Shown here: positions 1-64,000 of the stretch, one piece after another
How positions within the stretch are numbered: position 1 is the stretch's first letter
Layout: every line of letters starts with the position of its first letter
Assembly (NCBI GenBank): GCA_964016885.1
Contig: OZ024742.1
Coordinates: 95,666,001-95,730,000 of the forward strand
Reading direction: 5' to 3'
Source: Eledone cirrhosa
Taxonomy: Eukaryota
DNA: 64,000 bases
Position numbers and translations under genes: made by a program
Notes under the pieces: model-generated
Database searches by the model: none
The model's input: only the letters and a program-made list of their open reading frames with translations
What the model was told of the DNA's origin: nothing

Positions 1-94
1 TGTTCTTAAACTGTTGGTTGAAATTTTTTCTGTATAACTTGTTTAAATTCTTTGCACAATCTCAAAGCATTCTTTATTTGCATGTTTGATGTGG

Positions 95-345
95 ATGCAG
101 GCATGGCCAAGTAATTAAGAGTTTTGCATCATAATTGCAAGGTCCTGCATTTTATCTCATTGTGTAATATGTTAGGCATGTTCTTTTACTTTGGTCAACC
201 CAAATCTTGTGAATGAAATTGGGTAGAGGGAAACAGTTGAAGCATTTTGGATGGATTTTTCGCTCTAATCCAAAGGTCCTGCCTTGTCAACTACACTGTC
301 ATGTTAAGGGTACACATGTCTGTGGAATACCCAACCACTTATATA
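95..345 (+). mobile_element. Degenerate tRNA-derived SINE (family C)
   Basis: Head GCAGGCATGGCCAAGTAATTAAGA; 3' part AAAGGTCCTGCCTTGTC...GGGTACACATGTCTGTGGAATAC is shared with 12930-13200 and 33990-34260. Confidence 0.55.
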
Positions 346-585
346 CATATATGTATATATCAAACAAAATAATATGTCATGTGAATTTGTATTTTTATAT
401 GTAACTTTAAAAAATGTACACGTATTCACAATGTGTTTTTGTTTTCAATCATGTTAGTACAACAAGGAGTTCACTTTCCAGTCAGAATGTCCTGGGTTCC
501 AACCCTATGTTTGTCCCTGTAAATAGTTATTTTTTCAAAAGTTACTCATACATTTACTCCTGTATGTAAATGCTGAATATTATAG

Positions 586-768
586 GCAGTATCAGTTGAG
601 CATCAGACAACATACTTTGCAGCATAGAGTTATGGCCCTTTGCTTTCTGAGTTCAAATCCCACCGAGGTTAACTTTGCCTTTCATCCTTACAGGGTTGAT
701 AAAATAAAGAACCAGTACTGCACTGCGGTAATTGCTGGTCTTATGCCAAAACTAGAAACAATTATTAG
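586..768 (+). mobile_element. SINE family A copy
   Basis: B-box-like GAGTTCAAATCC followed by GAGGTTAACTTTGCCTTTCATCC...GATAAAATAAAG...AGAAACAATTATT, which recurs about 10 times in the window. Confidence 0.8.
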
Positions 769-944
769 AATATTATTTTTAACATTAATCACATCCAAGT
801 TTCAGTAATCAACATAGACTATAGGATTTCCTTACAAAAACATTAAATTTATCAAACCAAAAATTTCCTTGTTAGATAAGTGTTCATATATCAGGTACAT
901 ATGGTTAGATAAGTGTTCATTACACAGGTACATATGGTAACCAA

Positions 945-1390
945 TCCTGGACTCCACAAATTAAATACATTCCACATTTCAAGCAACTGTTACCTCTTTT
1001 CGATTGTATGGTTTCTCAGCATGGACCTTTACCTCAAAACTGGAAAGAAGATTAGATGGAGCCTACACTTGCATGCTACAAGGGGCTTTGAATGTCACTT
1101 GGAGAGATCGTCTGACCAACGAGCGATTGTATGGTAATATCATCCAGTATCAAACATCATCATAGAGCATAGATTCACAGGGAATTGCTGGAGAGCTAAA
1201 GACAAACTTGTTAGTGAAGTTCTTTTGTGTGACCCTACACTAGGAAAAGCTAGCAGATGATGACAATCCAAGACCGAAATCAAGCACATTTATGATGACA
1301 TACACTACAATCTGCCTGATCTGCTAAATATGATGAACAATAGAATTAGATGGTGAGAGAGAGTCAAGGGAATTTGTACAAGCAGTGTGA
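945..1390 (+). pseudogene. Decayed RTE-like LINE 3' fragment
   Basis: Frameshifted translation LYGFSAWTFTSKLERRLDGAYTCMLQGALNVTWRDRLTNERLYG...LLCDPTLGK; same type as 24133-24483. Confidence 0.65.
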
Positions 1391-1581
1391 GGTATATATA
1401 TGTATATGTATGATTGTTTGGATGAAAGTACAAAAATCAATTAAAGGTGTTTATCATTTTTTTAATTTATAGGGAAATTCATATTTTCTAGCATATTTAT
1501 ACATCTACATATTAAAAATATGTAAATTTATATACACATTGTCGTAGTCTCAATTAATCACTATATATTTATATAGATATA

Positions 1582-1640
<59 letters not shown>

Positions 1641-2047
1641 ATACTTTGGGAGGGTCATGTTGCCAATAAGAAACACACGCACCAGTTGCTTTCACTTCAA
1701 TTTATTATATATTTATAAATTTACAAATCTACAAATTTATAAATTTCTGGTTGGTTGGTTGGTTCCACAACCAGATAGTTGTTTATATAGAGTCATAGTC
1801 CTTTCGTCACACACTCTGTGACCTCTTCAGTGACTGGGGATTCCTTTCTTTGTTTCTGTGCCTTTCCTTTCTTCTCTCCTACGCCATTTTGTTTCTGTGT
1901 GTGTGTTGTGTGCTCAGTTTACGCATGTGCCACATCCGGGTGTCTGTGTGTGTTTGTGTTCATTTATCTATTTGTTTATTTATTTATTTATTTACATGTT
2001 ATTGGTTGGTTGTTTGTTCTATGTGTGTGTGTGTTTTCATTTTGTCC

Positions 2048-2698
2048 TTAATTGTAAGTTGTGATGTTGCTGTCCCACTCATATTTTCTATTTAATTTTG
2101 GTTGTAATTCTTTTATGTTTATTGCCTCTGTAATTTGTCTAAACATTGCATCTTTTCTGTGTGTAGATTCTATTTTTATTTCTATGTTCTCTAATTTACC
2201 CTTGTGTTCTATCTTAGCATGTTGGTAGAGTACAGATGATTCTTTATTATCTTGAAGGTCTCGCCAGTGTTCATTTATCCGTTCCCCTATACTACGAGCT
2301 GTCTCACCTATGTACACTATATTTTTGTTTCTACATTGTCCTTCAGTACATCTTATGCTATACACTACATTTCTAGTTTTACAGTTAATATGGGGGCTTA
2401 TTTTACAGGTTATACATTTCTTATCTATACATGAGGGTCTTTGAAACGGGTATGTCTTGCTAATAAGTGTTTTTACGGAGGTACCTGGTCTTTCTACTAT
2501 CTTAATATTGAGTTTATATTTATTTAGGGCCCTTCTAAATTTGTAGGCTAGTTCGCCTCTAGGGGTTGTATCGATGAACATTACACTCTGGTATTTATTG
2601 CTATCATACCATGAGTTTATTCTATTGGCCTTGTTCCTAGTTCTTTCTATTCTATTCCAAAATTTGCTCCTATACAAGGGGCAGGTCCCATTTATGTC
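2048..2698 (-). CDS. PLE ORF C-terminus: Cys-rich linker plus GIY-YIG endonuclease (5'-truncated)
   Basis: Open frame CIDKKCITC...CKTRNVVYSIRC...YIGETARSIGERINEH...H...RQITEAINI...LNRKYEW. The predicted N-terminal 54 aa come from the inverted arm and are not genuine. Confidence 0.9.
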   Translation of the reverse strand, partial: DINGTCPLYRSKFWNRIERTRNKANRINSWYDSNKYQSVMFIDTTPRGELAYKFRRALNKYKLNIKIVERPGTSVKTLISKTYPFQRPSCIDKKCITCKISPHINCKTRNVVYSIRCTEGQCRNKNIVYIGETARSIGERINEHWRDLQDNKESSVLYQHAKIEHKGKLENIEIKIESTHRKDAMFRQITEAINIKELQPKLNRKYEWDSNITTYN

Positions 2699-2803
2699 CC
2701 CGGATGTGGCGCATGCGCAAACTGAGCACACAGCACACACACAGAAACAAAATGGCGTAGGACAGAAGAAAGGAAAGGCACAGAAACAAAGAAAGGAATC
2801 CCC

Positions 2804-2848
2804 AGTCACTGAAGAGGTCACAGAGTGTGTGACGAAAGGACTATGACT
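2804..2848 (+). ncRNA. Minimal type-I hammerhead ribozyme motif (mirror copy 1791-1835 on minus)
   Basis: AGTCA CTGAAGA G GTCACA gagtg TGTGAC GAAA ggac TA TGACT: stems I and II pair perfectly. Confidence 0.8.
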
Positions 2849-3034
2849 ATATATAAACAACTATCTGGTTGTGGAACCAGCCAACCAACCAGAAATTTAT
2901 AAATTTGTAGATTTGTAAATTTATAAATATATAATAAATTGAAGTGAAAGTAACTGGTGCGTGTGTTTCTTATTGGCAACATGACCCTCCCAAAGTATAA
3001 CAATATCGGTTTAAACACACGATTTCAGATAAAG

Positions 3035-3071
<37 letters not shown>

Positions 3072-3149
3072 AAAAAGAAGAAAAATGACCCCAGAAAATA
3101 TTTATGAAACATAGCAATAACAACAAAAGAAAAAATTAAACATAAATAT

Positions 3150-3448
3150 AGGCACATGGCTTAGTGGTGCATTGGCCTTGCAATCGAAAGGTTGTGAGTT
3201 CAATTCTCAGACCGGGTGATGTGTTGTTTCCTTGAGCAAGACACTTTATTTCACGTTGCTCCAGTCCTATCATCTCATTCCACTGTAAAGTGGTCGTGGA
3301 GGTGCCATGGCAAAAAAGCACCCAGCACTCACTGTAAATGAGGTTGGTGTTAGGAAGGGCATCTAGCTGTAGAAATCAAGTCAGAATCAGTTGCTGTCCC
3401 ACCCTTGCAAGCAGGGAAAAGCGGAAGTAAAATGAAATGATGATGATC
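3150..3448 (+). mobile_element. SINE family B (tRNA head, RTE-like tail)
   Basis: A-box TGGCTTAGTGG, B-box GAGTTCAATTC, body TCCTTGAGCAAGACAC, tail GGAAGGGCATC...AAATGAAATGATGATG. Confidence 0.85.
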
Positions 3449-3463
3449 GACAGTGTTGCTTAC

Positions 3464-3663
3464 CATCAAAATATTTACTTCCTCACAGAGAGCGTTTCTG
3501 TTATTATTTCCTCCACCTCTTCCTACCCTTCCTCCTCCCATCTTCAGCATACCAGTTCTTTTGTATTTTGGTGGGAAGGAGAGTGGTTAAAGTATTTTTT
3601 CTTTTATTCTGTTTTTTTTTCATTTTTATTGTATGTGCAAGAATACAAACCAGCCCTTGGATT
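3464..3663 (-). other. Tentative host exon carrying a start codon
   Basis: On minus: polypyrimidine acceptor CCCTCTCAG, donor ATG|GTAAGC, frame MLKMGGGRVGRGGGNNNRNALCEEVNILM; non-repetitive. No homology recognised. Confidence 0.35.
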
Positions 3664-4753
3664 CTGAGAGGGTGTGGTAGAGAAGGTGTGCAGGGAAAGG
3701 ATAGGAGTGGGGTAAGTGAGGTGTGAAGAATTTGACCATACCCTTAGCTATGACATTCCTGTTTCTTCACCTCCCTTCATCCTTCACATATACCCTACAC
3801 TCTTTACATATACCATATACAATCCCCTCCCTCATCGCCTTCCCTTCCACCTTCATCCCTCTCTAATTCCCCCTCCCCATCACCTATCACCAGCCCTGGT
3901 ACTGCACCATAAAGAAATTCCATCTTTTGCTACTTATTAATTTTCATCATGTTTTCCTTAGACTTCTGTCAACTTTAATCATTTACCACCACCCCCAGTG
4001 CAAAAAATATACATGCAAAATGAAAAATAAAAACAAACACAATATGTATTGACTGTTTTAAGTGCTGGTATTTTTACTATTGTTATTATTATTATGATTT
4101 TTGTTATTATTTTTATTGATATTATTTTTTTGTTATTATATATTCTACCACATTCTTCTCCATCTATCTTATTTGTGTTCTTTATTCTATTATATATTTT
4201 TTTGTTTTCTTTTAAGTGTTTTTAGTTTTCTTTTCATTTTGGTAAGTCTCTCTCTCTCTCTCTTTTCCACTCCATTTTCTCCCCCCCTCTCTCCTACACA
4301 TTTTTCTCTAGCATTCCTACATTTCTTTCATTTCTTTCCATTTCTAGAATTTCTTTTTATTTTCTCATTTTCCCCCTTCTTCACCTTCTCCAATAGTCTC
4401 ACTTGTTCTGTGCTTCCTTCTTCGTTACCCACCATAAACCACTTCCTACTCCATCTGACAACAAGTACATCCATCTGTTACTATTTAACACCATTTCATC
4501 TTTATCATGGAGCATACTCTCCTTTATGAGATTTATCTCTCTCTCTTAAGAATGCCTTTGGAGTCACAGAAGTATACCATAATAAATGGTACTGTTAGTT
4601 TCTATATATATAATTATTATTCACCAACTTTGGCAGTGATGCCAGAACAATGGCATTGCAAAAGAGTAAAACACTTAACCCTTTTGCTCACAACATGGAC
4701 AAAACCATCTCTGTATCTATAAAACAAAATTACCCATTTTATTGGGTTTCCTT

Positions 4754-4955
4754 TTAACCCCTTCGTGCACATATTTCTCATGAATAATTGGTTCAATTAA
4801 TTTTCAAAAATTAATTTCTCATTAATTTGGTGTTAAGAACATCAAAATAAAGCTCTTACATACAATTATGATGGAAGGTTTTTAACTTACATATGAACTG
4901 TTTTATCATGAGATTAGGTGTGGTATTAGGTGGGTTGCTATTGAAAGAGTTGAAT
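4754..4955. mobile_element. Old TTAA-ended (piggyBac-like) non-autonomous element
   Basis: TTAACCCCTT...AAAGAGTTGAA ends; related decayed copies near 6680-6885, 26610-26880, 47430-47650 and 49015-49260. Confidence 0.4.
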
Positions 4956-6457
4956 TAAAATATTCCAACATTATCTTATGAACCCCAGGAGGATGAAAAG
5001 CAAAGTTAACTTCAACAGGATTTGAACTCAGAACATAGTAAGTCATAACTTATTACCACGAATAAAAATGATAAAAAGGATTTTTAAACCGAGGCACAAG
5101 ATTGCCAATTTGATAGTGAGATAGGATTTGATGGAGACTTATCTCCTAATTCTAGCAGGTCAAGTTACTGCTTAACATGCTAAAATTAGGAAACAAATCT
5201 CCATTGATTTACTATGATGATATGAATTGTGACAGAATAAAGAATCTTTGTGAACATCATCTCTAAATGTTGCTAAGCATATTGTGTCCTAGAATGGTTG
5301 CTTCAGCTAATTTTGTATGGCAACCACATGGTTACACTAGCAATAATTGTTTATCCATTTTGCATATGTTTTTGCATTGCATTGTTATTATTTCATTATT
5401 AGCAGAAATAAAGAAATCATTATTATTGAATAAAGAAATAATTATTAGCAGACAATGCAAAGAGAAGGAAGATGGCAGTATCTATATGCAGTACCTATAT
5501 CCCTACAAATTTCATGGTCATAGCCTCCGTGGTTTTGGAAATTTTTGAACACTATAAAAGTACTAAATGTTAACACATCTGGGTAAAACTGATGATGTCA
5601 GCAACATTATTGCAATGTAGACATGTTTGTCTATCAATGGTCTATATTTGTGGCAAGTTTCATTGTCATAGCATAGGCGGTTCAGGAATAAAGCCCAGTG
5701 GGTAGGCGGTCTGAGGACCCTCTCCCATCTTGGCTTACAGAACCCATAAAATGCCCAGGTTTTACATGGTTAAATTATTGGAAATTAGTTAAACTGCATA
5801 GATACTAATTTGCTAAAAAATGGATCTAAAATTATACTCAATACTGAAATATCAACATAGCTAAAATGTTAAGGTCATATTACACACTAGCTCTATGAAA
5901 AAAAATCAGTATATTTACAAAGCAAATCAGAATTTGAATATATATGGAGTAGACTTATACATGACTATAAAAAATGGTAGTTATCACAATGAAAGGAAAA
6001 GGGTATGTGACAGTTGAAATGAATCTGGAAACCCTAGATACATAACTGCAACATGAATTGATATGTAATGATAATCAAGAGAGTGAAAGAGTGACATTTA
6101 TATCTATTGACAAGCAAACAGTCTGGTGAATGCATGGATGAGTGTGTTGTGTTATTACTCAATGAATATTAGACACACTACAAAGTAGTTCCACTCATGT
6201 CACTATACATCACACGAACTTCCTTCGTGTTCCTAACCAACCGAAAATGTAGAATCCATGATTGGAATAGCATCTATTGTTTTAATTTAAATAAGGTATT
6301 GCTGATACCTTTCAAGATTTGATTTGATTTTTAATACTTAATATTTAATTTATCTTTATATTCATTACCATATTTTTATTTTTATTTCCAAATATTTCCT
6401 TATATGTTAAAAATTAGAATATTATTGAAATCATTTCTGATCCTATTTCTAATAAAA

Positions 6458-6650
6458 TACAAGGGTCAGCTGAAAATGGCATAGGCTGACAAAGATACTC
6501 TCATAGAACGACCAAATGAAGCTTATTTTTCAACATAGTCCCTGGACAGAAACAATACAGTTATTAATAATAAGAGTTGAAATTAAGGCATGCAAGATTT
6601 TCAGCTCTTGCATCCCTCCTTCATAGTCAGCCTATGAGATTTTCACCCTA
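6458..6650. mobile_element. mariner-derived MITE remnant
   Basis: TIRs CTGAAAATGGCATAGGCTGAC / GTCAGCCTATGAGATTTTCA; starts TACAAGGG. Confidence 0.6.
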
Positions 6651-6969
6651 CACTATCACACTGCTTATGTGCTTTAATTAATCTTTAAAATATTGTTTTA
6701 AAATATTGCAAAGATTTAGTAAAATAAGTGATATTTGCATTCTTAAGCAGGTGTATGGAACGACTCAAAAGTGTCTTCCACAAAATTATAACAGGTTTGC
6801 AATTTGAATGTAAATATTTTAAACTACAGGATTAGTATTACAAAAGCAGAGGGAGTTTCAGGCAGATTGGTGTGACAAATGTTAATGTTAACTGATAACA
6901 AGCAACTATGTAGATTGTTTGCACTTAATACAATGAAGTTACACACACACACAAACACACATATATATA

Positions 6970-7417
6970 TGTAGTGACGTGGTTAGTGGGTCTGGTCACT
7001 ACTTCTGATCGGATCTGAGAATAGCCCTTAAAAGGACTGTTATCGCATACAGTAAGGATGAACAGACGAAGGAAGAAGTTGAAAGGTTGAGCAGGCAAGA
7101 GATGTAGATTCGTTCAGCGATTTATTCTATACATGAAGCGACGATACAGAGGTACCAGGCGTGTGTGAGTGACAGGTGTGGCAGAGGAGAGGAACAATGA
7201 TACGCGAGCTGACTCTGCCAAAGGTCGATTTGCGAAAGCGTTTGGAACTACTCTATTTATACAAACATAATCGTTTGATGTTTAGCCGCTGTGTAGGCAT
7301 TTTATTTTGGTGGCTTAAGGGTTGTTTGTTTCACTGGGGTGAGGTAGCTAGGTAGGCAGATAGATAGAGTTGTTTATTTCACTGGTAAGGACAGATGTTA
7401 TTTCCGGTGGCTGTACA
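6970..7417 (-). mobile_element. Solo LTR in (TA)n
   Basis: TGTA...TACA termini; on minus, TATAAATAG precedes AATAAA; GC-richer 448 bp island between TA tracts. Confidence 0.7.
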
Positions 7418-7422
7418 TATAT

Positions 7423-7549
<127 letters not shown>

Positions 7550-7583
7550 TACATATATGTGTGTGTGTGTATATATATATATG

Positions 7584-7929
7584 AGGCACATGGCTTAGTG
7601 GTTAGAGCATTGGCCTTGCTATCGAAAGGTTGTGAGTTCAATTCTCAGACCGGGTGATGTGTTGTTTCCTTGAGCAAGACACTTTATTTCATATTGCTCC
7701 AGTTTACTCAGCTGTAGAAATGAGATGATAGGGACTGGGTTCCCTATCATTCCACTGCAAAGTGGATGTGTAGGCGCCACGGCAAAAAAGCAGCCAGCAC
7801 TCACTGTAAATGAGGTTGGTGTTAGGAAGGGCATCCAGCTGTAGAAATCAAGCTAGAATCAGTTCCCGTCCCACCCTTGCAAGCAGGGAAAAGCAGACGT
7901 AAAATGAAATGAAATGAGTGAAATGAAAT
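7584..7929 (+). mobile_element. SINE family B, full length
   Basis: Near-identical to 37687-38020 and 44712-45150. Confidence 0.9.
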
Positions 7930-8786
7930 ATATATGTATATAAGTACATCTGTACATGTTATGTATGTAAATATTACCTATATATTGATGTATGATATGA
8001 ATGGTTGTATAAGATAGAATGGATGATTTTCACCAGTCAACAGATGCTGATGAAGTAGCTGTTAAAAGATTACTTGATAAAAGATTAAAGCAGTAGTGAA
8101 ATCTTTTAGTAGAGGTCGAAAAAATTCACTTTTGGTAATTTGTTTTGATATTTTGTTACTTCTGTCTTTCTGTCTGCCACATTTTATCTTTTAAATCACT
8201 GACAAGTATGCTATACTTTAATATTAATGTCCTATTTTAGTCTTCCTTTCACCTTTTCATTTCATATTTATAAATATAAGTAAGTACTACAGCAATGATA
8301 TAGACATTTCAAACATTTCATCATCTTTGTCATTTTACATCAACATTTTCTTGCTGGAATCACACCATGCCAATAATTCTATTTGGACATGGTTTCTATG
8401 ACTGGATGCCCTTCCTACCACCAACCCACATGCCTGTCCAATAGTTGCATTATATCATTGTATCAGCATTATCTCTTTACAGAATGTAGTGTGCATATTG
8501 TCATGCTGCCAACACTACCACTTTACAAATTGTATATTAAATCGCTCACTAAACAGCTAAAGAAGACTATAAATTCATACCTTTATAGACAGCTGCAAGG
8601 AACAAGTAATTTAAACACATTTTATATGTTTTTAAGCATATTTAGATATCTTATTTATGTATTTCTCTGTGGATTGAAAATGATGAGTAACATAATTTGA
8701 GTTTCAATCTTTACTGAGTTCTTCATCAGAAACTGCTATTATCCTTCACAATCTACACACACACACACAGATATATATATATATAT

Positions 8787-9005
8787 AACCATGCTTACAG
8801 TGTGTACCGAGTGCTTTTTGTTGTGACATCCACATGACCACTTTACACTGTGAGCTGGATGTCACAACAAAAAGCACTCAGTACACACTGTAAGCATGGT
8901 TGGCGTTAGGGAGGGCATCCAGCTGTTGAAATCTTGCCAGAAACAGCTTGCTTCTAATGGGACAACCCGTCTAACCCATGCTAGAGTGGAAAACGGACAT
9001 TAAAC

Positions 9006-9040
<35 letters not shown>
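8787..9040 (+). mobile_element. RTE/SINE-B 3' end with 5' inverted duplication
   Basis: 8787-8832 is the reverse complement of 8856-8901; (GAT)n tail. Confidence 0.75.
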
Positions 9041-9041
<1 letters not shown>

Positions 9042-9203
9042 AACAGCAAAGATATTTCTATTTTAATAACTTATTTCACAATTGTTTCTCATCTTGTAAC
9101 ATTTTATAATATATTATTCTATCATTCTAATATACTTTCATTTAATTTCACCTGTGTTTTTGTTCACCTCTCTCTAATTATATATATATGCACGCACACA
9201 CAT

Positions 9204-9275
<72 letters not shown>

Positions 9276-10269
9276 CACTTTTGTAGACTTTATTTCCACT
9301 GTGATCATTTTAATTACAAACTTAAATGTCAATTAATTTGTCTGTACAAATATATTAATATATCAACTTTTCATAATTGGAACTTGATAAATTTATGGAA
9401 ACAAACACAAGCATACACACACATCTACGTATGTGTTGAGTGCGAATGTGTAGTAGGAGTAGTAGTCGTTAGAATATCCAAAAATGTGAAGAAAACTCAA
9501 TCTGTGAAAAGAGTTGTGTGTAGTTATGAGTGGTAGTTATAACAAATACAGACACATATATATCACTTGAATAATTATTACACCAGTATTTGTATATATA
9601 GATATGTTGTGTGTGTGTGTCTACTGTGTAGATTTTGGGAACATATAGAAGAGAGATTACGAACCTATGATTAACTACAGACTTAATCTGTGATAACACA
9701 TCCAACCATTTTCAGTATGGAAAAATGAATGTTATATATATATATAAGGATGAAAGGCAAAGTTGACCACAGCTTTTGTTGATTGAGGATTGAGCCTAAG
9801 TCTAAACACATTATCCAGTTACATTTCATAATACAGTTTATTCATATACTATACATTTAGTATTATCTAAATTTATATGCACCTTTATACCAATTTACAT
9901 CTATTTTCAATATATCAATATATGTTTGCTTGTTTCATGATCATTAGTATATTATTCATAATACCTTTGTATCATATAATCCATCATATAACTTACAAGT
10001 AGCAATGTATGTATTGATCTGTAAGGGTACAATCATGACATACATCATAGGCATTTTAAACCTGGTGGAGCCCATTTACTCAGAATACAACTGCATTTTC
10101 CCAGAGAACATGGGTGAGAGAGAGGAAGGGAGGAAGAGAAGTAGAGGAAATATTGATCCAACAGTTGAACTAGCATTTTTTTTAAATTCACCTCGACAGG
10201 TATATTAGTAAAATTGAACTTGGTTGCGTTTAAACTCAAATTGTGCAAAGAGCCAGAATAAATATCACA

Positions 10270-10860
10270 AAGCATTATGTACACCGTTCTAAGGACTCTG
10301 CCAATTTGCTACACAGAAGTAGCAATGCTAATAGCTAAATGCTTCAAATATTGTCATTCCTACAAGCTTTTCACCCAAAATAACCAAATTAAAACTTACT
10401 TTTCCAACCTTTACATGCCTAACTATACAAACAACAATAATTCTTTCATCCAAAGCAATTCCATAGCAAAAGAATTGATTTTGGGGACACTATCAATATA
10501 AATTTGATGTCAACATTTTACATAATTTTAACAGCCAATTCATTTTAAGCTAGATTTTCTTAGCATGCACACATAATAGAAAAGCTATGCTACTGTCAAA
10601 TTATCCTTCAGATTTACTAAACTATCTCATTATGTGATATCGCCCACAATAGTGTGTTTGTGAACCATACACCATAGAACTAATACAAAGTGTTGTCAGC
10701 ATACACGTTTGACACCTGGCAGTGCTATAACCAAACTTAGAATCATTTTTCAAAACAGATAACATTCTCCTACTCACAGACATATGTTACAAGAAAATTT
10801 GAACAGATGAACTAACCAAACAGACACAGAGCTACAAATCATATACACAAGCTTAATTGC
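10270..10860 (+). pseudogene. Highly decayed PLE thumb/GIY-YIG remnant
   Basis: LIAKCFKYCHSYKLF...IKTYFS resembles the PLE RT-thumb LIxRAxxIC motif; heavily disrupted. Confidence 0.35.
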
Positions 10861-12929
10861 TATGTATATATAGCATTTTTGTCAGTAAATTATACTAGAT
10901 AAGAGTAAAGGAGGATAATAAATGTTTAATACCTACTCTACTTTAGAAAATATGTTGTAATAGTAGTTGACATATTCATAACTCTAGCAAGTTGTTTTTC
11001 TGAGTTTCTTAATTTCCCATATTTGTTTATCCAGATAGGAAATATTGTTACCACAAAAATATCATCATTACTTGTACAATCCATTTTTACAACTCTAGAT
11101 AAACTGTTTAAGTAGCATTGATCTTTATAAATCAAATTATCCATCCATTTATGGGTAATGACCTTCGAATAGTGTCATAGGGTTATTGTCATGGTATACA
11201 ACAGGTCTTTGGCATTTAAACCTGGAGCAGTCCATACCTTGCCAGATCTGAACATAAACAATTCCTTCCACCGAGGAAAAATAAGTAAGTGAGATAGAGT
11301 GAAAACGAAACCCAGCACTAAACTGGTCCTTTATTTAATGACCACCTTGAAAGAATGAAAAACAAATATGACCCCAGCAGGATGTTAACACAGAGCACAG
11401 AGAGTTGGAACAAATACCACAAAACACTTTGACCAATGGTCTAATGACTGCCAATTAGCTTCTCTACATTACTCTATAGTATCTTATACACTGGGACCCA
11501 AGATACAATTAATGTTCTACCACTTCATTTATTTTCTTTTTCATGACCAATGTTTAAATAAAAAAAATCATTATCTTATTTTATTATCCTTTAAATGCAC
11601 TAATACTTTTCACATAATCCCAGTTCAAAAGTAACTCAAGATTAAAATAACTACTTTATTTATTATAATAATGTTTATTGTAGTAACTGCTATTTCATAA
11701 TAACTTATATACAACACAAGAGTTTTAAGGCTATTTTTCCTCTGCTATAGCTGGGATTAGTCTTGCAGGCTTCATGAACGATTTTATATTCATCGAGGGG
11801 GCTCATTTCTGAGGCAATGTTTTACAACCAGATGCCTTTGTTGGTATTTTAGATTCTTGTGGTAAACTCTATTGTATGATAAGTTATATACAAAACAAGC
11901 ATCTTAAGGCTATATTCTCGAATCCTTTTAGCCAACACAAATGCCATGAAAGGATAGAGTGTGCCTATTCTAAATAGGATACACACAATAGCTTAGGGTA
12001 TTTCAAAATGTTAGTCTTATATCAATCTTAGACTTTATATCAGTTCTTTATCACACATACTCTCCCCTCACAAATTCTGATTTTCATTTCCATTAGTCTT
12101 CCCATTGCTGATACTATTTGCTGGTTGCAACTCATGGTAGAAGGAGCAATGTGGAATAAAATATTTCACCCAAAACCACAGCACGGTGCTCAATCAAGTT
12201 ATTGAGTTCATAACTATATGACATTGAATCAAACACCCTAACTCTATGGGCCCATGTCTTCCTTTATACAGTTGAGTATTGTAAAATATTCTTCTTTTCT
12301 AAGTTATATTTGTTTTAAGTCATTAATAATTCAAAATTAGGTGACACAATCTTATAATATTGTTCACAATACATTTCTTTACAATCTTTATCCAATTTCA
12401 AATTACTTTTCATAAATGATTTTTCTACCCCTGTCTTGTTATTGCCTATTCTTTTAAACTTTTAAACTACTAACTTTAATCAACAAAGCTTATTTCTGGT
12501 TTTGAATTTATATCTAAAATTAATAAAATCTCAAATATTTCAGATTGGTACAACTATCTTGTTTTTGTGAGAGTGAGAATCTATTTCATATCTTGCTATT
12601 TCATTGCAATAGTAATTAAAATTACACTATAGAATCATATTTAATATATTTAGTTCATCACACTAAAGACAATAAAAATCATAAAATTTCATAAAATTTT
12701 GTCATTTTTTTTTATTATCGTAATTACTATGAAATAAATAGATTAAATACAATTTTGTAGTTGAATATTAATTATTAACGCTCTGAAATAATGAAGTATG
12801 AAATAGATTCTCCCATTTACAAAAGTAAATTGGTTGGACCAATCAGAATGACAATAACTGAAAGAAGAAATCTTATTCTTTGTTTCCTATTGGTAGTCAT
12901 GTGTACTGTAATATGTGTCAGAGGAGTAT

Positions 12930-13200
12930 CGACGCAGGCAAGGCTGAGTGGTTAAGAAGTTCAACACGAACTCATGAAGTCTCAGGTTTGATCCCATTGC
13001 ATGGCAGATTGGACAAGAGACTTTACTTTAGTTTCAGGTTGTCCCCAACAGTGTAAGATAAATGGTTTGTACTTATAATTGAAAGGTCCATCCTTGTTAC
13101 ATATATCAAGCTGGTGATACCTGAGAATTATAGTAAGGGGTTCACATCTGTAAAATACTCAACTTTTAAAAGGTTAACTCAGGAATTGTCTGAGTATCCA
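12930..13200 (+). mobile_element. SINE family C copy
   Basis: GCAGGCAAGGCTGAGTGGTTAAGAAG head; B-box-like GGTTTGATCCC. Confidence 0.6.
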
Positions 13201-13350
13201 TCATCATCATGTGACAAATGTCAACATGGCATGGATTCTGATGAATCTAGAATATATCTAGCTCATCCTGATTATATATATATATATATATATCAATGAT
13301 ATTAATAAATGGAAACTATATTTATAAAACCATATTTATTTTATTATATA

Positions 13351-13986
13351 CAAGCAGTGGTACCTGGCTAAGGTATTTTGGAAGGCGGGCCGCCAACAGA
13401 CCTAATCGTGGACAAACTACATGCCTCGACAATATGTAAAGAAAATAAACCGAATACTCTGATGGCTGGACAATCTTTAAGATTTGCCTCGATGAAGCAG
13501 GAAAAATGCAGGTTTTCACCTAATGCGGACCCTAGGGGATCAAGAAAATTAATTTTTTTATGTGCATAATATGCCTTGAAATTTCGGGAAAATCGGCTCA
13601 AAAACGTAACGCCTCAAAAGAGCCCTAAAATACTGAAAAATTGAAGTTTTTCACCTAATGCGGGCCCTAGGCCATAAAATGTTGGATTTTCTTTAATCAC
13701 GGTATGAAGAAGAGACTGACTAATACATAGTTACACTTTCAAGGAAATCGCTCTGACGTAACGCCTCAAAAAACCCATAAAAAGCCGGAAAAAATGAAGT
13801 TTTTCACCTAATGCGGGCCCTAGGGGATCAAAAAGTTGAATTTTGTATGTGCATAACACTCTCTGAAACATAAGTAATACACATGTAAAGTTTAAAAAAA
13901 GTCGGTTGGGTACTTCTCGAGTTTTAGGGATTCAAACTCACAGATACACACACACAGACAGACATCCTCAGTTTTATATATATAGA
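13351..13986 (-). mobile_element. Non-autonomous Helitron
   Basis: On minus: 5' TCTATATATATAAAA...TGTCTGTCTG, 3' hairpin TACCT-tagcc-AGGTA then CTTG (CTAG variant); inserted between A and T with no TSD; three internal ~140 bp repeats containing TTTTCACCTAATGCGG.CCCTAGG. Confidence 0.8.
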
Positions 13987-14153
13987 TATTTCAAGGCTAC
14001 CAGAAAAACTCTGGTACGCTCTCATCAGATAAAATACAAAATTTGTTTTATAAATAGTGAAATACCCGATAAACCAGACCTTAACGGTTCAGGTTCCATG
14101 AACCGTTAAGGTCTGGTTTATCGGGTATGTCATTATTTATAAAACAAATTTTG

Positions 14154-14217
14154 TATTTTATCTGATGAGTGCGTACCAAAGTTTTTTTGGTACCCTTGAA
14201 ATATATATAATAAAATA
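14154..14217 (+). ncRNA. Type-I hammerhead ribozyme motif
   Basis: TATTTTAT CTGATGA gtgc GTACCAAA gttt TTTGGTAC cctt GAAA tatata TA ATAAAATA; 8-bp stem I, palindromic stem III. Confidence 0.75.
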
Positions 14218-14359
14218 AATATGGTTTTATAAATATAGTTTCCATTTTTTAATATCATTGATATTAAAGGAAACTATTAGAGTGCTTCGAATCTGTTATA
14301 ATAAATAAATTTGTTGAATTACCAGCAAATTAAATATTTCTTTACTTATATACATAAAC

Positions 14360-14487
14360 AGAGACAGAGACAAGAACAAATAAATAAATGAAATAAAATA
14401 AAAATGGCGTAGGCATTACAATACAGCGGGAGGAAACATAATAGTACCACTATTGATGTCACAGATGTGTGATGACAGAACTTTGAT

Positions 14488-14548
<61 letters not shown>

Positions 14549-14678
14549 TTTTAACCGTTGGTCAATCAATGATAAACATTGATTGCCAGATAAATTAACT
14601 ATGGAGATATAAAAGATACAGAAGCGAAAACCGATCCAAACCAGACAGTGTGTTCTATTATTATTTCTGGAAATATTC
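14360..14678 (+). mobile_element. Diverged solo pLTR of the 59853-61250 PLE family
   Basis: AAAATGGCGTAG..CAATACA.CGGGAGGAAAC and CCGTTGGTCA.TCAATG...GAAGCGAAAA align to 60900-61160; hammerhead core is mutated. Confidence 0.7.
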
Positions 14679-14803
14679 GATCCTTACGGGCTCGATAAAA
14701 TAAAGTACCAGTAATACACTGGATAATTGCTGGCCTTGTGCCAAAAGTAGAAACAATTATAACAATATGACCCTCCTCAAATATAACAATATATATATAT
14801 GTA

Positions 14804-14859
<56 letters not shown>

Positions 14860-14929
14860 CGTGTGTGCGTGAGTATGTGTGTGTGTGTGTGTGTTACTAT
14901 AGTTATATATATTACTATAGTTAATACGA

Positions 14930-16800
14930 ATCATTGTGAGATATGTAATAATTTACTAATAATTTTTGAAACGCCGGTACAATGTAATGGAAATATATTA
15001 CAGGCAATGGACGACAGATGAAACAAAACGAAATAATGTTTTACCCAAAGTATTTCAACATGACATTTCTGGTCTATTGACCCCTTTTCAAATGTGAAAC
15101 GGAAACAGTATAAAACAAAAGCAAACGATCGATGTGTCCTTCTTTAACTGGTCTACCTATCTGGATTACACATGTGTGAAGTCATTATAGAAGCCAATCT
15201 ACTTCGTGTATTTTCAAACTATTATATATCTGTGTTTTATTTCTCGTTGAAGATAATGAGCTCTTTATTCTTAAATAGCCCACAATACTTTCCGTCGCAT
15301 CTATGGTGACCTCAATGTTTTGGTTATGGCATCTGTCAAGATATTTTATAACACATGCCCTCCTCGTCATATCCTTCTCGATCCTTATGTGCAGCACCCA
15401 GGGGGGTACTTTTGGTGTGCGAGGCGCTACATTTGTTACATGTGACCCTCTAGATCACATGCTCTTATGCACACTTTTGCGTTGTTGATGGGATAATTAA
15501 GCAGTGTGCATATATCGTTATATGTAGATTGGTGTCTGTGGAGCATTCTTCTCAATAACGGTCCCGAGTGCGCCAACTGTTTATTCAAACCATTCCTATG
15601 GCTCGTTTGATGGCTGTGGTCATCTCACTAAAATGTGGTAGCTTTAGGTAGCATATGTTACACCAAGGAGCACGTGTTCTTATTGTTGTTTTTAGCATTG
15701 CTACCTAAGCATTTTAGTATTTGATGAGAGAGAGAGAGAGAGAGAGTAGTAGTAGGATAGCCATTCTGGGGAAGAAATCTCTGGAATTCCACCATGCTGG
15801 TATGTTTGTCACTACCTTCGCTCCATCTGTTGCGCATCTGCGAGATCCTATTGTATATATATAAGCTATTTTGATTCTGTAGGGAAGGGCAGAATCATGG
15901 TGCACAAAAATATCTCCACATGCACTCTTCTTGTAAAATTTGATGTATATGAATCCCTCCTCTGTGAATTTTAGTGTAAAGTCGAGTAGAGAGAAAGGGA
16001 TCCAATGGTGTCAATGTGTTCAACCTCAAATTTCAAGAGCGTCTATGTTTTCAAAGATATTATAAATCTTGACGGCTTCTTCACGTAATGAAGTGAAAAT
16101 AAGGTTATCATCCACGTACCTGAGGAAGGAGCAAGAGCAACAGGTAGTAAATGCTGTGCGACCCAACTGAGAGACTTGACCCATTCGGATGTTGCGAAAT
16201 TTGTTTTTCCTAGCGTAGTCTTCAAACTGGAAAAATATATTGTACATGACGATAGAGAGCAGCTCATGGATATCAGCAGCAGTAAGCCCAAAATAGGCGA
16301 TGATGTAATTAAGATAATGGCCAGGACGGGGCTGAGTTATAGAAGGAAACTACGTCTAAACTAAATGGGTATCTACTCTGTCTAAGTGTGGTTATTTTAG
16401 TTTGTTGATTACTTCATGTGAGCTGTCTACGTGTCGAAGGGTTGTGAAGGAGAGTTTTGAGAAGTCTTGATAGAAGCCAGGAAATTTTATTGAAAATACC
16501 ATTTATGCTGGAAACAATAGCTCTAATATTTAACTTAGGCCCGGTTTTGTGTGTTTTAATAAGATGATATAAGGTGGGGAGCTTACTGTTTTAAGTGATG
16601 AACATGCGTTTAATTCTACTAAGGAGATTCTGTAGTTAAATATATTAGTCCAGCAAGTGTTAATAGTGATTTCCAGCTGACTAGGTAAGATCTTGTTCTT
16701 AACCCTACTATATACAGTGATGTTGTTAAGGTGTTCTTGCGCTAGTTGCTCAATGACGTAGAATTCTCTAATTTTGTCTCATTGGATGCATATTACTTTT
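14930..16800 (-). pseudogene. Old PLE remnant (RT plus endonuclease traces)
   Basis: Fragments FLRYVDDNLIF, HHDSALPYRIKIAYI and GRPVKE across broken frames. Confidence 0.6.
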
Positions 16801-17093
16801 TTTAACGTAGTTCTCTTAGAGTAGTGGGCTGGGACCTAGATAAAGCCATTATCATCAACCAGAAAAAAAAAGACGCAAATGAATAACAGATGGAAAATGT
16901 ACGAAGTAGATTGTCTGCTATAATAATTTCCCACATGCGTAATTCAAACACATAAACCAGTTAGAGAAGAACACATCGTTCGTGTTGAAATATACTGGGC
17001 AAAACATTACTTTATTTTGCTTCATTTCTACCACATTCTACTCGCTTTTTGAAATTTATTAGTTTATTATTATACACACTCACACTCACACAC

Positions 17094-17152
<59 letters not shown>

Positions 17153-17156
<4 letters not shown>

Positions 17157-17843
17157 TATGTATGTATACGTACATACATATATGTATACAGACGTACAGT
17201 AGCATGTATATATATACATACAGGCACACATATATATATGCACGTATCAGTTTACCGAACATTTATTATAATGCTCGGTTTGTTCGTTTGTAAACAAACA
17301 AACAGCCTGAATTACGTCGTACAGTGTTTAGGCAACCACGTCACCTTTTTGTTCAACACTGACACAGGAACGATGTACTAGTTTCAAGCTTATTAGCTAT
17401 CGTCAGCACCGTATACCTTTCTGCCAGATGGTTGAACGTCCGAAAGTATATACTTTCCTTATGAAAATTAACGGCTGAGCAGCCTAATTTGCATATCGAG
17501 TAAGTCCAGTCGGCCAGGCGCACCGAAAACTATAAATGGAATAGAATGAAACGAAATTTCATTTCTCACTCTTAGTACGGCACTTACTTAAATGTAAGTA
17601 TGTATGTATACGTACATACATATATGTATACAGACGTACAGTAGCATGTATATATATACATACAGGCACACATATATATATGCACGTATCAGTTTACCGA
17701 ACATTTATTATAATGCTCGGTTTGTTCGTTTGTAAACAAACAAACAGCCTGAATTACGCCGTACAGTGTTTAGGCAACCACGTCACCTTTTTGTTCAACA
17801 CTGACACAGGAACGATGTACTAGTTTCAAGCTTATTAGCTATC
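17153..17843 (-). mobile_element. Non-coding hammerhead element, partial tandem of a 442-bp unit
   Basis: 17153-17401 and 17595-17843 are near-identical direct repeats; flanked by (TA)n. Confidence 0.85.
17370..17412 (-). ncRNA. Minimal type-I hammerhead ribozyme motif
   Basis: ACGGTG CTGACGA t AGCT aata AGCT t GAAA ctag TA CATCGT; palindromic stem III ACTAGT. Confidence 0.85.
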
Positions 17844-17845
17844 TA

Positions 17846-17936
<91 letters not shown>

Positions 17937-17944
17937 TCCACATT

Positions 17945-18320
17945 CATGAGATTATGAGTTTGATTCTCGGATTGGGTGGTGTGTTGTGTCCATGAGCATG
18001 GCTCTTTATTCCAGGTTACTCCTGCCCACGCAGCTGGATATGAATTGTGACGTCACTCGTGACAGTCGTTATGAGTCTTTCCCTTTCCCTTGGACTCTAT
18101 CGGTGTCGTGGAAAACAGAAACTGGCATGCAAGGGACGTCAGACACCATGCTTTGCAGCATAGAGTTATGGCCCCTAACGTTCTGAGTTGAGTTCAAATC
18201 TCACCAAGGTTAGCTTTGCCTTTCATCCTTACCGTGTCGATAAAATAAAACACTAGTAATGAACTGGGGTAATTTCTGGCCTTGTGCCAAAAGTAGAAAT
18301 ATTATTATTATTATTATTAT
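17945..18320 (+). mobile_element. SINE B-like 5' part joined to a SINE A 3' part
   Basis: TCCATGAGCATGGCTCTTTATTCC resembles the B body; GAGTTCAAATCTC...AGTAGAAAT(ATT)n matches family A. Confidence 0.65.
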
Positions 18321-18830
18321 TGCTGACTTGTGGAGCTATGTCGAACATTTTCTGTCACGTGTAAGACGGATCCGGTTATCGACTGAGTCCATTGTGCAGA
18401 TAGCCCCGCCATCCTCATTTAAGGGAGAGGAAGGTCAAACAGTTTTCATCTGCCTGGTGGCCATGGCGAAAGAGATTGTATGGTGGACAAGGTTGAAAGG
18501 ATCAAAGACTTTCCTCTTCGGCGAATCCCTGATTAACTTTTTCAAATTTCACTTGAAGAGGAAAATCAGAATGGAGAAGGTCCTTGCCTTGGTAGTCAGG
18601 GTGGCTATGGTCTTTTGTGTGGTTTCACCACGAGTAACCCTCAGAGGTTTCCCCCTTTCGGTGGGATTTTTGTTGTTTGAATTTTTTTTATTTGTTTTTA
18701 CACATTTCTATCTTCTTGTTATAACCCTTTTACACGGCCAAAACCCACTTTGTATCGTCCTGTACCGTTCTGTGCCGTCTGTAATGTTTTTTTTTTCATG
18801 TTAGCCCTTGTGGCCAATAAAGAAAGCATT
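18321..18830 (+). pseudogene. L1/Tx1-like LINE 3' end
   Basis: LWSYVEHFLSRV...FICLVAMAKEIVWWTRLK resembles the ORF2 C-terminal (AK..IW..R) region; T-rich 3' UTR, AATAAA, (ATT)n. Confidence 0.55.
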
Positions 18831-18849
18831 ATTATAATTATTATTAATA

Positions 18850-19065
18850 GAATTACGGTTCTTGCTATTCTGAGTTCAAATCCCGCCGAGGTTAACTTTG
18901 CCTTTCATCCTTTCGGGGTCGATAAAATAAAGTACTAATAATGCACTGGTAATTGCTGGCCTTGTGTCAAAAGTAGAAACAATTATTATTATTATTATCA
19001 TTATTATTATTATTATTGTTATTATTATTATTATTATTATTATCAGCATCATCATCATCATCATC
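18850..19065 (+). mobile_element. SINE family A with (ATT)n/(CAT)n tail
   Basis: Family A consensus match. Confidence 0.8.
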
Positions 19066-19854
19066 AATTATTGAAAAAAATTAACTGAAACCAAAAGGTA
19101 TTATATTTCATGAAAGATTTACTTATGGAGGTGTTAATCTTCTTAAATTTAATATGTTGAAAGTATCTTGTCGCTTTATGATTCACTAGAGGGAGTTAAA
19201 GATTTCATATTGATTGATTTTGAAAACATTTCATCCAATAAATCGAATATCGTCCAATATCTAAAAAGAATTATTTTAATCAAAACTCTTCCCCAAAATT
19301 GTCTTTCCAAATCTGAAATTCTTTTTTCAAATTTTTCCCATGACATTCGAAATATTCGTAGGTGTTGAGTAAAAAAAATTTGATCAGTGTTGGTAGCTCA
19401 CTTAACATAAATATCATGTGATTCTCGTGCGATTGCTTCACTGTTTCAGCATTGCAGTCTTACCCACAATGCATTAAGTGTTTTGGGCTACCTTAAACAC
19501 TTCTAAAAGGCAACTCCAGCATTTGCTATTGAAGTGTGTAATTCAGATAGTGAGCATTATTTTCTCTTTGTTTTGTTTTGTTTTTCTGACCAATTTTCGT
19601 TGTTCTTGTCCATTTATTTGACTATTCTTTTATTCATTTGCTCTGTTACTAGTTTCAGTTATTTGACTTCTGCTATGTTTGAGCATCACCTTAAAAGTAT
19701 TTAGTCAGTTACATCGACCCCTGTACTTAATGTTTTATGTCTAATAAGTACTTTATCAGTCTCTCTTTGTTAAACAATTAAGTTACAAGACATAAACACA
19801 GAAATGGACACGAACACACACACACACACACGCGCGTATATATATATATATATA

Positions 19855-20136
19855 TGTAAGTATGTTTTGAAACATTGAGCAGGTTTGAAATTAGAAAATA
19901 GATTAGCTTTCACAGTATTTTTTACTAAAGAAATTTTAGCCTGATAATGGGGCTTAGAACTTTCAGATAAATGGAAAAAGATGAGTATTGACGTACATGG
20001 GAGTCTGCATAACCAAAGATGTGTTTCGACTCCCATGTACGTCAATACTCATCTTTTTCCATTTATCTGAGGGTTCTAAACCCCATTATCAGGCTAAAGT
20101 TTCTTTAGACAAAAATACGGTGAAAGCTAATCCATT

Positions 20137-20141
<5 letters not shown>
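19855..20141. repeat. Fold-back element in (TA)n
   Basis: Arms 19892-20005 and 20028-20141; ~37-nt unpaired tail on the left. Confidence 0.85.
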
Positions 20142-20186
<45 letters not shown>

Positions 20187-20188
<2 letters not shown>

Positions 20189-20533
20189 CAAAATTCAGTA
20201 AGAAAAAGGATTAATATTGTTGGTGTTTGTTTATACTTCTACAAACGTTTCAATGCAACCTGAAAAACAGAATAATTCAGTTAAGTAATTCCCGTATAGG
20301 TGCTTTACTCCAAGCTGTATCTCTTTAAAAAATACAATAAAACAATAATTGCCTTGAAACGTTCGTTGATCTATAAATAAATAACAATAATATTTATCCT
20401 TGGTCTTACTGAATCTTGAATCATAAATGCTCTGCTCCTATAACTATTCGTTCCTAAAGAACGAAGGATAAAAGAGGGCATTGAGCTTAACTTATTTTAT
20501 CAATGAAAATAGTGAAATAGCACATTATAATCT

Positions 20534-20535
<2 letters not shown>
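20187..20535 (+). repeat. Older fold-back element in (TA)n
   Basis: 20187-20253 is a diverged reverse complement of 20354-20420; both arms begin at TTGAAACGTT. Confidence 0.6.
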
Positions 20536-20583
<48 letters not shown>

Positions 20584-21261
20584 ATTTAATGTATAATAAA
20601 CAATACAATATAATTACCTCATTACCAGAGGTTTCCCGAATAAGACGAATCCAAGAAACTTCCTCATTCGTTCGTCAGACAAGGCAATTTAAAACATAGT
20701 CAAATATTTGAAAAATCTCCTCAAGAAAGGCAAAAGTTTAACGGGCAAAAAAAATATATAAATAAAAGTAATACAAGAGATATATAAAAATAAAATAAGG
20801 AAATATAGTAAGGGTATGTGTATAAATGTGTGTATATGCACATACAAATATACATATGTGTGTATGTACAAATGCATGTGTATGAAAGCACGCGTATAAA
20901 TACACACACACGCACAACCACATAGATGCATATGATATATACAAGGAAGGGAGTGTATCAGTCAAAGCAGTGTCAGGCTGAAGGTCGATAAATATATAAA
21001 AAAAATAAAATATGAAAATGAAAAAATGAAAAAATATATGAGAATAAAAAAATTAAATCAAAGAGAAAGTAAGAGGGAGGGGTTATCAATTATAAAGTAA
21101 CACTAGAAAAAATAGAAAACATACAGAGGTTCGTACACACACACATATAAATATATATACGTACAGACAAAAGCACATACATGCGTACATACATACAAAA
21201 GCGCGCATACATACACACGAAGCACACACATATTTATATACATAATAATAAACATAATAAT

Positions 21262-21910
21262 AGGAAAAGAAAAATAATCTGGTTCACACCCCCTACTCTT
21301 TAGCAGTTAAAACTAATGTAGGCAAAAAATTCCTAGAGCTCTTTGATAAACATTTCCCTAGAACACATAGATACTATAAGATCTTCAATAGAAACTGTAT
21401 CAAAATCAGCTACTCCTGCGGTCCCCCTATTAAATCTTATATCCTCAATAAGAAAATCACCCAGAGAACATCAAAATTGCTCCTGTAGAGTCAAAAGTGA
21501 ATGCCCATTACAAGGTAAATGCAATACCAAAGCCTTTGTATATGCGGCTAAAGTGACAACCTACCAGCCACCAGCGAACGATATGTGGGTATGACACAAG
21601 ACAAATTCAAAACGCGTTATTACTCACATGTCGCATCTTTTCGACATCCTGAAAAAAGATTTACAACAGCTCTGGCTAGCAGAATATGGGATTTGAAAAA
21701 CCAAGGTATCCAATATTAATTAGATTTGTCAATTTTGAACCAATCTAAAGAATATGCAAGAGGAACAAGAAGATGCGTACTCTGCATAAGTGAAAAAATA
21801 TTCGATTTTACAGAACCTTAAATCACCAAAAACCTACCTAAATGCAAAAACAGAAAACTTCAACAGTTGCCCACACGTGAAATCACACTTGCTTTCCAGC
21901 TCATATAAAC
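21262..21910 (+). pseudogene. PLE linker and GIY-YIG remnant (second PLE lineage)
   Basis: KIIWFTP/YSLAVKTNVGKKFLELFDKHFP, CSCRVKSECPLQGKCNTKAFVYAAKV, YVGMTQDKFKTRYYSH...IWDLK; several frameshifts. Confidence 0.85.
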
Positions 21911-22366
21911 TTAACTCACTCTCAGATACTTATCCTCCACAAACTCTTGTTCTTTACTTTGCTTAACTTACCTTCTTTACAGACTTCTCTTTCTGATTTA
22001 CTTTTATTTTTATTTTTAACTTTATTTTTAATTCACATCCACCCCCTTCTTTTTGATTCACTTACTTTATATTTTACTTCCCCCTTTTCTTTCTCTACCT
22101 GATATCACTGTCAATTGCGTTTTCAACTCCAGATATATTCTGTTGTCCCTCAGCCGCTTTTATGTATGTTTACTTGCGTATAATTTGTACTCATTTATTC
22201 ATACGGCTGTTTTTTATATTGTATGTATGCGTGTAAGTGTGCATATGTGTGTATACGTGTTTGTATATGTATACGAATGCATTCGTATGTGCGCGTGTAT
22301 GTGTATATGTGTGTGTGTATGTGTGTTTTTATATCTGTTTTTTACATATATATATGTGTGTGTGTG

Positions 22367-22403
<37 letters not shown>

Positions 22404-23176
22404 TATGTGTGTGTGTATATATATATGTATATATATGGTCGCCTGCGTATGATTAGATGTACATGTATGTATATATATGCTTCGTGTGTATGTATGCGCG
22501 CTTTTGTATGTACGCATGTATGTGCTTTTGTCTGTACATATTTATATATATATATGTGTTTGTACGAACCTCTGTATGTTTTCTATTTTTTCTAGTGTTA
22601 CCTTTTAATTGATAACACCTTCCTCTTACTTTCTCTTTGATTTAATGTTTTTATTTTCATATATATTTTCATTTTTTCATTTTCATATTTTATTTTTTTA
22701 TATATGTACCGACCTTCAGCCTGACACTGCTTTGACTGATACACTCCCTTCCCTGTATATATCACATGCATGTATGTAGTTGCGCGTGTGTGCGTGTTTA
22801 TACGCGTGCTTTTCATACTTGTATGTGTATATATTTCAATCCTTAGTCCCTGAGTCTGTATGTACGCTAACTCTATTATCTTACAATTTCTTTTTCAACC
22901 TATATTATATACGTATTTGTGATCACACATACACTGATATGCTTGCCCTCATGTATGTACTTACGCACACATTTTCTCACTATACACATGCATTTGTACA
23001 TACACACATATGTACATTTGTAGGTGCATATACACACATTTATACACATACCCTTACTATATTTCCTTATTTTATTTTTATATATCTGTTGTATTACTTT
23101 TATTTATATTTTTTTTTTTTTGCCCGTTAAACTTTTGCCTTCCTTGAGGAGATTTTTCAAATATTTCACTGTTTTA

Positions 23177-23254
23177 AATTGCCCTGTCTGATGAACGAAT
23201 GAGGACGTTTCTTGTATTCATCTTATTCGGGAAACCGCTGGTAATGAGGTAATT
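23177..23254 (+). ncRNA. Type-I hammerhead ribozyme motif (mirror copy 20612-20689 on minus)
   Basis: AATTGCC(C/T)TGT CTGATGA a CGAATGAGGA...TCTTATTCG g GAAA cc gct gg TA ATGAGGTAATT; ~11-bp stem I including GU pairs. Confidence 0.8.
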
Positions 23255-23556
23255 ATATTGTATTGTTTATTATACATTCAATTTAGCTCTGTAACTTACA
23301 TAGAGCGCTCTTCACTCCTATGACTTTTTCAATTTTCAACGGAAACTTCAATACTTATATATATATATATATATTCTTACTTGATATATATATATATATT
23401 AACGAAAATCGGTGGTATAAATACAGCTTCCTTCGGCTAGAGTCTACCTCACTCAACAAATCTAGTGAATTGCAATTATGTAGCCGCAATCACCTGTTCA
23501 GACTGCACATATTTAGTTTTACTGTAGAGCGATGACTGTGGTTATAATTAGAGATG

Positions 23557-23596
<40 letters not shown>

Positions 23597-23611
23597 ATTT
23601 AATATAATATA

Positions 23612-24086
23612 ATTTAGAGTTTTCACTCAGGAGTCAAATACAATTATTTAGCTCTAAGAAATATTTCTGAGCAGTACAATACAAGTTAATATAAAAAATA
23701 TATGATCAACACTAATGTGTTTTTATTGCAAATGGATGCCTATTGAGAATCACAGAAAATTGATTATTTCACTAATAATTATCTCATAAATAGTTATTCC
23801 ACAATTAATTAATTATTTCAGTAGTATACCATCCTTTGTGAAACAGCTTTATTTTTTGAAGTTCGGACTGATCTGCTGAAAAGGTTTGAATTTTGGAATT
23901 TAAACTTGTCTAGGCACCAGGGCAGTTGCCGATATACGTCTGTGAGTATAGATTTATTATTTTTTAGATCAATACAGGCAGACTATATGTATTTGAATTA
24001 AGGTATTTCTATCTGGCTAAATTATTGTCAATTTGCAATAAAAACACATTAGTGTTGATCATATATTTTTTTATATTAACTTGTAT
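23612..24086. repeat. Fold-back element in (TA)n
   Basis: 23679-23733 is the near-perfect reverse complement of 24031-24086; unpaired tail on the left. Confidence 0.75.
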
Positions 24087-24093
24087 ATATATC

Positions 24094-24125
<32 letters not shown>

Positions 24126-24132
24126 TATATAT

Positions 24133-24483
24133 GGGTACTACACGAGAATGCTGAGGATGGCTCTGAACATTAATCAGTATACACTGAGGATGAAAAACTC
24201 AGAGGTGTATGGGAGCCTCCCAAACGTCAGCTCAAAAGTGACACAGAGGAGACTGAGGTTAGCTGGACATGCTCATCAACATCCAGAGTTGACATTGCAC
24301 TCAGTGCTCCTGTGGGATCCCCTACATGGACACACTGGAAGAGGAAGACCAAGGTTAACGTATGTTGATGCCCTAAGGACAGACACTGGTCTGTTGGAGA
24401 CGCATGACATGGCAGCGATAATGAGGGACAGAAACCGCTGGAGAGAACTCGTCCATGGATCTCGGGAATTTTACCCGCCCTAG
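24133..24483 (+). pseudogene. RTE-like LINE ORF 3' end
   Basis: GYYTRMLRMALNI...RRLRLAGHAHQHPE...LLWDPLHGHTGRGRPRLTYVDAL...MRDRNRWRELV*. Confidence 0.8.
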
Positions 24484-24503
24484 ATATATATATATATATA
24501 TAT

Positions 24504-25073
24504 ATATGAAAAAGTTTGTCCTTCATCAGTGATCTTCCAACCATCATAGGCATTTCATCGCTTTAAAGACCATATACCTCCGGTTGGTGCGAGCAACGGC
24601 TAAAGTCGTTGGGACACGTAAATAAAGGGGACGCGAGGGTAAACAAACAAAATGGTTTAAGCAACAGAAAGTGATGAAGAAAGAGACAAGTCCCAGATTT
24701 CTATGAATTTAAATTCGGTGAAATCGTGTACGAGAGAATAAAGACCATCAAACCTGGTTGAAATGTGAGCAAGGAAGGAATTTCGCACAGGCCTAACAGG
24801 GGGAAGAAGGGGTCTGGTCTGCGAATTCGGTAAACATAAGTTCTGTGAAATCGTAGACGAGAGAGAGTGCTTAAACCATTTTGTTTGTTTACCCTCGCGT
24901 CCCCTTTATTTACGTGTCCCAACGACTTTTTTTAGCCGTTGCTCGCACCAACCGGAGGTATATGGTCTTTAAAGCGATGAAATGCCTATGATGGTTGGAA
25001 GATCACTGATGAAGGACAAACTTTTTCATATGTAACCCATTTGCAACACCGCAGCTCCATTATTATCATATTT

Positions 25074-25075
<2 letters not shown>
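24504..25075 (+). repeat. Fold-back element in (TA)n
   Basis: Arms 24504-24663 and 24868-25031 are near-identical; tail 25032-25075. Confidence 0.9.
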
Positions 25076-25130
<55 letters not shown>

Positions 25131-25337
25131 TTGTTTCCGTGGATAGACGGTAGAGTAATAGTGATTTTTCAAGGTTGTCTTAATGAAGTTGCATAACAGC
25201 CTTCAATTAGTCTACACATCGATAATCTTGCTCTCTGAAACAATTGTAAAGCATCAAATTACTTAAGTAATTCGCCTTTTTTTTAAATTCTTTCATTGTT
25301 TAACAATATACATACACACACACACATATATATATAT

Positions 25338-25657
25338 GCGCCGAAACATCCACAATCCGTAGTAAACAGCTGACGAAGGGAAACTTTTCTTTTCTTCTTT
25401 TGTTTGTGTCCCGATTACCTTTTAATACTTCGTTTTCAGTAACCACACAACCTCGCCTCCTAACTCGTATTTTTGTATTTTCTGCTGTGACATCATCTCT
25501 ACGTGTCATGCACAATTTGTTGTCCCTGGCCGGACTTATGTCTCACCACGCTTTCGAATCGAATCCCTCTTTCTCTCTCTCTTCCACCCTATCCATTTGC
25601 TTGTTTTCGGCTTTGGTCACTCGTGCGTCGTAAACTCCTCTTGGATTAACTCCATTT

Positions 25658-25737
<80 letters not shown>

Positions 25738-26208
25738 CTCTACCCCCTCTCATTTCCGGTTTCTCCATCTTTCTCTCTCCCTACACTCACTTTACTGTGA
25801 ATCATCACAGAAAAACCTAGCTCCTCTGTTATTATGGCTACCGGGCTTATACCCATCGGCTTGGTATAACTTGATCTATTTTCTCTTCGGTTACTTACAT
25901 ACATGTGCCATTGTCCTGTATTCCCCCTTCTATCGGTATATTCACTTCGTTTTTCCCTTTTTTTTTTTCTTCCCTTTTTCTTTGGTCCTCTCTCTTCACT
26001 ATCACGTGTTCCCCTCATGGCCTTTTTATAGATAAAAGGCTATAGCGCGCTACCGATCGATGTTCTGCTTGAGGCGCCGAAACATCTAAGATCTGTAGTA
26101 AACAGCTCGGACGAAGAGAAACTTTTCTTTTCTTCTCTTGTTTGTGTCCCGATTACCTTCTAACACTGCGTTTTCAGTAACCACACAGCCTCGCCTCCTA
26201 ACCCGTAT
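25338..26208 (+). mobile_element. Non-coding element with ~133-bp direct terminal repeats (partial tandem, 736-bp unit)
   Basis: 25338-25470 matches 26074-26208; no TG..CA ends; TA flanks. Confidence 0.75.
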
Positions 26209-27394
26209 ATATATATATGTATATATAATATATATGCAACAGGCTTCACCACTTTCCATGTATAAAATTTCACTCACAAGTCATTGGTCAAACTGAGGCT
26301 ATTGTAACAAATCCCAAACAGTGTGACTGAACCTGAAACAATATGATTGCAAAACGACAACCAAAACTTAACTTAAAATATATTGTATTAGAACTTCTAT
26401 ATTCTTAAATGATTATATTTTTGTAATCGAATATTGTTATTTGATAACGTTGTTTGTTATTCTAGTTGCTTTTATTATTTGTATATACCAGTGTATATGT
26501 TGTTAAATGCAAATGACAGTTATTTTTACGCAACAACGATTGTATATTTTTCAGATATTTAGTGTATTCTTAAAAATCTTTCTTTATATCTAAATCTTAT
26601 ATAAAATGTATCTTTTGATACCAAATCGCCTGAAACTACTTTTAGTTTTGTGATACTAAGCTGTTTATTTTAAAATGTTTATATTTATCTAAAAACCCCA
26701 GTCATCATTCTGTATAAGAAATCTTGTTCCAACCACAACCTTAATAATGTGTAACTTAGTTATATTACCAAAATCCCTTGAAATGTTTCATTATTTCCAA
26801 ATTTATTTGAAAACCATAGGCAATGACTTTCATTATAATATATAATCAATACTAGTTATTGAACCATATAAAATAATTTATTGGAAAAAACTACGTTTTA
26901 TTGTTATTATAGTATTTACTAAAGATTTGCAAGTTCATGTCTATATCATTATAACATATAACTGCTGCTATAATTGAATAAGATAGAAACTCATATCGTA
27001 TGTAAACAGTCAGAACCTAATCAGTTTATATAGTGACAGCAAACATCTCAACCAAAAGAAATTTAACACTACTGTTCAATACTTAACAAATAATCATCGA
27101 ATATGGATATTCTATTATAATTCATTTGAACAATTCTTTCAAAACCTTCTCTATAAATATTTAAAAAAATTCTTCTAGTCCATTCAACCTCACTTTACCT
27201 CCATTTCTTAAACAAACATATCCTGTTTCCTAATATATTGAATAAGTTCTTTTGTCCATCTGCTGGTTATATATTATTCCAGTGTTACATTAATACGACC
27301 TACCACACTAATCTCTTTCTTTATTCTTCACACCATTTGAAGTTTACTGCATGAATATATATATATACATCATCATCATTATTATTATTACGAG

Positions 27395-27900
27395 TTTCAC
27401 ACAGCATTTGTTGCTGGTGATGTAATAGTGGTGCTAGTTGTCCCCAGCCAGTGGGCTAAGGTAGCATTTTCAATTGTCAAGCATTTTTCTGAGTATCCTG
27501 GTAGTTCCTAGTAGTATTGTTTTTTGTGAGGAACCCACACTGATATTGGGCCCCTAAATAGTTTTTCAATTCTGATACTTACAGTACCAAGTGCCCCAAC
27601 TACTCCTGCTAATCCTCCATTAATATCTTGGTAGCATTTCTTTTGATCCATCCTAAACAGCTTGCTTTGTTGAGATTAATTTGCCGTTCAGATCTGGATA
27701 ACTTTGCTTTCATTGGAATTATATGTTTCAATTCTTCTAAAAATCAAGAGCCCCTTTCTTACTATACCATAGTTTCTCTTCGGTCTATCATAATTCTGCT
27801 CGTTCCAGATGTAACACCTTAACCATTAATGGTTCCTGTGTTATTCACGACGTTATTTTTTACTTCATCTGTAATTTTCCCTTTTCTCTTAATTTTCAGG
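27395..27900 (-). pseudogene. Decayed R4/Dong-like LINE 3' end
   Basis: Minus-strand VVGALGTV-like motif followed by a (TAA/TGA)n tail. Confidence 0.4.
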
Positions 27901-28516
27901 GGTGTGCTTTAAAGTTTCCAACAACTGGTATTCATCTATGACACCATCACTAACAGGATTTCCACCTAAGTATAAAGGACTTTTGTAATCCTGGTTTGAT
28001 TTTGGAGATTCTGTCACCTGGGAGGGTTGTATTTCAGAACTAGAGAGCCCCTTCTGCGCATTATTATTATGCTTTTACTTATGATGAACATGGCAAAATG
28101 GAATTATCCCACAGCAACCCCACCTCAAAATCCACTCAAAGAACCATCGCTCCCCGACAATTCCTAGTAAATTTTCGAAACTCAGTTTATTTTATAGAAA
28201 TATCAATTACATAATACAATGTAAGTAACAGTGATATTTTGCTATATTTGATGTTACATTGATATTTCCACACGGTTACCATGGTGACATATGTGCCAAA
28301 TATAAGTGCCTATGACTTGTTAGTATTGGAAAAGAAGGTGTTACATGAAATAAATTGCAATTACGAAGGAAATCATCGCAAACATGTTGATTATTTTAGT
28401 CATGATTGTGATAATGTCAGAAATACATTGCTAGCATTAATATCAGCTCTGCCAAGTCAATCATAGGCACCAAATGTTAAGATGACAATCTTGACTATGG
28501 GAAGCACTCTCATATA

Positions 28517-29701
28517 CGAGGTGGTATCAAAAGGTTTCTGGACTAGCTCTGTAGCATGCTAACATATGGTAGCACAGGATTGGGTGCACAGTGTTAGTTA
28601 GCTGTGTCATAAGTCAGTGACATCATTGTCTTTACATGGTGAGTTGTTAAATTGGTGTGTTTTCTGATCATGTCTGTGCGCAAGTCAATGATTATCATGG
28701 AGCTCAAGCTGGAACAAAGAGCCAACGTAAAATTTTGCATTAAACTTGGACAATCGACCATTGACCATGCTTCAGAAAGTTTACGGCTATGAGGTCCTTC
28801 ATAATGTTTCCATTGGCAGTGGAAGAACGTTCCTGGAAGACAATATGCCTTCTGAAGACCTTCAATGAGCTTCAATCACATACATGTTGAAAGAATTAGA
28901 CAACATTTGCATGAGGATCGTTAGAGGAGGATCAGCAACTTTGCTAACATTGTTTGTGTGTTGTATGTGTCAGTGCAAGCAATCCTCAAGTCTGAACTGA
29001 ACATGCAGCATGTCACTGCCAAGTTTGTCCTCTGTCAAAGTTTTCCAAAAACTCAGAGTGCAGCGGATGAGCCAGCATTAATGTTGAGGTTCTTCACCAG
29101 TGACAAGTCTTGGGTTTACAGGTATTATCCAGAGAGAAAACAGAAGTCAACGCAATGGAAGAGTCCATTATCTCCACAACCGAAGAAGGCAAGAGAGAGC
29201 CACTGTTCAATCAAGAGTATGCTAATCGTCTTGTTTGACGTCTGTGGCATTGTTCACCAAGGGCTAGACCGTCAATAAAGAGTTCTACTGCGAAGTTTTG
29301 CAGCATTTGTGGGAGAACATTCATTGAAAGCAACTGGAACTATGGCATGCAAAGAACTGGATTCTCTGTAACAAAAATGCACCCTGTCATCCATAACTCA
29401 TCAATCATCGGTTTCTTGCTAAGCACAACATACCATTGCTTCTGCACCCACCACACTCACCGGATTTAACCCCTTCGGTCTTCTTCCTTTTCCTGAAGAT
29501 GAAAATCAAGCTCAAAAGTCGCAGTTTTAACACAGTTCTCCAGAAGCTTACAAAGATGACACTGAAGCTGCATACCAGGACTGGCTGAAATGCTGGGATT
29601 GGTGCATTGCTGTGCAAGGGGTCTATTTCAAATAAATTATGTAATTAAAATCTTTTTAAAATAAAGAGCTGCTAGTCTGGAAACTTTTTGACTTACCCTC
29701 A
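28517..29701 (+). mobile_element. Decayed near-full-length mariner transposon
   Basis: ~30-bp imperfect TIRs with TA flanks; broken transposase MELKLEQRANVKFCIKLG, TSDKSWVYRYYPERKQKSTQW, SMLIVLFDVCGIVH, HPPHSPDLTP. Confidence 0.9.
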
Positions 29702-29827
29702 TAGATGAATATAGCTCTCACTAACCACATTGAACAACCTGAGTGTCAGGTTTCCATGTCTATCCCTGTGTGCACATATGCATATACCCACATCTCTTGC
29801 ACCCATTCACAGATTTATATATACATA

Positions 29828-30035
29828 TCATCATCATCATCGTTTAACGTCCATTTTCCACACTAGCATGAGTAGAACAGGCTGACCCTTTGGTAAAGAT
29901 TCTGGTTTTGCTCACCAGGGGCTAGTTTTAGCTTGGTTTCTACAATTGGATGCCCTTCCTAACGCCAACCACATTTAGAGTGTGTGCTGAGTGCTTTTTG
30001 TTGTGTCATCTACACAACCACTTTACAACATTGAC
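29828..30035 (-). mobile_element. RTE/SINE-B-type 3' end
   Basis: (CAT)n tail and GGATGCCCTTCCTAACGCCAACC. Confidence 0.7.
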
Positions 30036-30696
30036 TGGCCACGTTAGGTATAAATTTAAGTTGTAGCTGCAATATAACATTTTATAGTATATCTAAAACT
30101 TCATACCAATCAAATTATTTGAGGTGATATATATATATATATATTTATATTTTTGTCACCCAGAGTATTAAAAAAATATTATCCTCAACAAGCAGGTTTG
30201 GTGAGGTTGCCAGTTTTTTTGGCCTATCAATCATGGCTGGTGGTAGAGAGGAGCAGTTGGGTGGGATGTTGCGTTTGCGAAGAGTGAAGATGGGAAATAG
30301 ATTTCAGTTGCAGGGGCCCTAAATTAGGAGAGAAAGAGAGAGAAACAGTGTGTGTGAGGGGAGAAACCATGATGAAGAGATAGTTCTTTAGTCAGTGGTT
30401 GAAAGATAGGCCCATATTAAGGCAGCTCCACTTTGCGGTGCTCATCATTAATCGGTGATCAAGTACAATTATTATTGTTATTATTATTATTATTATTATC
30501 ATTATTAACTATGATTACTACAGGCGTTACACAAGGCTCTGGCACATCCTCTCATCTTCACAATATGACCATCTGTATTCTACAACGGCAGATCAATTTT
30601 TTACCAAAACTAGATGTTCTGAAATAGCTCGCAATTTATCAAATTAGAGGCTTGAATTTCTGACAGTCTATCTATCAATCTATTTATCTGTGTGCG

Positions 30697-30769
<73 letters not shown>

Positions 30770-33746
30770 CCTATGCTTGCATGGATAAATGGACGTTAAA
30801 CGGTGATGGTGATGAATATATATATGGATATAAATGTGTGTGTGTATATATATATATATATACACAGACATTTATATATATATATATATACACACACCCA
30901 TATATATATATTCAAGTTCATGCAGAACAATAACAGCATAACTGGCCAGTTGTTTTTATTGAGAAAGTCAAATAGATATTCAAATATTCCTAGACAGAAT
31001 GTCAGATGTGCATTCTGATAAATGGTGTGCTATTTCAGTAGAAGCATTTAGTCTCGGTAAAAAACCAAATAGATCTACAACAGTAAAACACACTCATATC
31101 ATGTAGATAGAAGAATGTCTCTTTCAATCAGTTTAATGATATTGAACTTCTGATAAATCCCACATCAATCAGTTGAGGTTAAATTTGAACTTGTTCTTGC
31201 TGTTTAAATTTGGGTTAGCCCAAATTGCAGCAATTATTGTTGTGATCAACATTTTATAGTATATCTAAAACTTCTTAGTGTATTGTGTGGTGACACTGTG
31301 TTAATGGTAGTACTAGATGTTTCTCATGTTCAGTTATTTCTACTTGATAGTACAGAGCTGAATTAAGTATTTTGTGGCCCTAAACACTAAAAGAATTATG
31401 GTGTCACCCAACCCTATATAAAGTCTGCAAAATATATTTTGGGGAATGAAAAATGCAACAAATTTGAATGAAATAGTACCCCTCTTCCCTTGATTCTCTA
31501 AGCCTGTGCTTGTTATGCTTAATGGATTATACAGCCTTGGGATGGCAGGATCTCTGGGAAAGGAGAACTGAGTGAACATCTCTCCTGCCTGTATATAACC
31601 ATTTTGACATCATATCTGCTTTAATACCTCCCAGTGGTAATACATTTTAACAATGTCTTCAGGGGCATAGGCAGAACTTTCTTAGGCTATTGAGGAAGAT
31701 TGGCCCATAGATATGTAGCACAAATCCCTATCTACATGTTGGCATGCCTGGATGACTCATGAACCAGTCTACCAGATAAATCAAGAAACTAGGAGAATGT
31801 ACCTCCAAAAACAAATCTGCCATTGTCAAGAGGTGTCTTTTATGACATTGTCAAATGGTGTAAACCAAATATAAACTGACAGAAGACAATTGGAAACGAC
31901 TGTTGTATGAATTCCATGTAAGAATATGAATCAAAATCAATTATTGAATTAAACTAAAAATGTGAAAGAGCCTCTGCTAACAGAGGAGGATACAAAATAC
32001 AAGGTATCATTGACATCCTTGATTATTATTGAATGACTTCTGGCAAAACTACACCAACAAAAAAGAAGTAGAGCAGAAAAAGGTGAAAACTAATGAATCA
32101 ATTAACAACCAGAAAAACCAACCAGTCAGTATATCTCCATAATTTATACAATTAGTTGCTGTCTGACAAAATCAAGTCCACATATCTAGTTTACATAACC
32201 TTAAGCAGATGCCTTCGAAATACGTATAACAGCTTTTACATAATAAATTCAATGTGATGAAGCAAAACCTAATTGCCTTCTAATTCATTATTATATTAAT
32301 ATTCCATCATACACTGACCTGCAGGATCCCATATCATGCTAAGAAAAGTACACTGATATGGAGTGGTTTAGCTGCTTACACTAAAGTTTATTTATTGGAG
32401 TATATGACTGTGAAATCGACCACATTTTAATTAACATGAAATAACAACTATATATATATATATAAAATGAGCTTTTTTTTTTTTTATAAAAATACGAGAT
32501 GTCCTTCATAAGGAAAAGAAATCAAAAACAGTTTCACAGTTCTTATTCTTTTCAAAAGTAAAATGGAGATGGAGAATTTATGGATTGTCTCGCATATATA
32601 TATATGGGTCCAAGGTTCAATCGGGTTTAACCACATAGAAACTACTGCATGGCTCATTGTTTAACTCCAGCACATCCCTGTTCAATCAAACCTTTCATCA
32701 AAAATATTTAAAACATGATCATTCCATCTGTTTAGGTGTAAATAGAACTACATTATCCAATGTGTCCTTTCATTTCTCTAGATGATCTCTGTCATTATTT
32801 GTTATCTTTCCCTATTTTCATAGGTGATAAGGTATGATTTGTTGGAGATTTGGCTCCTGTTTCCAGCAAGTCAGGTGATAATGGAGAGAATAATTTATAA
32901 TCTGCAGTGAAAATTACTGTTGTCATGAAGGTGAACTGTTTACATCAGAGCTAAGAAATATATAGTTGCATGTGAAGGAACAAGGTATATGGTAGGTAGT
33001 AAAACAAAACAATGCATGTAGTGATTTTTTTTAACCCATGGTCAGTCCTGATGCAATCCAAGTAAACCATGTTCAAATTTGTCCCAGCCATGATTAGTTT
33101 GGAATTTTTTTAGGCATTTTCATTTTTATCTTTATGGCTTGGCCTTGAGGAAGGGGCCAACTCATGGCATTCACAAAACCTCTAAAACTAGAAATATTGC
33201 TAGTTTATGCTCCTTGTAAAAATCTGCAAGTCAACAGCTGCATGAAAATTATGAACAGCTAGGGAATTCCAGAGGGTTGATATTCAGGGAAAGAAGGGTT
33301 TGTGTTAATGATTAATGCAAAAGCCTTCAAGATTGGCATTATCTGTTTGTGCCAAAAAGTAGAAACAATTATCTGTTACCAGGGTTGTATTAAGTCCTTC
33401 AGAAGCCCTCAGCACTTTAAATATTTGATGTCACCCACCTTACACTCCACATATAAACTCTACAAATAAATTGCTTTTTGAAATGAAATATATTTATTTT
33501 GAATAAAATTGTGGCCTTCTTTCCTTGATGACCTAATCACATGCTTATTTTACTTAATGGTTTATCTAGCCCTGTATATTGCCCTTGTTAGTGTAAGATT
33601 TGAGGTATACTTGCAACTATTTCTAGCAGGTGAGGTAACAAGATAGAAGCTCCAGCATTGATTTAACAAAGCAGCTATGTCAGTGAGAATTACTTGGCTA
33701 CTATCTCCAGCAGGCAAAAGGACTACATTGAAGCTCCATTATTTGA

Positions 33747-33925
33747 CAGTATCAGTAGAGAGTCGGACACCATGTTTTGAAGCTAGAGTTACGTCCCTTT
33801 ATGATCTGAGTTCAAATCCCGCCGAGGTTAACTTTGCCTTTCATCCTTACGGGGTCGATACAATAAAGTACCAGTAATGTACTGGGTAATTGCTGGCCTT
33901 GTGCCTAAAATAGAAACAATTATTG
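33747..33925 (+). mobile_element. SINE family A
   Basis: Family A consensus match. Confidence 0.8.
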
Positions 33926-35248
33926 GTTTAACAAAACTTGTTCTTGTTCTGTAATGAAGTAATATTTTTCTGAGGCCCATCAGAGAGTGGACTCAGCATG
34001 ACTAAATGGTTAAGAAGTTCACTTTGCTATCATTTATTTCCCCAAGTTTGAACACACAACTTGGCATATAGAACTAGTGTCTTTTACCATGACCACAGCT
34101 TGACTCAAGTAATGTGAGTGAAACTGGTTAAACAAAAACTATGTGGAGGATTGTCATATGGAGTACACCTATAACTCCAAGGTCAAGTGTTGTCTTGCCA
34201 ATTCTATCTGAGGATTATGTTAAGAGCACATATGTTTGTGGAATACTCAGCCACTTATACTATGATTTAATAAGGAGTTAGTTGAATTAATCAAATAACT
34301 GAATGTTTATTATCCCTAACAAAACTTATGCTATTGCAGTATATCTTTTGGCACTTGACAATTATCAACTTTACCTTTCCCCTAAACTTGCTGGCCATGT
34401 ATCTAAATTAGAAATCAATATTTTTGATAAAGCACCCAATACAATCTATATACTGATAAGAGCCCTCATTACTGAACTAATTCTAATAACAATCCTTATT
34501 TAGCAGTAAATTGTCAATGTGGCAGAGTTATTAGAGCATTTGATATTTGTTCTAGATCTTTCCATTCAAAGTTCAAGTCCTGCCAAGGCCAACTTGGCCT
34601 TTCATCCTTTCAGAGTCAATAAAGAAAATACTAGCCCATTTCTGGTACAGCCCTTACTCCTTCCAGCTGTCACCTATATACTAATTGTTCCATTAGATTA
34701 AGGAAGTGGGTGGTGATAAGGTGTCTGTGTGTGTGCTTGAAACTTCATGGACAGCATAAAAACCTTCTTTTGTAAAACCATGGTACATACCACCAAATCC
34801 TACTCGATTGTGAGTGATGGCTGTAGTTTAGCTGCTAGTTAGTGGTTTCATATAGTAGCAGAAAGGTCCAGAAAGGGCACCTAGAATCAGTTCTGTTGTT
34901 ATTGTTAGAACTAGACAAAGAGGCGGCTAAAAATCCTGAGAAGAATATATATTAAAGACTTCATATAATTTCTTTTCTTTAAATGCCTCTGTTACAGAAT
35001 CCTTAGTCGACTAATCTATTTCATCTTGTCATAATATCGTCAGATGAAGAAAATATTCTGGTAATAGATGTTTTAGATTAAAAGATATTAATCAAGTGGA
35101 TTTCTTTAATATAAATGTCTGTTTTGGGTTTTGAGGGGGAAGGGGGTTCTGTTTCTGTTGTTGTTTAATTTTTTTGGAGGGTGTTTTTTTTTGTTTTTGT
35201 TTTAGTTTTCGACTGTTTGTCTTGTGAAGAATCGTGCTAGTTACATAC

Positions 35249-35313
35249 CAATGGAGGGAAACCAAGCGTTATATGAGAAACTTCACCCAGTTGTAACGGA
35301 AAAAGAGGAAAGA
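35249..35313 (-). other. Tentative host exon
   Basis: On minus: long pyrimidine tract, acceptor ACTCAG, donor TTG|GTATGT, open frame FPLFPLQLGEVSHITLGFPPL. An alternative plus-strand exon (35206-35320) also fits. Confidence 0.3.
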
Positions 35314-36462
35314 CTGAGTGGTAAGAAAAAGAACAATGTAAGGGAATGAGAGAGAGAGTGATGGTGATAAAGAAAGAGAGAGAGAGAGAGATAATGGGAG
35401 AATTTATGTAATAGAGAGGAAGTCTCTGAGAAGCAGAACAAAAGAGAAGTAGTATATGATGGAGAGAATGAAAGTAATATTGTGCGTGTGTTTCTATATG
35501 TGGGTTTGTGTTTGTATGTATTGGTTTTAGTTTGTTTGTGTGTATGTGTGTTTTGGTTTGTGCGTATGCTGGTGTGTGTTTATGGAAAGCAGAGTATAAT
35601 ATATAAAGAGTATGATTGAATGAGGCAGAAAAAGAAAACAGACAGAATGAAAGAAAGAAAGATGTAGAAACTAAGGGAAGTGATGTCGGTGGGGGAAGTA
35701 AGATTACTTTTAATATGAATCATCAGATATAGAATTAGTATGGCATTTATTTACATAGAATTAGTAAGGCATCAATAAAATTGGTAATTGACTCATCATA
35801 AGGATTTCTGTGTAACAGATATTAAACCCAGTATATTACTGATGATGATGAGGTTGATGGTAGGGATGGTGATGATGCTAATAAAAAATGTGATAATATT
35901 AATAGTGATGGAGATGCTGATGATCATGTTGATAGTGATAATGGTAGTGATGTTGATGGTCATAATAGTGAAGATGATGGGACTAATCGGGATGATGTTG
36001 ATGACTATGATGATGGTGATGATGACTTCGTTTCCAAGAATGAAAGTTAAAGTTGTTCATAAATTTAACCATAATTATGGATATTTCTATATACATTTAA
36101 CCCTATATTATGTTTGTGTGTGCATGTATATATATATATATATTTGTATGTATACACACACACACATACACACACACACACATATATATATATAAATGGT
36201 AGCGTGGAAGATACACATTAAACGATGAAAGATAATAAGAGTTGAAAGTTATTTCTTTTATAATTACATGTAAAGGCTCAGTGAAGCTTTGAAAAGCTAC
36301 CTATAGCATAAACCAGCCAAAGACAAATTAGATAATAATTCTTGCTGCAATCTCCACCTTTTCGTAAAACACTAATTTATCTTGTATGGACTAATTACTT
36401 TTTGTTGTATGCATAAAGAAAAAGGTGCATCTTCAAGTCTTATTATTTGCTCTTTGTGGATT

Positions 36463-36643
36463 GGCAGTATCGGTAGAGGGTCGGACGCCATGCTTTGATG
36501 CATAGAGTTACGGCCCTTGCCATTCTGAGTTCAAATCCCGTCGAGGTTAACTTTGCCTTTCATCCTTATGGGGTCGATAAAATAAAGTACCAGTAATGTA
36601 CTGGGATAATTGCTGGCCTTGTGCCAATAGTAGAAACAATTAT
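36463..36643 (+). mobile_element. SINE family A, near full length
   Basis: Family A consensus match. Confidence 0.85.
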
Positions 36644-37477
36644 TTGCTCTTTGTAGCACTAACCACTTTACAGTGTGTACTGGGGGCATGTTTTCTATGG
36701 CTTAACACCAACCATTTTACAGCATATACAAGGAGCATTTTATTGTGACTACCACCACTATCTGACGGACTGGCTGATTTTCATCATGGCACCAGCACTA
36801 TCAACTTACAAGGAGGTGGACCAGAGGCTTTTGTCATGGTACTAGTACTAAATTATTACAGCATTGGTCTAGGCAGGGGTTAGATTACAGACATTGCACT
36901 TCTGGAGGGGAGGTCATGGTGGTGGCCTTGAAGCTAATGGATGGTGTCCAATATATTGTGAGGTCTATCCAGCTTCATTTGATGGCCTAAAAGGAAGACA
37001 TTTGTGGGTAAAATCTGTCATTTAAGGCTGTGGTAGGTTTTTTGGAGTTAGTAAAGTGGTGATGGTGCAAAGTTTCAGCAGGGTAGATGAATCAGTCAAA
37101 GTTCAAACTAGCTTTCCATGTTACCTCTTTGCTTCTTTTGGTTTACAGTTGAGGTTGGTAAAGGTTAGTCATCCTCTTTGTGCTGCTTCATTCCCCTTGA
37201 AAGTGAAGGGGAGATCTCTGTATTATAGAATGGAATGTTGCCAGTTTGTGTGAGTATATATGTACATACATACACACACACATATATTTATATATATATA
37301 CATATATATACATATGTGTGTGTATATATTTTTTGTTCAATCACCAGTGTGGCAAGCAGATTGATTTCGGTCTATAACTTCCATGGGAAGCCTTGAACTA
37401 ATCCTCTGTGAAGCACATGTAACAGGTTGATACACAATAAAACATAATTACATGTAAACTAAATGTATCATTTTTCC

Positions 37478-38020
<543 letters not shown>

Positions 38021-38545
38021 TATATATAGTGTATTTTTCAATAAACTGTATGCTTAATTAAAAGCATTTTGAAGACCTTATGCTATTGTTTTAGAGTAGT
38101 GACAGACTCACTTACTTTAAATTTTCAGCAAACAGGGGAGATAAAGGTGACAGAGCTATGTTTCGTACTGATTGGTACTTATCAAAGCCAAGCACTCCAC
38201 CTGTTTGCTGAAAATCATGAATGTTTGATTCTTATAGAAATTCTAGTAATAATCAGGAACTGATTATACAGAGCGGTTGCCGGTCAAGCAGAAATTGAAA
38301 ATTAGAATTGGCACTCTGAAATAGTACTTGCCTTAGATAAGTACCAATCAGTACGAAACATAGCTCTGTCAGCTTTATCTCCCCTGTTTGCTGAAAAGTT
38401 AAAGTAAGTGAGTCTGTCACTACTCTAAAACAATAGCAAAAGGTCTTCAAAATGCTTTTAATTAAGCATACGGTGTATTGCAAAATACACTATATATACA
38501 TTCATATATATATATAGATATTTCAGAGCGGCAATTCTAATTATT
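38021..38545. repeat. Double fold-back element (A'-x-B-A-B')
   Basis: Inverted pairs 38021-38196/38323-38498 and 38300-38323/38519-38542. Confidence 0.85.
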
Positions 38546-38674
38546 TATATATATATATATATATATATAAATTTAAGAGAAATAAAAACACAACCAGGAA
38601 CTGGGTATATCGGAATATTGACGGAGTTAAACACTTCAACAACATGTGTACCTGTCTCTACCACACCAAATCGG

Positions 38675-38729
38675 ACTGCCTGAAGAGGTCACAGCCAAGG
38701 ATGGCTGTCACCGAAATATATATAGCAGT
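38675..38729 (+). ncRNA. Type-I hammerhead ribozyme motif in a ~220-bp TA-flanked insert (38570-38790)
   Basis: ACTGC CTGAAGA GGT c ACAGCCA agga TGGCTGT c ACC GAAA tatata TA GCAGT, followed by AATAAA. Confidence 0.88.
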
Positions 38730-38791
38730 ACACCTCTAATAAACGAAGCCAAATTTTAAATATTTGACTTAATTATTTTATTTTATAATAT

Positions 38792-38880
<89 letters not shown>

Positions 38881-39102
38881 CTGTTGTGCTCATAAATTTT
38901 GGCATTAATATACTGGTTGGATGCCCTTCCTATCACAAGCACCACGTTAGGGCATGGACTGAGTGCTTTTCTTTGTGCCACTCGCACTAGAGAGGTTGTC
39001 TTAGTGGACTCATGTGTCCTTTCCATACTTTGTGCATGTATATGGGTGTCTGTGTGTTTATAATATCGAAACGGTTTGAGCTCTGCCGTCGGGGTCGTAC
39101 TT

Positions 39103-39173
<71 letters not shown>

Positions 39174-40269
39174 TATATATATATATATTTATACACCCAC
39201 AAACAGACCACTTGTGTATCATCATTGTCATTTTAATATCTGCTTTCCCTGGCTGTAGAACTGAAGCTGAAGGCACATGATTCCAGAACAATCATCTTAC
39301 CACACTGCCATAACAGTAATAATCTCAAGAATGAGAAGATATGGTTAAAAGGCCAGGAACCAGAAATATCCACAATAACTCACATCACAAATTTAGATAT
39401 GCCATTGTTGTTATTACTCATTTGAACCTAATTTTTTCATTAATTAATTAATTATGAAACAAATATTGATTAATTAAAGTAACATTTGCAATTTACTGCT
39501 TTAAAAACAGGTTAATAATAAATTCTAACTTTTCAGTGACTTTTATGACATCTGATGTGTATATATGTGTATGGTATGTGCTTATAAATGTATAAATATG
39601 TATGTGATTGTGTATTGAAGAAAATGTAGATGTGTATGTTGTGTATGTGAATATGTGAAGTTGTGTATGGGCTTAAGTGTAGCTAAGTATGTGTTTGTGT
39701 ATTTATGAAAGTGTAGATGTGTATAGATGTGAACATGATTGTATGATTGTGAAAGTTTAGATGTATAGATAGATATATGTTGTGTATGAACTTCTTCAAC
39801 TATTAACTGCTAAATCAGTGCATATAGGTAGATTAATAAGGTCACTATGTGTGTGCATGTGTTTATATATACACATACATTTGTATATATATTGTATATA
39901 CACATGGGTGTTTACATACATATATACATACACACACACACACACACACATATGTATATATGTATGTATGTATGTATATATGTATGTATGAATGTATATG
40001 TATATATGTATGTTTCTGTCTCTTAGTTTCGAGTACATTTTTGACCGGCCACCTTACTGGTGGCAAGGTTGTAAAAGAAAAGAAATTGTCATCCCTTCAA
40101 TCACAAGAATGTTTTTGCAAAATTTGAAGGTGCGCTATCGCAACCATTTGTATGAATTAGGGAGCTGCGGTCTTTGTCCACAAATCCAAGTTCAGTTATA
40201 CTTTGGTCCAACTGGGCTGGTATATAATCTGTAACTCCAATAATGTGGTATGTATGTATATATGTATGT

Positions 40270-40745
40270 ATGCAAAGGGCGGAAGAGCTCATAAGAGTCA
40301 ACGGCCATCCCAAAGTGTGTAAATATGTTTATAAACATGTACATGTGTGTGTATATCTATATGTGTATATGCATGGGTGTATGTGTATGTATATGTGCGG
40401 GGACATAGAAATAGCGGGCTGGACACCCGATTATGCGGTTAAACCACTGGGAGTGAAGGACCCCTAGCCGTTGTTTGGGCATTCTTCTAGGAGAAGGCAA
40501 ATCAGGAAACTTGGATAACTTCGATATAAAACCTACGGCTCAGTAGTTACCGATGATGTTGATCTTTTCTTCTTTTCGGGCGATAGCTACTGTTGCTCAG
40601 AAAGTGGGATTGGCTCAGTGCACAGTCTTTCCTCTCTTTAAAAAATATCTTCATGCGCAGGCATTGCAGGATAGAATTAATTAATAATTATTAGTAATGG
40701 TATATCGTGCAATGGCCCTACTCGATAACAAGGGGGCTGCCATCA
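40270..40745 (+). mobile_element. Non-coding repeat resembling an RTE 5' UTR
   Basis: Shares GAGCTC.TAAGAGTCAA.GGCCATCC, CTAGGAGAAGG, GATGTTGA and CAGGCATTGC with 41680-42070 (minus); related motif at 27985-28055. Confidence 0.55.
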
Positions 40746-40748
40746 TGA

Positions 40749-40788
<40 letters not shown>

Positions 40789-40915
40789 ATATCCTTCAAA
40801 TGAAACATTTCTAGTCCTGTAGAAACCATTTCGATATTAAACATTATATACTCTACTATGTATTGAGTACCTTACTTACTGTGGTTACCCCCCGATTGAA
40901 CCTGGGATACACACG

Positions 40916-40966
<51 letters not shown>

Positions 40967-41068
40967 CATCATCATTTAACATTCATTTTCCATGCTAGCA
41001 TAGTAGCATGGGCTGTCCCATTGTGAGAGTTCCAGGCTGAATGACCGTGTTTTGCTTACATATATACC

Positions 41069-41333
41069 ATCATCATCATCATCATCATCATTTCGTCCGC
41101 TTTTCCCTGCTTGCAAAGGTGTGATGGGAACTGATTCTGGCTTGATTTCTACAGCTGGATGCCCTTCCTAACACCAACCTCATTTACAGTGAGTGGTGGG
41201 TGCTTTTTTTTGCCGTGGCACCTCCATGACCATCTCATTTCTACAGCTGAGTAAACAGGAGCAATGTGAAATAAAGTGTCTTGCTCAAGGAAACAACACA
41301 TCACCTGTAGAAATGAGATGATAGGGACTGGGG
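41069..41333 (-). mobile_element. SINE family B, truncated, with a short inverted segment
   Basis: Family B on minus; 41306-41333 is family-B sequence in the plus orientation. Confidence 0.8.
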
Positions 41334-41391
<58 letters not shown>

Positions 41392-41420
41392 TATATATAC
41401 ATACATATATATATATACAT

Positions 41421-41470
<50 letters not shown>

Positions 41471-41679
41471 GGTGGCTGCCAACTCGTTTTCGAGTACGGC
41501 CACTACTTTATATCCATGTAGGAGAACCCCTACCGATGCGCTGAACGACTGTGACTTTTTAGTCCAGCCAGCGACTTGAAAACTCTGGTACAAACACTAC
41601 ACTTGTGACAATTATTGACACATAGTGCTGGGCCCATGGTACCATGTGACGACAAGTGCAGAGAGATCTCCAGATATAA

Positions 41680-42070
41680 AGCAATGCCTGTGCCGTGAAG
41701 CTTTTATAGTGAGCAAAGGCACTGCACAAAGCCAGTCCCACTCTCTTAACCAAGATGATATTTACCAAAAAGAAGAACAAGTCAACATCATTGGATACCA
41801 TCAGGGTTGCATGTGTTATATCAGAGTTTTCCTTCTCCTAGAATTCTGCCTTGACAAAGGCTAAGGGGTCATCTCTCCCGGTGATTTTGGATGGCCATTG
41901 ACTCTTAAGAGCTCCTTTGCCCTTTGACAGGTTTTGTTTTTAGTCCTGCAGGATGTCCAAAGTCACCCTCCTCACCAAGAAACCTTGGTGGGGTTGCCAG
42001 TTTAGTCGCCAACGACCCGACCATGAGACAGGTTGTACTGGGATACATGTTACCAGTAGCACCAACTGAC
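41680..42070 (-). mobile_element. Non-coding repeat resembling an RTE 5' UTR
   Basis: Minus strand CCCCTTAGCCTTTGTCAAGGCAG...CTAGGAGAAGGAAAACTCTGA. Confidence 0.55.
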
Positions 42071-42240
42071 ATATATATACATACACATATATATACAAAC
42101 ACATATATATATATATAGTAATAATAATAAATTTGAAGACTAAAATCCAAAGAGGGCTCGATAAGGATAAATATATATCAAATATATAAGAACCGTTAAG
42201 GGTGAAAGCAGCGATTCTTTGCTTAAACTTTAATCTGTTA

Positions 42241-42289
<49 letters not shown>

Positions 42290-42292
<3 letters not shown>

Positions 42293-42645
42293 GCTTGCAA
42301 TCAAAAGGTTATGAGTTCAATTCTCGGACCGGGTGATGTGTTGTTTCCTTGAGCAAGACACTTTATTACACATTGCTCCAGTTTACTCAGCTGTAGAAAT
42401 GAGATGATAGGACTGGGGCCCATATCATTCCACTGCAAAGTGGTCTTGGAGGAGCCACGGCAATATAAAAAAGCACCCAGCCCACACTGTAAAGTGGACG
42501 TGTAGGCACCACAGTAAAAAAGCACCCAGCACTCACTGTAAATGAGTTTGGTGTTAGGAAGGTCATCCAGCTGTAGAAATCAAGCCAGAATCAGTTGCCA
42601 CCTCACCCTTGAAAGCAGGGAAAAGCGGACATATAATGATGATGT
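42290..42645 (+). mobile_element. SINE family B
   Basis: Family B match with two AAAAAGCACCCAG..CACTGTAAA units. Confidence 0.88.
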
Positions 42646-42646
42646 T

Positions 42647-42690
<44 letters not shown>

Positions 42691-42696
<6 letters not shown>

Positions 42697-43266
42697 AATT
42701 CCCCGTTTATCGCTGACGATACGTTGCAGAACCAGCCGTGATAAATGAAAATTCGCGAGCTAGAGAGATCATAAAGACAACCATTGTTTTCATAGTGAAA
42801 CCCTTAAAATACCTCTCCTACACTCTTTGACTACATATAAATAGCTAGTAACGATCGCATAGAAACTACCACCAATGAGGACCATTGCCAACCATGTTAG
42901 CCATTTGGTAATACACTGGACATGTCCTGTCAATCTATGAAGGGTTTGTAGTAGATTAGAGAAGAACACAATTAGTAAAACTGTAATGGAATGAAAAATA
43001 AATACATCTTTTCATAGTTAAAGCCTTAAGTTACCCCTTCCTTATGCTATACCTTCAATCACATCGAAACTTATTTAATAAGTTTAAATTTTAAACAATT
43101 TTTATTCCTACGCATGTACCGCAATAAGAAAATAGATATGTCCTAACGAAAAATCCGCGATGTGGCGAGTATTACCATGATAGGAAATTAGATATGTTCC
43201 AAAGAAAAATCCACGATGTAGCGGGACTGCAAAAAGTGAACCGAGATATAGCAAGGGATTACTGTA
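42691..43266. mobile_element. Tigger/pogo-like MITE
   Basis: Ends TGTAGTAATTCCCCGTTTATCGC and reverse-complement TACAGTAATCCCTTGCTATATCTCG; subterminal AAAATCC(G/A)CGATGT repeats; TA flanks. Confidence 0.7.
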
Positions 43267-44711
43267 TATATATATATATATATATATAAGGTAAACAGAA
43301 ATAACAAATATACAAGTTGCCATACACAAAACGTAAATGGAAAATAACACAGTACAATGAAGATATATATTTATTTAATGTCTGATACAGAAGGAAAACA
43401 GTCTTAGTCTTTTGGACGCTAGTCCTAAATCAGAATATAGAATGAGAAATAAAAGAAGAAATCGAAAGATAGAGGAGAGTAAGTAAAGGAAAAAGCCCCC
43501 AAAAATTGTTTTTAGAAAAAGTATGTATGTTCAGTCATACAGTTGAACAATGGAAGCAAATAAGGTTTAGTAGCTAATTAATTCATTGTAAACAATTGGT
43601 TTAATAATGAATTGCTCTAGGTTATAATAGTGTGCCAGCAAAAGCCAAGACATTGTTGGAGAGAAGTGTGTCTGAAAATGATAGTGGAGTACTTGCTCTG
43701 TCTAATGCCAAAATGAAAGAGGTTTTGGATATCCTATTATGAGAGACTGATGAATGAAGAGAATAATGAGGGACCAACCATAAAAGTTGAAAGCAGTATG
43801 ATTGACAAAGTGATTCAGAATATGAAAATATTGATGTCAGTCAGACTCTCCAGTAAGATACTAAAAGCACCTGGCATGCTAGTCAGATAAAGTTGACCTC
43901 AGTGGGATTTGCACTCAAACATAAAGAAATGAACATTAAGAGTTAATAATGAGAAAGTTAGTTATATTATGAAATCCTTCGAATTCGTGATTATATTCAC
44001 ACTTTGAAAATCATGAAATGAATATTGCTAGAAATATAGGAACAAAAGAGTTAGAGATTCTTCTGTTTCACTGAACCGATCAACAGCCTGAATAGAAGAA
44101 GTTTTGCAGGATGTTTCAAAATATTTGCTCATAGTTTAGAAAAATATTGGTGATGTGTTAGGCATAAAGACAAGAAGAGACACAGAGAGGTCTGTACAAG
44201 TATACATGAATTGAAAAACATAGTTATTCTTTTATTGGTTTTAATCATTGGACTGTATCTCTGTTTCGGCACCATTTTTAAGTGTTTTTAGTCGATTATA
44301 TTGACCCTAGTACTTTGTCTAGTATTTATTTTATTGGCTTTGGAAGAGAATGGAAGACATAGTCAACTGGGCATAAAGGAAGGCAAATAAGATTGAAAAT
44401 TCCTCAAAGTATTTTTATTCATGGCATTAAGTTGTTGCCATCTTACACTAAGTATATATATATATATGTATATATCATCATCATCATTATATATATATAT
44501 AGTAATACTAAATACAAAGACCAAAATCCAAAGAGGACTCATAGAACAAATATTTATTGATTAAAAGTTTAAGCAAAATATTTCTGCTTTCACCCTAAGC
44601 GGGATCATCTGAACTTGAGAAAAATCAATCTGTAGTCACAAATATATATATATAAGCTGCCGAAATGGCCGGAGCTCAGCCATCAGGGTCCTGACTGTTT
44701 TTCTATATATA

Positions 44712-45150
44712 TCATCATCATCACCGTTTTTACATCCGTTCTTCCAAGCTAGCATGGGTTAGACGGGTTGTCCTGTTGTGGGCAATGTCCGGTCGGCTGA
44801 CCTTGTCTTGCTCATATGGGAACCGATTCTGGCTTGATTTCTACAGCTGGATGCCCTTACTAACACCAACCTCATTTACAGTGAGGGCTGGGTGCTTTTT
44901 TTCTGTGGTGCCTACATGTCCACTTTACAGTGTGGGCTGGGTGCTTTTTTGCCATGGCACCTCCAAGACCACTTTTGCAGTGGAATGATAGGGACCCCAG
45001 TCCTATCATCTCATTTCTACAACTGAGTAAACTGGAGCAATGTGAAATAAAGTGTCTTGCTCAAGGAAACAACACATCACCCGGTCCGAGAATTGAACTC
45101 ACAAACTTTCAAATGCAAGCCCAATGCTCTAACCACTAAGCCATGTGCCT
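44712..45150 (-). mobile_element. SINE family B with longer RTE-type tail
   Basis: 44715-44960 nearly matches 63115-63370. Confidence 0.9.
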
Positions 45151-46747
45151 ATATATATGTTGTTTTACTTGTATCAATCATTAGAATGTGTCCATATTGG
45201 CCTTGAAGGTATGTAACTGATTATATGGTACCTATTTTTGATTTACCAAACCACTAAGTTAAAGAAAACATAAACACATAAGCATGTAGATAAACACACA
45301 CACATGCAATAGAATTTTGTAGTTACTATCCACCAAATTTCACTCACAAAATATTTGTAAACTCAAAGCTAATGTAAAAGAGATTTATTCAAAAGTCCTG
45401 TCTGTATATCATTATCATCATCATTATTGTTGTTTAACATCTATCTTCCAGGCTAGCATGGGTTAAATGGGTTTGTCCCATTTGCATCAAGTTGGGTCAG
45501 GTGACTGTGTCTCATTTGTATAGGGGTTTAAATGGTTAAATTGTTCGAGCATTTTTATGGTTGAACCTATAATGCAGCAGAGTACATCATCATCATCATC
45601 ATCACCATCATCACCTCACCATCACCACCATCATCATCATCATCATCATTATTATTATTATTTTATATCCAATTTCATGTTGGAATGTGTTGGATGAGTT
45701 GTTGTGGTCTGAGACCAGATCGGTTTTGGAAAAAATGATTGGCTATATTTTCCATATTTGGCATGGTTTCTCCTGCTGGATGTTCATGCTAATACCAACA
45801 ACTTTACAGTGTACTGGGTACATATTATGGTACAATTACTAAAGAAGTTATCAAACTTAAGAGTTTACTCCAATAGTGTATTTTCGATTTTTAACAGCTT
45901 TACAGATGTATTGAATGTATTTTATCATGGCACTAATACTAGTGAGTTTTTTTTGTTTTATCAGATACAGAATGTTCACACTACTCTACGTAGTCTCACA
46001 CTTTACATTCCATTTTGCACTAGAAGTGGTCTAGTCCACTGCTGGCTAAAAGGACTTCGCTACCCCAAGTCATTTTCAATCTTTCAACAGATTTACTTTG
46101 AGCCTCATAGTGCCTCTACTGATGAACACGTCTTTTGTCTTATGAAATATTACCAGTCAGTTCAATCTTGTGTCAAGCCTTTCAAAAGGTTTAGTTTCCT
46201 GAGGTCATTCTTTACAACTTCATACCATGTCTTCCTTGCTCTCCTTCTTCCTTTAAGCACTCTTCTATATTCTTAGATCAACAAAAGTCATGAAGATTAT
46301 GTGTGCAATTTGGTACATGGAAACTGCTGAGAAACTTCACTTACAAACAAACTTCATGATTTTAGTAGACCCAAGGATAGGTTTGGTGCAAATTATCGAA
46401 AATGCTGAAACGGCAAGATGAAGTTGTGGTTATAAAACAAACTTCCTAACAAGAAAGCCATGCATGCACCCTTGATTAAATCATATATATATGATTATAT
46501 GTACTACAGCCCCCCCCCCTATATATTAATAGCATCTGCAGTGCTGAGACTAAGAAAACCACTAATCATGTGAGTACTCGATAGATGGTGAGATGTAGAG
46601 TGGTTATAGAGATGTGTAAAATCCTGACTTTGGCACCAAGCGGTTTTGGCTTGTGTATTCACAAATCCTTTTCAATGGTGTAATCTTTGAAAAGGCTTGC
46701 TGAACACACAAGCCAAAACTGCTTGGTGCCACAGTTGGGATTTTACA

Positions 46748-46784
<37 letters not shown>

Positions 46785-48362
46785 TTAGTAAGAATTATCA
46801 CTTTAGCAAACTTACCACTTTAGGAAGATGAAGAGGTTGAAGAAGTGTTCAAATGGTTCAACAAATATATCAGAAAGCATAGCTTATACAAAAAACAATT
46901 TATTTTTAATTTGTTTGAACTCTGTGTACAAAGTGTATGCAGCAAAGTTTTCTCTGTGAAGATGTCAGTGAAATAAATGTTTGTTTGGTAGTGAGACTGG
47001 CACTAATTTATCATTACTTACTATCTATATTAAAGTTGGTAAAATTTCCAAAGCTGGTTGTAGGAATGATAATAATGTTTCATCCATAAGGGATTGGAAT
47101 ATTTGGGAAAATAAGTTGACAGATAAATGGTAAATCATTGAAATGCTGTCTAATGAACTACTCTCCATGTTGGAGAGAAAAATCAAAACTGTAGGAATGT
47201 GAGTTATGAGCTGTTGCCCTATCAACAACCAGGCTGCAACTCTTTGCTAGTTTTGAAAAAGGCGCGTTCATACATCACCAACCATAAAGGGCTGGCGACT
47301 GACCAAGCATAACTAAATTACGCCACAGTGATAAAATAGTACTATCATGTCTCACTATATATATACACATATATAATTTCAAATCTTAGATTTCTATTCC
47401 TTGTAGAATGTAATATATTTAATTCTTTTAATACCAAACAACCTGAAACCATCTCCTATTTTACAAAACAAAATTATATATATTAAATTGTTTATATTTA
47501 TCTTAAAATCTTACATCATTATTTCATATTAGAGCCTTCCTTATGTTATGGTCCAAACACCAGATTATTACTGAGAATGTTAGTGATATTATTAAATCAT
47601 ATTATTTGAAAATCATAAGTAGTCTCTTTCATTATAAATATGGTAATTTGAGGATTAAGCCACCTCTAGGTTTATAATAACAAACCTCTATTTTACAATG
47701 TTTATATTTAAATTAATACCTTCAATTATAGAACCTTCTGTTAAACTATTCTCATAACAACAATAAATTGTATATATAAAATTGCTGAATTCTTTTGTTA
47801 GATTGAAATGTAAACATATCAAAAATGATATCAATTATACAGAACTATAATTTGAAAAAATATCCTACCTACTTTAGACACCAACCCCACTTAGACCACC
47901 CCTAGTTCTATGACACAAAATTTCTAGTTTTAAACTTTTCATATTTAAATTAGTACATCCTATCATAATTTTATATAATAACCTTTTGTTATCTTCCAAG
48001 TACCATCTTATTAATGGAAAAGTCAATTGTTTTACTAAATCCTTACAACATTTTTATTTTAAAAATTAATTACAATACACTGCAAATTTCAGTCTGCTGC
48101 TTATTTTGTGAGTCTCTATTTGCAAAACAGTTACATTACAAGGTATAATGTGACTCAACATAGGTATAACACTAAGAGTCACTTGATTGACTATGTCGAA
48201 ACAATTTATCGGCTATATAACCTGTATAAATATACAAAAAGCCAGTAGTATAAAAATACATAGTGATACAATGGCAAAAGGGTCTAAAAACAGTCAGTCA
48301 ATCATATTGGTGGCCTCCCCACAGCCCAGCAGACATCTTCAAACACCCACAGATGAAAATCC

Positions 48363-48507
48363 CTGGACACCTGGTGTTACTGCATGTTTCAGGTCTTGCA
48401 ACATATACCCTAACCCAGGTGACCTGACTGAAGTTGGACACCTGGTGTTACTGTATGATTCAGGTCTTACAACATATACCCTAACCCAGGTGATCTGACT
48501 GAAGTTG
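48363..48507. repeat. Two-copy ~71-bp tandem duplication
   Basis: TGGACACCTGGTGTTACTG...CTGACTGAAGTTG occurs twice. Confidence 0.85.
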
Positions 48508-49436
48508 ATCAAGCCTTATTCTGTATCAACGTGGCTTACTACTAAGCATTGGATAAATAGTATGAAAGAAAAAAAAAATCAAACATTCATTAGGTTACTA
48601 AATATAAAAGAGGTAAATCTTGTTAAATTTCACTTGATATAACCAGTTGCTTTATTAAAATAGGTATCACAAGATTTTTAAGATCTTACTTATTGCCTAA
48701 ATTTACAGATGGCAATGGGTTCTAAAGCTGCCTAAAATATTTCTAATCAGCTCTTCTTGGCTATAAAATGGCAATAAATTACTGACTTAATATTCCTCCT
48801 TTAGATGTGAAAACATCTACAAAGAGCTGTGTAATATGATTACTTCCTCTATGATATAAAAGCAAAAGAAATATTTTTGCTTCTTTCTGATCTTGATAGA
48901 GTTAAGAAACACTTAAAACAGAAGTCCTTATCTAATTACGAATATTGGACCAGTCAGTGTGGAAAACCAGAAACGAGTTCATCTAATTAGCTCTGCTTCG
49001 TTACATTAAAAGTTATTTAGCCTTATTTCTTTACCATATCTCTAATGAAATATACAGCCTACGATTTTCAAATAATTTTGAAAATAATCAAGAGTTTGCA
49101 GGAATTTAGTAATATAACTTTCTCATTACTATGTTGGTGTTTTGAATATAGCTTAAGAAACATCATAATGGCAGGTTTTTAGATAGATATAAACATCTAA
49201 ATACAGATTTGATCAGAGAATCAGAGGCATTTTCAATTGCTTTTGTATCAAAAGAGTTAATATACTTTTTTATTAGTAAGACTTGTTTTTAAACACCCTG
49301 AATTTCAAATGAAATATTTAAAGAGGACTCAAATTTTGGCTTACGGGGTCGATAAAATAAAGTACCAGTAATGCACTGGATAATTGCTGGCCTTGTGCCT
49401 AAAGTAGAAACAATTATATATATATATATATATATA

Positions 49437-51674
49437 AGTGATAACAAAATATTGTTATAGGTAATCCAGTTAGAGGTTGTGAATACTTCTTATTATGGAT
49501 AGTTTTAGAGTGCGGCGTTGTTTGACTCAACAAGAGGTTTATGTAGATGACGTGTAAATGATTTCACTTGTATTCATATGTAAGTTTATCTTGGAGTAAT
49601 AAAATTGAAAAAGTGAAGAATAACATGGTCAACAGTACAAAAAGGGGGATTTATTTAGTCTAACAATTGTTTCCCTGATTAAGTTGTCTAAAAATGGCTG
49701 AACACTAGAAGCAATACCACTCAATTTCAAATACGATGTTAGCTCAATCAGATCATCAGAAACTGTTACAAAAAATATATATAAAGGGTAAATTTACAAA
49801 TTCAAATTACATCATCAATAATAATATTAATAATAAAGATAGAGAGAGAGAAAAAAAGAAAGAAAGGGAGATAGATAAAGGAAAGAAAGAAAGAAAAAGA
49901 AGAAAGAGAAAGAAGAAAAAGGAGAAATGAATACAGAGAAAAATATAGAGAGAAGAAAATATATGGATAAATGATGATAGAAAGAGGAGAGACATGTATA
50001 AGGAGAAATAACGTAGGAGAGAAAGAGCAATAGAGGGAAAATAATGATATCAACAATAAATGAATAAACGTTAATACATGAATAAATGTAAATAAATAAA
50101 TTACATCTAATATGATACCAAATGGTACAAAATGTGAAAAATTAAAAACAAAAATATGAAAATAAATAAGTAAAAAAGTAAAAATGTGTGAAGAAAATTT
50201 AAACATATTAAGATTATTGAAAGTGGTTTTTGAGAGTGGCTAAAATATATAGAGATACGAAGGTATAAATATGATAATGTTAAATATATTTATGTGTATA
50301 TTGGTTATTTCAATAAATAAATAAATTAATTAGTTGTAAGTTATAAAATAAAAAGCCAGAGATGAAATAAATTTAGGGAGATAAATATAGAGATAAAGAG
50401 TGAAAGATAGGGATATATAAACTAAGAATGTAAATATAAGAGGTTTTAATGTTGTTCATTGATAGATGATGACAATTATAATAATAATGATGATGATGAT
50501 AATGTGATAAACTCTCCAGCTGTGGAGCCAATGTAATGCCATGCTAAGCTACCGGAATTTATAATACATAGGTATACTATATTTGTCTCTAGGCGATGAC
50601 AGATTCATTTAGATGCTTTAGATTTGTCAGGTAGATGACAGATTCATTTAGATGCTTTTCTATGTGCCGGTTCTTCGATATGGTTTTGTAGGTTGCTATG
50701 TACGGGTTGAGAATTGGGTTTGTTTATGTATTGTGGTGATGTGTTCAGACATGCGTTTGGTTGTGATTATGTTATATGCTTATGTTTTGTATTTGGTGTT
50801 ATGGTACTTATTTGCGGGCTACTTGTATTATAAATTCTTTTATAGTTAATTTTATGTATGTGCGAGTCTATGTTGTTGGCAGTGGAGTATGATAGTTTGA
50901 TAGTTTTTCTATTAAATATTTTATGATATTTATGAATTTTAGGGAAGTGTTTGTCAACCAGTTTGAAGAAAGTGTAAGGTAGTTTTATTTGTTTTACACT
51001 GGATTGAATCATAAGTAGTTTCTATCTCTGCATCTTCTATAGTTATTAGTGGTCTTCATATTAGTATTCTGTTCAATTAATTTACGTGCTTGTTGCCAAT
51101 TTCTATGTTTAGTCCTAGATTTGTTGCTTCTATAGGTGTGGATAGTGTTATTAATATTAAGTGTGTGGTTATTTTTTGTATCTGGTATGTATTTGAGTCT
51201 CTCTTTATGGCCTGCCTTAAGTAAAGCTATGTTGTAGTAATTAGCGTGTTCATTAAACATTTCTAGGTTAGAAGATAGGCACGAGATTCTAAGGGATATA
51301 CTATGTGCTATGGAGTTAATTATGGATCGAGGGTGCTTAGAGTTATAATCAATGTAAGCTAAATTTTCATTAATTTTATGGAACCTTAATCCTGTGTTAA
51401 GGTTGAGCGATACATCTAAGAAGTTAGCTTTTTTAGAGTTGAGTTCAAAAGTGATCTTAAGGCCTAAATTATTAAAGAATTTTCTAATCTTTTCCTTAAT
51501 CCTTCTAAGTTTTATTTATTTAGGTTTTTAGCTAAGAGTAGTGTATCGTGTCTATAAATTCCTCCTTGTATGTTATCAAATTCCCTATGTAAGATATGTG
51601 CTATATAAATTCCGACAATGTCTGTAACTTGGGATGAATCATTTGATCCCATAGTTATATCGAAGTTATTCTGT
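49437..51674 (-). mobile_element. PLE remnant: RT fragment, thumb/linker and long 3' UTR with hammerhead
   Basis: NFDITMGSNDSSQVTDIVGIY, GGIYRHDT, ANFLDVSLN, FKLVDKHFPKIHKYHKIFNRKTIKLSYST; same lineage as 21262-21910. Confidence 0.85.
49657..49764 (-). ncRNA. Type-I hammerhead ribozyme motif with enlarged stem II
   Basis: AGTTT CTGATGA TCTGATTGAG [~60 nt] CTTAATCAGG GAAA caattg TT AGACT, followed by AATAAA. Confidence 0.75.
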
Positions 51675-51714
51675 CTATTTTTTCTTTCCCTGTCTAAGAA
51701 TGATTGTTCTTCTA

Positions 51715-52198
51715 GCAGCTTTTATCACCTCATCCCAGGTCTTCTTGGGTCTCCCCACTCCAAGGTTTCTATCGAATTTTAGTGCTCTGCACCTTTTTAT
51801 GCAGCTGTCATCCTTCATACGCATCACATGTCCATACAAATGTAATCTCTGCTGCACACAGCATTTGATTCTTCTTATGCTTAGTCCCTCTCTCAATTCG
51901 TTTATGCTTTGCCGTTCACATATATTACTATTACACATCTATCAGAGCATGCAAGTTTTGTTTCTTTCCAATCTATGTAAGTCTTCTGTACACAATGCCC
52001 AGGTCTCACTACCATGTAACATTGCTGTTAGTATGCATGCATCATACAGTCTGCCTTTCATTTTGAGGGAAAAGCCTTTTACAGCAAGCAGTGGTAGTAG
52101 CACCCTGAACTTCTTCCATCCCATTTTTACCCAGGTTACTGTACTTTCAGAATACCCAGCTCCGTTGCTAATTTAGTCACCTAGGTAGCAGAAGGCCT
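51715..52198 (-). pseudogene. RTE-like LINE ORF fragment
   Basis: FCYLGD...MGWKKFRVLLPLL...KGRLYDAC...MLHGSETW...RLHLYGHVMRM...GRPKKTWDEVIK. Confidence 0.85.
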
Positions 52199-52277
52199 CC
52201 CAGAATTCGGTAGTGCTTGTTTCCTGTGGCCATTTATAGGAGCTAATATCAAGTAAAGCAATCGAGTAAAGGACTTG

Positions 52278-52596
52278 TAGAGAGGAGGTTGCGTTAGTAT
52301 GGACATGTGATGCGTATGAAGGATGACAGCTGCATAAAAAGGTGAAGAGCACTAAAAGTTGATAGGAACCTTGGAGTGGGGAGACCCAAGAAAACCTGGG
52401 ATGAGGTGATAAAAGCCCAATTGCACCTCACAAAAGCGATGGACACAGGACCGAGACCTCTGGTGTTACGCAGTAATACAGAAGAGCTGGCTTCCCATGG
52501 GTACAAGCTGAAGCATATAGACAATATGTGCCCATGCCTCCCACTGCAAAATGGTCGTGGAGGTGTCATGACAAAAAACACCCAGTCCACACTGTA
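52278..52596 (+). pseudogene. Same RTE family in the opposite orientation
   Basis: 52296-52417 is the reverse complement of 51717-51838 and continues into the 3' UTR. Confidence 0.85.
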
Positions 52597-53180
52597 AGTC
52601 CTGGTATCGGTTAATTTTCTCCCTCTCCTTTTCTTGCACTCTCGTGTCAAATGGGTAGGCTACATCTACAACCAGGCATGATCGTTTTCCTTGTCCAAAA
52701 CCACCTGGTCAGGCCTATTGTGTTCTAAAAATAATAAAAAATAACAACAAGGAAGAAGAGCAACCTTCATGAAAAATCTCTTCATAGCACCTTCTTTAAG
52801 AACACGGAATTTAGAAATCCACAAACATGGAACTGATTAAAAAGAGGAGACCTTAAAAAAGCTACAGAAGGAATGCTAATGGCTGTGCAAGAGCAAGCTC
52901 TCAGAACAAAGTGGGTGACACACCATATTGACAAGGAGGATGCTAGCTCACTGTGTAGGATTTGTGGAGAAAGAGCGGAGACTGCACCTCACATTGTATC
53001 CGAGTGTAAACACCTAAACCAGACTCACTATAAGGGCTGGAGACATGATGTGATAGGCAGGGTGATCCACTGGCATCTATGCAAAGTAAACAATTTACTA
53101 CATTCTGAGAAGTGGTATGAGCATAAACCAGAGTCGGTGATAGAAAACGATCAGGTGAAGGTGCTATGGGATTTTAGGAT
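52597..53180. pseudogene. R4/Dong-like fragment with internal inversion
   Basis: 52745-53180 (plus) ends at VLWDFRI; 52597-52727 (minus) encodes EHNRPD...RYQD; both match 56343-57551. Confidence 0.85.
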
Positions 53181-53197
53181 TATTATTATTATTATTA

Positions 53198-56190
53198 CAG
53201 CTGCATTTATCTTGCTTTATGTTCATACGAGTTATCACCAAGTCACAACCAGTGACCTCAAGAGACAACAAGGTCCGCCATGTTCAAGAAAGAACATACA
53301 TACTCACACATGCATCTTTAGTGCTTAGACTTGTGATGTACTTATATTGACAGAAGCTTCCTTAGTATATGGGCAGTTCCCATTAGTACTATCTTTTGTA
53401 TTTCTCCTATACGCGGGTTTCCTGGGATTTGCGATAAGTAATCATTAGACCCCTTAGGTATCATTGCTAGAGCGCCTACAACCACTGGTATTGTTTTAGT
53501 TCTCAATTTCCACATTTTTCCAATTTCTATCTCCAGGTCCTTATACTTGCTCAATTTTTCAAATGTTTTTATAGATACATTCTTGTCTATTGGAACGGAC
53601 ATATCAATTAGCAGGCATAGCCTCTTTTTAAAGTCCTTCAATATTATATCAGGTCTATTTGCATCTATTTTTCGGTCTGTTTGGATGCTAAAGTTCCACA
53701 AGATTGAGATGTGATCTTTTTCAAGTATGGGAGGTGGTTGATGCTCCCACCAATTCTTTTGATGGGGCAGGTCAAAATGCTTACAATGTATGTATTGTGC
53801 AGCTCTGTCATGCCTGTTTATGTATTCGGTTGGAGCTATAGGACTGCACATTGAAATTATATGGTCAATGGTCTCTGGTTGTTTTTTACATACACGGCAT
53901 AATGGGCTACATCCATTTTTATTATGTTGGCTTGGTAATTTTTTGTTGGCAGACACTGATCTTGTGCTGATATAATCAGTCCTTCAGTCTCCGATTTCAG
54001 TCCAGAGGATGCCAACCACTGATGGGTTAAAGTTTTGTCAACATCAGGATTGTTAGCTCGTTCTAGGTATTTTCCATACAGAGGCTTTTCTTGCCATTTC
54101 TTAGCCAGTTTCTGTAGCAGTTCTTTCTTTGCAGTTACTTTTACCTGCTTTGCTTTTTCTGTGTTTTCCATTTCAGCAATAAATCGGACTTCTGAAATGT
54201 GTAGTCCATTACTGTATCTTTGTGCATCTGTTGTAATGGAGTATGATCTTTTGATGCTTTCATGTTTCAAAACGAGTTTGATCATCCAATCATGTGATTC
54301 CCTTAGATATGTAGATAATCCAATTGTTGCAGTTTTCAACGCAATGTCTAACTGGATTAACCCACGTCCTCCTTCTTTCCTAGGGAGATATATTCTATCT
54401 GTATCTGCCTTAGGGTGATGCATTCTGTGCATGGTTAAGAATTTTCGAATTTTTATATCGAGCCTACGGATCTCTGTGCTTGACCAGTTGATGACATTGT
54501 AACTGTAGGTTACTACTGGTATGGCAAGCGTGTTTATGGCATCGATCCTAATCCTTGCATTCAATTCCGTTCTTAAGATTGCTCTTACTCTGTGGTAACA
54601 TTCCTTCCTTATCCTTTCCCTCATTGTCGAGTGCTTGATTCCGTCTCCTTCACAAACACCTAGATATTTGTAAGTTTCCTCTTGATCAAGTTCTCTTATC
54701 ACATTCCCTCGATCAAGATTAATGTCTGAACTCTTCAGCAGCTTTCCTCTGGTGAACATTGCTTTGGCGCATTTATCTAGTCCAAGCTCCATTTTAATGT
54801 CATCACTGAACTGCTCAACAGTTGATAATAGCCCTTGCAATTGTTCATCATTTTTTGCAAATAGTTTCAGGTCATCCATGTAGAACAAGTGATTAATGGT
54901 TTTGTCATAGGCTTTATATCCATGTTTTGTTTCATTGAGCATTTTACTTAATGGTATGAGTGCGATGCAGAATAAAAGCGGTGATAAAGAGTCACCCTGA
55001 AAAATTCCACAATTAATATTAACTTCTCCAGCTTCCAGTGATTTTGTTTCACTATTCAAAAGGAGTGTCGTTTTCCATGTCTTCATACTGAATGACAAAA
55101 ACCTCCTGACAACGGGGGATATTTTGAAAATCTCTAAACATTTTTCAATCCAACTGTGTGGCAAACTATCGAATGCTTTTTTATAATCTATCCAAGCAAT
55201 TGATAGATTTTTGTGTCTATTATGACAATCTTCCAGTATCATTTTGTTAACCAAAAGCTGATCCTTACAGCCATATGAGCCTCGTTTACACCCTTTCTGC
55301 TCAATGGGAAATAGGTCATTTGTTACCAGGTGGTCATATGTATATTCAGTTAGGACTGATGTTAAAAAGTTATACATTGTGGTCAAGCAAGTTATCGGTC
55401 TGTAATTTTTGTAAAGTTTGTCTCATCATTCTTCGGAAGCAGGAATGTAATGCCGTTAACTAGCCATGATGGTATCTTTTCTGGCTCCTTAACTATTTCA
55501 TTGTAAAGTTGGGCTAACAGCTCATGAGACTCTGTGAAGGCATTTATCCAAAAATTTTGTATTTTGTCTTTTCCTGGGGATTTCCATTTGCTGGTTTTTC
55601 TTAGAGCCAAACGCAACTGTTCAACTGTTATATTTTCCCATATTTGTTCCTCAAGGTGAGCTGTATCTTTCATTTGTCTGTCTATCCATGGGGCATGTAT
55701 ATTATGAACTTTTTCTTCGGCCCAGATCTTTTCCCAGAATTCTTGCACTTCCTCCTTGGGTGGTATTGATTTAGCAGTTATTGTTGACTTACCAATTTTT
55801 CTGTAGAAGTTTCTTTGGTTGGTTTTGAACATATTATTGTCCTTATAGAATCTAGATCGTTTTTCAAAGCGCCTTATACGAGCAGCTTTGGCCGACACTT
55901 TTTGTTTGATTATTTCTATCAGCATGCCTATGTCACTTGTTGGTTTTATACTGTACTTTCTTTTCAATTTTCTAAGTTTATTTTGTTTAACATGTTCACC
56001 TACTTTATAGTTTTTTAAAATTTCTATGTCAGATCGGTGAAGGTTTATTTGGCGATTGATGTTCTCTTGCCAAGTAGATTTCTTGTAAGAATTCCTTTGA
56101 TTTTTCATCTTCACTCCACATAAGTGAGTGGTGACTTTAGCCGATGCATAATAGAGATGATTTAAATCAGTAATGTTTAGTTTGTTTGTG
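53198..56190 (-). mobile_element. R4/Dong-clade non-LTR retrotransposon (RT plus RLE), 5'-truncated, 2 frameshifts
   Basis: ORFs 55392-56190, 53857-55386 (EQKG, WIDYKKAFDS, GIFQGDSLSP, YMDDLKL) and 53342-53956 (CRVC..HIISMC, RHD, RPD..IDMSVP..K..KY); (TAA)n tail at 53179-53197. Confidence 0.95.
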
Positions 56191-56224
56191 ATGATAATGT
56201 TTATTATTATTGTTGTTGTTATTC

Positions 56225-57551
56225 CTTGAATCTCAGTCATTGATGTTGGTTAACTGGAAAGTCCGTTGGATTGAATATCAAGCCACTACCTGCAGCCTCA
56301 GATATTCAGGACGTATGGGAGGGTTCTTGCTGTTCCAAGCAATCATGCCTTTTGAAGCGTTCCAAAAAGCGTGAAGGGGCCGATTTTCTTTAACCATCCC
56401 TGGAAACTTTTGGAGATAGTCCCCAGTGCGCCTATGACAATCGGGATCACTTTGACTTCATGGCAGTTCCAAATCCTTTTCACCTCCCACTTTAGGTCCT
56501 GGTATCGGTTAATGTTCTCCCTCTCCTTCTCTTGCACTCTCGTGTCGAACGGGCAGGCCACATCCACAATCAGACACGATCTTTTTTCTTTGTCCACAAC
56601 CACCAGGTCAGGTCTATTGTGTTCCAGTTTTTTGTCCGTCTGTATCCTAAAATCCCACAGCACCTTCACCTGATTGTTCTCCATCACCGCCTCTGGCCTA
56701 TGCTCATACCATTTCTCAGAATGTGGTAAATTGTTTACTTTGCACAGGTGCCAGTGGATCACCCTGCCCATCACATCGTGTCTCCAGCCCTTATAGTGGG
56801 TCTGGGCTAGGTGTTTACACTCGGACACAATGTGAGCCACAGTCTCCTCTCTCTCTCCACAGATCCTGCACAGTGGGCTAGCCTCCTCCTTGTAAATATG
56901 GTGCTTCAACCACTTCGTTTTGAGGGCCTGCTCCTGCGCAGCCATTAGCATTCCTTCTGTAGCCTTTTTGAGGTCTCCTCTTCTCAACCAGTTCCATGTC
57001 TGTGGATCTCTAAATTCAGTTTTCTCAAAGAAGGTACTATGAAGGGATTTTCCCTTAAGGCTGCTCTTCCTCCTTGATGTTATTTCCTCCTTGGACATCC
57101 CCTGGCCTACTGTCCCCTCCTTCAGTACAGTTCTGAGCATTGGCTCCTTACTATAGGTCACGTATTTGTATAGGTTGTTTTTCTCCATCTGAACACAGTC
57201 CTCTATGCTGATAAGACCTCTTCCACCCTCAGATCTCCTTAGGTAGAGTCTATCGACATCACTCCTCTTGTGGAACATGTTGTAGATAGTCAATAGCTTC
57301 CTAGTCTTCCTATCCATTTCTTTTTGTTCAGCAACATTCCATCTCAGAATTCCCGCACTGTACCTAATAATAGACACAGCTCGGGAATTTACTGCGCTTA
57401 TGGCATTTCTGCTGTTCAGATGTGACTTCAATACGCTCCTTACTCTCCGAATGTATTCAGTTCTTAACAATTCCTTCATTTTTTTGTTCTTTATGCCATC
57501 AGCCTCCAGAACGCCCAAATACTTGTATCCTTCCTCAGAGTCAATTTCCAT
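56225..57551 (-). mobile_element. Second R4/Dong family, 3' 1.3 kb (thumb plus RLE)
   Basis: YKYLG...CRICGEREETVAHIVSEC...RHD...WDFRIQTD..RPDLVV..VDVACP; (TAA)n-like tracts on both sides. Confidence 0.93.
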
Positions 57552-57609
57552 TTTATTATTATTATTATTATTATTGTTATTATTATTGTTATTATTATTA
57601 TTGTTTTTA

Positions 57610-57676
<67 letters not shown>

Positions 57677-58264
57677 TATGTGTGTGTGTGTGTGTGTGTG
57701 TTTCATTTGGGAGAACTGTTTCATTTGGGAGAAATCATCAGGAAGCTTACTTACTGTGGCTACCCCCGTTTGAACCTAGGATAAACTTATATATACATCT
57801 TCATCATCATCATCATCATCATGATTTTCCACATCACCATTTAATGTCCATTTTTCTATTTTCCATATTAGCATGGGTTAGACGAGTTGTCCCATTGTGA
57901 GACAATCAGAGTATAGCTAATGATATGCAATCATCACTACAGCATCTGGCACTGGTAAGGCATCATCAGATATTAACACTACCATAACAGCTTTATTAAC
58001 ATTAATTCAAACATAGAAAATGTGTTACATTATATCACAATTGTAACACTGCATATATATATGACTGACATGGAGTGCATTTACCTGCTTTCAATTGTTT
58101 ATCATTGAGATATTGCAATGTGACTCTCATGGATAAGCAAGTCACTAATTAACCATATATATATAGGGAAAGATTCAGGTCCCTGATGGCTGAGCTCCGG
58201 TCATTTTGATATCGAGTACTCTGGTGCGTTATGGTCCACCTTGTTCCTTACCACACTTTCTTTG

Positions 58265-58383
<119 letters not shown>

Positions 58384-58544
58384 TATGTATAGATTGATAT
58401 ATTCACATATATAAAATACTGTTGCCATGATAAATGCATCCAGTTCCTCCTAAAGAAACCATCCCAATCTGAAATGCATTATTAGAACATGAAGCTTGTC
58501 TGATCCATGATAATATAGGAAATGGACATAAAACCGTGATGATG

Positions 58545-58600
<56 letters not shown>

Positions 58601-58665
58601 TTAATGGCTGAGCGAGAAGTGTACTCAATACTGATGTAGAATTTTAATATTCATTTTATGAAGGC

Positions 58666-58712
58666 TAAATAGTGAGTCTTGTTACTCAGGAGTAACGAGA
58701 CTCACTATTTAT
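58666..58712. repeat. Short hairpin with ~22-bp arms abutting (TA)n
   Basis: TAAATAGTGAGTCTTGTTACTC...GAGTAACGAGACTCACTATTTA. Confidence 0.8.
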
Positions 58713-58717
58713 ATATA

Positions 58718-58794
<77 letters not shown>

Positions 58795-58803
<9 letters not shown>

Positions 58804-59435
58804 GACGTAAAATAAGGAAATTTTAAAAATTAAAAATCAACTTACTTACTAAAATTTTCACTCCAACTAATTAGTTTCTGTAAGGGGATAAATATAGTTA
58901 CATAATATAACTATAGAGAATTCCTTACGTCATCAGGGAGTTTATTCTCAGCTAAGTTCCCAGGCGATGCGCGGACACTAGGAACCCATATAAAAATAAT
59001 AATAATTCAGTGGATGGAACAAAGCTAGCGAGGACTAAATTCCGGAGCACTGAAATAATTCACTGCCTCTGGTCAGTGGCAAATTCTAAAGAATCAATCA
59101 CGTGACACTGAGGTTAATCAGTTAGGAGCGGGGTGGTATTATGAATCAGCAGTAAATTTTGGCAAGTTTTGCTCAACATATGTGTACATATGTTCACCTA
59201 TGCTAGCAAATATATATGTTATGTCTTAGTACCTTTGGGGTTCTATGCAGGGAGATGCAGAACAATTAGTTGGAGTGAAAATTTTAGTAAGTTGATTTTT
59301 AATTTTTTAAATTTCCTTATTTTACGTCTTTCATATAAATATTCTGCATCCCCCTGCATAGAACCACAAAGGTACTAAGACATAACATATATATTTGCTA
59401 GCATAGGTGAACATCTGTACACATATGTTGGCAAA
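58795..59435. mobile_element. Double fold-back non-coding hammerhead element (A'-x-B-A-B')
   Basis: Inverted pairs 58795-58880/59258-59337 and 59174-59262/59342-59430. Confidence 0.88.
58860..58941 (-). ncRNA. Type-I hammerhead ribozyme motif
   Basis: ACTCC CTGATGA c GTAAGG...TATAGTTA loop TAACTATA...CCTTAC a GAAA ctaattag TT GGAGT; palindromic stem III. Confidence 0.8.
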
Positions 59436-59452
59436 TATACTAATTCTCTCTT

Positions 59453-59548
<96 letters not shown>

Positions 59549-59589
59549 TAGGAATAACCAAAGAGTGCTTAGAAATACATTGTTTTATT

Positions 59590-59636
59590 AGCTAACAGTG
59601 TTTCATCCATACACCATGGCAGGAATCTTCAGAGCC
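59590..59636 (-). ncRNA. Minimal hammerhead motif in a TA-flanked insert (59544-59745)
   Basis: GGCT CTGAAGA tTCC...GGAt GAAA cactg TT AGCT, followed by AATAAA. Confidence 0.6.
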
Positions 59637-59852
59637 TATAAACATGAGTATATCAGTAGTTGCATGCTCCATCGAGCTGCGTCACCAGAACAAGGCAATA
59701 TATTTACATGTCTAGACATATTGATATATTTGTCAACGAAATATATATATATATATGAAAATGTTACCCACTCTACTACCCAAAGTATCGAGTACTCTGG
59801 TGCGTTATGGTCCACCTGGTTCCTTACCACATTTCCTTTGTTATATATATAT

Positions 59853-61250
59853 ATATTGTTATACTTGGGGAGGACCATATTTGTGTAATATTGCCAGAAT
59901 TAATAACAGAACACACTCACTGTTTCGTTGGTTTTCGCTTTTCGCTTCTGTGTCATTTATATCGGTAACCTAATTTACTCGGTCCTCAATGTTGCCATTG
60001 ACTGACCGACGGTCAAAAATAATACAGATACAATATAGACACAAACACATATATATAGTTTATCATAAATCTTTCGTTGCACATCTGCAGCATCGTCAGT
60101 GTTGCTATCGTTTCCTCCCGTTGTATTGTATGTCTACGCCATTTTTATTCAGTCTGTCTATATATTTATTTATTTATTTGCTTGTTTGTTTATTTTATTT
60201 TGTCTTCTTTGCGCATGCGTTTGCGTGTGTGTATAGTGTTTTGTTTGATGTGTGATGTGTGTTCATGATTGGGTGACTAGTGTGTGTTTATGTGCTTGTG
60301 TATGTATTTATTTATTTATTTATTCATTTATTTTATTTTATTTACTTATTTATACTTCTCTTAGGTCAGTGTTGTTTGTTTCGGTGTTGTTGTTATTCCA
60401 TTCATTCTTTCTGTTTAGTCTCGGTCTTCTAAGTTCTATCTCGCTGGCCTCTCTGATTTGCCTATCTGCTGGGTCATTTCTATGTTTAGATATTATTCTA
60501 ATTTCTATGTTGTCTATGTTACCGTCATGTTGTTGTCTGGCATGTTCGTATAGTACTGAGCCGTTTTTTCGTCCTTTTAGTTTCCCCAGTGTTGGTCTAT
60601 CCTTTCACCTATGCTACGAGCTGTCTCACCTATGTATGTTGTTGTCATGTTTCTGCAAGTACCCTCTGTACATCTTATGCAACGTTTCTAGTTTTACAGT
60701 TTATCCGGGGGTTTACCTTACATATGATACATTTCCTATTGGTACAGTGGGTTTTCTTAAAAGGGTAGGTTTTGCTGATCATGAACACACATCACACATC
60801 AAACAAAACACTATACACACACGCAAACGCATGCGCAAAGAAGACAAAATAAAATAAACAAACAAGCAAATAAATAAATAAATATATAGACAGACTGAAT
60901 AAAAATGGCGTAGACATACAATACAACGGGAGGAAACGATAGCACCACTGACGATATTGCAGATGTGCAACGAAAGATTTATGATGAACTATATATATGT
61001 GTTTGTGTCTATATTGTATCTGTATTATTTTTGACCGTTGGTCAGTCAATGGCAACATTGAGGACCGAGTAAATTAGGTTACCGATATAAAAGACACAGA
61101 AGCGAAAAGCGAAAACCAACGAAACAGTGAGTGTGTTCTGTTATTAATTCTGGCAATATTACACAAATATGACCCTCCCCAAGTATAACAATATTTGCTT
61201 CGACACACAATTTCATATAAAAAACCTCGCAAAATTAATTCATCGCCGTT
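59853..61250 (-). mobile_element. Truncated PLE with inverted pLTRs, relative of 1633-3036
   Basis: Arms 59853-60269 and 60778-61194; broken GIY-YIG at 60385-60777 (YIGETARSIGERIDQHW...RQIREASEI...LNRKNEW); shared terminus CCCTCCC.AAGTATAACAATAT. Confidence 0.9.
60945..60985 (+). ncRNA. Minimal hammerhead motif (mirror copy ~60062-60102 on minus)
   Basis: CA CTGACGA t(a/g)TTGCA gatg TGCAAc GAAA gatt TA TG; short stem I. Confidence 0.6.
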
Positions 61251-62288
61251 ATATATATATATATATATATATATATTCTTCTTTCCACCCATGAAGGTGT
61301 GATTGAAGTATTAGACAGTAAAAGAAAGGAAACCTCATTTTTTGCTATCATTGGCACTGTAATTCTTTTTTTTTTCCATTTACATTATTTCTTTTATAAG
61401 CAATGATTGCAAACTCCCAGGAAAATATATAATTTAGTGAACAGGGAAAATATTCAGTTGGCAGTGGAGAGAGAGATTCTAGAGGAAGAAGGATAGGAGG
61501 GTTTTATTGGGCTTGGGGGCTGGTAGGAAATGAATGAAAACACTTTCAATTATTTATCCTATATATTTGGACTTTCGGAAAAAAAAAATAATTACCACAC
61601 CCTCTCTGCTTTACCTCACTAAGCAAACAAATTACAAAACAAAATCAACAAAAAGAATATAGATTGAAGTAAAATAAAAGAAGAAATGGAGAGAAATGGC
61701 AAGTCTTTAAATTCATCTGAATTATCCGATTCCCCTGGTGGCTTCACTACTACAAGACAAATTTTTGTTGTTATTATTAATGTTGTTGTTGTTGGGGTTG
61801 GTGGTGGTGGTGGGAGTAGTGTAGTAGGTGTTGTTGATGTTGTTGTTAGTGATGGTGGTGGTGTGGTGGTTGTGGTGGTGGTGTGTGTAGTTGTTGCTTG
61901 TTTGTTTAGATAATCTTCATTGCCCTTCGAATTTAATGCCATCTACATCATCTTTTACCATTCCGTTCATCACCTTCCATCATGCCATTCATTCCATTTC
62001 TTCTTCTTCTTCTTCTTCTTCTTCTTCTTCTTCTGCTTCTTCTGCTTCTTCTTCATCTTCTTCTTCTTCTTCTTCTTCTTCTTCTTCGTCTTCCGCGATT
62101 CAATTAGAGGACGAAAACAAACAGTAACAACTCTATAACAACAAATCATACAAAATGTTGCATTGTGTGCATCAATGTGTGTGTATATATATATGTGTGT
62201 GTGTGTGTATTTGTAAGTGTGTGCATGAGTGTATGCATGTATACATATATATTTGCATGCGCGAGTGCATGCATAAATATAGAGAGAG

Positions 62289-62395
<107 letters not shown>

Positions 62396-62471
62396 AACCA
62401 ATTACATTTTATTTTGCACGATTTTATTGCTACTCACACCACCACCACCACCACTACTATTACTACTACCC

Positions 62472-62504
<33 letters not shown>

Positions 62505-62630
62505 TATTTATTCATGTCCTTGTTGATAATGTTTTCTATTAATGGTTTTATTTTCTTTAATGTTCCATTTAGTTAGATATGGGATTAACTATATATACAG
62601 TCGCACACACACACGCACACATTCACACAC

Positions 62631-62690
<60 letters not shown>

Positions 62691-63049
62691 TCAAGAAATG
62701 TTCAGAATTGACAGTGTGTAAACTTCCAGACGCTGAGCTCTAGCCATAAAAATGTTGATTTAGTTTGAAAACATTTCAATAAAAAATTGCAGGACCTCCG
62801 AATAACAGATATATGTGAAAACTCACACACACACACACACATACACTCATATATGTGTGTTCGTGTGTAACATACATGTGTAAAAATACATATATGTATA
62901 TCATTATCATTATCAAAGGCATGCCACATTGTGCCTGTCATAAAATTATTTCTTAGATATGGATGCATATGTTTGACTTCACACAAGTCTTTGAGCACAG
63001 CAACACTATGTATGAGAATACGTCTATCTATGTGTGTGTAAATATATAC

Positions 63050-63104
<55 letters not shown>

Positions 63105-63109
<5 letters not shown>

Positions 63110-63730
63110 TCATCATCCTCATCATCACCGTTTTACGTCCGTTCTTCCACGCTAGCATGGGTTAGACGGGTTGTCCTGTTGTGGGCAGTGTCTGGTCGGC
63201 TGACCATACCTTGCTCATACAGGAACTGATTTGGCTTGATTTCTACAGCTGGATGCCCTTCCTAACACCAACCTCATTTACAGTGAGTGCTGGGTGCTTT
63301 TTTGTGGCGCCTACACGTCCACTTTACAGTGCGGGCTGGGTGCTTTTTTGCCGTGGTACCTCCACGACCACCTTGCGGTGGGGAGTGTGGGGCATATTGT
63401 CTATATGCTTCAGCTTGTACCCATGGGAGGTCGGGTATTCTGTATTACTGTGTGACGCCAGAGGTCACGGTCGTGTGTCATTGCCTTTGAAAGGTGTAAT
63501 TGGGTAAGGTCGGCTTTTATCACCTCATCCCAGGTCATCTTGGGTCTCCCCACTCCGTGGTTTCCATCGACTTCTAGTGCTCTGCACCTTTTTATGCAGC
63601 TGTCATCCTTCATACGCATCACATGTCCATACCAGCGCAACCGCCTCTCCTGCACACAGCATTTGATTCCTCTTATGCTCAGTCTCTCTCTCAATTAATT
63701 TATGCTTTGTCGTTCACGTATATTACTGTT
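63105..63730 (-). mobile_element. RTE-like LINE 3' end with complete 3' UTR and (GAT)n tail
   Basis: RERLSIRGIKCCVQERRLRWYGHVMRM...GRPKMTWDEVIKADL...HDRDLWR; 3' UTR matches the SINE B tail. Confidence 0.9.
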
Positions 63731-63959
63731 ATATATATATATGTGTATATATCATCATCATCATTGATTAATTTCTATCTTCCACGCTACCATGGGTTAG
63801 ATGGGTACATCTCATTTAGATGCAAGTTCGATCGGGTGACCATGTCTCACTCATATAGGGCTGTTTCTGGCTGGTTTTCTATAGCTGGATGCTCTTCCTA
63901 GCACCAATCACATTTACAGTGTGTGCTGGGTGATTTTTGGAGTTTCTTTTACATGACCA

Positions 63960-63993
<34 letters not shown>

Positions 63994-64000
63994 GTAATTG

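Follow-up and report, generated by a model that had tools for sequence, protein, structure and literature searches.

Insertions of EN+ Penelope-like elements (PLEs) can be complex, with an inverted 5′-truncated copy and an optional 30–40 bp tail (PMC8557442, Fig. 2 legend), and Pen2a_Av is a further example of an inverted copy with a tail (PMC3846280). The origin of the inverted repeats and the tail has been named as an open question (PMC8557442). PAc, the Poseidon element of Anolis, cuts and extends both strands in vitro and is predicted to form a dimer; its reverse transcription begins at two internal positions of the RNA, which coincide with tail ends seen in the genome (PMC11167929). That work explains the tail but not the inversion; it offers no model for the inverted arms and does not address one RNA serving both strands. 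In twin priming of L1, both nicks prime on one RNA, and internal duplications, which arise when the first cDNA passes the second primer, are found in 17% of inversions with a median length of 22 bp (PMC2837659; 10.1101/2024.08.27.596794). Twin priming and dual priming, in which two RNAs serve one strand each, were indistinguishable in PMC2837659. In the literature available to us we found neither a twin-priming model of PLE inversions nor template counts from edited copies; PLE reviews of 2005–2006 may hold such a model.

The window, that is, the whole stretch of DNA analysed here, is 64,000 nt long, and the fold-back at its positions 1633–3036 is a head-to-head pair of Penelope-like element 3′ ends (Table 1). 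Its inverted repeats span 1570–1940 and 2699–3069, and the 3′ ends of both arms point outward, into the target. Contigs from an independent study show the same short end likewise merging into (AT)n; none of the contig pieces listed bridges the inner junction, a result that is neutral either way. An inverted arm with a tail is already known as a published PLE hallmark. New here are internal ends that are fixed at the scale of a family, the rule that a short-ended arm is joined to a long-ended one, A-to-G marks shared by the two arms, and the geometry of the target-site duplications (TSDs).

Table 1. Coordinates of the fold-back at 1633–3036, its parts, and the other fold-backs of this layout (positions in the window)
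Feature	Position	Strand	Description
(TA)n target array, left flank	1562–1636	.	last 4 bases, 1633–1636, common with element ATAT
ORF arm, short-ended	1633–2700	-	5′-truncated PLE 3′ end: ORF end, 3′ UTR/pLTR, next ORF start to +26
Terminus of ORF arm	1633		short end (S), ORF +26
PLE ORF, C-terminal 218 codons	2051–2704	-	CX4CX2C linker and GIY-YIG/CCHH endonuclease
Hammerhead-type core, left arm	1802–1830	-	CTGANGA, 6-bp stem II, GAAA; motif scan
Head-to-head junction of arms	2699–2700	.	overlap 0–2 nt
Non-ORF inverted arm	2699–3036	+	pLTR, ORF start codon 2981, ATAT 3003–3006, tail
Hammerhead-type core, right arm	2809–2837	+	motif scan
Tail	3007–3036	+	ORF +27 to +56; half of the main family's 60-nt tail
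(AT)16 target array, right flank	3037–3069	.	
Related PLE subfamily fold-back	59853–61250	.	short end 59853 on ORF arm, 55-nt tail on other arm, hammerhead cores
Second PLE family fold-back	20583–23356	.	YVGMT motif, hammerhead cores, tail on ORF arm, family tail 78 nt
Hammerhead-bearing fold-back	13290–14345	.	left arm interrupted by unrelated insert, ~13351–13971; right end approximate
Fold-back	23595–24086	.	short end 24086, 87-nt tail at left; PLE by layout only
Fold-back	24504–25082	.	short end 24504, 48-nt tail; two other copies continue past the long end
Fold-back	38021–38545	.	short end 38021; PLE by layout only
Fold-back	58795–59385	.	short end 58795; nested with second palindrome 59168–59435; tail end uncertain
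Further fold-back, same layout, absent from first-pass annotation	19852–20141	.	short end 20141 (2-nt TA), 36-nt tail

Judged from its sequence, the element at 1633 is an EN+ PLE. Its intact form, found at locus L121, is a tandem 4423-bp unit with a 1318-aa ORF, and the ORF remnant in the fold-back is 92.7% identical to this ORF. This single ORF has a C-terminal GIY-YIG endonuclease and, read by eye, the motifs MDVVSLYPS, QEEGAAIG and YVDD, which we take to be RT-type. The whole ORF matched no Pfam family and no PDB entry, so the RT assignment is by motif; the remnant matched PF01541 with E=3e-4, just under the curated cut-off. As described for EN+ PLEs, the family has tandem pLTRs (the 4423-bp unit) and inverted 5′-truncated copies with a tail, and its pLTR carries in both arms a hammerhead core (CTGANGA–stem II–GAAA), a predicted ribozyme; the cores gave no Rfam match at gathering score. 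Neptune/Nematis-type PLEs are defined by a CX2-5CxxC linker upstream of a C-terminal GIY-YIG domain with CCHH (PMC8557442). The L121 ORF has CIDKKCITC upstream of VVY..C..C..YIG, followed by two His, and by those definitions, compared by description, the element appears Neptune/Nematis-like. Elements of the Hydra clade, in contrast, are short (<3 kb) and lack CCHH, and a Naiad or Chlamys element, with an N-terminal endonuclease and no hammerhead, is ruled out by the C-terminal endonuclease and the hammerhead core. We also considered a DNA transposon with terminal inverted repeats (TIRs) and rejected it, since neither fixed identical termini nor a fixed interior was found. The tandem array at L121 (1–9501; C1:63065500–63075000) contains intact units that are 99.98% identical, and its ORF includes a long low-complexity stretch rich in N/T/H that resembles the N-rich inserts of Adineta Penelope families.

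The first-pass annotation had proposed that one of two primers starts at the RNA end and the other internally, by TA microhomology, and had suggested mapping end-points and microhomologies over many copies. For the main family, exact sequence patterns in the 3.0-Gb genome counted 15,557 ends of the short type and 14,778 of the long type, besides 438 copies reading through past the long end. The short end lies at ORF +26 and the long end at ORF +86, 60 nt apart and each on ATAT; within ORF +1 to +225, ATAT 4-mers occur solely at +23 to +26 and +83 to +86. Longer TA runs at −133 to −122 and −58 to −51 are not used as ends. In 66 pairs, a set partly selected by its ends, 59 of 132 arm ends were at +26 and 54 at +86, and 88 arms chosen irrespective of their ends comprised 33 of the short class, 46 of the long class and 9 others. 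Since the sequence past the long end in the 438 read-through copies is the continuing ORF start, the long end is internal too and is ruled out as the RNA end. Two copies of the 24504 family likewise continue past its ATATAT long end; among 30 loci of the 20583 family, there was no read-through copy. A hammerhead cut was rejected as the 3′ terminus, the core lying ~140–170 nt upstream of the ATG and distant from both ends. The copy at 1633 is an exception, in that its long-ended arm stops at +56, without TA homology, rather than at the family mode of +86; its half-length tail possibly reflects a later 26-nt deletion between two GAA, to judge from the sequence.

The ends are thus fixed on ATAT, neither random with respect to TA nor identical like the termini of TIRs. 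We compared the short-end homology to (TA)n in 16 family groups, drawn from the window together with 400 kb of flanking sequence; for families with two copies, the smaller value was counted. Fold-backs without a 30–110 nt tail ending in (TA)n and those with low-complexity arms were excluded, as were the fold-backs at 24086 and 38021, which the filter missed; some of the 16 groups are not proven PLEs. Mean homology was 2.8 nt, compared with 1.7 nt under the stricter null (p=2e-4), and it reached at least 3 nt in 9 of the 16 groups, against 3.4 expected (p=0.0016). The proposed role of TA microhomology is therefore upheld in so far as homology is enriched, but it is only 0–2 nt in the other 7 groups, the positions are fixed, and stronger TA runs are skipped. 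The 20583 family has a fixed short end with 2 nt of homology (1–2 nt of TA in the window copy). Fixed ends despite variable homology indicate that position is fixed and that pairing is a helper. An older subfamily (L186, L207, L208 and L209) has GTAT instead of ATAT at +83 to +86 yet ends at +86, which again points to a fixed position. RNA structure at the start sites gave no signal, the fold of the 241-nt region lying within shuffles (z=−1.19).

The two ends are used together. On C1 (1–35.08 Mb), where the first 100 short ends and the first 98 long ends listed were examined, head-to-head neighbours within 4 kb were short+long in 45 of 48 cases, with 2 long+long and 1 short+short; half would be expected if the ends were independent (at 8 kb, 46 of 51; p=1e-9). 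In this sample 53 short and 49 long ends were unpaired, partly because the search patterns are exact. Short+long pairs also made up 13 of 13 in the end-unbiased set and 7 of 8 independent loci of the second (20583) family. For arm lengths we dropped from the 66 pairs 3 that were unanchored and 3 longer than 4.5 kb, and kept the 45 short+long pairs with gaps <60 nt. The short-ended arm was the longer in 22, the long-ended arm in 20, and 3 were equal, in agreement with the original description of two head-to-head arms whose 3′ ends both face the target and either of which can be the longer. The two arms were more similar in length than expected by chance (permutation p=1e-4; 14 of 45 pairs differed by no more than 20 nt), with a weak rank correlation (p=0.067), and the arms overlap by tens to >1000 nt. 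Six of 62 long arms start inside the tail (+29 to +58), and four or five of these visibly adjoin an inverted element arm; the long arm of L244/L336 consists of +21 to +86 only. Among the 62 long arms there was no peak at +26 indicative of a stall there. Since either arm can be the longer and some are tail-only, simple fold-back of one target-primed cDNA cannot produce these structures.

Inner junctions differ at every locus and mostly measure −3 to +3 nt or lie on natural palindromes. Clean TSDs were readable in 5 of 72 pairs (L002, 15 bp; L007, 13 bp; L078, 14 bp; L245, 12 bp; L247, 15 bp) and candidate TSDs in 22 of 72, mostly within TA arrays. At the five loci, in the same order, the TSD overlaps the element by 4, 0, 4, 3 and 4 nt at the short end and by 4, 4, 4, 1 and 4 nt at the long end. 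This geometry suggests a staggered cut with both 3′ overhangs used. The same two sites also terminate solo arms whose 5′ flanks are unrelated (for example, L008, L010, L016, L017, L023, L026 and L027).

The two arms of a pair are much more alike than family members in general. In 50 pairs, 920 comparisons at sites polymorphic in the family showed 36 differences between the arms, where random family members would give 354, and the arms had 66 rare variants in common; arm-to-arm divergence is ~1.3%. One locus was seen to have dense A-to-G changes in both arms, and further edited loci were found by pattern searches. Seven hyper-mutated pairs have 238 shared A-to-G sites and 17 discordant ones, and the Jaccard index of A-to-G patterns is 0.67–1.0 within a locus, against a mean of 0.32 and a maximum of 0.45 between loci. 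Two further edited pairs agree at 7 of 8 and 6 of 7 sites, so that all 9 fold-backs with overlapping hyper-mutated arms are concordant, at up to 89 of 89 sites over ~900 nt; the three cleanest have 0 of 148 sites discordant. Although a hit in one arm sufficed for detection, in no pair was the editing of a shared region confined to one arm. Six edited arms have no informative partner: L330, L331, L334 and L335 have none in 6–8 kb, and the partners of L336 and L337 span only an unedited zone. Among the matches listed, strongly edited exact motifs occur at their own loci only, and no identical source copy was listed. The shared, locus-specific A-to-G patterns mean that both arms come from one molecule and not from two templates. 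We conclude that each pair has a single-molecule origin; two RT passes and one DNA copy give the same marks. Of the two options first put forward, two templates or re-use of one, the former is thus dismissed, and one molecule, as indicated by both edit pattern and haplotype, is retained. Extra discordance (17 discordant positions among 1178 A columns, against 15 of 4596 in the background) was rejected as evidence for two RT passes, since most of it came from two loci that are noisy or old and the three cleanest pairs had none.

The hyper-mutation is clustered and consists throughout of A-to-G changes on the sense strand. Among 261 arm records (locus duplicates included, with a T-to-C pattern search among the inputs), 22 were A-to-G-rich and none T-to-C-rich, and in the T-to-C control only 2 of 100 matches listed had a second such change. 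Together, the patterns shared by the arms and their restriction to the sense strand rule out two independent RNAs, an antisense template or a hairpin transcript, unless one arm was later converted completely. A 5′ G is the least edited context, weakly (0.22, against 0.24–0.39), and a 3′ G is preferred (0.42); invertebrate hyper-editing is reported to favour a 3′ A (PMC5625713). We read the marks as ADAR-type editing of the template RNA, which their neighbour context fits in part.

Editing is not uniform along the element. Thirteen edited arms (L256, L188 and L337, for example) have an A-to-G density of 0.31–0.44 at −260 to −91 relative to the ATG, 0.18 at −90 to −61, and 0.00–0.03 at −60 to +85. 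The unedited zone is possibly a protein footprint or a required cis element, and part of it may reflect selection by the search anchor. One arm, at L337 (618–1783), has 137 A-to-G changes over ~1100 nt.

We consider it likely, with a probability of roughly 70%, that each fold-back is a single PLE insertion with arms ending at +26 and +86, made by twin priming on one RNA that is read twice. The GIY-YIG nuclease would nick the two strands 12–15 nt apart, leaving 3′ overhangs, and both 3′ ends of the staggered (TA)n cut would each prime RT on one sense RNA. Two RT active sites, possibly in a dimer, would hold one read-through RNA at sites 60 nt apart, and the two primers would take different sites (+26 and +86), with TA pairing of 2–5 nt assisting and the protein setting the position. 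The +86-primed RT would re-read the RNA, either displacing the +26-primed cDNA or following behind it. The cDNA 3′ ends would then be joined via 0–3 nt of microhomology, short filler or a natural palindrome, and filled in; extension of only one primer would leave a solo arm ending at +26 or +86. The short+long rule is directly explained by one RNA with two occupied sites. In the five readable loci both 3′ ends adjoin the 12–15 bp TSD, from which we infer priming, and the single-molecule origin of the arms agrees with one template. The mechanism was at first said to be unlike classic L1 twin priming; this is so in that both ends are internal and the overlap is large and routine, but the reaction would work like twin priming. 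Somewhat less firmly, we favour a broader reading, in which PLEs integrate by programmed symmetric twin priming, inverted pLTRs and tail being the normal product of the core reaction and the edits its barcodes and footprint (approximately −60 to +86). In the programmed form, a dimeric RT-endonuclease would make a 12–15 nt staggered cut, place two overhangs on two fixed RNA sites and copy the RNA twice. Several observations count against twin priming: the excess of near-equal arms is also predicted by fold-back with a short loop, long arms do not pile up at +26, and PAc start sites are reported to be non-homologous to the cut DNA and alike on both strands (PMC11167929). The low homology in 7 of the 16 groups and in the 20583 family, the partial fit of the ADAR context, the small number of clean TSDs and the +56 end of the copy at 1633 also weigh on this side, as does the fact that the marks of the three cleanest edited pairs would equally follow from a DNA copy.

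The strongest competitor, which we nonetheless think unlikely, is that one cDNA is made first and folds back into a DNA hairpin reaching beyond +86; the endonuclease would trim one arm at +26 and the other at +86, and what remains would be inserted at a staggered cut in (TA)n. Such a scheme would account for the identical A-to-G patterns of the arms, for the fact that either can be the longer, for tail-only arms and for the excess of arms of nearly equal length; ATAT is common to the enzyme's target and both element ends, and EN-mediated resolution has been suggested as the origin of the tail (PMC8557442). However, this scheme does not directly give solo arms with unrelated 5′ flanks at the same two ends, it needs a reason for different cut sites on the two arms, and the tail ends of PAc coincide with measured RT starts on nicked target DNA (PMC11167929). 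Dual priming, with the likeness of the arms due to one source locus, gene conversion or hairpin mismatch repair, appears very improbable. A shared haplotype would by itself also fit two RNAs transcribed from a single locus, gene conversion between inverted arms can occur, and the arms of the 1633 fold-back differ at 7 aligned sites, some of them family-polymorphic positions. Set against this are the concordance of all 9 overlapping hyper-mutated pairs, its locus specificity and the lack of an identical source copy among those listed; dual priming also leaves the short+long pairing without a reason.

Antisense-RNA self-priming, proposed for head-to-head palindromes (PMC3846280), retrotransposition of a whole hairpin transcript, and simple snap-back of one target-primed cDNA are less probable still; in favour of this group, some junctions sit on natural palindromes. 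An antisense or hairpin transcript would give T-to-C in at least one arm, contrary to the 0 of 261 found, and simple snap-back cannot place the tail on the shorter arm, as seen in 22 of 45 pairs, or produce tail-only arms; all three are refuted for the main family unless the A-to-G marks arise off RNA. We give almost no weight to TIRs or assembly artefacts. Inverted repeats in TA targets do look like TIR elements, but the termini are fixed and unequal, the centres vary, the arms are PLE ORF and pLTR and diverge by ~1.3%, and the TSDs are 12–15 bp; the independent contigs show the same short end.

Three described systems come closest to these fold-backs. Like published PLE complex insertions, the fold-backs have a head-to-head arm, a tail at one end that lies in the ORF start, a TSD, (TA)n targets and a pLTR hammerhead; their tails are 36–87 nt (60 nt in the main family), as opposed to 30–40 bp. 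In descriptions of those insertions we found no short+long count or evidence on template number. As in PAc, two internal RT starts in the ORF start would define the tail, and both strands would be cut and extended; however, PAc starts lack homology to the cut DNA, whereas both ends here lie on target-matching ATAT, and the clades differ, Penelope/Poseidon having no linker zinc finger. With L1 twin priming the fold-backs have in common that both nicks would prime on one RNA, that microhomology would join the cDNAs and that the arms stand head-to-head within a TSD. L1 primes once at the poly(A) end and once at an internal position that varies, whereas here both sites are fixed and internal, 60 nt apart; overlap here is routine and hundreds of nt long, and about half of the listed ends are paired. 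The classic L1 form, with a primer at the RNA 3′ end and little overlap, does not describe these insertions. The A-to-G marks here do tell twin from dual priming, and this edit-barcode approach could separate the two in other retroelements.

Taken together, the pairing of short with long ends, the geometry of the TSDs and the A-to-G marks common to both arms reduce the possibilities to a single template molecule, and they make sharp predictions for an assay that already exists. Telomerase has the RTs of PLEs as its sister group, a kinship that would give the re-reading of one RNA by paired active sites wider interest. One family alone has produced near-perfect hairpins by the thousand, which probably supply dsRNA for editing and make the genome less stable.

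The fold-backs of the window bear out the pattern as first described. The last base common to the arms falls exactly at 1633, 13290, 24086, 24504, 38021, 58795 and 59853 (7 of 7), and the internal ATAT/TATA at these short ends consists, in the same order, of alternating T/A runs of 4, 4, 3, 4, 8, 5 and 4 nt. The short side was said to merge into (TA)n, and alternating TA of 50, 21, 9, 24, 9, 74 and 15 nt follows, although 24086 and 38021 are marginal at 9 nt; at 38021 a (TCA)n repeat comes next. The claim that the other arm runs ~30–90 nt further agrees with the distance to the next (TA)4 at 1633 (30 nt), 24086 (87 nt), 24504 (48 nt), 58795 (49 nt) and 59853 (55 nt), but tail length is not readable at 13290, where no (TA)4 is reached, or at 38021, where the first (TA)4 is already within the tail. 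As stated, the non-ORF arm bears the tail at 1633 and at 59853, where the ORF remnant is on the minus strand, and the ORF arm bears it at 20583, where a GIY-YIG-like YVGMT is on the plus strand. Scans found a hammerhead core but no ORF in the 13290 fold-back, and neither in those at 24086, 24504, 38021 and 58795, so the PLE identity of these four is by layout only.

Several other structures were seen. Within the window, the insert at 13351–13971 has internal direct repeats and sits at a TA run in the left arm of the 13290 fold-back, and there are more palindromes at 12539–12848, 46608–46754, 58666–58711 and 59168–59435, some with the short end and tail layout. Elsewhere, five short direct copies of the element end lie at L025 (1425–2173), with TA runs between them that carry the same interruption; four end at the short site and the last at the long site, which may reflect repeated priming or local amplification. 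At L330 (475–3315), a 2.7-kb long-ended arm is joined to a 234-nt inverted piece lacking the short end, resembling a classic L1 inversion or an interrupted arm, and on the small contig C994 the same fold-back locus occurs three times (L306–L308), ~10 kb apart. The window also holds two non-LTR retrotransposon fragments in opposite orientation at 53342–57734 (RVT_1 at 53860–55422), which form the 52739/57085 inverted repeat, and further retroelement-like ORF fragments without a Pfam match at 51009–51515 and 23968–24483.

Follow-up and report, generated by a model that had tools for sequence, protein, structure and literature searches.

By its sequence, the segment 58795–59449 of the window (the whole 64,000-nt stretch of Eledone cirrhosa contig OZ024742.1 that was analysed) represents a two-armed insertion, with its arms head to head, of a 538-nt non-coding repeat bearing a predicted hammerhead ribozyme. 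The locus belongs to a repeat family with a few thousand members rather than being a circle captured on its own. Insertions of this kind were probably moved in trans by a Penelope-like reverse transcriptase (RT)/endonuclease, via priming at two sites on a multimeric RNA. The class and the layout are already known: it is a non-autonomous, Penelope-type, retrozyme-like family.

Anatomy of the Locus

The insertion lies in AT-rich, microsatellite-filled sequence of a 3.0-Gb genome. Unit positions (u) are counted from the first base past the predicted cut (u1), the natural 538-nt unit being the reference. A (TA)n target tract (58722–58799), the last bases of which overlap the E1 end of the element (CATATA), is followed by the left arm on the minus strand (58795–59268; u69–u538, then u1–u70) and by the right arm on the plus strand (59264–59449), the two sharing a 5-nt overlap, AATTA, at the inversion junction (59264–59268). 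A (CT)n tract of about 32 units then extends from the CTCT seed at E2 (59446–59509, plus strand), and another (TA)n target tract (59510–59545) closes the right flank. A near-perfect short hairpin with arms of about 21 bp (58668–58710), possibly another mini insertion, is located just left of the first TA tract.

The left arm is ordered B′, x′, hammerhead, A, with its 3′ end at site E1; the right arm comprises the 3′ half of stem III, A and then B, with a predicted cut site at 59271/59272 and its 3′ end at site E2, so the locus is a plain mixed-end case. This opposition of a minus and a plus arm was part of the original prediction, and it is borne out by the self-comparison of the window (inverted matches of 58790–58880 with 59258–59342 and of 59168–59268 with 59336–59435) and by the alignment to the unit, which moves the right end of the insertion from 59435, as first proposed, to 59449. 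Relative to the natural unit, the left arm has lost 44 nt near 59178 (in B′) and 22 nt near 59144 (in x′), and the supposed monomer of ~470 nt is merely this shortened arm. The 44-nt deletion takes out the E2 site, which the right arm retains. The “tail” between E1 and E2 (59338–59449, plus strand; about 112 nt in the unit alignment) is found at the 3′ end of the right arm only.

The AATTA overlap is part of the palindrome of stem III and precedes the predicted cut by 3 nt. The CAGAA previously regarded as the junction microhomology (59258–59262) is left-arm sequence and only extends an imperfect match, the perfect overlap being AATTA. The junctions of 27 simple loci of the family comprise 16 with an overlap of 1–9 nt, 4 with neither overlap nor gap and 7 with a small gap. 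Since 5′ ends of the main subfamily are not enriched at −15 to +2 of the cut site (3/65 and 2/54, with about 2 expected), the position of the junction at the ribozyme in the locus under study is probably due to chance. In the sister subfamily, 9 of 43 5′ ends occur in this interval (L142–L171), three of them exactly at the predicted cut, against 1.5 expected for an interval chosen after looking at the data.

It is hardly credible that the inversion arose by misassembly or when a tandem copy was later rearranged. The microsatellite flanks would be in line with such an origin, as would the fact that no read or contig from four sequencing runs spans the inversion junction of 58795–59449. However, several substitutions and indels distinguish the two arms, identical ends are seen at dozens of loci whose junctions vary, and raw reads of another individual, few as they are, show two other opposite-strand joints of the family.

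The Repeat Family and Its Affinities

A genome search with the element returned 3,018 first-look candidates, of which 40 were scored, and a 32-mer spanning the cut site has 1,832 exact genomic matches (957 + 875; control 0). Head-to-tail copies give a natural unit of 534–541 nt with the order cut site, A, B, x, ribozyme, B joining x directly in the tandem copies. Hence, the succession of A and B, earlier called permuted, is the native order. The 3′ ends lie at two constant positions. A sister subfamily (77% identical, 524-nt unit, 2,560 candidates) exhibits the same anatomy. The natural dimer contains no stop-free frame longer than 52 aa and no ATG-started frame longer than 29 aa on either strand, in accordance with the earlier statement that there is no ORF; the single frame encoding RT and GIY-YIG domains, typical of an autonomous endonuclease-bearing (EN+) Penelope-like element (PLE), is absent from it. 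A tRNA-derived SINE was considered and rejected: ARAGORN predicted 0 genes in three loci, and there was no Rfam tRNA match on the element.

The family displays several of the features expected from a non-autonomous PLE derivative. Its arms are 30–1,338 nt long with scattered 5′ ends, i.e., they represent partial tandems with variable 5′ truncation. An adjoining inverted 5′-truncated copy is documented by 37 two-armed insertions in 58 regions sampled in positional order, TA tracts adjoin nearly all listed E1 and E2 ends, in line with an AT-rich or (TA)n target, and the tail is one-ended and bounded by two start sites, although its length of about 114 nt exceeds the published 30–40 bp. One hallmark of a non-LTR retrozyme is present as well, namely non-coding tandem units that each bear a type I hammerhead motif, here with one non-canonical extra A.

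Compared with the EN-bearing PLE insertions described in PMC3846280, PMC8557442 and PMC11167929, the family shares partial tandems, an inverted 5′-truncated copy, a one-ended tail, a hammerhead near the 3′ end, TA-repeat targets and two fixed 3′ ends. It differs from what these accounts describe by the lack of an ORF, the tail of about 114 nt, the frequent CT tract at E2, the TA-like start sites and the fact that no coding partner was identified. With animal non-LTR retrozymes (PMC7229834; bioRxiv 10.64898/2026.07.22.740005), it has in common a non-coding AT-rich tandem unit, a type I hammerhead and the occurrence of monomers, dimers and a long array; these retrozymes are proposed there to be non-autonomous PLE derivatives. 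The unit exceeds the 150–450 bp given in the 2020 paper (PMC7229834) and lies within the 51–972 bp of the 2026 preprint. In contrast to these retrozymes, most copies here are two-armed insertions.

The long array belongs to the sister subfamily: at least 15 units occupy about 94,665,900–94,674,330 of contig C1 (L230:2927–9901 plus L231:1–2334). Its unit variants are hierarchical (62 shared, 68 private), which argues for growth by duplication and rules out a rolling-circle product; such an array could supply linear multimers. An inverted E1 arm is situated at one end of the array, and a higher-order variant pattern of 3–4 units is discernible.

A search for an autonomous partner among 50 GIY-YIG loci (30 top and 20 long-ORF loci of 10,595 first-look candidates) revealed none with the unit as its own terminal repeat; two matches turned out to be separate insertions of the family (L129) and of the sister subfamily (L108). 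Likewise, no continuation is shared among 26 free 5′ flanks, one of which is inside an unrelated PLE. This blank is not unusual, since terminal-repeat homology is reported for only 24 of 57 frog retrozyme families in the preprint by Li et al. (bioRxiv 10.64898/2026.07.22.740005). The original prediction was to fall if the unit proved to be part of a coding PLE pLTR; literally, this is not the case, as no partner was found, but the architecture is that of Penelope-like insertions. Several coding PLE families among the GIY-YIG loci carry their own hammerheads. Locus L121 (3809–6622, minus strand) has a 938-codon open frame of a Penelope-like RT plus GIY-YIG family with a U3–A8 hammerhead nearby, and several related families are present.

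The Predicted Hammerhead

The type I hammerhead motif of the left arm (58941–58860, minus strand; predicted GUU cut between 58865 and 58864) is composed of stem I (ACUCC/GGAGU), the core CUGAUGA, an extra C before G10.1, a long stem II, an extra A before G12 and the palindromic stem III ACUAAUUAGU. Accordingly, the “full hammerhead” proposed earlier holds in the sense of a complete type I motif, but its core departs in part from the canonical one: C11.1 and G12 are separated by the extra A, and the triplet is GUU. An Rfam scan of the window detected no hammerhead family, only hairpin and microsatellite noise.

Among 159 copies of the motif, the core reads CTGATGA in 141 and a variant of it in 3, with none found in 15. 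Stem II covaries across the same copies: pair 2 is TA in 90, AT in 35 and CG in 18, and pair 5 is GC in 95 and TA in 43. In 19 chosen variants, 93.5% of stem II cells are paired, and both partners vary in 8 of 23 pairs; this is above shuffles and slid controls, albeit inflated by relatedness. The extra A is conserved, C...A flanking stem II in 141 of 144 scored copies. A single motif is predicted to fold into a non-ribozyme shape, and two copies into a double-hammerhead topology (−49.2 vs. 2 × −19.8 kcal/mol). The motif may be an active ribozyme. PLE-type hammerheads as presented in PMC4209133 are similar in the extra base between positions 9 and 10.1, the G10.1–C11.1 pair, the length of helix II and a palindromic helix III suited for dimers; the conserved extra A before G12 is not known to be among the features described there, and the triplet of the family, GUU, is a further difference.

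Two Fixed 3′ Ends and Their Mixed Pairing

The arms end at one of two sites of the unit, E1 (u66–70, CTTTCATATA) or E2 (u182–186, TAATTCTCTATAT), spaced by about 114 nt and both with TA repeats next to them. The main sample consisted of 58 regions taken as the first pattern matches on contig C1 by position, against best-hit bias, a choice that disfavors arms starting exactly at the cut site. Repeat records of one locus (20/60, 2/30 and 2/30), the segmental duplicates L042, L047 and L222, and L228, the insertion of which is cut by the region edge, were left out of all counts given here, and one C1 match was already represented by L025. In this position-ordered set, 93 of 105 arms have a standard end (47 E1, 46 E2) and 12 end elsewhere. 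The head-to-head insertions combine E1 with E2 in 31 of 37 cases and matching ends in none, the remaining 6 having a non-standard end. A 31/31 score among the standard-ended loci corresponds to p = 5e-10 under a simple null of 0.5, with the end classes of several complex loci, including 3 of the 31 mixed ones, called by eye.

The pattern recurs elsewhere. In the best-hit sets, the 25 two-armed loci of the main subfamily comprised 22 mixed, 1 matching and 2 non-standard cases, and the 14 of the sister subfamily 11, 0 and 3, respectively. The 26 independent two-armed loci of a second non-coding family, represented at 38014–38542 (see below), were divided into 22 mixed, 1 matching and 3 non-standard. 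When four samples are pooled, 86 of 88 standard-ended two-armed loci are mixed; the exceptions are one E1+E1 and one E2+E2 locus. The wide E1–E2 spacing makes the mixed-end rule easy to count, hence the value of the family as a dataset. The counts bear on the formation of Penelope inverted repeats, a step left open in the accounts of PMC8557442, PMC11167929 and PMC3846280. A search of open-access main texts brought up neither a tally of mixed against matching ends nor a comparably long tail or a reiteration of CT.

Family variants are more often common to the two arms of an insertion (18 shared vs. 36 unshared, and 11 vs. 6) than to different loci (5% and 9% shared), which indicates that both arms stem from one source element. 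At the same time, the E1 arm outreaches the E2 arm on the 5′ side in 14 of 26 simple loci, and therefore neither arm copies the other. The latter result bears on the possibility that a single cDNA or antisense transcript folds back and self-primes the inverted arm, as in the self-priming model for head-to-head PLE repeats (Arkhipova et al. 2013, PMC3846280). Junctions that are mirror-symmetric in unit coordinates, e.g., in L010, L072, L211 and L212, would fit such an origin. Still, most junctions link distant unit positions, 14 of the 26 loci are non-nested, and so are the arms of 58795–59449, where the left one has x and the right one has B after A together with the 44 nt missing on the left. 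Self-priming seems quite improbable in general, and its simple form is contradicted by the arm sequences of the latter locus.

Proposed Mechanism of Insertion

The mixed E1+E2 ends, the non-nested arms and the short junction overlaps argue for two primings; this is the part of the original prediction, a circular or tandem ribozyme RNA copied from both target strands, that fits the data with respect to a tandem RNA and both strands. In the scheme that we favor, and for which we infer the enzyme, the priming chemistry and the form of the template, a Penelope-like RT/endonuclease would nick both strands of a TA repeat. One cDNA would be primed at E1 and a second one at E2, on opposite target strands, off the multimeric RNA of the element. 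At each site, 4–5 nt (AUAU) could pair with the end of the TA repeat, a match that is seen in the sequence and presumably serves the primer. Both cDNAs would run toward the 5′ end of the RNA for variable lengths and be joined via a few common bases (AATTA at 59264–59268), yielding one tailed and one tailless arm and only resembling a permuted monomer.

Published observations on PLEs are compatible with this sequence of events. An inverted 5′-truncated copy together with a tail of 30–40 bp on one end is reported by Craig et al. (2021, PMC8557442), and the same layout is described by Arkhipova et al. (2013, PMC3846280). According to Frangieh et al. (2024, PMC11167929), the PLE protein, a predicted dimer, cuts and extends both target strands, and reverse transcription starts at two internal sites bounding the tail. 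The coding Penelope stubs of the window share the one-tailed layout with the insertion at 58795–59449.

Several findings count against two-site priming. These are the missing partner and the lack of a common flank continuation, the length of the tail and the two loci with matching ends, along with the simplicity of the null and the ends called by eye. The start sites studied by Frangieh et al. (PMC11167929) are described as lacking homology with the cut DNA and as not differing between the strands, whereas both are TA-like here. A same-unit start of both arms is unsupported by the comparison of the arms in and out of register, which did not differ (2.03% vs. 1.84% mismatch, p = 0.54).

The wide overlap of the arms is a further difficulty. 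In the twin priming of L1 elements, the second target strand primes the inverted 5′ part, which is joined through microhomology, and a one-template version of it would not give widely overlapping arms without strand displacement, two RNAs or different units. The family would resemble L1 in second-strand priming and microhomology; it differs in that each of the two sites is internal and constant in position, and in that the overlap of the arms can reach a unit or more.

As to the template, a monomer circularized by hammerhead cleavage and ligation, with the RT rolling round it, would be compatible with two-site priming; circles have been proposed for PLEs (Cervera and de la Peña 2014, PMC4209133), and circRNAs are reported for animal retrozymes (PMC7229834). 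In favor of it, 39 of 105 arms are longer than one unit and continue across the cut site, stem II is maintained by compensatory changes, and the units within an insertion resemble each other to much the same degree whether compared in or out of register. Nevertheless, arms longer than a unit are explained by a circle or a tandem transcript alike, only 3 of 105 exceed two units, and linear multimers could come from the duplicated genomic array. The left arm lacks 44 nt present in the right one, the motif contains the extra A before G12 and, on its own, is predicted to adopt a non-ribozyme fold, and ribozyme mutants of the anole element insert normally, uncut RNA being the main substrate as reported in PMC11167929. 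A circular template is, overall, unlikely. The notions of a captured ~470-nt circular monomer and of its permutation do not fit the data: the unit measures 538 nt, the 3′ ends lie at two constant sites, the array of 15 or more units could supply linear multimers, and junctions at the ribozyme show no enrichment in the main subfamily.

The CT Tract at E2

In the position-ordered set, 26 of 33 terminal E2 ends carry at least 4 CT units, and 45 internal sites have at most 3; in the best-hit set, the tract is expanded at 21 of 27 terminal E2 ends, with 5 internal sites reassigned. The tract likely originates from slippage during priming. Alternatively, it could be derived from the target or result from fast later growth; copies with nearly identical arms carry long CT tracts, and tract length showed no sign of growth with age, if not conclusively, when compared with arm divergence (rho −0.30, p = 0.19, n = 20). 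A broader proposal, which we regard as tentative and somewhat short of probable, is that Penelope-type integration is asymmetric by rule: one complex would prime E1 on one target strand and E2 on the other, leaving matching ends very rare, and the RT at E2 would stutter on a CUCU template adding (CT)n, a telomerase-like reiteration seeding compound microsatellites. The CT tracts may show repeat addition by a telomerase-related RT, and the 114-nt spacing with the CT tag makes the family a good substrate for testing asymmetric priming and CT stutter.

Related Elements in the Window

The layout noted earlier at 38021 is indeed the same: 38014–38542, the right arm reaching 38542, is a two-armed insertion of an unrelated non-coding family (321-nt unit, hammerhead with a U3–A8 core variant, ends about 25 nt apart, 2,279 candidates). 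Just right of it, a hammerhead-bearing stub with a CTGAAGA core occupies 38660–38730. A 5′-truncated coding PLE stub at about 1568–3073 has a GIY-YIG match with E = 3e-4, below the Pfam cut-off, and another one at 59843–61249 is 73% alike over part of the 1635–3038 frame; both contain GIY-YIG remnants and hammerhead cores, and of their inverted arms one is tailed (about 33 and 56 nt). The 244-nt palindrome at 13972–14215, which lies between TA tracts and has a CTGATGA core on each strand, is likely a further two-armed stub. Finally, a broken non-LTR retrotransposon is located at 53345–57734 on the minus strand (RVT_1 match, E = 4.5e-27), the end of which we take to resemble a restriction-like endonuclease.
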